From a candidate division WOR-3 bacterium (lineage in GTDB: Bacteria; Hydrothermota; Hydrothermia; LBFQ01), in assembly GCA_027050205.1 (NCBI GenBank), contig JALUCS010000066.1:1-37215 (forward strand): DNA of 37,215 nucleotides, read 5' to 3'. How positions within the stretch are numbered: the stretch's first letter is position 1; each line of letters begins with the position of its first letter. Made by a program: the position numbers and the translations under genes. The notes beneath the pieces are model-generated. The model saw nothing but the letters and a program-made list of their open reading frames with translations. It had not been told where the DNA came from and made no database searches. This document shows, in pieces, positions 1-37,215 of the stretch.

Positions 1-169
1 GGCCCATTTTTTTCAGAACCTTTGAAAGCATCTCACCGGTCGTAAGGCTTCCGTCCCCGGCAAGGCCGGCGATCTTTATGGCAATATCGTTCTTACGCAT
101 AAGTGGGCTATTCTAAGGCTGCCCCCGTCCCGGGGGATACCGTTTCGGTGCAACCGTAAAATCTGCACT

Positions 170-1822
170 ATGATAGACTCCTCCCTCTTCGTCATATCCA
201 TAGGGGCGATAAACTTCTGGGCGGGAAGGCACTCCACGCTACCCGTTACGGACCTGTACCTCTCCAATCCCAACTTCACCTACCTCGTGGCGGAGCGGAT
301 AACCCGACGCTGGGTAGCGTCCTCCGATACCCTCAAGCTGTCCCCCGCCTGCGCCCTCCTGACAAAGCTCTCCGGCTACAACGTACGGGCCGGGATCGTA
401 GGGGACGTCTACAGGGAGGAGGTCCTTAGCATCACCGGGGAGAATCCCCTCGGCAAGTTCGTCTTTGACCACTCCAAGCGGCTGACCAAGGGGCAGAGGG
501 ACACCCTCCAGATGATACCGGAGTACGTTCCAAGGTCCATAAACCGCATAGTCACCGCCCTCCTCCGCCTCTACGTGGCGATGGACAGGAAGGTCCCGCC
601 CAAAGGTAGGGCATACATCTGGGACAGTCTCGGCCTGAAGGAGAAGAGGGCCTTTGAAGAAAAGTACCTGAAGGAGATAAGCCCCAGAGCCTACGCCTTT
701 CAGGTGGTGTGCATCCTCTTGGACTCCCTCCGCTCGGCGGTAAGGCGGGAGGGGGGAAGGCTGAAGAGCCTGAACGTCCCGACCCCGTGGGGATACGTGG
801 TCTTCGGGGGGCCTTCAAGTGATAGTTTCCCCGACGCCCTCATCGCCGTTGATGGCGGTGGGGACGACGTGTACGGCTCGGTGGTGGTGGGCATAGACGC
901 CTCCGGGAACGACCTCTACAACGGCCCCGTTGGGTACGGCCTCTTCACCGTCTCGGCCTTCGTGGATATGGAGGGGGACGACGTCTATAAGGGCGATGGC
1001 CAGGGGGCGGGTTTCTCTGGCTTCGGCGCCCTCTTAGACCTCTCCGGGAACGACACCTACGAGGGGAAGGTCTTCGCGCAGGGGGCGGGGTACAACGGCG
1101 GGGGTGTCCTTGTTGACGTATCCGGGGACGATTCCTACTACGCGTACCAGAAGGCCCAAGGCTTCGGATGGGTTAGGGGCATAGGTATCCTCGCCGACCT
1201 CTCCGGGAACGACACCTACCGGATGGAGGACTCCCTCCTCCTCTTCCCCTCACCGCAGGATCCGAGACACAACTCCAGCCTCGGCCAGGGGATGGGCTTC
1301 GGGGAGAGGAGGGACTTCTTTGACGGTAGGTCCCTCGCCGGTGGGGTGGGGATGCTCCTTGATGGGGGAGGTGACGACCGGTACGAGGCCGGGGTCTTCG
1401 CCCAAGGGGCCGGGTACTGGTTGGGTACGGGTGTCCTGTACGACGGTGGGGGGAACGACGCCTACGCCGGGGTGTGGTACGTCCAAGGGGCCGCCGCCCA
1501 CTTCGCCGTAGGTACCCTCTTAGACGCCACCGGGAACGACGCCTATCTGGCCACCCGCTCCACCTCCCAAGGTGTGGGACACGACTTCTCCTACGGCATA
1601 CTCATAGACGGGGAGGGGAGCGACACCTACACCTGCGGGAACCTCTGTCTCGGCAGCGGGAACGCCCAAGGGGTAGGGGTCTTCTGGGACCGGGACGGGA
1701 ACCTCCGGGTAAACCTCCGCGGGAAGGGGTTGGGCTTCAGCAACCCCGCCGTAGACTCCTTGAGCATCAGGGCCGCCTTCCCCACCAAGGGTGTGGTGTG
1801 TAAGGGTAAGTCCTGCCCGTGA
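170..1822 (+). CDS. Hypothetical exported protein with tandem GxGxLxDxxGnDxY (Ca-binding beta-roll-like) repeats
   Basis: About 10 repeats such as LLDLSGNDTY, LVDVSGDDSY, LADLSGNDTY, LYDGGGNDAY, LLDATGNDAY; TAAAAT at 157-162 before the ATG. Confidence 0.7.
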   Translation: MIDSSLFVISIGAINFWAGRHSTLPVTDLYLSNPNFTYLVAERITRRWVASSDTLKLSPACALLTKLSGYNVRAGIVGDVYREEVLSITGENPLGKFVFDHSKRLTKGQRDTLQMIPEYVPRSINRIVTALLRLYVAMDRKVPPKGRAYIWDSLGLKEKRAFEEKYLKEISPRAYAFQVVCILLDSLRSAVRREGGRLKSLNVPTPWGYVVFGGPSSDSFPDALIAVDGGGDDVYGSVVVGIDASGNDLYNGPVGYGLFTVSAFVDMEGDDVYKGDGQGAGFSGFGALLDLSGNDTYEGKVFAQGAGYNGGGVLVDVSGDDSYYAYQKAQGFGWVRGIGILADLSGNDTYRMEDSLLLFPSPQDPRHNSSLGQGMGFGERRDFFDGRSLAGGVGMLLDGGGDDRYEAGVFAQGAGYWLGTGVLYDGGGNDAYAGVWYVQGAAAHFAVGTLLDATGNDAYLATRSTSQGVGHDFSYGILIDGEGSDTYTCGNLCLGSGNAQGVGVFWDRDGNLRVNLRGKGLGFSNPAVDSLSIRAAFPTKGVVCKGKSCP

Positions 1823-3346
1823 TTACCGGCGGATCAGGACCTTCCTGACCCCCTTCGCCGTCCTGACGAAGTAAACGCCCGGTTTTAGGTCTGTCCAACC
1901 CCTCCGCCGTCCGAGGACGTCGTAGAGTACCCCTCGGTCTTCCGTCGCCCCAAGGTTCTCCCTCTCCGATGTGGAGGTGGCGAGGGTGGGTACTACGAAC
2001 CACGCATCCCCTCCGCCCGTGGCTCCTACGCCCTTCCGGTAAGCTATCTTCGGCTCACCGCCCAACATAACGGCGCTGGCTACGTAGGAGGCCAAACCGG
2101 AGGAGAGGGTAATCTCGTAGGGGGTGGCGTCCAGAGAGGACCCCGGCCACGTCATCCAGGAGAGGGTGGTACTGCTGTCCGAGAGGAGGACCTCCAGTCT
2201 GTAGGTCCCGGAGCCAAGGGAGTCGTGGGCGACGGCGAGGAGGACGCGACCGGGGAGGAGGGCGACGTCGGGGGACTCGTACCGGACCATAGACGTAGAG
2301 TCAAAGAGGGTTATCATCCAAATGGTGGTGTCTATGCCCTTGTTCATCAGGACCATGTAGGAGTTGGAGGTCAGGGGCTTGCGGGTGAAGGCCATAGCAT
2401 ACGCCGGATGGAGGTACGCGACGGAGATCCTACCTACGGCGTTTCCGTAGCCGGAGGAGGCACCGAACCACCACAGGTCCAAGGAGGAGGTGTCCCCAGG
2501 GGGACCCCAGTCCGCATACATCACGTACCTGTAGCCGGGACTACCCGGTAGGGGATCGCTCCCGTCGTCTATCTCTACCCACGCAAAGTAGGCCCCAGAA
2601 CCCGCCCCGTACTTCGCCGTTCCATCAACGTTGTAGGTGAAGGTCGTCCCAGAGTTCCAGTAGGCGACGTAGGTCCAACTCGCCCCGTAGTCCGACGAAC
2701 TGAAGAATCCCAACTCCCCGCTCGTGTCCATCACTACGGCGTACGCATAACCGTTGTTCCCTCCATCCGAAGCCACTACCCCAGTCTTCGCAGCAAAACC
2801 AGAGGGCGTCACGGCTACGAAGGTGTCGCTCGTCAGGGAACACCCACTGCCCGTGTTGTACGACAGCACCACGAAGGTGCCGGGAGAGTACTCATCCGCT
2901 ACCCCTGCCTTCTGCCCAAGGGTGAAACCAACGTAGGCCCTGCCGTTCGTCGGGTTGATGCTGACCGAAGGCTCGTATATCCCCCAAGTTGAGTCAAGGG
3001 TGTATAGGGCGCCCTCGTAGTTCCAAGTCAAACCCCCGTCCGGGGAGCAGAAGATGTGGATGGAGTCCTTATGGTCTATCAGGCCGGAGGAGGAGGAATA
3101 TACGTACCACAGGTTGCCGTAGGGGTCGGTGGCCAGAGAGGGCTTGTGGTCGTAGCCGGCGTCGTGGTCGGAGCCTACGAAGGTGGAGGTCCAACCGCTG
3201 ACGGTTAGGGAGAAGGGGGAGGTATGGTGGATGGCCTTTGAGAGTGCGACGGGGATGGGACGATGGGAAACCTTCACCCCTACGACCTCTACGCCCAAAC
3301 GCTGGACATCCACGTACTGTGCCGCCAGTGATAGCACTATCAGCAT
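1823..3346 (-). CDS. Secreted BNR/Asp-box (sialidase-like propeller) protein with T9SS-like C-terminal sorting domain
   Basis: SPDGGLTW and SSDYGASW Asp-boxes; C-term YDVLGRR...LKPGVYFVR...KVLIRR. Start moved from 3553 to ATG 3346 (MLIVLSLAAQ) because TAAAAT lies 8 nt upstream. Confidence 0.75.
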   Translation of the reverse strand: MLIVLSLAAQYVDVQRLGVEVVGVKVSHRPIPVALSKAIHHTSPFSLTVSGWTSTFVGSDHDAGYDHKPSLATDPYGNLWYVYSSSSGLIDHKDSIHIFCSPDGGLTWNYEGALYTLDSTWGIYEPSVSINPTNGRAYVGFTLGQKAGVADEYSPGTFVVLSYNTGSGCSLTSDTFVAVTPSGFAAKTGVVASDGGNNGYAYAVVMDTSGELGFFSSSDYGASWTYVAYWNSGTTFTYNVDGTAKYGAGSGAYFAWVEIDDGSDPLPGSPGYRYVMYADWGPPGDTSSLDLWWFGASSGYGNAVGRISVAYLHPAYAMAFTRKPLTSNSYMVLMNKGIDTTIWMITLFDSTSMVRYESPDVALLPGRVLLAVAHDSLGSGTYRLEVLLSDSSTTLSWMTWPGSSLDATPYEITLSSGLASYVASAVMLGGEPKIAYRKGVGATGGGDAWFVVPTLATSTSERENLGATEDRGVLYDVLGRRRGWTDLKPGVYFVRTAKGVRKVLIRR

Positions 3347-3611
3347 AAGCTCTAATTTTAAAGATGGACACACCGCAACGCCGTCCCGTAGTGAAACGGC
3401 GATCCACCTCAACGTCTTTCTCAAAAACCGGCGTCTTGATGAACTAGAACCATAACTTCGTAAAACGTGAGGCGACAATTTACGAAGACCGCAATACGAC
3501 TTCATGATTTTGGAACCCGTTAGGACTCCCAAGAGTAGCACCTCCAGACCCACAGGTGAGGGAATGGTAAAGCAGTATCCTTCGGGCGGGAGCCTTCCCC
3601 GGATGCACCCT

Positions 3612-3617
3612 TAAAAT
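3612..3617 (+). promoter_or_regulatory. -10 box (TAAAAT) of leaderless nuoB transcript
   Basis: TGCACCCT-TAAAAT-8 nt-ATG, no SD. Confidence 0.65.
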
Positions 3618-3625
3618 CTCCGCCT

Positions 3626-4180
3626 ATGGCCAACAAGGTTTATTACGACGTTAAACTTTCACCGGAGGAGGAGAAGATCATCCGCGCCCACCTTGAGAGG
3701 GCCATCCTCTTCACTACGCTTGACAAGGCCGTGAATTGGGCTGTAAATTGGGGCAGGAAGCACTCCTTCTGGCCGGCCACCTTCGGGCTGGCCTGTTGTG
3801 CCATAGAGATGATGGCCGTGGCCCAGCCGCGGTTTGACATCTCCCGCCTTGGGTACGAGGTCTTCCGCGCCTCCCCGAGGCAGGCGGACCTTATGATAGT
3901 CGCCGGTACGGTGACGATGAAGATGGCCCCCGTCCTTCGCCAGATATACGACCAGATGAGTGAGCCGAAGTGGGTCATATCCATGGGGACCTGTGCCAAC
4001 ACCGGTGGGAAGTATCACAACTACGCCGTCCTACAGGGGGTGGACCAGATAGTGCCTGTGGATATCTACGTCCCCGGCTGCCCTCCGAGGCCGGAGAGCC
4101 TCATTTACGGCATCCTTGAGCTGGCCAAGAAGGTGGAGAAGGAGACGGGTAGGCACTTTAACCTCGGCCCCTACAGGTGA
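3626..4180 (+). CDS. nuoB: NADH-quinone oxidoreductase subunit B
   Basis: [43 protein letters not shown] motifs. Confidence 0.95.
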
Positions 4181-4755
4181 AGATGGAGTTCAGCAGGGAA
4201 GCGAGGCTCCCCACGGAGGTGGGGGAGTTTCGTATATTCGTTGTCAGGGAGGGGGACAAGGAACACGTCGTCCTGATAAAGGACCCCCTCGTTGAGCCTG
4301 TCCTACTCCGCATACACTCCGAGTGCTTCACGGGAGACGTCCTCGGCTCCCTCCGGTGCGACTGCGGGGAGCAGCTCCACTACGCCCTGTACCGTATAGG
4401 GAAGGAGGGAGGGGTCCTTATATACCTCCGTCAGGAGGGCAGGGGCATAGGCCTCTTCAACAAGATAAACGCCTACGCCCTTCAGGACGAGGGGTACGAC
4501 ACCGTACAGGCCAACCACCAGCTCGGTTTTGAGGCCGATATGAGGAGGTACGAGATAGCCGGTAAGATCCTTGAGAGACTCGGAATCCGCCGTGTCAGGC
4601 TAATGACCAACAACCCTCACAAGGTGTGGGACCTAAGGAGGTACGGTATAGAGGTGGTTGAGAGGGTACCCATAGAGGTGGAACCCAACGAGCATAACGC
4701 CGAGTATCTCCGTACCAAAAAGCTCAAGCTCGGCCATCTCCTGCTCAAGGTGTGA
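4177..4755 (+). CDS. ribA: GTP cyclohydrolase II
   Basis: [51 protein letters not shown]. Confidence 0.95.
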
Positions 4756-5474
4756 TGGTCATCCTCCAGCACCTCTTCTCCCTCCCCGTAGGTCCAAACG
4801 TCATGGACTTTCTGTCCTTAGGCGACACCCTCCTGTACGTGCAGATAGAGGGAGTGGTCCTATCGGCCGTAAGGACGGAAGAAGGTTGGGAGGTGGATAC
4901 CCTCCTCCTCCTCCCTCCGGGTACGAGGCGGATGTGTCGCTGCGGGGGGCTTCTCTATCTGGCTTACTTCCACAGGGTCGTAGCCTACAGGGGGGATAGC
5001 CTCACCGAGAGCTTCTACCTGCCCTTCAACATCTCTGACATCCTGTGCCGGGGAGATACCCTACTCCTCTACGACTCCCACGCCGTCTATCTAAGGCCAC
5101 CCGAAACCGCCCCCGTCGTCCTCTACCACACGGAGGACGTGATAAAGGCCGTATTCCTCCGCGGGGACACCCTCTTCCTCCTCCAGAGGAACTACCTGAT
5201 ACGCCTGACGGATACCACCGACACCCTCGTCCATTTCAAGGGGATGGCCAACCTATCCTACGCCCACCCCATTGACGGAGCCTTCGCCATCCTCTTCGGG
5301 AGCGGTGAGGTCGTCCTGTACCTACCTCCGAAAGGTAGGAGGGGACCCCGGACCCGCCTCCTGTTTGAAGGGGTCGGGAGGATGAAGGTGCGCCCCGACA
5401 CCCTCCTAATACTGGCCGGGGACACCCTGAAGGCCTACCGTGTAAAGGTAGGAAGGTGGCCATGGAGAAGGTAG
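4752..5474 (+). CDS. Hypothetical protein with repeated GDTL motifs (possible beta-propeller, exported)
   Basis: Overlaps ribA stop and queE start; periodic GDTLL/GDSL motifs. Confidence 0.6.
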   Translation: MMVILQHLFSLPVGPNVMDFLSLGDTLLYVQIEGVVLSAVRTEEGWEVDTLLLLPPGTRRMCRCGGLLYLAYFHRVVAYRGDSLTESFYLPFNISDILCRGDTLLLYDSHAVYLRPPETAPVVLYHTEDVIKAVFLRGDTLFLLQRNYLIRLTDTTDTLVHFKGMANLSYAHPIDGAFAILFGSGEVVLYLPPKGRRGPRTRLLFEGVGRMKVRPDTLLILAGDTLKAYRVKVGRWPWRR

Positions 5475-6169
5475 TCCTCTCCGAGAGGTTCTACAGCCTA
5501 CAGGGGGAAGGCCCCTTCGCCGGTACCCCCGCCCTCTTTTTGCGGGTCTTGGGATGCAACTTGAGGTGCGTCTGGTGCGACTCCCCCTACACGTGGGACA
5601 GGGAGGGGGTAAGCCGGTACGGTACCGGGGAGGTGGATAAGGGCTTTGCGTACTCGTTTCGGGATTTCTTGGATGATGCAAAAAAATACGATTTTTTTGT
5701 AATAACCGGAGGGGAACCGTTATTGTATTCAAAAATTTGGGAAAAATGGGTAAGGAATATAGAGAATGATGCGATATTCCAGTTTGAGACCAACGGTACC
5801 TTCCCCCCCATCCTCAAGGACGACCCGCGGGTGCATTTCGTCGTATCCCCCAAACTCAAGAGCAGTGGAAACCCGGACGCCCTGAAGTTGGACGTCCTGA
5901 AGGCCTACCTACCCCTGATGGAGGAGGGGAGGGCCTACCTGAAGTTCGTCGTAGCCTCACCGCGAGAGGACGAGGGGGAAATAGGGGCTTTACTTGACGC
6001 CCTGAAGGTACCTAAGAGGTTGAGGCTCCTGTCGGTATTCGTCATGCCCGAAGGGGTTGAACCTACCCTTCCCCTCGCGCGGGAGGTGGCGGAGATGGCC
6101 CTAAGGAACGGCTGGAGGTACTCCGACCGCCTACACGTCAGACTCTGGGGAAACCTCCGGGGAAGGTAG
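5456..6169 (+). CDS. queE: 7-carboxy-7-deazaguanine synthase (radical SAM)
   Basis: FYSLQGEG, CNLRCVWCD, ITGGEPLL, ETNGT, VSPKL, RLHVRLWG; start may be ATG 5462. Confidence 0.9.
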   Translation: MAMEKVVLSERFYSLQGEGPFAGTPALFLRVLGCNLRCVWCDSPYTWDREGVSRYGTGEVDKGFAYSFRDFLDDAKKYDFFVITGGEPLLYSKIWEKWVRNIENDAIFQFETNGTFPPILKDDPRVHFVVSPKLKSSGNPDALKLDVLKAYLPLMEEGRAYLKFVVASPREDEGEIGALLDALKVPKRLRLLSVFVMPEGVEPTLPLAREVAEMALRNGWRYSDRLHVRLWGNLRGR

Positions 6170-7468
6170 GTCCCCCTTACCTACGGTCCAGGCCCTCCAA
6201 CCCTCCGGCGCCCCCCTGCGGAATATCCCGACGCTATCCACGATGTAGGGCCTCCTAACCCTCTCCCTTATCCTGTCCCAGTCCAACTTGGCGAACTCCT
6301 CCCACGCCGTCAGGATGAGGACGGCATCCACACCGTCCAACGCCTCGTAGGGGTCGTTATAGACCTCAACGGCGTCCCCGAATATAGCCTTGGCGTTCTC
6401 ACCCCCCATAGGGTCGTAGGCCTTCACCCTCGCCCCCTGCTTGCTCATCCTCCTTAGGATGGGGATGGAGATGGAGTTCCGTACGTCGTCGGTGTTGGGC
6501 TTGAAGGTGAGTCCGAGGACCCCCACCGTCTTACCCGTGAAGACCCCACCGAGGGCCTCCTTCACCTTCCAGACCACCCGCCTCTTCTGGGCCTCGTTCC
6601 GCAGGTGGATGGCCTCCAAGAAGTGGGGGAAGTGGCCGTACTCCTCCGACATCCTTATCAGGGCCATCAAGTCCTTGGGAAGGCAGGGGCCGCTGTACCC
6701 CGGACCGGGGCGGAGGTAGTGGCGGCCTATCCTGGGGTCCAACCCTATGCCCTCGGCGACGTCCCAGACGTCCCCGCCCAAGGCCTCGCACACGGCTGCT
6801 ATCTCGTTTATGAAGGACACCCGCGCCGCCAGGAAGGCGTTGGAGGCGTACTTGATTATCTGGGCGTTCTTTATGCTCGTAGTCAGTTTGGGGGAGTTTA
6901 TGCCCTCGTAGAGGGACATCACCTCCTCTGCCACCTCCGGTGTGTCCGCCCCTACCACTATCCTGCTGGGGTTGAGGAAGTCGTATATCCCCGTCCCCTC
7001 CCTCAAGAACTCCGGGTTGTATGCCAGCTCGTAGTCCCTACCCCTCTCCTTACCCTCCTCCCTCATAACTTCCACCATAGCGTCCAGACTCCCCACGGGG
7101 GCCGTACTCCTGACTATGAGGATGGAGAAACCGTCCAAGGCCCTCGCTATGCTCCGGCTGGCCGACAGGAGCTGACTTAGGTCGGCGCTACCGTCGTCGT
7201 CCATAGGTGTATTCACGGCTATGAAGACGTACCTCGCCCCCTTCACCGCCTCCTCCGTACTCAACGTGAAGCGCAGCCTCCCCTCCTCCATAGCCCTCTT
7301 CAGGTAGTCCTCCAGACCCTCCTCGTAGAAGGGAGGCTCTCCCCCCTTGAGCTTCCTTATCTTACCCTCGTCCTTGTCCATCCCCACCACCTCGTGGCCG
7401 AGGGTGGCCATACCCACGGCCGTCACCAACCCAACGTAGCCCGTTCCTATTACCCCTATGCGTGCCAT
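6131..7468 (-). CDS. ugd: UDP-glucose/GDP-mannose dehydrogenase family
   Basis: GTGYVGL, NPEFLREG, KYASNAFLA, GPCLPKD, GLTFKPNTDDVRNS. Confidence 0.92.
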   Translation of the reverse strand: MARIGVIGTGYVGLVTAVGMATLGHEVVGMDKDEGKIRKLKGGEPPFYEEGLEDYLKRAMEEGRLRFTLSTEEAVKGARYVFIAVNTPMDDDGSADLSQLLSASRSIARALDGFSILIVRSTAPVGSLDAMVEVMREEGKERGRDYELAYNPEFLREGTGIYDFLNPSRIVVGADTPEVAEEVMSLYEGINSPKLTTSIKNAQIIKYASNAFLAARVSFINEIAAVCEALGGDVWDVAEGIGLDPRIGRHYLRPGPGYSGPCLPKDLMALIRMSEEYGHFPHFLEAIHLRNEAQKRRVVWKVKEALGGVFTGKTVGVLGLTFKPNTDDVRNSISIPILRRMSKQGARVKAYDPMGGENAKAIFGDAVEVYNDPYEALDGVDAVLILTAWEEFAKLDWDRIRERVRRPYIVDSVGIFRRGAPEGWRAWTVGKGDLPSPEVSPESDV

Positions 7469-7479
7469 AAGGGGCTATT

Positions 7480-8376
7480 CTACCCTTGAAGGTACTTGGG
7501 GTCCTGGGGGTGGCAGCTTATGCGGTCGGTTATCTGGTATATCAGGCCGCAGAGGACCCTCCCCGGCCCCACCTCAAGGGCCTCACCTACCCCCATCCTC
7601 ACCGCCTCCTCAACCATCTCCACGAACCGCACGGGGGAGCGGAGCTGCACTATCAGGGCCTCCTTCACCTCCTCGGCCGTCCTCGCCACCTTACCCGTGG
7701 AGTTCATTATAACGGGTACCCTCGGCTCCCCGAAGGAGACCCCCTCCAAGACCTTGGCGAACTCCTCGGCCGCCCTCTCCATCAGGGGTGAGTGGAAGGC
7801 CGCACCCACCTTCAGGGGTACGAGACGGAGCCTCCTCCCCTTACCCTTGAGGAGTTCTTTCGCCCTCCCTACCTCCTCCTCCGTCCCCGACAGGACGACC
7901 TGCTTGGGGGAGTTGTAGTTGGCTATGGTTAGGGTGGTGAAGTTCCCCTCCTTCAGAACCTCCTCCGCCACATTTCGAGCGTCCGCACCGACGACGGCCA
8001 ACATAGTGCCACTGCCCGACCTCCCCATCAGCCTCCCCCTCTCTATCACGAGGTTGAGGGCGGTAGCGAAGTCAAAGACGCCGGCGGCGTAGAGGGCGGT
8101 CAGCTCCCCAAGGCTGTGGCCGAAGACCACGTCCGGGGGCCTCTTCCGACGTAGTACCTCGTAGAGGGCGGCGGAGTATAGAAAGATGGCGGGTTGGGTG
8201 TTTATGGTGTCCTTCAGCTCCTCCTCGGAGGCCTCCAAAAGGAGACGGCTCAAGTTCAGGCCGGTTATGCTGTCGGCCAGCTTTAGGGTCTCCTCCGCCT
8301 CCGGATACCTCTCCAACAGGAGCTTACCCATACCGGAGTACTGGCTTCCCTGACCCGGAAAGGCGTACGCGAGCAT
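7480..8376 (-). CDS. fabD: Malonyl CoA-ACP transacylase
   Basis: FPGQGSQ, TQPAI, GHSLGE, AFHSPLM, EVGPG. Confidence 0.95.
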   Translation of the reverse strand: MLAYAFPGQGSQYSGMGKLLLERYPEAEETLKLADSITGLNLSRLLLEASEEELKDTINTQPAIFLYSAALYEVLRRKRPPDVVFGHSLGELTALYAAGVFDFATALNLVIERGRLMGRSGSGTMLAVVGADARNVAEEVLKEGNFTTLTIANYNSPKQVVLSGTEEEVGRAKELLKGKGRRLRLVPLKVGAAFHSPLMERAAEEFAKVLEGVSFGEPRVPVIMNSTGKVARTAEEVKEALIVQLRSPVRFVEMVEEAVRMGVGEALEVGPGRVLCGLIYQITDRISCHPQDPKYLQG

Positions 8377-8383
8377 AGGTGGG

Positions 8384-8434
8384 ATTCTACCCTCGTTATC
8401 TACCCCACACGTTCCCCCTTTGCACCCTTATAAT
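8384..8434. promoter_or_regulatory. Divergent leaderless promoters (TAGAAT for fabD, TATAAT for the LTD gene)
   Basis: ATTCTA 8384-8389 lies 7 nt from the fabD ATG; TATAAT 8429-8434 lies 8 nt from GTG 8443. Confidence 0.65.
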
Positions 8435-8442
8435 ACCCTACG

Positions 8443-8865
8443 GTGCTTTGGCTTACCGCCCTCGTCATAAACGAGGTCGCCCGCATCAACGGGGATTCGG
8501 GCTGGGTTGAGGTCTACAACGAGGGCCAGAACGTCGTAGACCTCGGACCCTACTCCGTAAGGACGGAGGCGGCCACCTACGACCTAAGCGGCGTGTTGGC
8601 GGGCGGTGAGTACAGAGTGTTCTACGTACGTTTGGGGACCTCTTCGGGTAGGGTTTCCCTCCTCCTGAACGGTGAGGTGGTGGACTCCTGTTCGTGGGTT
8701 TCCCTTCCCACCCGCGGCAGCATCGGACGGATCCCCGACGGTACGGGGGACTTCCGCGTCCTCATCCGTCCCACTCCGGGAAGATCCAACGACCTCCCCG
8801 CATCCTTGGACGAGCAGTCCTGGGGTAGGATAAAGGCCCTCTTCGGTCCGGGTAAGAGGCGTTGA
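8443..8865 (+). CDS. Lamin-tail domain (LTD) protein with C-terminal SWGRIKALF motif
   Basis: VINEV...WVEVYN...VDL, SIGRIPDG, PTPGRSN typical of LTD; TATAAT 8 nt upstream of GTG. Confidence 0.75.
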   Translation: MLWLTALVINEVARINGDSGWVEVYNEGQNVVDLGPYSVRTEAATYDLSGVLAGGEYRVFYVRLGTSSGRVSLLLNGEVVDSCSWVSLPTRGSIGRIPDGTGDFRVLIRPTPGRSNDLPASLDEQSWGRIKALFGPGKRR

Positions 8866-8868
8866 GCC

Positions 8869-9882
8869 TTGGCCTTCTGTAAGTTCTTCGGTGAATGTCC
8901 GGTATGTAAGTTTCAGGATCTCCCCTACGAGGAGTCCTTAAAGAGGAAGGCGGAGAGTGTGGAGAGGGTCCTAAGGGTACCCGTTGAAGTCGTCCCTTCC
9001 CCCAAGGATAGGGGCTACAGGGTGAGGGTGGTCCTCCATACCCGGAGACCGGAGCCGAACAACTTGATAATAGGCTACACCTTGGAGAGGGGTTTCGTAT
9101 TCGGCATAGACGGGTGTCCCCTCCTCGTACCGGCCGTCAGCTCCCTGATAAGGCGTATCAACGGCGTACTCGCGGCGGCCCCCTTGAGCGTTTGGGACGC
9201 CGAGAAGGGCAGGGGCAAGCTCGTCAGCATCACCCTCCTTGGCGATGACTTCGGCACCATCCTTAGCCTGAACCTCCGCAAACCCGTCTTCGTCAAGAAG
9301 CTAACCTTCCAGATAATGGACAGGATACCGGAGATATCGGGGGTATGGTGGTCCGTCGGGACCTTCGGGGAGCATATAACCGGTGGTAGGGGGGAACTCT
9401 TCAGGGCCTTCAGGGTGGGTAAATACACCTTCAAGGTCTCCCCCTACGGGGACTACCCGGACAACCTCTACATCCTTCCGGCGATCTGGAGGAAGATGAG
9501 GGAGGTTCTGGAGGGGAAGACCGTAGCCTTTATGACGGGACTCTACGTCCCGCCCTCCCGCGTGACCACCTACGTGGACCTACGGGGGATGCCCGTTAGG
9601 GAGTTTATGGAAACGGCGGAGGCGATGGGGATACGTCCGGACGTTGAGCAGATGGAACCGGGGGCCTTCCTGTTCCTGCTCAAGTCCCAGTACGACTTCG
9701 TGGTCGTCCATGCCGACCGCGTTGGCAACGGGGAAGTCTTGCAAGCCGGCCGGAGGGCGGTTATAATCGGTAAGGATCCAAAGAGGATAGTGGAGATGGT
9801 CGGAGGGAAGAAACCCTCATCGGCCTACGTCTTTGACACCCTCCCCTACACGGGAGACCTCCTCGTAATGGCGGTCTTTTAA
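8869..9882 (+). CDS. Divergent RlmD/TrmA-like (m5U methyltransferase fold) protein, catalytic motifs lost
   Basis: CxxFGxCxxC-Q-L-Y Fe-S motif, GYR, IDGCPL, C-term FDTLPYT; SAM and catalytic motifs degenerate. Confidence 0.65.
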   Translation: MAFCKFFGECPVCKFQDLPYEESLKRKAESVERVLRVPVEVVPSPKDRGYRVRVVLHTRRPEPNNLIIGYTLERGFVFGIDGCPLLVPAVSSLIRRINGVLAAAPLSVWDAEKGRGKLVSITLLGDDFGTILSLNLRKPVFVKKLTFQIMDRIPEISGVWWSVGTFGEHITGGRGELFRAFRVGKYTFKVSPYGDYPDNLYILPAIWRKMREVLEGKTVAFMTGLYVPPSRVTTYVDLRGMPVREFMETAEAMGIRPDVEQMEPGAFLFLLKSQYDFVVVHADRVGNGEVLQAGRRAVIIGKDPKRIVEMVGGKKPSSAYVFDTLPYTGDLLVMAVF

Positions 9883-9924
9883 CCCTCTTGCGTGATCCGG
9901 CCTGCTTCTGTATAATTCCCTCGT

Positions 9925-11535
9925 ATGTCCATCGGTATGGTATTCTGGACTCTCGGTTCGGGGGCGGAGAGGTTCTACGTTGTACCCCGGAGCCTTACCC
10001 TACTGCACAGGGAACACTTCGCCGGATACAGACAGGAGGAGACCTACGCCCACTTTGACCGTTTCTCCTTCGTCTCCAAGGTCGGATACGTCGGTGGAAT
10101 GGAGTTGAGGGACGAGGGCGGGAAACTCACCGGGAGCTACTCGGCCTCCTTCGTCGGATTGACCGGGAAGTACTACACCGCCCCCATAGGGGCGAAGGGC
10201 TGGAGCCTCGGCTTCGGCCCCGGACTTATGCTCTCCAAGATCCACACCTATGCGGACTGGGCGCTGACGGCCAACTTGGTAGCCTACGGTTCCTTTGACG
10301 CCGGGCGGATTATGCTGCGGCTTGACAACCTCGGTATGGGTACCCTCCTGACCGTGCCGGAGACCTTCGCCGGAGGGTACTTCCTTCTCCCCGGAGGGAC
10401 CCGCCTCGGTGGATTCTTGAGGTTCTTCGGGGACTTGGATCTGGACGCCGGTCTGTACCTCGCCAAGAGGATTTCCGTCCTGGACCTGGAGGTGATACCC
10501 GCCTACAGGTACGTCACCTTCGGTCTGTCCCTTGGGGTGGGTCCCCTGAAGTTCCGCTACCAGTACACCCACTCCTACTACGGCCTCGGCTCCCACCTCG
10601 CCGGGATGACCTTCTACTGGGGTACCCAGAGGGGTATAGAGGAGAGGATAGGGAGGCTTGAGGCCAAGGTCTCGGAGCATGAGCGCCAGCTGAAGGACAT
10701 ACGCAAGAGGATAGCCGAGATGGAGATGGAGGCGGAGGCCAAGGCCCGCTACCTCATCCGGAAAGCCCGGAGGACGAGGGACCCGGAGAAGGCCCTTAGG
10801 TTGGTGGAGATGGCGGCCGTATTCCACCCCTCCCCCGAAACCGACTACCTCATAGACAGCCTCAAGGGTGAGGTCGTAAGGAAGAGGAAGGAGCGGTACA
10901 TAAAGCGGATCAACGCCTTCCTCCGGAACAAGATGTATGCCGACGCCTACGCCGAGGCGCTGGACTTCGTGAGGGAGTTCCCGGACGACCCTAGGGCCAT
11001 CAAACTCTTCAAGGAGATAGAGGCCCGCATAAACCGCCGGCTCCAGAAGAGGGAGAAGGTAAAGGAGGTGAAGAGCCGGGCGTTAGACATATACTCCGAT
11101 AGGAACGTTAGGCGGGCGGACAGCCTCATAAACGCCGGTATGTACCTGAAGGCCTACGAGCTGATAAAGAGCCTTCCAGACTCGCCGGAGAAGGTGGCCC
11201 TCCTGACCAAGATAAAGCGGAAGTCCTCCGCCTATCTGGACTCCGCACGGGTGAATATAAAGCGGAAGGAGTGGGCTAGGGCTAGGGCCTACCTGGAGGC
11301 CTACTTGGACCTGACTCAAGACGCCAAGGCCGTCAGTCTCCTCCAGAAGGTGAACGAGAGCATGGAGAAGCAGGCCGAATTCCACTACCTCAAGGCCCTG
11401 GAGTCCTTCCAGAAGGGGGACGTACTCGGAGCCTACGCCCACGCCGAGGTGGCCTACGAGCTTCAACCCCACAACGAGAAGTACCGCAAGATATACGAGA
11501 GGCTGTCCAAGCTTTACGGGAGGTACGTTAGATGA
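9925..11535 (+). CDS. PorV/PorQ-like beta-barrel fused to coiled coil and TPR-like helical repeats
   Basis: ELRDEGGKLTGSYSAS, LDNLG, TFGLSLG...FRYQY...LGSH resemble PorV family; C-term helical repeats such as AEFHYLKALESFQKGD. Confidence 0.55.
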   Translation: MSIGMVFWTLGSGAERFYVVPRSLTLLHREHFAGYRQEETYAHFDRFSFVSKVGYVGGMELRDEGGKLTGSYSASFVGLTGKYYTAPIGAKGWSLGFGPGLMLSKIHTYADWALTANLVAYGSFDAGRIMLRLDNLGMGTLLTVPETFAGGYFLLPGGTRLGGFLRFFGDLDLDAGLYLAKRISVLDLEVIPAYRYVTFGLSLGVGPLKFRYQYTHSYYGLGSHLAGMTFYWGTQRGIEERIGRLEAKVSEHERQLKDIRKRIAEMEMEAEAKARYLIRKARRTRDPEKALRLVEMAAVFHPSPETDYLIDSLKGEVVRKRKERYIKRINAFLRNKMYADAYAEALDFVREFPDDPRAIKLFKEIEARINRRLQKREKVKEVKSRALDIYSDRNVRRADSLINAGMYLKAYELIKSLPDSPEKVALLTKIKRKSSAYLDSARVNIKRKEWARARAYLEAYLDLTQDAKAVSLLQKVNESMEKQAEFHYLKALESFQKGDVLGAYAHAEVAYELQPHNEKYRKIYERLSKLYGRYVR

Positions 11536-14500
11536 GAAGGTTCTCTCTCCTCGCGGGGATATTGGCAATTTACGGTGGGGAGTTGCAGGCCCACCTGAAG
11601 GTCTATAGTTTGTCTCTCCCTACGCCGGCCACCGTCATCTCAACCGCCTTGAACGTCCTGCCGGACGGTACCGTCCTCCTGTCCGCCTACGACACCTCCT
11701 ACTCTGCTATGGCCTTCCTGAAGGTGGAGCCGGTGGTCTCGTCGGTCACAGCCTGCGGCGTAGATGACCCGTTCCCTACGAGGCCCTTTTACCTATCCCT
11801 CAAGGTCAGGGACGGAAGGCTGGTCTCCACGTCTGCGGGAGGGGTACTCCTGGCGGATACGGCTCTGGATACTATCCTGCGGATAGGGGTGGGGACCGGG
11901 GCGGACGCCGACATCGTCGCGGGGGACACCCTCCTCCTGGTCTGGGGGGACAGCCTCTCCATCACCTTAGGCTACGTCTCCTCCGGCTCCTTCTCCCCCA
12001 TTCAGACCTTGAGGTTGTCGTCCGTCAGGCCAGACAGCCTTTACTACGCCGTAAGGACGTACTACGGTGGGGCGGTGGTGGCCCACGCCTCCGGGGACAC
12101 CCTAATGCTAACCTACGTCTCCACCTTCGGGGGTACCCTAACCTACGACAGTACGGTGGCCTTCGTCCTTCCCCCCTCTCTGGACCTCGTCCCCTCCGCC
12201 CTTAGGTTGGCATGGCTCCCTTCGGAGAGGTTGCTCCTCGGCTTCACCGTAGGGGACGGCGTCAGGACTTACCCCGCCTTCCTGATTCGGGGGATAGAGG
12301 ACTCCGCCTTCGTCATGGACTCCTCCGGGATCCTATCGGATATAAGGCCGGCCCAGGGCGGTATCCTTGTGGTCTCCAAGGGTCCCTCCTCCTTCGCCCA
12401 ACTCGTGGCGTCGGGGACGCCGGACACCTCCCTTGAGGGTGTGAGGTACCCTGACATCGCCGAGGGGGGGACGGAGTTCAGCGTAGGCCACTACGTCCTC
12501 TCTGGCCATACGTCCTTGGGGGCCATAACCCTCATTTACAGCGACTTCTACCCGACGGATACCGTCGTAGTCAGGGACGTACGTACGTGGTCCCCTTTGA
12601 GTTTGACGAAGACCACCGTCCCCCTGACGACCACCCCGGCCTCCGTTTCTATGACCAGTTCCCTGGTCTCCTGTTCCCCCGTAACCGTCAGTGCCAGCGC
12701 CATCGCTGCTGACGATACGATCCCCCCCATCCTGACCTCCTACCCGTCGGACACCGTAATAAAGTCGCAGGATACCCTCGTCTTCGGCTTCTCGGAGGAG
12801 ATGGACCCCGAAACCTTCCGGTACGGGACGAGGGTTGAGGCCTACGGCTCCCTCAAGTTCCCAGTTGCCACCCACTCCTTCTGTACGGGGACCTACTGCT
12901 ACCTCATCGTGAGGGCGCCGGGAGCCGACTCCTTAGTGGTGAGCCTTACGGCTTTCATAACGGATACGGCCGGAGTACCTCTCGCCCCCGGATCCCGCAT
13001 AAGCCTCTCCTTCTCCGTCCTACCGGAGCGGCCCCGCATTCTCTTCACCCAGCCCGACAGCGGGGAGATAGACGTCCCCCTCAACGCCAACGTTGGGGTA
13101 TGGTTCTCAACGGGCATAGACTCAACTACGGTAAACTCCTACACGGTGGATATTAGCGACGGTACGGTCACCTATCCCTTCACCGTCTCCTGTTCCCTCC
13201 CGAACATGTGCGTCCTGGACCCCATCGGGGACTTCCCACCGGCCACCCGCATAGCCGTAAGTTTCACCGCCGGTATAAGGGACACCTTCGGCCAGCCCAT
13301 CTTCCCGAAGGTTATAACCTTCCGGACAGTGGAGGAGGATACCCTCGCACCGAGGGTGGCTATGACCGTCCCCGATAGCGGGGACATCGGGGTACCCCGG
13401 AACTTCGCCCTTAGCGTCCTCTTCACCAAACCCATGGACACCACCACCGTAGCCGGAGGGGTGAGCCTCCTTGGATCCTCGTCGGGCGCCCACACCTTCA
13501 ACGTGTTCTGCCCCACCCTCAAGAACTGCGTCATCCGTCCCCTAAGCTCCTTCATGGCCTCCGAGGTGGTGACCGTACGGTTCAACTCCTCCATACGAGA
13601 CACCTTCAACCGCTCCCTCGTACCCAAGACGGTGATATTCCAGGTAGGCTCCACCTTTGACAACGTCCCCCCCAACGTGAGCGTAATCGCCCCACCCAAC
13701 GATACGATAGTCCTGTACCACCCCATCCTCTCCCCCCTCAAGGCGGCCGTCTGGGACAACTCCGGCATCCTGATGGCCTCGTGGCTCATAGGCTCGGAGG
13801 CCCACCACGCCCCCCTCTCCTGTAGGGACCTACCCTACGTGGCCTCCGACACCACCTGCCTTGACGTCTCCACCCTTCCCTCCGACACCTACAGGGTGAG
13901 GGCCATAGCCTACGACCTCGCCAACACCCAGAGCGTGGATTCGGTCGTCCTGATAGTGCGGGATACGGTCAGGCCGCGGGTCTCCTTCACGGAGCCGGCG
14001 AACGGCGAGGTGTCCGTCTCCCCCTACACGCACGTGAGCGTAACCTTCACGGAGCTTATGGACACCCTCCACTTCCCCGACTCGGCCGTAAGCGTCAGCA
14101 TAAACTCCTCCCCCGTCCCCTTCTCCCACACCTGGAACACCCCCTACACCCTCCGCCTCACCTTCCCCAGCCCCCTGCCTTGGGACTCCATCGTGGTGGT
14201 CTCCTTAGACTCCCTCCGGGACCTATCCGGCAACCTCCTCGTACCCTACACCTTCTCCTTCAAGGTCGTTAGCGAAACTCACGTGAGGGTGGATTGGCTG
14301 GTGTTGGAGCCGGATACGGTCTTCGCCGGAAACAGGGACAGCGTGAAGGTGGTGGCCATCGCCAGGTCCGACCGCTCCATAACCGACGCCTTCCTGACCG
14401 TTGGGGAGGACAGCCTAAGGATGGAGGCGACGGACGGGCAACTGGACGAGCCGGTTGAGACCCTCGCCGTATGGTTGAGGACGGACAGCCTGAAGGCGGG

Positions 14501-14852
14501 GGAGTACCCCCTGACGGTCAAGGCCTTCAACCCCTACACCTTCGGCACATCAACCACCCGGAAGCTCTACGTCCTGGACGTCCCCCTCCTCTCCAAGGAC
14601 AACGTTTACGTCTATCCGAGTCCGGTGAAGGACCACGGTAAGGTCAGGGTGGTGGTGGGTGAGCCTACCGTAATAACGGTGGAGGTGTTTGACCTGAAGT
14701 ACCGGAGGGTGATGTACGAGCGTCGCACCGCCTCCTCCGCCGGCGTGTACGAGTGGGACCTCCCGACCCTGCCCGTGGGGGTCTATCTCCTTAGGGTGAA
14801 GGCCGGGGACCTCACCGTTCGGAAGTGGTTTGCCGTAGTTGGGAGGAGGTGA
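11532..14852 (+). CDS. Large secreted protein with tandem Ig-like (Big_5/SbsA-like) domains and T9SS-like CTD
   Basis: Repeats PRVxxTxPxxGxxxVP...VxFTxxMDxTT...IRDxxG; CTD VYVYPSP...VFDL...LPVGVYLLRV...KWFAVV; signal peptide MRRFSLLAGILA. Confidence 0.8.
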   Translation: MRRFSLLAGILAIYGGELQAHLKVYSLSLPTPATVISTALNVLPDGTVLLSAYDTSYSAMAFLKVEPVVSSVTACGVDDPFPTRPFYLSLKVRDGRLVSTSAGGVLLADTALDTILRIGVGTGADADIVAGDTLLLVWGDSLSITLGYVSSGSFSPIQTLRLSSVRPDSLYYAVRTYYGGAVVAHASGDTLMLTYVSTFGGTLTYDSTVAFVLPPSLDLVPSALRLAWLPSERLLLGFTVGDGVRTYPAFLIRGIEDSAFVMDSSGILSDIRPAQGGILVVSKGPSSFAQLVASGTPDTSLEGVRYPDIAEGGTEFSVGHYVLSGHTSLGAITLIYSDFYPTDTVVVRDVRTWSPLSLTKTTVPLTTTPASVSMTSSLVSCSPVTVSASAIAADDTIPPILTSYPSDTVIKSQDTLVFGFSEEMDPETFRYGTRVEAYGSLKFPVATHSFCTGTYCYLIVRAPGADSLVVSLTAFITDTAGVPLAPGSRISLSFSVLPERPRILFTQPDSGEIDVPLNANVGVWFSTGIDSTTVNSYTVDISDGTVTYPFTVSCSLPNMCVLDPIGDFPPATRIAVSFTAGIRDTFGQPIFPKVITFRTVEEDTLAPRVAMTVPDSGDIGVPRNFALSVLFTKPMDTTTVAGGVSLLGSSSGAHTFNVFCPTLKNCVIRPLSSFMASEVVTVRFNSSIRDTFNRSLVPKTVIFQVGSTFDNVPPNVSVIAPPNDTIVLYHPILSPLKAAVWDNSGILMASWLIGSEAHHAPLSCRDLPYVASDTTCLDVSTLPSDTYRVRAIAYDLANTQSVDSVVLIVRDTVRPRVSFTEPANGEVSVSPYTHVSVTFTELMDTLHFPDSAVSVSINSSPVPFSHTWNTPYTLRLTFPSPLPWDSIVVVSLDSLRDLSGNLLVPYTFSFKVVSETHVRVDWLVLEPDTVFAGNRDSVKVVAIARSDRSITDAFLTVGEDSLRMEATDGQLDEPVETLAVWLRTDSLKAGEYPLTVKAFNPYTFGTSTTRKLYVLDVPLLSKDNVYVYPSPVKDHGKVRVVVGEPTVITVEVFDLKYRRVMYERRTASSAGVYEWDLPTLPVGVYLLRVKAGDLTVRKWFAVVGRR

Positions 14853-16134
14853 AGGCCAAAAATAGGGTTTCAAAGGGGACGAGGTAAAGCTTGAAGCGGA
14901 GGGCGTCAAATCCCCCGAAGGGGTTGTAGATGGAGTAGAGGAGGACGAGGAGGAGGTAGGCCAGAATGAGGGGACGGTAGGAAGGGCCACACCCGTAGGT
15001 GCAGGCGAGGGCGAAGAGGAGGAGGAGGCCGTACAGCCCTATGAGGACCCGGAAGGGCCAGGCGAGGGGTCCGACCTTGGCGAAGAAGGGGGACTCGGAT
15101 AGGGAGGGGACGAGGAGGGAGGCGAAGTTGAGGGGAACCCTCTTGATGAAGGTTAGGACGTCCTCCAAGCCAACCTCGGACAGGAGGAGCGTACGGAAGC
15201 AGGAGGAGTACTCCCGGTTGTTTATCTGGAACATCTGGAGGTAGAGGTTGAGCCTATCGTCCCCCATCCCCAAGGCGGATGGCTCCGGCACCCCCTTCTC
15301 CCTCAAACACGGCCGCAGCCTATCCCATACGTCCCTTACGAAATCCGCCACGTCGCTGTAGGGTTCGCCTCTGGCCCTCTCAATATGTAGGGCGTAGGCC
15401 CACAGGTAGAAGTTGGACTGGTCCCCGCAGGCCCTCGCGTGGGTGTAGTGGACGGCGACGGGGAGGACGAGGGGCAGGAGGGAGAGGGACAAGGGCTTCC
15501 TCTTGAGGAGGAGGGGTATAAGGGGCAGGCCGAGGATGAGGGTCTCCGGCCTAAGGAAGGCCGCCAAGGTCAAGGGCAAAGGGGCGAGGATGAGGTAAAT
15601 AGACGATCCGGTCCGGATGGACCGGGCGAGTAAAAAGGCATAGGCCAGCAGGAAGGTGGCGGTGGGGGCCTCAAGCATCAGGAAGGGGAGGTAGTAGAAC
15701 ACCACGGGGAGGATCAGGAGGGCGAGGAGGAGGTTCGTACGGTACCTTCCGGGGTTGAACTCCCACAGGAGGAGGGCCAAGAGGTTGGCGAAGAGGAGGG
15801 AGAAGGTAAGGAGGTAGTACAGGGGGAAGTACTCACCGAAGAGGGCCATGAAGGGGAGGAAGACGTAGGACTGGGGAACACGGTAGCACAGGCGGAGGAT
15901 CTCACCTCCGACGTTCAGGATCGGCTCCCCGTACTTGAGGATAGCGTAGGCGGGAGGCAGGTAGTACAGGAAAGTGTCCGAGGACTTACCGACGAAGTGG
16001 GCCGTCAGAAGTTCCCGAAGCGACCCCAAGGGGGCCGTAAGGGATATACCGAGGCGTAGGGCGTTCAGGATGCGGAAGAGGGGAGGGATGAGGTAAAGGA
16101 GGGAGAGAGCGAGGTGGAGCTTTAGGCGTTTCAC
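14812..16134 (-). CDS. Multi-pass membrane protein, GT-C (PMT/ArnT-like) glycosyltransferase-like
   Basis: Many TM segments; DT...Y loop, YRVP, LMLEAP, FLRPE, late LRFKL motif. Confidence 0.5.
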   Translation of the reverse strand: MKRLKLHLALSLLYLIPPLFRILNALRLGISLTAPLGSLRELLTAHFVGKSSDTFLYYLPPAYAILKYGEPILNVGGEILRLCYRVPQSYVFLPFMALFGEYFPLYYLLTFSLLFANLLALLLWEFNPGRYRTNLLLALLILPVVFYYLPFLMLEAPTATFLLAYAFLLARSIRTGSSIYLILAPLPLTLAAFLRPETLILGLPLIPLLLKRKPLSLSLLPLVLPVAVHYTHARACGDQSNFYLWAYALHIERARGEPYSDVADFVRDVWDRLRPCLREKGVPEPSALGMGDDRLNLYLQMFQINNREYSSCFRTLLLSEVGLEDVLTFIKRVPLNFASLLVPSLSESPFFAKVGPLAWPFRVLIGLYGLLLLFALACTYGCGPSYRPLILAYLLLVLLYSIYNPFGGFDALRFKLYLVPFETLFLAFTSSQLRQTTSER

Positions 16135-17093
16135 CTGTACCTGTCCCAGGCCGGAGGCTCGTCTCCCTTCCCCAGACGCGCCTTTACGTGGTAAGGTAGG
16201 GCAGACACCTTCAGGACGCAGTCCGAGACGCTCAACGTAAAGCGGAGGACGTTGTCCAGCTCGCTAAGGTTGTTCGGCCAAGGGTAGGTGTAGAGGACGT
16301 CCGTGAAGCCCTCCTCCATCTCCACCCTGCGACTGCATTTCCCATCCCTTTCCACCTTCCTTAGGATATGCTCAAGGAGGAGGAGCCTCTCCTTAGGGGG
16401 CCTCTCCGAGAGGGCGGGGACGTAGAAGAAGGGGACCGTGGATAGGATGTCTGGGACCTCCGTCCCCTCAACGATGAATATGGCTTGGTATCTCCGGCGG
16501 TGGATTTCCCCCATCAGGGCGGCCAGTTCCCCATCGTCCCTGAAACTGGAGACGTCCACCACCACGTCCTTGGGTTCCTCCTCCCCCCCAACCCGAAAAC
16601 CTATGGACTCCCCTGCCACGTGGAAGGCGTCCCGGTACCTGTCCCCTAAGATGGTGCGCACCAGCTTGCTCTTACCCGTACCGTTGGGGCCGTAGATACC
16701 GACCCATGGCCTCAAAGGGCTGTGGAGGACGGCGGTCAGGACGTTGTAGAGGTATCGGCCATAGCCGTAGTAGGATACGTACGGGACCGTATCGGGGTAA
16801 GAGAGACCGAAGGTCCTATCGTAGAGGTGGGAGATCCTATCCCTCGGCGTCATACGGGCGTACTCCTCAAGGAAGCGGCTGACCTCCTCCGACGAGGGAA
16901 AGACGTAATCCACCGTAGGGGGAGCCTCGGCCTTATTACCTAACATCACGGTCGGGAAACTCTCGGATATCTCCCGGAGGCTATCCTGTGGGAGGCCGTC
17001 GTCCAGGACCACCACATCTGGGAAGTTGGCGACGGTATAAACGCGGGTGTATCCGCTCGTGTCCACCTTACCCGACAGGTTGAGTACCCTCAT
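16131..17093 (-). CDS. Degenerate sigma54-activator (NtrC-like) AAA+ protein
   Basis: Walker A GPNGTGKS, VPALSER, YPWPNNLSELDN; no GAFTGA and no HTH. Confidence 0.6.
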   Translation of the reverse strand: MRVLNLSGKVDTSGYTRVYTVANFPDVVVLDDGLPQDSLREISESFPTVMLGNKAEAPPTVDYVFPSSEEVSRFLEEYARMTPRDRISHLYDRTFGLSYPDTVPYVSYYGYGRYLYNVLTAVLHSPLRPWVGIYGPNGTGKSKLVRTILGDRYRDAFHVAGESIGFRVGGEEEPKDVVVDVSSFRDDGELAALMGEIHRRRYQAIFIVEGTEVPDILSTVPFFYVPALSERPPKERLLLLEHILRKVERDGKCSRRVEMEEGFTDVLYTYPWPNNLSELDNVLRFTLSVSDCVLKVSALPYHVKARLGKGDEPPAWDRYR

Positions 17094-17099
17094 AATCCT

Positions 17100-17840
17100 T
17101 CAGTGTATCAGGACTTGGAAGGCGGTCATAGCAACGACGGAGAGGGTTATGGTGGTGGCCACTATCTGGGGGGACGTGTCCTTGAGGGCGTCGGATAGGA
17201 GTTCCGAGAAGGCTATCCAAAGCATAGCCCCGGCGGCGAAGCCCAGACCTACGGGCAGGAAAGGTTTGAACACCTCAACGAAGAGGTAGGACGGTACGGC
17301 CATCAGGGGCTGGGGAAGGGAGGTGAATATGGACCACAGGGCCGCCCAAACCCAATGGACCCCCCTCGGTACCATCACGAGGGAGACGGCGAGGCCTTCG
17401 GGGATGTTGTGGACAGCTATCGCCAGACTTATGAAGGTACCGAACTTTTCCCCCCCACCGAAGGACACCCCAACCCCTACCCCCTCGGCGAAGGAGTGGG
17501 CCACCATCACCCCTATTATTATCAGGACCTTTCGGGCATCAATGCCGCTCAAGACGCCGAGGTGGATGTCCTCCTGATCATGCAGGAGCTTGTGGCTTAG
17601 GACGATGAAACTTAAACCGACCAAGACCCCAACCATCGTACGGATGAGACTGTAGGATATCCCCTCGTTTATGAGGCCGAAACTCGCCGTTATCATAAGG
17701 CCGGCGGCGATGGCGTTGGCTATGCCGAGGTACTTCCGTTTGAACCTCTTAAACACGGCGAAGGGTAAGGCACCGAGACCGGTGGCCATCGCCGTCAGGA
17801 GAGCGTAAAGAAAAACCTTCCATACACTGATACCTTCCAC
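17100..17840 (-). CDS. ZIP family (ZupT/GufA) metal transporter
   Basis: ATGLGALP, HSFAEGVGVG, IAVHNIPEGLAV, GFAAGAM. Confidence 0.9.
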   Translation of the reverse strand: MEGISVWKVFLYALLTAMATGLGALPFAVFKRFKRKYLGIANAIAAGLMITASFGLINEGISYSLIRTMVGVLVGLSFIVLSHKLLHDQEDIHLGVLSGIDARKVLIIIGVMVAHSFAEGVGVGVSFGGGEKFGTFISLAIAVHNIPEGLAVSLVMVPRGVHWVWAALWSIFTSLPQPLMAVPSYLFVEVFKPFLPVGLGFAAGAMLWIAFSELLSDALKDTSPQIVATTITLSVVAMTAFQVLIH

Positions 17841-18267
17841 GAAGGGATTCTAAACCTGCACCGGTTTAGCCTTGAGGGGGCGTACTCGTCAGGTCCCTTG
17901 GCACTATAATTCACCGGTGAGGGATGTTCGGGACAGCCTACGAAAAGCCGTTGAAGCCCTCCAGTATCGCGAGGAACAAAATCCCTGAACCCGGATTGGG
18001 GATCTCCGCTTAAAGCTGGTCGCAACAATGCCGTCAAAACCTCGCAATTGAAGTGCAGCTATCAGATGCATTTCTAAAATTCTAAAACCGTATTTTAATA
18101 AACTTAAAATGTGTGTTTAAAGAATTGAAAGTCTGACTTTAAGATTTTGACACTTCGCAGGTCCACCGGACGGTGCAGGGAATTAGATGCCGTATATCGT
18201 TTCCATTTGAAAGCGCTAGACACAGGCTATCATCCTATGAGCGTAATACCGGTGTCCTTCTACCGGA

Positions 18268-18555
18268 TCAATGCCGGGGTAGACAAATGTCCTTTCCTAT
18301 TCCCGTCAGCCTGTTTATGAGCGAATACACCGCCCTAACGTTCCTCACCTTCCACAGGTCGCTTATGAACGGATCCTTAAGGACCTTAAGGGTGGCGAGG
18401 TAGGTTATCCCGGCGGCGGAGGAGACGTACTGTAATTTATACCCTTCCTACCTCCCCGTCCCCTTTTTGACCCCGGCCTTCTTTAAGGCCTCCTCGGCGT
18501 TCTGGAGATAGTCCTTGGCCGCTCTCCTGGGAGGTGATGGGTTCCCTGTCCTCAA
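18268..18555 (-). pseudogene. Interrupted DUF5618-like (HEPN-like) gene with in-frame TAG
   Basis: Hand translation from TTG overlapping the TolC stop: ...AAKDYLQNAEEALKKAGVKKGTGR*EGYKLQYVSSAAGITYLATLKVLK...; TAG at 18448-18450. Family recognised from memory. Confidence 0.55.
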
Positions 18556-19850
18556 TCTACGGGGGCGCGGGCGATGTAGTACGCCCTGTAGTAGTGCAGC
18601 CTGACGTCGGCTACCGCCCTCTTGTAGTTTAGACGGGCGTTCCGGTAGGAGACTTCAACCTGCTTCAGGTCGGTGTAGGACAGGCGACCGTTTTTGTAGG
18701 CCTCGCGGGCCAGTTTGAAGGACTCCTCCGCCATCTTCAGGGCCTCCCTCGCCGCGTCCAGCCTCTCAAGGGCGCCCTCGTAATCCCGTACGGCGTTCCT
18801 TAGATCCGTCCGGGCCTTCTCTTCCAAGAATACGGCCCTCCTGTACAGGGCGTCCGCCTGGTACCTGTACCTCCTGTAGGAGTGATAGGGCTTCAGACCG
18901 TCAAAGAGGTTCCAACTTAGGCCGAGGGTGGCGACGTAGTTGCTCCCCCACTTGTCCTCAAATCCGAGGGGTCTCTGGTAGTTGTAGGAGACGGAACCGA
19001 ATAGCGTAGGCAGGAAGGCCTTAAGCTCCTCCTTGCCGACCTCTTTAAGTACTCTGGCCTGCTCCTTCAGGTACTCCACGTCTGCCCTCCGTAGAGCCGT
19101 ATCTAAGTCCCCTTCGGGTAGGGAGAGGGTGTCCCCAAGGGTTAGGGGGAGGGTGTCGGGGAGGCCGAGGAGGAGTTTGAGGTTGGCCAAGGCCTCCTCG
19201 TAGGACTTCCGGGCGTTGGACAGGTTGTAGCGGCTGTTCTCGTAGGTGACCTTCGCCCTTAGGTAGTCCAACCTGCTCGCCCTACCGTTGTCGTACGCCT
19301 CCTTTACGAGTTTCAGGTTATCCTCGGCGAACTTGAAGGACTCCTCCGCCACCTCCATAGACTCCTTGGCGAGGAGGGTTAGGGTATATACCCGCCTGAC
19401 CGTATAGACGTAGGAGAGTTTTTTGGCCTCGTAGTCCTTCCACCGGCTCCGGAAGAGCCTCTTCTGGAGAAAGTACCCCCTCTCCATCCTCCCCCACGAC
19501 CACAACACCCTACTTAAGGTCAGGGAGAAGCGGAAGTTGTGCTTCCTGCCAAACTCAAAGGTGTCGACGACGAAGCTGTCGGGGTATGCTATCCCCTGGC
19601 CGGAGCCGGGGGGTACCTCCCTGAAACGCCACCTTACGGGGGAGACCATCTCCATCTGGGTTACGTAGGAGTTGTAGGAGTAGCCGAACTGAAACTCAAG
19701 CTTCGGCCAGAGAGTGGACCCCACCTCCTTGACCTGCGCCCCGAAGGCCTCTATGTCAAGGCTGTCGGCTATCAGGATGGGGTAATTCTTCAGACCTATC
19801 TCAACCGCCTTCTCCTCCGTTAGGGTGAAGGACAGAAGTACGAGGGTCAT
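18552..19850 (-). CDS. TolC family outer-membrane efflux protein
   Basis: LTEEKAVEIGLKNYP, two helical repeats YDNGRASRLDYL / YKNGRLSYTDL, LSWNLFDG. Confidence 0.85.
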   Translation of the reverse strand: MTLVLLSFTLTEEKAVEIGLKNYPILIADSLDIEAFGAQVKEVGSTLWPKLEFQFGYSYNSYVTQMEMVSPVRWRFREVPPGSGQGIAYPDSFVVDTFEFGRKHNFRFSLTLSRVLWSWGRMERGYFLQKRLFRSRWKDYEAKKLSYVYTVRRVYTLTLLAKESMEVAEESFKFAEDNLKLVKEAYDNGRASRLDYLRAKVTYENSRYNLSNARKSYEEALANLKLLLGLPDTLPLTLGDTLSLPEGDLDTALRRADVEYLKEQARVLKEVGKEELKAFLPTLFGSVSYNYQRPLGFEDKWGSNYVATLGLSWNLFDGLKPYHSYRRYRYQADALYRRAVFLEEKARTDLRNAVRDYEGALERLDAAREALKMAEESFKLAREAYKNGRLSYTDLKQVEVSYRNARLNYKRAVADVRLHYYRAYYIARAPVD

Positions 19851-20128
19851 ATCTCCTCCACCTCCTTAAACAGGAAAGCCTTAAAGGGGGCGACCTTGCC
19901 GTCGTACTCCTTGAGGAGGTCCCTCATCTCCCCCTCCCTCTCCGGGGGGAAATAAACGAGTATCAGGCCAGAGAAACCGGGCCAGACGTCGTCGTCCATC
20001 TGGGGGTCGCTCCTGCCTCCCTTTCCAAGGACCTTGGGGACGAGCGTCCAGCCCTCAAACCCTCTGCTTTCCAGCTCTTTCAAGAAACTCCTGACGAAGG
20101 GGGCGCTGCAAACTATGGCGGCGAACAT
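19847..20128 (-). CDS. P-II-like PG0541 family transporter-associated protein
   Basis: GWTLVPKVLGKGGRSDPQMDDDVWPG; translationally coupled to TolC. Confidence 0.75.
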   Translation of the reverse strand: MFAAIVCSAPFVRSFLKELESRGFEGWTLVPKVLGKGGRSDPQMDDDVWPGFSGLILVYFPPEREGEMRDLLKEYDGKVAPFKAFLFKEVEEI

Positions 20129-20134
20129 GAAGGT

Positions 20135-20214
20135 ATTCTAAGGTGGATTTGAACGATCGTTCAAACCGATATGAGGCTGGAACCTCCGCACAACCGGTTC
20201 TTCTCCTTTATACT
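20135..20214. promoter_or_regulatory. Divergent leaderless promoters (TAGAAT for PG0541-TolC, TATACT for the 20223 operon)
   Basis: -10 hexamers 6 and 8 nt from their start codons. Confidence 0.6.
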
Positions 20215-20222
20215 CTTCAGAT

Positions 20223-20537
20223 ATGGCAAAGGTTTGGCCCGACTGGCACGATAGGTACGATCTGGACGAGTACATGGTTGAGAGGTTTGCTCCGGAGTCT
20301 CCCGGCCTGTACATGATCAGGATAAAGGATGAGGAGTGGGACAGGTCTATCCTGCTCCTTGACTCCGCCGATAACATAAAGGAGGCTCTTCTGCAGGTCC
20401 TCCGCTCCCCGGAGGGTCCGGTTAAGGCTGCCTTGATGCGGGGAGATATTCTTGAGTTCCGTTTCTTCAGGGCGGTGGAGCACGAGAAGCTCAAACATGA
20501 TATCCTTGAAAGCCTCGGATATACTGGGGACGCTTAA
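20223..20537 (+). CDS. Small hypothetical protein, GIY-YIG-like fold lacking catalytic residues
   Basis: APESPGLYMI...ILLLDSADNIKEAL resembles P.xPGVY...YIG.A.nLr.Rl; TATACT 8 nt upstream. Confidence 0.5.
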   Translation: MAKVWPDWHDRYDLDEYMVERFAPESPGLYMIRIKDEEWDRSILLLDSADNIKEALLQVLRSPEGPVKAALMRGDILEFRFFRAVEHEKLKHDILESLGYTGDA

Positions 20538-21432
20538 AGATTTCTTAACGCCCCCGGTCTACGAGGGGAGGGGGAGGTGGGCGAAGGTGATGGAGGTCGT
20601 CCTCAACCTGAAGAACAAGGAGTTGAGCGGCATCCTCCTTCTCCAGAGTTCCGGAAGTAAGGTCTTCAACTTCTTTGACTACGGTAGGATCTTGGGTAGC
20701 CTCGTCTTTGAGGATGGTACCATGCTCGCGTACGATGGGGACGAGTTCTTCCGGGAGAAGAGTGGGATGAGGCACATCCGTCCCTTCCGATACAGGTTTT
20801 CCCCCCTAAACAGCGACGTCGTTATGGTGGTCTCCTCCTTCCATCGGTCCTCCGTCGTTATGGACACCATCACCCCCTTTCCGGATAAGGTGATATCCGA
20901 GCTGTCCTCCCTTGAGTTCTCCGGCGTATTGAGGAGCTACTCCCCTATGCTCTTCTCCGCCGTCTTCCTTGAGGGTATGTTGGCAGGTACCTTCGCCGGA
21001 GGTGAAAGCTTCAACATCAACGACCTCATCAAGCTTGAGGGGGAGCTGTACGAGTTCAAGGTCTTCAGCGTCAAGGAGCAGCTCTACGAGAGGAGCTACG
21101 TTCAACTCTTCAACAAGCTCTACTCCGATCTCAAGCACCTCTACCTACGGATGGCCGGCGTCATAAGGGACTTCCACATCAAGGTCCGCAAGAACATGCT
21201 GGAGAGGAGCTACTCCGACGCCGTCTTAGACCCCATCATCGGCCTCGTTGAACCGACGGAGAACGACCTCCTCTTCCACGTATCTGGGAAGCAGGGTCTC
21301 TACGTACTTGAGAGCTTTCTGGATGTCCTCGCGGACGTACTGCGGGACGAGCTTAACCTATCACCCACGGCCCACAAGAAGTTCCTTGACGAGATACGCA
21401 AGATAAAACAAATCGTGAGGGAGGGCCTATGA
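20497..21432 (+). CDS. Hypothetical protein with duplicated DUF4388/PATAN-like segments
   Basis: LKNKELSGILLL...FFDYGRILGS and LSSLEFSGVLR...VFLEGMLAGT; start probably ATG 20497. Confidence 0.5.
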   Translation: MISLKASDILGTLKDFLTPPVYEGRGRWAKVMEVVLNLKNKELSGILLLQSSGSKVFNFFDYGRILGSLVFEDGTMLAYDGDEFFREKSGMRHIRPFRYRFSPLNSDVVMVVSSFHRSSVVMDTITPFPDKVISELSSLEFSGVLRSYSPMLFSAVFLEGMLAGTFAGGESFNINDLIKLEGELYEFKVFSVKEQLYERSYVQLFNKLYSDLKHLYLRMAGVIRDFHIKVRKNMLERSYSDAVLDPIIGLVEPTENDLLFHVSGKQGLYVLESFLDVLADVLRDELNLSPTAHKKFLDEIRKIKQIVREGL

Positions 21433-22028
21433 TAAGGACGATCATCGCTTCCCTCCTGGTCCTGACCGCCTTAAGCGTAGAGGGTTTCAACCTCTACCTT
21501 TACCTCAAGAACCTAATGGACTACGACCGCAGGATGGAGATGTACTCCCTCCGGGAGAACACCCTCCGCCTTGAGTACTTCCAAGTGGTGAACGACCGCA
21601 TAGGCATAACTTCTACACTCTACCAGATAAAGGACGGTGCGATAAACCTTGGAGACAGCACCCTGATGGCCCTTTCAGACAGCCTGCGAGAGACGGCCAA
21701 AAGTGGGGACTTCGGGAGATACACCCAGGCCATCCTATCCTACACCGAGGACTACCTATCCCGCCCCGTTCCCCGCGTACCGATATGGTCCATAGTCGCT
21801 ACGTTCCTCTTCGGCATAGTGGGCGTAGTGCTTATGCTCACGGACGTCTTAGTCTTTCGCAAGGCCATAAAGTCCCTGACCGACTACGTCCTCAACCTAC
21901 GGTTGGGCATCCTCTCCAACCGTTCCCCCGTAGGGGGAGACTTCAAATCCTTTAGTGAGACCCTCGTAGAGCTGTCCGAGGACCTGGAGCGCACCCGGAA
22001 GAATGCCCGTCAGCTCCTCCAGTCTTGA
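21429..22028 (+). CDS. Two-TM membrane protein with periplasmic domain and HAMP-like tail
   Basis: TM1 at N-term, TM2 WSIVATFLFGIVGVVLML, then KAIKSLTDYV...DFKSFSETL. Confidence 0.55.
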   Translation: MIRTIIASLLVLTALSVEGFNLYLYLKNLMDYDRRMEMYSLRENTLRLEYFQVVNDRIGITSTLYQIKDGAINLGDSTLMALSDSLRETAKSGDFGRYTQAILSYTEDYLSRPVPRVPIWSIVATFLFGIVGVVLMLTDVLVFRKAIKSLTDYVLNLRLGILSNRSPVGGDFKSFSETLVELSEDLERTRKNARQLLQS

Positions 22029-23214
22029 GAGGGTAAGGGAGGCGATACGTACCTTCGCCCTACTGGAGGACGGGGAAAGGGTGATAGTGGGGCTTTCAGG
22101 GGGGGCGGATTCCGTCTTCTGCACCCTCGCTCTAAGGGAGTTGGGCTACGAGGTCGTGGCCTTACACGTGAACCACGGACTGCGGCCAACGGCTTTGAGG
22201 GACGAGGAGTTCGTCAGGGGGATGTGCGACAGGCTCGGCGTACCCCTGATAGTCAGGCGGGTTGAGGTGAGGGGCGGAGGCTCAATAGAGGAGAGGGCGA
22301 GGGAGGTCAGGTACTCCGTCTTCAGGGAGGTGGCGAGGGAGACGGGGATAGGGAAGGTGTGCTTGGCCCACAACCTCTCCGATGCGTACGAAACCGCCCT
22401 CTTCAACCTGTCAAGGGGGACGGGTCTCTTCGGTCTCGTCATCCCTCCGAAAAGCGGTATCTTCGTCCGTCCCCTAATCCTCCTATGGCGGGACGAGATA
22501 AGGGAGGCCTTGAGGGGGATGGGGGTAGGCTGGGTGGAGGACGAGAGCAACTACGACCTGCGGTTCTCCCGGAACTTCATAAGGCACCGCATCGTACCCC
22601 TTATGGAGGAACTCTTCCCACAGCTCCCAGCCCGGTTTCGCCGCACCTACCTACTCCTAACGGCCGACAGGGGGTTCGTAAAGAGGGAGATGGAGCGGTA
22701 CGGTAGGGAGGAGGTCCTCTCGTACGCCGGTTTGACCTTCGTAAGGAGGAGGGACAACTACCTGACTGTCAGGTTCCTCGCCGATCACCTGAAGGTTGAG
22801 CCGGCCAAGGTTGAGCCTATACTGTCTCTCGGAGGGGGGAAGACGTACGTCGTCGCCGACAGAACGTTGGCCATCTACAGAGACTACGTCGCTCTCTACC
22901 GCACCCTCCCTAAGATAGAGGAGGGGAGGTTAACTTGGGAGCATCTCAACCTCAAACTCGTAGGGGATACGAGGGGGGTTAGGGTGAGGGCGAGGAGGAA
23001 GGGGGAGAGGTGGCTGAAGCGGAAGTACGAGGCCTACGGGATACCGAGGGTGCTACGGGACGCCCATCCCGTGGTTGAGAGGGAGGGAAGGGTCGTATGG
23101 GTACCGGGGATATACGGAAGTCCCGGCTCCTTGAGGTTCGTAAAGCTCTGCCCCCGGCGTCCCCACCTGTTTGACGCCTACGCCTTTCTCGGTATAAGGC
23201 TTAGGAACCCGTAG
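22003..23214 (+). CDS. tilS: tRNA(Ile)-lysidine synthetase
   Basis: SGGADS, HVNHGLR, AREVRY, AHNLSD, RPLI, EDESN, RNFIRH. Confidence 0.93.
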   Translation: MPVSSSSLERVREAIRTFALLEDGERVIVGLSGGADSVFCTLALRELGYEVVALHVNHGLRPTALRDEEFVRGMCDRLGVPLIVRRVEVRGGGSIEERAREVRYSVFREVARETGIGKVCLAHNLSDAYETALFNLSRGTGLFGLVIPPKSGIFVRPLILLWRDEIREALRGMGVGWVEDESNYDLRFSRNFIRHRIVPLMEELFPQLPARFRRTYLLLTADRGFVKREMERYGREEVLSYAGLTFVRRRDNYLTVRFLADHLKVEPAKVEPILSLGGGKTYVVADRTLAIYRDYVALYRTLPKIEEGRLTWEHLNLKLVGDTRGVRVRARRKGERWLKRKYEAYGIPRVLRDAHPVVEREGRVVWVPGIYGSPGSLRFVKLCPRRPHLFDAYAFLGIRLRNP

Positions 23215-23256
23215 CATATGCAGAAAAAACCTTTCGGCATTACAATACCAACCGTA

Positions 23257-24555
23257 ATGCGACAGAAAAAGTTTTACATAAAGACCTTCGGGTGCCAGAT
23301 GAACGAGCTGGACAGCGAGCTGGTGCGGAGGATGTTGGAGGAGAGAGGGTACGTCTATACGGCCAACCCGGAGGAGGCCGACGTCGTCCTGATCAACACC
23401 TGCACGGTCCGGGAGAAGGCGGCCCGCAAGGCCAAGCACCTCCTCCGGTACTTCAGCAAGAGGGAGAAGACCACCGTCGTAATGGGTTGTCTGGCCCAGC
23501 AGGAGAAGGAGAACCTCCTGAAGTACGGGGCGGATCTGGTCGTGGGGACGAGGGCCTTCGTTGAGATACCCAACCTCCTTGAGTCCCTCGGCCGTCAGAG
23601 GGTGGTCTGCGAGGACATAGGCCTGCACTACAGGGTGGACAGGGAGGTCTATCCGGGGCAGTACTCCGCCTACGTGAGCATCCAGTACGGTTGTGATAAC
23701 TTCTGCACCTTCTGCGTCGTCCCCTACACGAGGGGGAGGGAGTACTCCCGCCCGGCGGAGGAGATAGTGGCCGAGGTAAAGCGTTTAGACGCCGCCGGCG
23801 TGGTGGAGATAACCCTCCTCGGTCAGAACGTTAACAGCTACTTTGACGGGAGGTACGACTTCGCCGACCTCCTACTGATGGTGGAGGACAGCGTCAGGAA
23901 CGTCAAGAGGGTAAGGTTCACAAGTCCCAACCCGCGGGACTTCTCCTACAAGGTCCTGAAGGTGGTCGCCGAGAGTGACGTCATAACCCCCTGGATACAC
24001 CTACCCCTCCAGTCCGGCTCCGACAGGATCCTGAAGAGGATGAACAGGGGCTACACGAGGGGCGAGTACCTTGAGCAGGCCGCTATGATAAGGGAGATGA
24101 TGCCCTTCGGTACCATAACGACCGACATAATCGTGGGCTTTCCGGGGGAGACGGAGGAGGACTTTGAGGCGACCTTGGACGTCGTCAGGAGGGTTAAGTA
24201 CGACGGGGCCTATATGTTCATCTACTCGCCGAGGCCCAACACCCCAGCAGCCCTCTACAGGGACCAGCTCCCCTACGACGTCAAGGTGGAACGTCAGAGA
24301 AGGTTGATTGAGGAGGTCAACAGGGGGATACTGGAGAGGAGGAAGATCTTCATCGGGAGGGAGGAGGAGGTCCTGATAGACGGGCCGAGCCGCAAGGACC
24401 CCAACGAGTCGGCGGGGAAGCTCTTCAACGGTCTGACGGTCACGGTCAAGGGGAGGTTTGAGCCGGGGACCTTCGTCCCCGTCCGCATCGTTGGTATAAG
24501 CGGCCTCACCCTTAAGGCGGAGCCGATAGGCGTTGAAGTCCCTGCCATCCCTTAG
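23257..24555 (+). CDS. miaB: tRNA i6A37 methylthiotransferase
   Basis: TFGCQMN, NTCTVRE, GCDNFCTFCVVP, LLGQNVNSY, IIVGFPGETEEDF, TRAM domain; start set to MRQKKF. Confidence 0.93.
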   Translation: MRQKKFYIKTFGCQMNELDSELVRRMLEERGYVYTANPEEADVVLINTCTVREKAARKAKHLLRYFSKREKTTVVMGCLAQQEKENLLKYGADLVVGTRAFVEIPNLLESLGRQRVVCEDIGLHYRVDREVYPGQYSAYVSIQYGCDNFCTFCVVPYTRGREYSRPAEEIVAEVKRLDAAGVVEITLLGQNVNSYFDGRYDFADLLLMVEDSVRNVKRVRFTSPNPRDFSYKVLKVVAESDVITPWIHLPLQSGSDRILKRMNRGYTRGEYLEQAAMIREMMPFGTITTDIIVGFPGETEEDFEATLDVVRRVKYDGAYMFIYSPRPNTPAALYRDQLPYDVKVERQRRLIEEVNRGILERRKIFIGREEEVLIDGPSRKDPNESAGKLFNGLTVTVKGRFEPGTFVPVRIVGISGLTLKAEPIGVEVPAIP

Positions 24556-24564
24556 AATGGGGAC

Positions 24565-26580
24565 GTGATTTACGACCTCTTGGACGCCGTATCTGCCGGA
24601 GCTCACGGCAAGATAAGGCAGTACATGGGACAGCTGGAGGATCCGAACCTGACCGAGGACGGACGCGTCCTCCTGTGCGAGGTATTTGACCTGCCGGAGG
24701 TCCCTCCCCCCGAATCCCTGAACACCCTAGTGGAGATGGGGGCGAACCTCAACATCAGGATCGTGTATTTCAGGGAGAGGAAGGATCTCTTTGCTACTCC
24801 CCTCAACTGCCTCATAGGGCGGATGGTGAGCCTCTGGGCGGCGAAGGACGATAGACTCAAGAAGCTGTGGAGGTTGTTTGAGAGGGCAATAGAGCTGGGT
24901 GCGGACCCCACCCTACCCACCTTGAGCCTGTACGGTGAGGCCGTTCGGTACGGTTATACGGAACTCGTTGAGAGGCTCCACCAGCTCGGCGCCGACCCCA
25001 ACGCCCTGGCCTTGGCCAAGGTCCCCGTTCCCACCGTAACCCTTAGCCGGAATACGAAGATAGCCAAGCTGTTGGAGGGTATGGGGGCGGACCCTATGGC
25101 TAAGGACTTCCTCGGCAGAGGCCCCCTCTTCAGCCTTATGGACTCCTTCAACCGGACCCGTGCCATCAACGACTGCTACGTCGCCCCCATCAGCGTCGTA
25201 AAGTGGTTCGTCAGGAAGGGGGCTGACCCGTACGAGGTCTTGGAGGGAGGGATAACCGTCGCCCACCTCGCCGCCCGTGGGGGAAACGCTAAGGCCCTGA
25301 AGTACTTCGCCTCGCTCGGTGTGGACCCCAACCGCAAGGACGACGAGGGCAAGGCTCCTATACACTGGGCGGCCTCAAATTACGGTCTGACCTGGAGGAG
25401 GTCCTACCTGAAGGTCTTTGACGTCCTCGCCGAACTCGGTGTGTCCCTTGACGAACCGGACGGTGAGGGAAACCCACCCCTACACATAGCCGCGCGGAAG
25501 AAGGCCTACGAGACCGTCCTCCACCTCCTGAAGTTGGGCGCCAACCCGGAGGTAAGGGATTCCGAGGGGAGGACGCTCTGGGATATACTCGCCCAACAGG
25601 GAAAGGTCCTCCGCTCCGGGAGGATCGTCAGCGTTGATTACGACGTACCCCAGCGGATAAGGGATATAGATAGGGCCGCTTCCACCCTCAAGGAGGTGCT
25701 TGAGGAGGTGGGCCTCTCCCTGCCCACCCGTAAGGCCCTCGTCCTCTATCCGGACCTGAAGGCGTCTCCGGGGTTGATGAAGGTGGGCGGGGTACCTCTG
25801 GGGATAGGGAGGGACAGGTGGCCGGTCGCACGGAAGGAGGTCTTTATGGCCATACTTGAGGAAGAGGGGATAAAGCGGCGGGAGAGGTGGTGGAAGAAGT
25901 GGAGGGAGAGATACGGGGACTACCCGGAGGGGTTCCTCCCCATGGAGCATTTCCTGACCCTTGACCTCCGCCCTCTCGGATACCTGCCGGAGGGCCTCCC
26001 CGAAGGTACGGTGGCCGTCTCCCTCTTCTTCCCGCTGGTCAGGGCCAACCTAAGGGAGTACCTCGCGTGGGGTAAGGAAACCCTGAAGACCTCGGAGTTC
26101 TACGCCCTCGTCCCCTTGAGTGAGGAGGACGTCGCCCGTGGCCCCCTCCTGACGGAGAAGGAGGTGCCGAGGTATTCGGCAAACAAACCGCCCTACGCCC
26201 TAACCTACAGGGAGGTGGAGGTCCCCCTGATACTGAAGGAGTTCTTCTATATGGAGGATTACGACTCCGCCATCGTCAAGGGGAATGAGGAGACCCTCCG
26301 CGAGATCGCCCCGTCCCTCCTCAATACGCTGTTGAGCATGAGGGGGGAGGACCGCCTGAAGGTGATACGGGCGATTCACGATCTGGAGTATGCCCTACTT
26401 CAGACCTCCTTCATCGGAGGCGTCCCCATCTACACGCAGGAAAACAAGGGGGACCCGCTTGAGAGGTTCGTAGCCCAGCTGGGGGACGATATAACCGAGT
26501 ACGGGGACCTGCTCTGGAGCAACTTCGGCCTGGCCGTCGTATATATCTTCACCCACCGGACGTTCGCCCAGAGGTACTAA
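24565..26580 (+). CDS. Ankyrin-repeat protein with C-terminal DUF1963/YwqG-like domain
   Basis: GADPN, GITVAHLAA, GKAPIHWAA, GNPPLHIAA ankyrin motifs; C-term KVGGVP...WP...PMEHFLTLDL...FIGGVPIYTQ...FVAQL...NFG. Confidence 0.75.
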   Translation: MIYDLLDAVSAGAHGKIRQYMGQLEDPNLTEDGRVLLCEVFDLPEVPPPESLNTLVEMGANLNIRIVYFRERKDLFATPLNCLIGRMVSLWAAKDDRLKKLWRLFERAIELGADPTLPTLSLYGEAVRYGYTELVERLHQLGADPNALALAKVPVPTVTLSRNTKIAKLLEGMGADPMAKDFLGRGPLFSLMDSFNRTRAINDCYVAPISVVKWFVRKGADPYEVLEGGITVAHLAARGGNAKALKYFASLGVDPNRKDDEGKAPIHWAASNYGLTWRRSYLKVFDVLAELGVSLDEPDGEGNPPLHIAARKKAYETVLHLLKLGANPEVRDSEGRTLWDILAQQGKVLRSGRIVSVDYDVPQRIRDIDRAASTLKEVLEEVGLSLPTRKALVLYPDLKASPGLMKVGGVPLGIGRDRWPVARKEVFMAILEEEGIKRRERWWKKWRERYGDYPEGFLPMEHFLTLDLRPLGYLPEGLPEGTVAVSLFFPLVRANLREYLAWGKETLKTSEFYALVPLSEEDVARGPLLTEKEVPRYSANKPPYALTYREVEVPLILKEFFYMEDYDSAIVKGNEETLREIAPSLLNTLLSMRGEDRLKVIRAIHDLEYALLQTSFIGGVPIYTQENKGDPLERFVAQLGDDITEYGDLLWSNFGLAVVYIFTHRTFAQRY

Positions 26581-26961
26581 GTCGCAGCCCCTAATCTCCT
26601 CTGCCGGTAGGTGTGTATTACACCGAGAGATGATCGCCTAACTGATACTGCATCACTCCAACCGAACCTTCAAAAACTGGAAACCTGACTTCAGAAAATC
26701 ACCACCCGTACTCCAATAAACTGGAAGTCGGACTTCAGGAAACGTGAAGCGTGGCTGACGGAAATCGCCAATCCGAGTTGAGGATTTGGAGATATGGAAA
26801 ATTCCACGCCAACGGCTCCTCGGACGACGGATACTATGCCGATGGGGAGTCCATAGTTAGCGATTGCGTTGGGCAGATATGCAGGGGCCCATCCGTCTTT
26901 AAAGAGCGATTCACGCCGATACTCCTTACATATCTGCTCACGAATGTGCTTCACATAAACC

Positions 26962-26988
26962 AAAAAGGGGGAGGACCAACCTCCCCCT
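26962..26988 (-). terminator. Rho-independent terminator of 27009..29330
   Basis: Minus strand AGGGGGAGG-TTGGT-CCTCCCCCT followed by TTTT. Confidence 0.8.
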
Positions 26989-27008
26989 ACGATACGAAAT
27001 CGGCGGCT

Positions 27009-29330
27009 TTACCTGACTACGACCTTATGAGTCTTGCCCTTTGATAGGACGAAGTAGATGCCCCTATTGAGGCTAACCCGCTCACCGCCCGAAAGCTCGG
27101 ATACGAGACGCCCGGAGAGGTCGTAGACCTTCAGGTTGCCCTCGGCCTTCAGGATGTTCCCGTTCAGGGAGAAACCTTGTAGCTTGGAGACCACGAGTTC
27201 GCGACTGCCGGTGGTGGGCGACAGCTGGACCTTCCACATACCCCGACCGTGGGTGGCTACGATCAGGTACGTGTGGGAGGGGTCTATCTCAAGGTCGTAG
27301 ATGGTGGTTGAGGGTACGTCGCTTATCTTGGTGTAGGTGGTCTGGTCTATGGAGTAGTACAGGCCGTTGTACGTCCCGACGTAGATGGTATGGGGGGTGG
27401 TCGTAAAATCCACCTCAAGGGCAAGGGCAGGGGTGTTGGGTAGGTCGCCGCTTATGTCCGTCCAGGTGGCTCCGGCGTCGGTTGAATGTACGACTCTGGC
27501 TCCGTAGCTTTGCTTTATGGTAGCGTAGACCTCGGCAGCGTTATCGGGGTTTATGACTATATCAAAGATGTCCTCCCAGCCGCTTACGTCGGGGAGGCTC
27601 CTGCTTATCCATGTACTGCCACCGTCAAAGGAGACCTTGAATTCGGAGGAGCTGGAGCCTACGTAGATGGTGTCAAGGGTGGGGGAGACGGCCATAGACA
27701 TCAGGTAGCCGGAGGTTAGAGAGCCGGATATATCGGACCAGTTGATACCCCCATCCGTACTCTTCCAGACTCTGTAGGTACCGGCGAACACCGTTTGCGT
27801 GCTGCCCGTTGGATCCGCCTCAAGGGGGCCGCACGTCCAACAGGCCCTATCACCGGACCAAGGGGTGCCGATGTAGTAGGTGTACTGGAACTCGGAACCC
27901 GTCCATCTGTACAGGCTTAGGCTGTTCATGTAGATATAGGTCGTCAGTATGCTGTCGGGGGCGAAGGGTAGCCACAGGACGGGGCCTCCATCACCACCCC
28001 GGATGTTGTCCCAATCGTCCCCCCAGGCGTAGTACCACCCGGCCGTACCGTTGTCCTGGGTTCCCCCGGCGACCAGGCCCGTGTCCGTAGGATGGACGTC
28101 AAGGGTGTAGAACTGGATAGCGCCTAAGCCATCGTTGAGGTTCTCCCAGGAGTTCCCGTAGTCGTAGGTGCGCCAAATACCTCCGTCGCTGGCAACGTAG
28201 AGGGCGCCGTCCGCTCCCCAAGCGAAGAAGTGGATGTCGGGATGGACCCTACCGGCGGAGCCGCGATCCGTAACGTCCGTCCAGGTAAGACCTCCGTCAA
28301 AAGTCCTGACTATACCGTAGTGGCTGGCGTCGTAGGGAAAGACGCCACCGGCAAACACCGTATCCGGATGGGTCGGATGTACTATTATGGCGTGGTCGTA
28401 CCCTCCCTGCGGGTACAGGTAGTCGGGGGTTCCGGTCAGCTCCGTCCAGGTCGCCCCTCCGTCCGTCGTCTTGTACAGGCCTTCAAGCCCTCCAACGGTA
28501 TTGGCGAAGCTGACGTACATGATGTCGGGGTTGGAGGGGGATATGGCCATCTCTATCCTGCGGATTCCGGAGGTCGGCAGATCGGTTACGACGCTCCACG
28601 TGGTACCTCCGTCCGTACTCTCATATACGCCTTCGCTATACACGCCAGCGAACATGTGGTCGTAGTCGTCGGACCTTACGGCCAGACTGGTGACGTCGTT
28701 GTCGGTTATGACCCAGCTCCAGGTCGCTCCACCGTCCGTGCTGCGGGCGAGTCCCCGGTTGCTGGCGACGAAAATGACGTTAGGGTCGTCCGGCCTTATC
28801 CATATCTGGTCTATGTTGTCTCCGACCTCACTCCTCGTGGCTATCTTGGTCCAGGTGGCACCGGCGTCGGTACTCTTGTATAGGCCATCACCGGTGAAAC
28901 AACTCCAGCCACAGTAGTGTAGTTCCCCCGTCCCGTAATAGATGACGTTGGGATCCGTAGGGTCAAAGGCCAAGGCCCCACTCGCCAAGTTGGGTAGCCC
29001 GTCCGTTAGGGGTGTCCAGGTCGTTCCCCCGTCCGTCGTCTTCCAAACCCCGCCGCTGGCCGTCGCTATGTATATGATGTCGGGATCGGTAGGGTGGGGT
29101 AGTATGTAGGAGACGCGTCCCCCGACCGAACCGCGGGACCACGGCTCGTTCCGCATAGGTTGCGGACCTATGAAGGTGGCCGGTAGGGTGTGGAGGGAAG
29201 GGTTTCCGTTGAAGGTCACCCCTTTGGGAACGACTTCCGGTATGCGACTCGCCTGCACGTCCACGCTCTCCGCCGGGACAATCTGAATGTCCCCATCAAC
29301 GTAGGCAAAAATCAGACTCAATATGGCCAT
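27009..29330 (-). CDS. Secreted VPS10/BNR (Asp-box) beta-propeller protein with T9SS-like CTD
   Basis: Many [ST]xDGGxTW boxes, GGTQDNG, ATHGRGMW; C-term VYDLSGRLV...GIYFV...KVVVR. Confidence 0.85.
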   Translation of the reverse strand: MAILSLIFAYVDGDIQIVPAESVDVQASRIPEVVPKGVTFNGNPSLHTLPATFIGPQPMRNEPWSRGSVGGRVSYILPHPTDPDIIYIATASGGVWKTTDGGTTWTPLTDGLPNLASGALAFDPTDPNVIYYGTGELHYCGWSCFTGDGLYKSTDAGATWTKIATRSEVGDNIDQIWIRPDDPNVIFVASNRGLARSTDGGATWSWVITDNDVTSLAVRSDDYDHMFAGVYSEGVYESTDGGTTWSVVTDLPTSGIRRIEMAISPSNPDIMYVSFANTVGGLEGLYKTTDGGATWTELTGTPDYLYPQGGYDHAIIVHPTHPDTVFAGGVFPYDASHYGIVRTFDGGLTWTDVTDRGSAGRVHPDIHFFAWGADGALYVASDGGIWRTYDYGNSWENLNDGLGAIQFYTLDVHPTDTGLVAGGTQDNGTAGWYYAWGDDWDNIRGGDGGPVLWLPFAPDSILTTYIYMNSLSLYRWTGSEFQYTYYIGTPWSGDRACWTCGPLEADPTGSTQTVFAGTYRVWKSTDGGINWSDISGSLTSGYLMSMAVSPTLDTIYVGSSSSEFKVSFDGGSTWISRSLPDVSGWEDIFDIVINPDNAAEVYATIKQSYGARVVHSTDAGATWTDISGDLPNTPALALEVDFTTTPHTIYVGTYNGLYYSIDQTTYTKISDVPSTTIYDLEIDPSHTYLIVATHGRGMWKVQLSPTTGSRELVVSKLQGFSLNGNILKAEGNLKVYDLSGRLVSELSGGERVSLNRGIYFVLSKGKTHKVVVR

Positions 29331-29338
29331 AAGTCAGT

Positions 29339-29598
29339 ATTATAGAGTCGTAACTATTCACGAAATTCCCCATTTTTGGGAATTTTTTCAATTATTATAA
29401 GCATTTTACAATAAATCGTGCAAAATGTGTAATTTTTGGTTATCACACGGTGTCCTCTCACCGGCGGAGGGCGACTGCGGACAGGAAAACCGCATAATAT
29501 GCCGCCCCTTCCGTAAAAACCCTTTACCCAATAAACGACGGCTCAAAAGCCTGCATCCCACTTTTGGACGAATAAAGTCGCCTTTCCAACGCTAAAAT
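29339..29598. promoter_or_regulatory. Divergent promoter region with AT-rich palindromes
   Basis: TATAAT (minus, 29339-29344) and TAAAAT (29593-29598), each 8 nt from an ATG; AAATTCCC-N7-GGGAATTT inverted repeat. Confidence 0.55.
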
Positions 29599-29606
29599 AT
29601 TCGCCT

Positions 29607-30185
29607 ATGAGGTACGTAGTTCCCTCGCTTTTTCTGGGTTTGGTGTCCTGCGCCACCCTCAACCCTCAACACTACGAGAACAACCCCTACGTCCTTGACT
29701 ACACCTTCTCCCCCAAGTTCAACCCCGACAGCCTGGGAACGGTGGCCATATTCTCCCGCCTTGAGGGCGCTCCCAAGCCCTCCCTGGACAAGGTGGCCTA
29801 CGATGCCGCTGCACTACAGCTCCTGAAGACCGGCAAGGTTGACGTTGTGGATAGGGCGAGGGTTGAGGACATACTCAAGGAGCAGGAGTTCTCCTACTCC
29901 GGTTTCGTAGACCAAAAGACGGCCGTAAGGTTGGGTAAGCTCTTGGGTGCCCATGCCGTCCTCTTCTTGGACTTCATAAACTTTGAGGAGGATATGGACA
30001 GCTACACCGTTAGGGTAAACGCCAAACTCATAGACGTGGAAACCGGAAGGATACTGTACGTTGCCAGCGCCCTCGGAAGTGGATGGGACATAGAGTCGGC
30101 CGTGAGCGATGCGGTCAAGAGGGTCCTCAAACCGCTCCTAAAGAGGGCTGTCCCCTCCGAGGGGCAGGAGACGGAGAGGGAATAG
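29607..30185 (+). CDS. CsgG/HfaB-like lipoprotein
   Basis: Lipobox LVSC; VVDRARVEDILKEQ, AVRLGKLLGA, KLIDVETGRIL. Confidence 0.8.
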   Translation: MRYVVPSLFLGLVSCATLNPQHYENNPYVLDYTFSPKFNPDSLGTVAIFSRLEGAPKPSLDKVAYDAAALQLLKTGKVDVVDRARVEDILKEQEFSYSGFVDQKTAVRLGKLLGAHAVLFLDFINFEEDMDSYTVRVNAKLIDVETGRILYVASALGSGWDIESAVSDAVKRVLKPLLKRAVPSEGQETERE

Positions 30186-30215
30186 GGGAGCGGTTTCCAC
30201 CTTAAAATCCTCGTT

Positions 30216-30812
30216 ATGATGCTGATGTACCTCGTTGCTGTGAGCGGTGGGGAGATCGTGGCGAAGGTTAAGGAGGCCGAAAGGAACCTGAAGGATTACA
30301 CCGCCCGGATGGAGTCCAAGACCTACAAGGATGGCAAGCTGGAGTACAAGTTATACATCCAGAAGTACATGCGTCCGGGCTACATCTACATGAAGGTGAT
30401 ACGTGGGGCTAACAGGGGTGGTGTCGCCGTCTATCACCCCGACAGGAAGAAGGTCAGGGTAAAGAAGGGGCCGATACGCCTCTGGCTATCGCCCGACGAT
30501 AGACGTCTCCGTTCCCCCGTTGGCCACCGCATATACGAGAGCCATATCCCTTGGTTCGTCGCCCGCCTCAACGATGGAGCCAAGTTCCTCTCGGAAGGTA
30601 CCCTGTTCGGACGGAAGGTCTATATACTGGAGCAGCCCCTCTCACCCAAGAGGAACTACGGAGCCGTAAAGGCCAAGTACTGGATAGACGCGGAGCGTTT
30701 CCTCCCCCTTATGGTGATAGACTACGGCCCGGACGGCAGCATAGTGAGGGCGGTTAAGTTTATGGATTTGAAGATAAACGTGGGCCTTACTAAAGAGGAC
30801 TTCAAGATATAG
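30216..30812 (+). CDS. LolA-like / outer-membrane lipoprotein-sorting protein
   Basis: DYTA, YWIDAERFLPL, FMDLKINVGLTKEDFK. Confidence 0.7.
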   Translation: MMLMYLVAVSGGEIVAKVKEAERNLKDYTARMESKTYKDGKLEYKLYIQKYMRPGYIYMKVIRGANRGGVAVYHPDRKKVRVKKGPIRLWLSPDDRRLRSPVGHRIYESHIPWFVARLNDGAKFLSEGTLFGRKVYILEQPLSPKRNYGAVKAKYWIDAERFLPLMVIDYGPDGSIVRAVKFMDLKINVGLTKEDFKI

Positions 30813-30815
30813 GCC

Positions 30816-31889
30816 ATGTACGAGAAGTACCTGAAGGTACGGGGCATCTTTTACGGTGTCCTCCTCTTCTCCGTCGTCGGAATGCTCGTTATGTCCTTTC
30901 TGGTGAAGAAGGTCTACGTCAGGGAGGTTATGCTCGTCCCCAGCATAGAGGAGGCCTCGGAGTTGCAGTCCCCGGCGACGATGTTCTACCAGTTGAGCAG
31001 GGGGTTTATGGCCTCTCCGGTTCAGATATTCTTGGACCTGACGGCCCCCTACTCCTTCAAGCGGGAGTTCATAGAAACCTACGGTCTGGACAGCATCCTC
31101 CAGACTAAGAACCCGGACAAACAGGTAAAGATACTTGAGTCTAAAATAGAGATGGAGATAATGCCGAGCGCCAGCATCCTCCTGAAGGTCTACGACTCCG
31201 ATCCTGCGAGGGCCTCCCGACTGGCCAACTGGTACGTTGAGTTCCTCAACGAAAAGGCCAACTACGCCCTGAACGTGAAGGGGCGGGCCTTGAGGGAGTT
31301 CCTTGAGAGGAGGTTGAACCAGGTTAAGGCGGAGATAAAGGCCCTTCAGGACAGCATAGAAGCCCTTGAGATGAGGTCCCACATCCTCAGCGTAGCCCCG
31401 GAGGAGATCCTGGGACCCTCCATAAGCGAGTTTCTAAGCACCCTCGCCAGTAAGGAGGCGGAGTACTCCCTCCTCCGTAGCTCCTACTCCGAGGACGTCC
31501 CGGAGGTTAGCCGCGTAAAGCGGGAGGTTGAGATCCTCCGCAGGGAACTGGAGAACAAGTTCAAGGAGATCCCACCGGCCATAAGGAAGGCCGTATCTTA
31601 CCGGATGGAGCTTGAGCTTAAGAGCAAGGTGTATGCCACCCTATACAGCGAGTACGAGAAGGCCCGCCTGATGGAGCTTAAGAACAACCCTATGTTGCAG
31701 CCCGTCTCTCCCCCTTCTGGCCCCATAAAGAGGATATGGCCCAAGAGGGTCATACCCACCATAACTATGGTCGTAGGCCTGACCTTCGCCCTCCTCTTCC
31801 TCCTCGCCGTCTTCTCCGCCCTTGATCGCCTCCGCGACACTTCGCTCGGACGGATAGCCACCTCCATCCGGGGGGACATCCTACCATGA
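30816..31889 (+). CDS. Wzz/GumC-like polysaccharide chain-length (co-polymerase) protein
   Basis: Two TMs flanking coiled coil; DSDPARASRLAN, PPSGPIKRIWPKR. Confidence 0.8.
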   Translation: MYEKYLKVRGIFYGVLLFSVVGMLVMSFLVKKVYVREVMLVPSIEEASELQSPATMFYQLSRGFMASPVQIFLDLTAPYSFKREFIETYGLDSILQTKNPDKQVKILESKIEMEIMPSASILLKVYDSDPARASRLANWYVEFLNEKANYALNVKGRALREFLERRLNQVKAEIKALQDSIEALEMRSHILSVAPEEILGPSISEFLSTLASKEAEYSLLRSSYSEDVPEVSRVKREVEILRRELENKFKEIPPAIRKAVSYRMELELKSKVYATLYSEYEKARLMELKNNPMLQPVSPPSGPIKRIWPKRVIPTITMVVGLTFALLFLLAVFSALDRLRDTSLGRIATSIRGDILP

Positions 31890-33037
31890 GAAAGGGAAAG
31901 GTCCTCCTCGTCTCCGACGTCTATTACCCCTACCCTGGGGGCATCTCCGAACATGTGCATCAGCTGGCCAAACACCTCCGTAACCTCGGTTGGGAGAGCT
32001 TCATCCTAACGACGCACTTCAAGGGAGGGGTGGAATTTGACGACCCCCCCTACGTCTTCAGGGTAGGTTTTCCCGTCAAGATACTCTTCAACGGCTCCAT
32101 AGCCCCAGTCGCCGTATCCTTCCGAATAAACTCCTACGTCAAGCGGCTGATGAACAGGATGCGGTTTGACGTCGTCCATATTCACGGCCAGGTCGCCCCC
32201 ATACTCCCTATGGTCTCCCTCAAGTTCTCCACCGGGTACAACTTTATCACCTTCCACGCCGCTCACAAGAAGAAGTTTCTGTACAAGCTCTTCAAGCCCT
32301 ACGTAAGGGACTACTTCAACCGTCTCCACGGCCGCATAGCCGTCTCCGAGGCCGCCATAAAGCCCATACTGGAGATCTTCCCCGACATTGATTACCGGAT
32401 AATCCCGAACGGTGTTGATTTGGAGAGGTTTCGCCCGGACCTTCAGCCCCTCCCCCACCTCAAGGGCTACAGGAACGTCCTCTTCGTAGGTAGGCCGGAG
32501 CCGAGGAAGGGCCTCAAGTACGCCATACTCGCCCTGCCCCACATCCTCCGGGAGATACCCGACGCCCGCCTCGTGGTCGTTGGGGACGGCCCCCTCCTTG
32601 GGTGGTACAAGTCTATGGTACCGGAGTCCATAAAGGACCGCGTCCTCTTTGAGGGAAAGGTCCCCGCCTCCATCCTACCGAGGTACTACCGCAGCGCAGA
32701 GGTCTTCGTCTCCCCAGCGACGGGGTCGGAGAGCTTTGGCCTCGTCCTCCTTGAAGCGATGGCAACGGGTACCCCGGTGGTAGCAGCAAGGAACGAGGGG
32801 TACTCCCTCGTTATAAGGGACGGTGAAAACGGTCTCCTATGCAACGTAGAGGACGAGATTGACCTCGCCGCAAAGGTCGTACGGGTGATGAAAGACAGAA
32901 AGTTGAGGGACAGGATAGTGGCGGGAGGGTTGGAGACCGCCCGACGCCACGGTTGGGATAGGATAGCCGCCGAGGTTGAGAGGTACTATCTGGACGTTAT
33001 GGAGAGGTATGAAGGCGGTAGAGTTCGTGCGGTGTAG
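31886..33037 (+). CDS. GT4 glycosyltransferase (PimA-like)
   Basis: YPYPGGISEHV, IPNGVD, FVGRPEPRKG, ESFGLVLLEAMA. Confidence 0.9.
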   Translation: MRKGKVLLVSDVYYPYPGGISEHVHQLAKHLRNLGWESFILTTHFKGGVEFDDPPYVFRVGFPVKILFNGSIAPVAVSFRINSYVKRLMNRMRFDVVHIHGQVAPILPMVSLKFSTGYNFITFHAAHKKKFLYKLFKPYVRDYFNRLHGRIAVSEAAIKPILEIFPDIDYRIIPNGVDLERFRPDLQPLPHLKGYRNVLFVGRPEPRKGLKYAILALPHILREIPDARLVVVGDGPLLGWYKSMVPESIKDRVLFEGKVPASILPRYYRSAEVFVSPATGSESFGLVLLEAMATGTPVVAARNEGYSLVIRDGENGLLCNVEDEIDLAAKVVRVMKDRKLRDRIVAGGLETARRHGWDRIAAEVERYYLDVMERYEGGRVRAV

Positions 33038-33593
33038 CATAGGATACACCTACCCCATCCTTAGGGACTTGAACTTCTCCGTAGAGGCCGGCGACCTCTT
33101 AAACATCTACGGGGACAACGGCAGCGGAAAGACGACACTACTGAAGGCCCTCGTAGGGGCGGTTAGCGTAAAGGGGGAGATAAGGGTCTTCTCAAGGAAT
33201 ATTCTGGACCTAAAGCCCATAGAGAGGGTTAGGTACGTCTCCGTCCTCTTTGCGGAGGTCCTCCGTGGGGAGATAACCGTACGCCGCTACCTCTCCCTGT
33301 CCTTCACCTCCTCATCGTGGGAACTCGTCGGATACTACGGGATAGAGGAGCTGTTGGACAGGCCCCTCAAGGCCCTATCCTCCGGCCAGAACAGGAAGGT
33401 CCAGTTGGTGCGCGCCCTCTCCTCCTCCGCCCCCGTCCTCGCCCTTGATGAGCCTTTCTCTCACCTGGACGAGGGTACGAAGCAGAAGCTCAAGGACCAC
33501 ATCCGCAACCTCCACAGGAAGGGCCGGACCATCATAATAACCTCCCACAGACCCCTCGGTATGGGGAGGGCGATGAAACTCCCACCCGATTGA
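33009..33593 (+). CDS. ABC transporter ATP-binding protein
   Basis: GDNGSGKTT, LSSGQ, LDEPF, ITSH; start probably MKAVEF. Confidence 0.85.
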   Translation: MKAVEFVRCSIGYTYPILRDLNFSVEAGDLLNIYGDNGSGKTTLLKALVGAVSVKGEIRVFSRNILDLKPIERVRYVSVLFAEVLRGEITVRRYLSLSFTSSSWELVGYYGIEELLDRPLKALSSGQNRKVQLVRALSSSAPVLALDEPFSHLDEGTKQKLKDHIRNLHRKGRTIIITSHRPLGMGRAMKLPPD

Positions 33594-33597
33594 GGGC

Positions 33598-34428
33598 CTA
33601 CCTGATCCTACCCCACATGTAATCCAACAGCTCCCCGAAGTACCCCCTGAACCCTCCCCTCTCCAGCTCCCACTCCACCCGCTCTAAGTACCTCTTAGCC
33701 ATCTCTAAGGTGGCACCGATGGGGTCTGGATGGCCCATCTTCTCGTAGATGTGGGGGAGGGTGGGCTTGCCGACGTCTTCGTCGTAGTCGTCCCGGTCGT
33801 CCAGTATCTGAAAGGCCATCCCGAAGCTTTTCCCCGCCTCCCGGAGGAAAGGGTTGTCCTCCCCAGCGATCAGGGAACCGGAGACGAAGGCCAACTCGTA
33901 GAGTGAGGCCGTCTTGTTGTATATCACGTCAAGGTAGAGATGCTCGTCAAACCTGTCGGGAGGAGTAACGTCCTCCACGTACTGCCCGTAAGACATCTTA
34001 TATACGGTCTCGGACATAGCCGACAGGTAGAGCGGCACATCCACCTTGGCCACCTCGGACAGGGCCTTGGTAAAGACGAGGTCTCCCACGAGAACCGCCC
34101 TCCTGATGGAGAAGATGTCGTTCAGGGTACGCCCCCCCCTACGGGTGTTGGCCTCATCTACTATGTCGTCGTGGATGAGAGAGGCGGCGTGTATCATCTC
34201 CAGGGCGTACCCGGAGAGTACGGCCGTACCTTCGTCTATGCCAAAGATCCCGCAGCTGATGTCGGAGGCTATAGCACGGAGCCGCTTGCCCTTGATGAGG
34301 TAGACGGGTATATCCAACCATCGGGCCATCTCCTCCAACAAAGCCTCAAGCTTTTCTAAATAATCCCGATGTTTTTCCCAAATTGCACTAAGATGTTCCC
34401 TCAATTTCGTACTTCTCCTTTTTTCCAT
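33598..34428 (-). CDS. Polyprenyl diphosphate synthase
   Basis: GKRLR, EMIHAASLIHDDIVD...RRG, KTASL, FQILDD, GKPTLP. Confidence 0.92.
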   Translation of the reverse strand: MEKRRSTKLREHLSAIWEKHRDYLEKLEALLEEMARWLDIPVYLIKGKRLRAIASDISCGIFGIDEGTAVLSGYALEMIHAASLIHDDIVDEANTRRGGRTLNDIFSIRRAVLVGDLVFTKALSEVAKVDVPLYLSAMSETVYKMSYGQYVEDVTPPDRFDEHLYLDVIYNKTASLYELAFVSGSLIAGEDNPFLREAGKSFGMAFQILDDRDDYDEDVGKPTLPHIYEKMGHPDPIGATLEMAKRYLERVEWELERGGFRGYFGELLDYMWGRIR

Positions 34429-35149
34429 CCTCGTACTTCAAAACGTAGTACCCCGCAATCACATTCACCTCTACCACCTTCGCCTTACCCTTCTCGGTGT
34501 CTATTATAGCGTTGAGCCTCGGTACTTTCTTGGCCATTTCCTCGTAAAAGGGCATCTCGTACGAGAGGCAACAGAGGAGACGGCCACACGCCCCAGTCAG
34601 TTTATCCGGGGCGGCGAAGAGGTACTGCCTTCGGGCCATATCCTGGGTCACGGATGGGACGTTCTTGAGCCACACGTGGCAGCACAGCTCAAGGCCACAC
34701 CTTCCGAGCCATCCCACACGGGCGGCGTACTTCTGCCTGTGAAGGAAAACGAACTCCACCCTTACGTGGAGGAACTGGGCGATGCCAGCGGCGAGGCTCC
34801 TGGCGTCGTTTATCTGCCTGTCGGACACGTACTCTACCGTAAGTATGCCCCTGTTGAGATCCAGGTAGGCTTCGCCTATCTTCACGTTCAGCCCCCTCTC
34901 CCACAGGATCCCCTTCACCATATTCTTCATTATCCGGAGGATCTCCTTCTTGGAGGCTTCCCGTACGAACTCCGCCCGCTTGAGCTTCTCTCCCTCCTTG
35001 AGGGTCCTAATCCTTAACACCTTCACGAGGCGGTCGTAGTTCTCCCCCTCAAAACGGAGGAAGACGTAGCTACACCTCCCCTTACACCTCAAACGATTGG
35101 TCAGTAGGAGATGCTCAAACCCCCCACCTATGATAGAGGTTTCTATCAC
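34388..35149 (-). CDS. ricT: PSP1/RicT (YaaT) family regulatory Fe-S protein
   Basis: [25 protein letters not shown]; start placed at GTG 35149 overlapping the infA stop (GTGA). Confidence 0.85.
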
Positions 35150-35361
35150 TTGCGGGCGACTATCCGCCCCCTTGTCAGGTCGTAGGCGCTTAGCTCTACG
35201 ACTACCCTGTCTCCCGGAACGATCCTTATCCATCTTACCCTCATCTTCCCGCTTAGGTGCGCCTTTACCTCTATACCGTTGTCCAACCTAACACGGAACA
35301 TCGTGTTGGGAAGCACCTCAACAACGGTACCCTCCATGCGTATGGTACCCTTCTTAGCCAT
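35146..35361 (-). CDS. infA: Translation initiation factor IF-1
   Basis: [24 protein letters not shown]...HLSGKMR...YDLTRGRI. Confidence 0.97.
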
Positions 35362-36127
35362 CTATGTCCTCCGTAAGAATTTCCGGTCCGTCCTCACTGA
35401 TATACACCGTATGCTCGTAATGGGCGGACCAGCTGCCGTCTGCCGTCACGATGGTCCATCCGTCGGACAGGGTGATTATCCGCTCGGTCCCTACGTTTAT
35501 CATCGGCTCTATGGCGAGGGTCATACGGGGCCTTATCCGGCCATCCTTGTCCAGATCCTTGGGGTTGTTGGGTATGACGGGGTCCTCGTGGAGCTCAAGG
35601 CCAACGCCGTGGCCGGTGACGGTTTCCGCAGGGTAGAAGCCGTACCTCCGGGCTACCCTGTAGATGGCGTAGGTGACGTCGGATATGCGGTTTCCGGGCC
35701 TGCTCTCCTCTATGGCGGCGTACAGGGCCTCCTTGGTCGCCCTCATCAGGGTCCTTATCCTCGGCGGCACCTTCCCAAGGGAGAAGGTCCAGGCCGTATC
35801 GGCATGGTAGCCGTCCTTATAGACCCCTACGTCCACCTTCACCAGCATAGGGGCCTTGAAGACCTTACTCCGAAGGGGAAGGCCGTGAACGACCTCGTTG
35901 TTTATGGACACGCACGTGCTGTACCTATACACCTTCCCCTCAACCTCGTAGTTGAGGAAGGAGGGTTCCGCCCCCTGCGAGAATATGAAGTCCCGCAGAG
36001 CCTCATCTATATCCGCAGCCGAAACCCCCTCCCTTACCATCTCTTTGGCTATCCGTAGGGCTTCGGAGGCGATACGGGCGGCCTCACGGAGACCCAATAG
36101 GTCCGTATTACTCTTCAGAATGACCAT
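35354..36127 (-). CDS. map: Methionine aminopeptidase type I
   Basis: [35 protein letters not shown]; real start MVILK at 36127 (the ORF-track extension runs into a CRISPR repeat). Confidence 0.95.
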
Positions 36128-36172
36128 CGCGAGGATGCTATTATACCGTAGAAAGAGGCACGAGGACGCCTT

Positions 36173-36483
36173 GTTTAAATTCCACAAGGTAGATTTCGGA
36201 CCCTCATAGCCATCGCCTACATCACCCCGGAAGGTTCAAAGTTTAAATTCCACAAGGTAGATTTGGGGCAGGCGGTATCGTGCGCGCTGTTGGAGAGGCG
36301 ATCCAGTTCAAATTCCACAAGGCAGATTTGGGACAGGACGAGAACGGAAACCCGCTCCCCTACATTCCCCCGTTCAAATTCCACTAAGGTAGATTTGGGA
36401 GCCTGGTGAAAGTTGGTGTCCCTGTTCGGGATAAGTAGATTGGAGACACGGGAGGTTCAAATCCCACGAGGTAGGTTGTTTTA
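36173..36483 (-). CRISPR. CRISPR array segment 1: 5 variant repeats, the rightmost most degenerate
   Basis: Repeats at 36173, 36241, 36306, 36372, 36455; spacers 39, 36, 37, 53 nt. Orientation inferred from the ATTTGAAC 3' handle on the minus strand. Confidence 0.9.
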
Positions 36484-36497
36484 ATTCTGGATACGCG

Positions 36498-36522
36498 AGC
36501 CTCCATAGGGCTTGCGTTAAAC
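36498..36522 (+). other. Stem-loop in the CRISPR-interrupting insert
   Basis: ACGCGAGCC-tccatag-GGCTTGCGT (9 bp, one G.U), enclosed by TTGTTT...AAACAA. Confidence 0.6.
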
Positions 36523-36625
36523 AACCGCCTCGGACCCGACCCTGAACAGCCGAGAACCATCATTCGCCCCCTATCCCTTTTCGTTCCCGCGTTAAAGAAT
36601 GATTAGGACAAAAAAGGAGGAAAAT

Positions 36626-36706
36626 ATGATTGAAATTTCAATTCCCCTTGCTTTTGTTATGATTTTTGTTTCCATTAAGATTACTATTAACATCCACATT
36701 AGGTAA
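36626..36706 (+). CDS. 26-aa Ile-rich hydrophobic mini-protein MIEISIPLAFVMIFVSIKITINIHIR (putative small toxin or leader peptide)
   Basis: AGGAGG at 36615-36620, ATG 36626, TAA 36704-36706; 11-bp hairpin immediately after the stop. Confidence 0.55.
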   Translation: MIEISIPLAFVMIFVSIKITINIHIR

Positions 36707-36791
36707 GGTTAAATCTAAATAAGGTAGATTTGATCATAGGGTAGATTCAGGGCCGGGGCAGTCTCCCTGCCGAGATAGAACCCCACAGCCA

Positions 36792-37215
36792 GTTCAAATT
36801 CCACAAGGTAGATTTGGGACTTAGGTAGTAGTAGAACCAGATCGGGAGTTCAGATAGGTTCAAATTCCACAAGGTAGATTTCGGACTAAACCTACCCTTT
36901 ACCACCGCTATATCTACACCCTTGTTCAAATTCCACAAGGTAGATTTCGGACAGGACGATGGGCTTGTACTTAGCCGCATCGTCCTCTAGTTCAAATTCC
37001 ACAAGGTAGATTTCGGACCGTTGTATGCCGGTGGTGATGGCCTTCTGGTCATCACGTTCAAATTCCACAAGGTAGATTTCGGACTTGTCAAGTGGCCAGA
37101 TGGACAGGAGAGATGGACAGCGTTCAAATTCCACAAGGTAGATTTCGGACGAAATTTTAATACCTCCGCCAGATAAGGACGAACCTGTTCAAATTCCACA
37201 AGGTAGATTTCGGAC
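36792..37215 (-). CRISPR. CRISPR array segment 2: 7 repeats GTTCAAATTCCACAAGGTAGATTTCGGAC (+ strand), truncated by the window end
   Basis: Repeats at 36792, 36858, 36924, 36990, 37056, 37122, 37187; six unique spacers of 36-37 nt; degenerate half-repeat at ~36737-36753. Confidence 0.97.

Follow-up and report, generated by a model that had tools for sequence, protein, structure and literature searches.

An AGGAGG Shine-Dalgarno (SD) sequence and a 26-codon hydrophobic ORF form a mini-gene cassette that lies between two segments of one CRISPR array in a candidate division WOR-3 bacterium and runs antisense to the crRNAs. The interpretation we tentatively favour, at somewhat less than even confidence, is that the ORF is a type I-like membrane toxin gene silenced by pre-crRNA read-through of its own array. 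The cassette lies in a stretch of 37,215 nucleotides (hereafter the window; GenBank assembly GCA_027050205.1, contig JALUCS010000066.1), and positions without a prefix are those of the window. The organism's own genome is called G000 and the contig that contains the window C66; the portion carrying the leader of the array lies outside the window. An original prediction, made from the DNA letters alone, had placed a mini-gene cassette between array segments of the same orientation, and this was borne out.

The near-canonical repeats of the array are 29 nt long and all share one orientation. Three of them (36173-36201, 36241-36269 and 36306-36334), together with their spacers, make up the distal, trailer-side segment (36173-36334), in which the crRNA sense is the - strand; regular repeats begin again at 36792 in a leader-proximal segment that fills the window to 37215 and extends to C66:37344. 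This second segment (36792-37344) is the likely source of antisense read-through. A leader of ~340 bp, conserved among the genome's arrays of the same repeat family, lies to the right of the window (C66:37345-37690), and the repeats of the genome's other arrays decay at the end opposite to the leader; the crRNAs are therefore read from the - strand and the ORF is antisense to them, as had been proposed. Since the real leader is this different, conserved sequence, which the insert does not match, we rejected the possibility that the insert is an ordinary AT-rich leader remnant or a second usual leader. The genome also contains a second repeat family. Locating the cas genes, a check suggested at the outset, led away from the cassette contig, with two complete type I-B effector operons (Csh and Cst type) on C83 and C132.

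The array is flanked by map, a gene that we take from the appearance of its sequence to be infA, and other non-cas genes, whose names were likewise presumed from their sequences. An array upstream of map was found only in the window species and was absent from 11 of 11 family relatives. In the genus, map (35354-36127) and infA (35115-35360) stand outside the ribosomal-protein operon, and the sister genus retains adk-map. Elsewhere in the genome, the array trailers at G000:C96 (~7290-7430) and C127 (~20940-21090) have a common AT-rich hairpin element of ~130 nt between half repeats, and at G000:C12:1-385 a third repeat type abuts a main-family array, the GTTTAAATTCCAC end being common to both.

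The interval between the two segments is occupied by three decayed repeats (36372, 36455 and 36708) and by half of another repeat (~36736-36753). The first (36372-36401, - strand) has a 1-nt insertion and forms the left edge of the block common to other alleles, the alignments of which have loose ends before 36411. It is followed by a conserved, pseudo-spacer-like segment of 53 nt (36402-36454) that contains a half repeat and has three visible changes across two diverged alleles. The next decayed repeat (36455-36492, - strand) retains the CCAC/GTAG stem and the 8-nt handle and continues into the decayed start of a second-family repeat (36478); judging from the repeat consensus, stem and handle are thought to be what Cas6 needs, and this repeat may thus serve as a Cas6 site. 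At the right-hand edge, the half repeat is joined to a true spacer (36755-36791), the two together spanning 36736-36791 on the - strand.

The SD sequence AGGAGG (36615-36620, + strand) stands 5 nt before the ATG of the 26-codon ORF (36626-36706, + strand), and both features were found as predicted. The peptide has a GRAVY of 1.59, with 17 hydrophobic residues out of 26 and a 15-residue window reaching 2.37; it is Ile-rich and carries basic residues at its C-terminal end. It is therefore of the size and composition of type I toxins (<60 aa, hydrophobic stretch, charged C-terminus), and we regard it as a candidate type I-like toxin. A 35-aa form starting from an upstream in-frame ATG (36599) was rejected, as that ATG is lost in alleles. 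The ORF is locally AT-rich (27% GC), and for 8 of its 9 isoleucines it uses ATT, which the genome employs least often for this residue (7%); tRNA-Ile sequestration was nevertheless rejected as the main mechanism because the ATT codons are never consecutive and codon 2 is Val in one allele. Shuffling the 337-nt insert 20,000 times, which ignores local AT-richness, produced AGGAGG, ATG and an ORF of at least 20 aa in 0.3% of cases, and none of the 20,000 shuffles also reached a GRAVY of 1.5. The genome contains 15 distinct SD-led short ORFs with a GRAVY of at least 1.0, the cassette ORF included. The strong SD had been considered conspicuous among leaderless genes, a view that the genome does not sustain: AGGAGG precedes 97 of 1044 long ORFs and is not rare, as against 343 of 1044 preceded by a leaderless-type -10 box. 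In these leaderless-looking ORFs, about one third of the total, an extended promoter without a clear -35 box lies 7-9 nt before the ATG (e.g., 36140-36145).

Copies of the cassette occur in four vent metagenome runs from two studies, namely X2 (two contigs), X5 (one) and X6 (two) of study P2 and X4 (two) of study P3; labelled runs that contain the organism carry the name 'hydrothermal vent metagenome', and no RNA run is listed among them. The alleles diverge from the window by 6-12%, compared with 3-4% in the adjacent map gene. Three contigs (X2 records 1 and 2 and X4 record 4) span the whole ORF, and in their displayed rows the SD, ATG and stop are unchanged and no internal stop occurs; the SD is unchanged in all alleles seen. 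All three have 12 extra bases near codon 16, in frame, probably through a single event, which would be in frame by chance one time in three. All 20 substitutions of X2 record 2 are displayed, and within the ORF they give I2V, M12V, V15I and H24N and two synonymous changes. In X4 record 4, 36 of 42 substitutions are displayed, with E3K, S5L, I6A, P7L, A9V, F10L, V11I, V15I and H24R in the ORF; for X2 record 1, 30 of 35 are displayed. No visible ORF change replaces a hydrophobic residue with a polar one. The simulated chance that random substitution retains both frame and hydrophobicity was 0.23 for 6 changes, 0.04 for 13 and 0.016 for the 17 pooled sites. Seven changed sites fall within the 11 nt just upstream of the SD block, compared with one in 36607-36628. 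The right-hand flanks differ in X2 record 1, X4 record 4 and X5 record 10. In X4 record 5 the 5' half of the ORF is unaligned and the outer 5' stem has a 3-nt deletion. Run X3 covers map and has no cassette at 85%, which carries no weight either way. Near matches to the true spacer at 36755-36791 (5-6 differences) are present in non-array contigs of X2 and X4, and their flanks suggest a CCG PAM. The cassette is real and probably under selection.

Conservation of the SD and ORF in relatives had been proposed as a check, and besides the in-frame vent alleles, the same layout with a different peptide recurs in a second species of the genus (G003, locus L075 = G003:C169). There, a six-repeat segment is followed by decayed repeats (one of the second family), CCGCGTTAAA, AAAAGGAGG-N-AAATATG, a 24-aa ORF and a GC hairpin with a T-run, all antisense. 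The 24-aa peptide has a GRAVY of 2.16, and its ORF is without the ATT codon bias of the window ORF; the two peptides have no recognisable common sequence. The 5' block shared by the two cassettes scores 30, which was reached by 0 of 2000 shuffles and equalled by 1 of 87 ordinary SD-led upstream regions, so homology between the cassettes is likely rather than proven. Beyond the G003 cassette, the opposite strand encodes a ParE-like protein and one of 206 aa, and the right-hand array follows. This ParE-like toxin and its partner (L075:2291-3179), within an array in G003, have counterparts next to cas2 in the window genome (G000:C83:16612-17500; 55% and 48% identical), and further ParE-like copies occur on C75, C87 and C40.

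In a third species (G006, locus L226 = G006:C8), two second-family repeats are followed, in the place of the leader, by an SD-led hydrophobic ORF of 49 aa (1998-2144, - strand) and a terminator, a locus that we consider a looser analogue of the cassette. The 49-aa protein has three homologs. Arrays were examined in loci of family relatives that cover a subset of the arrays of these genomes. Across 150 segment-end checks, in which some loci appear twice, SD-led ORFs whose 15-residue hydropathy reached 2.2 or more, a cut-off chosen after the list had been seen, were confined to the window, G003 and G006 loci. In all three cases the ORF was antisense and lay at the leader-side end, and the next highest hydropathy was 2.06. 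Two other long array inserts were seen in the genus. About 1.8 kb between two repeats of L067 (L067:3658-5440, G005:C36) encodes proteins of viral or plasmid type, an ATPase-like one of 297 aa and a coiled-coil one of 151 aa, and could be either a very long captured piece or an assembly join, and an insert of ~275 nt lies between two second-family repeats of L212 (G004:C40), without a hydrophobic SD-led ORF.

Wider searches returned little. The peptide matched no family in Pfam or NCBIfam and a single PHROG at E 0.3, and no credible match to a described type I toxin family was obtained with such short queries, which have little power. In its own genome the cassette is single-copy, a two-frame tblastn match on C81/C52 being antisense noise; C81 and C52 of G000 are small contigs with genes for repetitive Thr/Asp-rich proteins; their codon usage is very different, and they may belong to another organism and have been binned here. 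A DNA search of 60 relatives gave only short SD- or repeat-like matches, a combined protein and pattern search of 63 class genomes no useful homolog, and the peptide pattern was found in 1 of 272 phylum genomes, with nothing useful in the 271 searched. Viral contigs had 0 matches for the two peptide patterns, the spacer and the repeat; their 68 motif matches and 8 second-family repeat matches included no such cassette. All 21 matches in JGI metagenomes were AT-rich chance matches without an SD-led ORF, and only the G003 cassette qualified among 17 motif matches in 185,579 genomes. A search of 1.84 billion representatives gave one unconvincing repeat protein. There was no match in the ESM Atlas, plasmids, phages or Rfam, and the exact peptide is absent from the protein collection.

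The + strand of the cassette is predicted to be structured, with a fold z-score of -2.5 against shuffles compared with -0.65 on the - strand; the G003 cassette reaches z = -4.1 and has a 14-bp hairpin within its coding region. A 5' hairpin does exist but had been misplaced at 36498-36522; it lies at 36493-36517, as the inner part of a predicted 24-bp helix (36467-36532; -33.4 kcal/mol on the + strand vs. -24.9 on the - strand). An 11-bp hairpin built from a decayed repeat follows the stop codon, as described originally (36707-36735; two G-U pairs; -9.7 kcal/mol on the + strand vs. -3.2 on the - strand), with no U-run on either strand. The pyrimidine tract was also found (36568-36588, + strand), but as the proposed partner of the SD it is predicted to be the weaker alternative (-10.3 kcal/mol): the SD region (36607-36622) is predicted to pair with codons 6-11 (36642-36658, + strand) at -13.7 kcal/mol, the ensemble values at 37 C being 0.83 for this pairing and 0.00 for the upstream tract. 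The predicted paired fraction of the SD core falls from 0.83 at 37 C to 0.65 at 65 C. Taken by itself, the SD hairpin is marginal at 70 C, with only -1.1 kcal/mol. The ribosome-binding window is not more closed than in 87 AGGAGG-led genes, among which it ranks 53 at 37 C and 42 at 70 C (G003: 79 at 37 C and 73 at 70 C).

Changes in the alleles mostly retain + strand pairing in the hairpins. On reading by hand, those in the inner 5' hairpin keep the pairs (U-G to U-A, G-C to G-U), positions 36632 and 36639, in the hairpin that follows the ATG, have changed in a compensatory way, and with the changes at 36621, 36642 and 36645 the SD helix shifts its register but is uninterrupted; pairs of the lower SD stem are lost in two alleles.

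Judged against the genome's promoter consensus, C..C.[GT]TA.AAT, the cassette contains no canonical + strand promoter or -10 box. The best + strand site in both cassettes is the common motif CCGCGTTAAA (36587-36596 in the window), which resembles the extended promoter element without the final AT of the -10 box and scores 1.6-2.4 (window 1.6), compared with at least 9.7 for 98% of 224 leaderless promoters; only 1 of 191 leaderless-type promoters ends in GA. No - strand promoter near the consensus was found inside either cassette, the best scores being -0.3 (window) and 0.2 (G003), and the strongest of the window candidates (36738) differs in X2, X4 and X5. No RNase III was detected above the family cut-off in this 93.5%-complete genome. 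The sole RNase III-like match (G000:C125:20614-21153) is weak and lies within a 415-aa frame.

We favour a toxin silenced by read-through of the array because the features of the peptide are type I-like and transcription toward the distal spacers, which would start from the leader here and from the ParE-like operon or the right-hand leader in G003, is the only evident source of antisense RNA. The position of the leader would place the pre-crRNA antisense to the putative toxin mRNA, with no internal promoter found, and the original suggestion that the antitoxin is an RNA of the array fits the geometry in its pre-crRNA variant; its pseudo-crRNA variant lacks a match to the cassette above chance. 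The + strand mRNA would come from a weak, non-canonical promoter; it is predicted to form both the long 5' helix and the 3' hairpin, and to pair its SD with codons 6-11. Transcription from the leader promoter would drive a - strand RNA across the cassette to the distal spacers, and cuts by Cas6 at 36792 and at the 36455 repeat could release an RNA of ~340 nt, given that the latter repeat retains stem and handle. Such an RNA would be fully antisense to the message and would block its translation. If transcription of the array stopped, or if the stretch were deleted by recombination between repeats, leftover message would be translated and growth would arrest. The module would in that case be a selfish lock on the array, penalising loss or silencing of that stretch. 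A bolder extension, which we consider conceivable though rather improbable, is that the array has become its own antitoxin: decayed repeats would have been reshaped into the 5' helix and the 3' hairpin, Cas6-processed pre-crRNA would provide the silencing, and the cell would become addicted to transcribing and retaining the array without a guide-promoter match, while the cassette would move between arrays via its flanking repeats and different peptides would be recruited to the same slot in different members of the genus.

Among the alternatives to a toxin silenced by array read-through, a functional but non-toxic element survives best, although we think it improbable. The ORF could encode a small membrane protein, or the cassette could yield a structured antisense RNA that is itself translated and adjusts how the distal array segment is transcribed or processed. 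The strong, conserved RNA structure is consistent with such a role, as is the 14-bp hairpin inside the G003 coding region; moreover, on the crRNA strand the Cas6 stem of the 36455 repeat would be masked by the 5' helix, and the peptide sequence is not conserved between species. However, hydrophobicity and a basic C-terminal end are retained in all alleles and in the analogues, and literature searches found no non-toxic precedent.

Two further explanations are each unlikely. One is a self-contained type I pair with a short antisense RNA of its own, resident in arrays as in C. difficile, to which the pre-crRNA would be incidental. The same features of the protein speak for it, as do the alleles with different flanking spacers and the G003 cassette, which carries a terminator of its own, with the ParE-like toxin and its partner gene standing between it and the right-hand array; the lack of a near-consensus - strand promoter in the cassette, together with the altered 36738 candidate in three runs, argues against it. 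The other, to which we give the same low credence, is a neutral relic, either a captured fragment or a set of decayed repeat-spacer units, that happens to carry an SD and an AT-rich ORF. Such a relic would accord with a peptide pattern restricted to a single phylum genome and matching no family, with the long inserts lacking such a gene elsewhere in the genus (L067, L212), and with ATN/TTN codons, which remain hydrophobic under many transitions. It accords poorly with alleles that differ by up to 12%, where map shows 3-4%, and yet retain their frame, their SD, the hydrophobicity of the peptide and the + strand pairing, and with the repetition of the layout in a second species.

Least probable of all is a Cascade-repressed toxin of the CreTA/CrePA kind, in which I-B Cascade would be guided to the promoter of the mini-gene by a pseudo-crRNA encoded in the decayed repeats or at an array end missing from the assembly. 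Decayed repeats (36372 and 36455) do flank the 53-nt segment, giving the form of a pseudo-spacer between degenerate repeats, and the 36455 repeat retains stem and handle; yet in the arrays as assembled, guide matches to the cassette stay at chance level, the cas operons are on other contigs, and the original CreTA/CreP-like label accordingly had to be dropped. Comparing 207 guides with the cassette yielded 7 seeds with a length of 7 nt or more, where 6.6 were expected, and none of at least 9; 34 second-family guides gave seeds of at most 6, and 713 handle-like sites seeds of at most 7. Gapped and register-free scans returned only palindromes and repeat-derived matches in the window and G003; with gaps allowed, 12 local handles matched only repeat-derived sequence, and 11 G003 handles gave no guide match. 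Some spacers are unseen because the arrays have N gaps and contig ends. Spacer s1, with a 9-nt seed at 36461 (p = 0.007), was rejected as a CreA guide, as its match is the duplicated start of a repeat with a GGA flank; it was also not seen at this position in other runs. The 53-nt segment found no target in the guide-match scans. The peptide, at 26 aa and without a Pfam or NCBIfam match, has no KilAC domain, and its ATT codons, never adjacent and with Val at codon 2 in one allele, do not make it a mini-ORF of consecutive rare or slow codons that could act as an RNA toxin. A better candidate for a CreA/CreP-like arrangement than the window cassette is G006:C8. The RNA that continues from the terminal repeat handle there agrees with the region just upstream of the SD at 18 of 21 nt, position 6 being mismatched and one base bulging out, and none of 300 shuffles did as well; the flank is TGG, not a usual PAM. 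Guide-promoter coupling may therefore exist in the genus, and it was not found for the window cassette.

By analogy, the cassette appears to work most like the CRISPR-adjacent type I modules of C. difficile (CD2517.1-RCd8, CD2907.1-RCd9 and CD0956.2-RCd10; PMC5961336). In these modules, too, a short hydrophobic ORF with a basic C-terminal end adjoins type I-B arrays. Their ribosome-binding site is predicted to be sequestered and antisense control is expected; their toxins, however, are 50-53 aa long and lie beside arrays, and they have convergent antitoxin RNAs of their own that form RNase III-sensitive duplexes (PMC5961336). In contrast, the genes described here are of 24-30 aa, lie between repeats and are built partly from decayed repeats, with no antitoxin promoter of their own and no clear RNase III found. 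In the CreTA systems (PMC9458426; 10.64898/2026.06.02.729485), degenerate repeats likewise adjoin an SD-led mini-ORF with a hairpin and CRISPR addiction is proposed, but CreA needs a pseudo-spacer with a PAM-proximal match to the toxin promoter, inside a cas locus, and CreT acts as an RNA through its consecutive codons, whereas the cassette is away from cas genes, has no guide that we found and encodes a 26-aa hydrophobic peptide. CrePA also ties a protein toxin to repeat-like sequences, CreP being a 103-aa KilAC-domain protein encoded between cas3 and csy1 in I-F loci, with a guide match of 19 nt and the PAM CC; the cassette has none of these features (10.1101/2024.01.05.574328). Regulatory mini-arrays and CreR share the presence of repeat-like units outside the regular array register; they target cas promoters, whereas the best genome match of the cassette pseudo-spacer lies inside a coding region with a CTA flank and none lies in a promoter (10.1101/2023.03.03.530964). 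The cassette is thus not CreTA or CrePA as these are defined in the literature (PMC9458426; 10.1101/2024.01.05.574328; 10.64898/2026.06.02.729485; 10.1101/2023.03.03.530964; PMC12737573). A toxin ORF antisense within an array, with pre-crRNA as its antitoxin, was not reported in the full-text literature covered, in which subscription journals are scarce; the mini-array tables of 10.1101/2023.03.03.530964 could list such loci.

Known addiction modules guard cas genes via a guide RNA (CreTA, CrePA) or merely adjoin arrays (C. difficile). Even on the weaker reading, the cassette adds a putative, unannotated small membrane peptide that recurs at one array position in a vent lineage. It also suggests that the irregular gaps of arrays, which tend to be written off as decay, can conceal genes of a size that gene callers miss. 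If the favoured reading is true, an antisense toxin embedded in an array would guard the array itself, against both repeat-mediated loss of spacers and silencing of crRNA transcription, and would offer a testable answer to the persistence of some old spacers.
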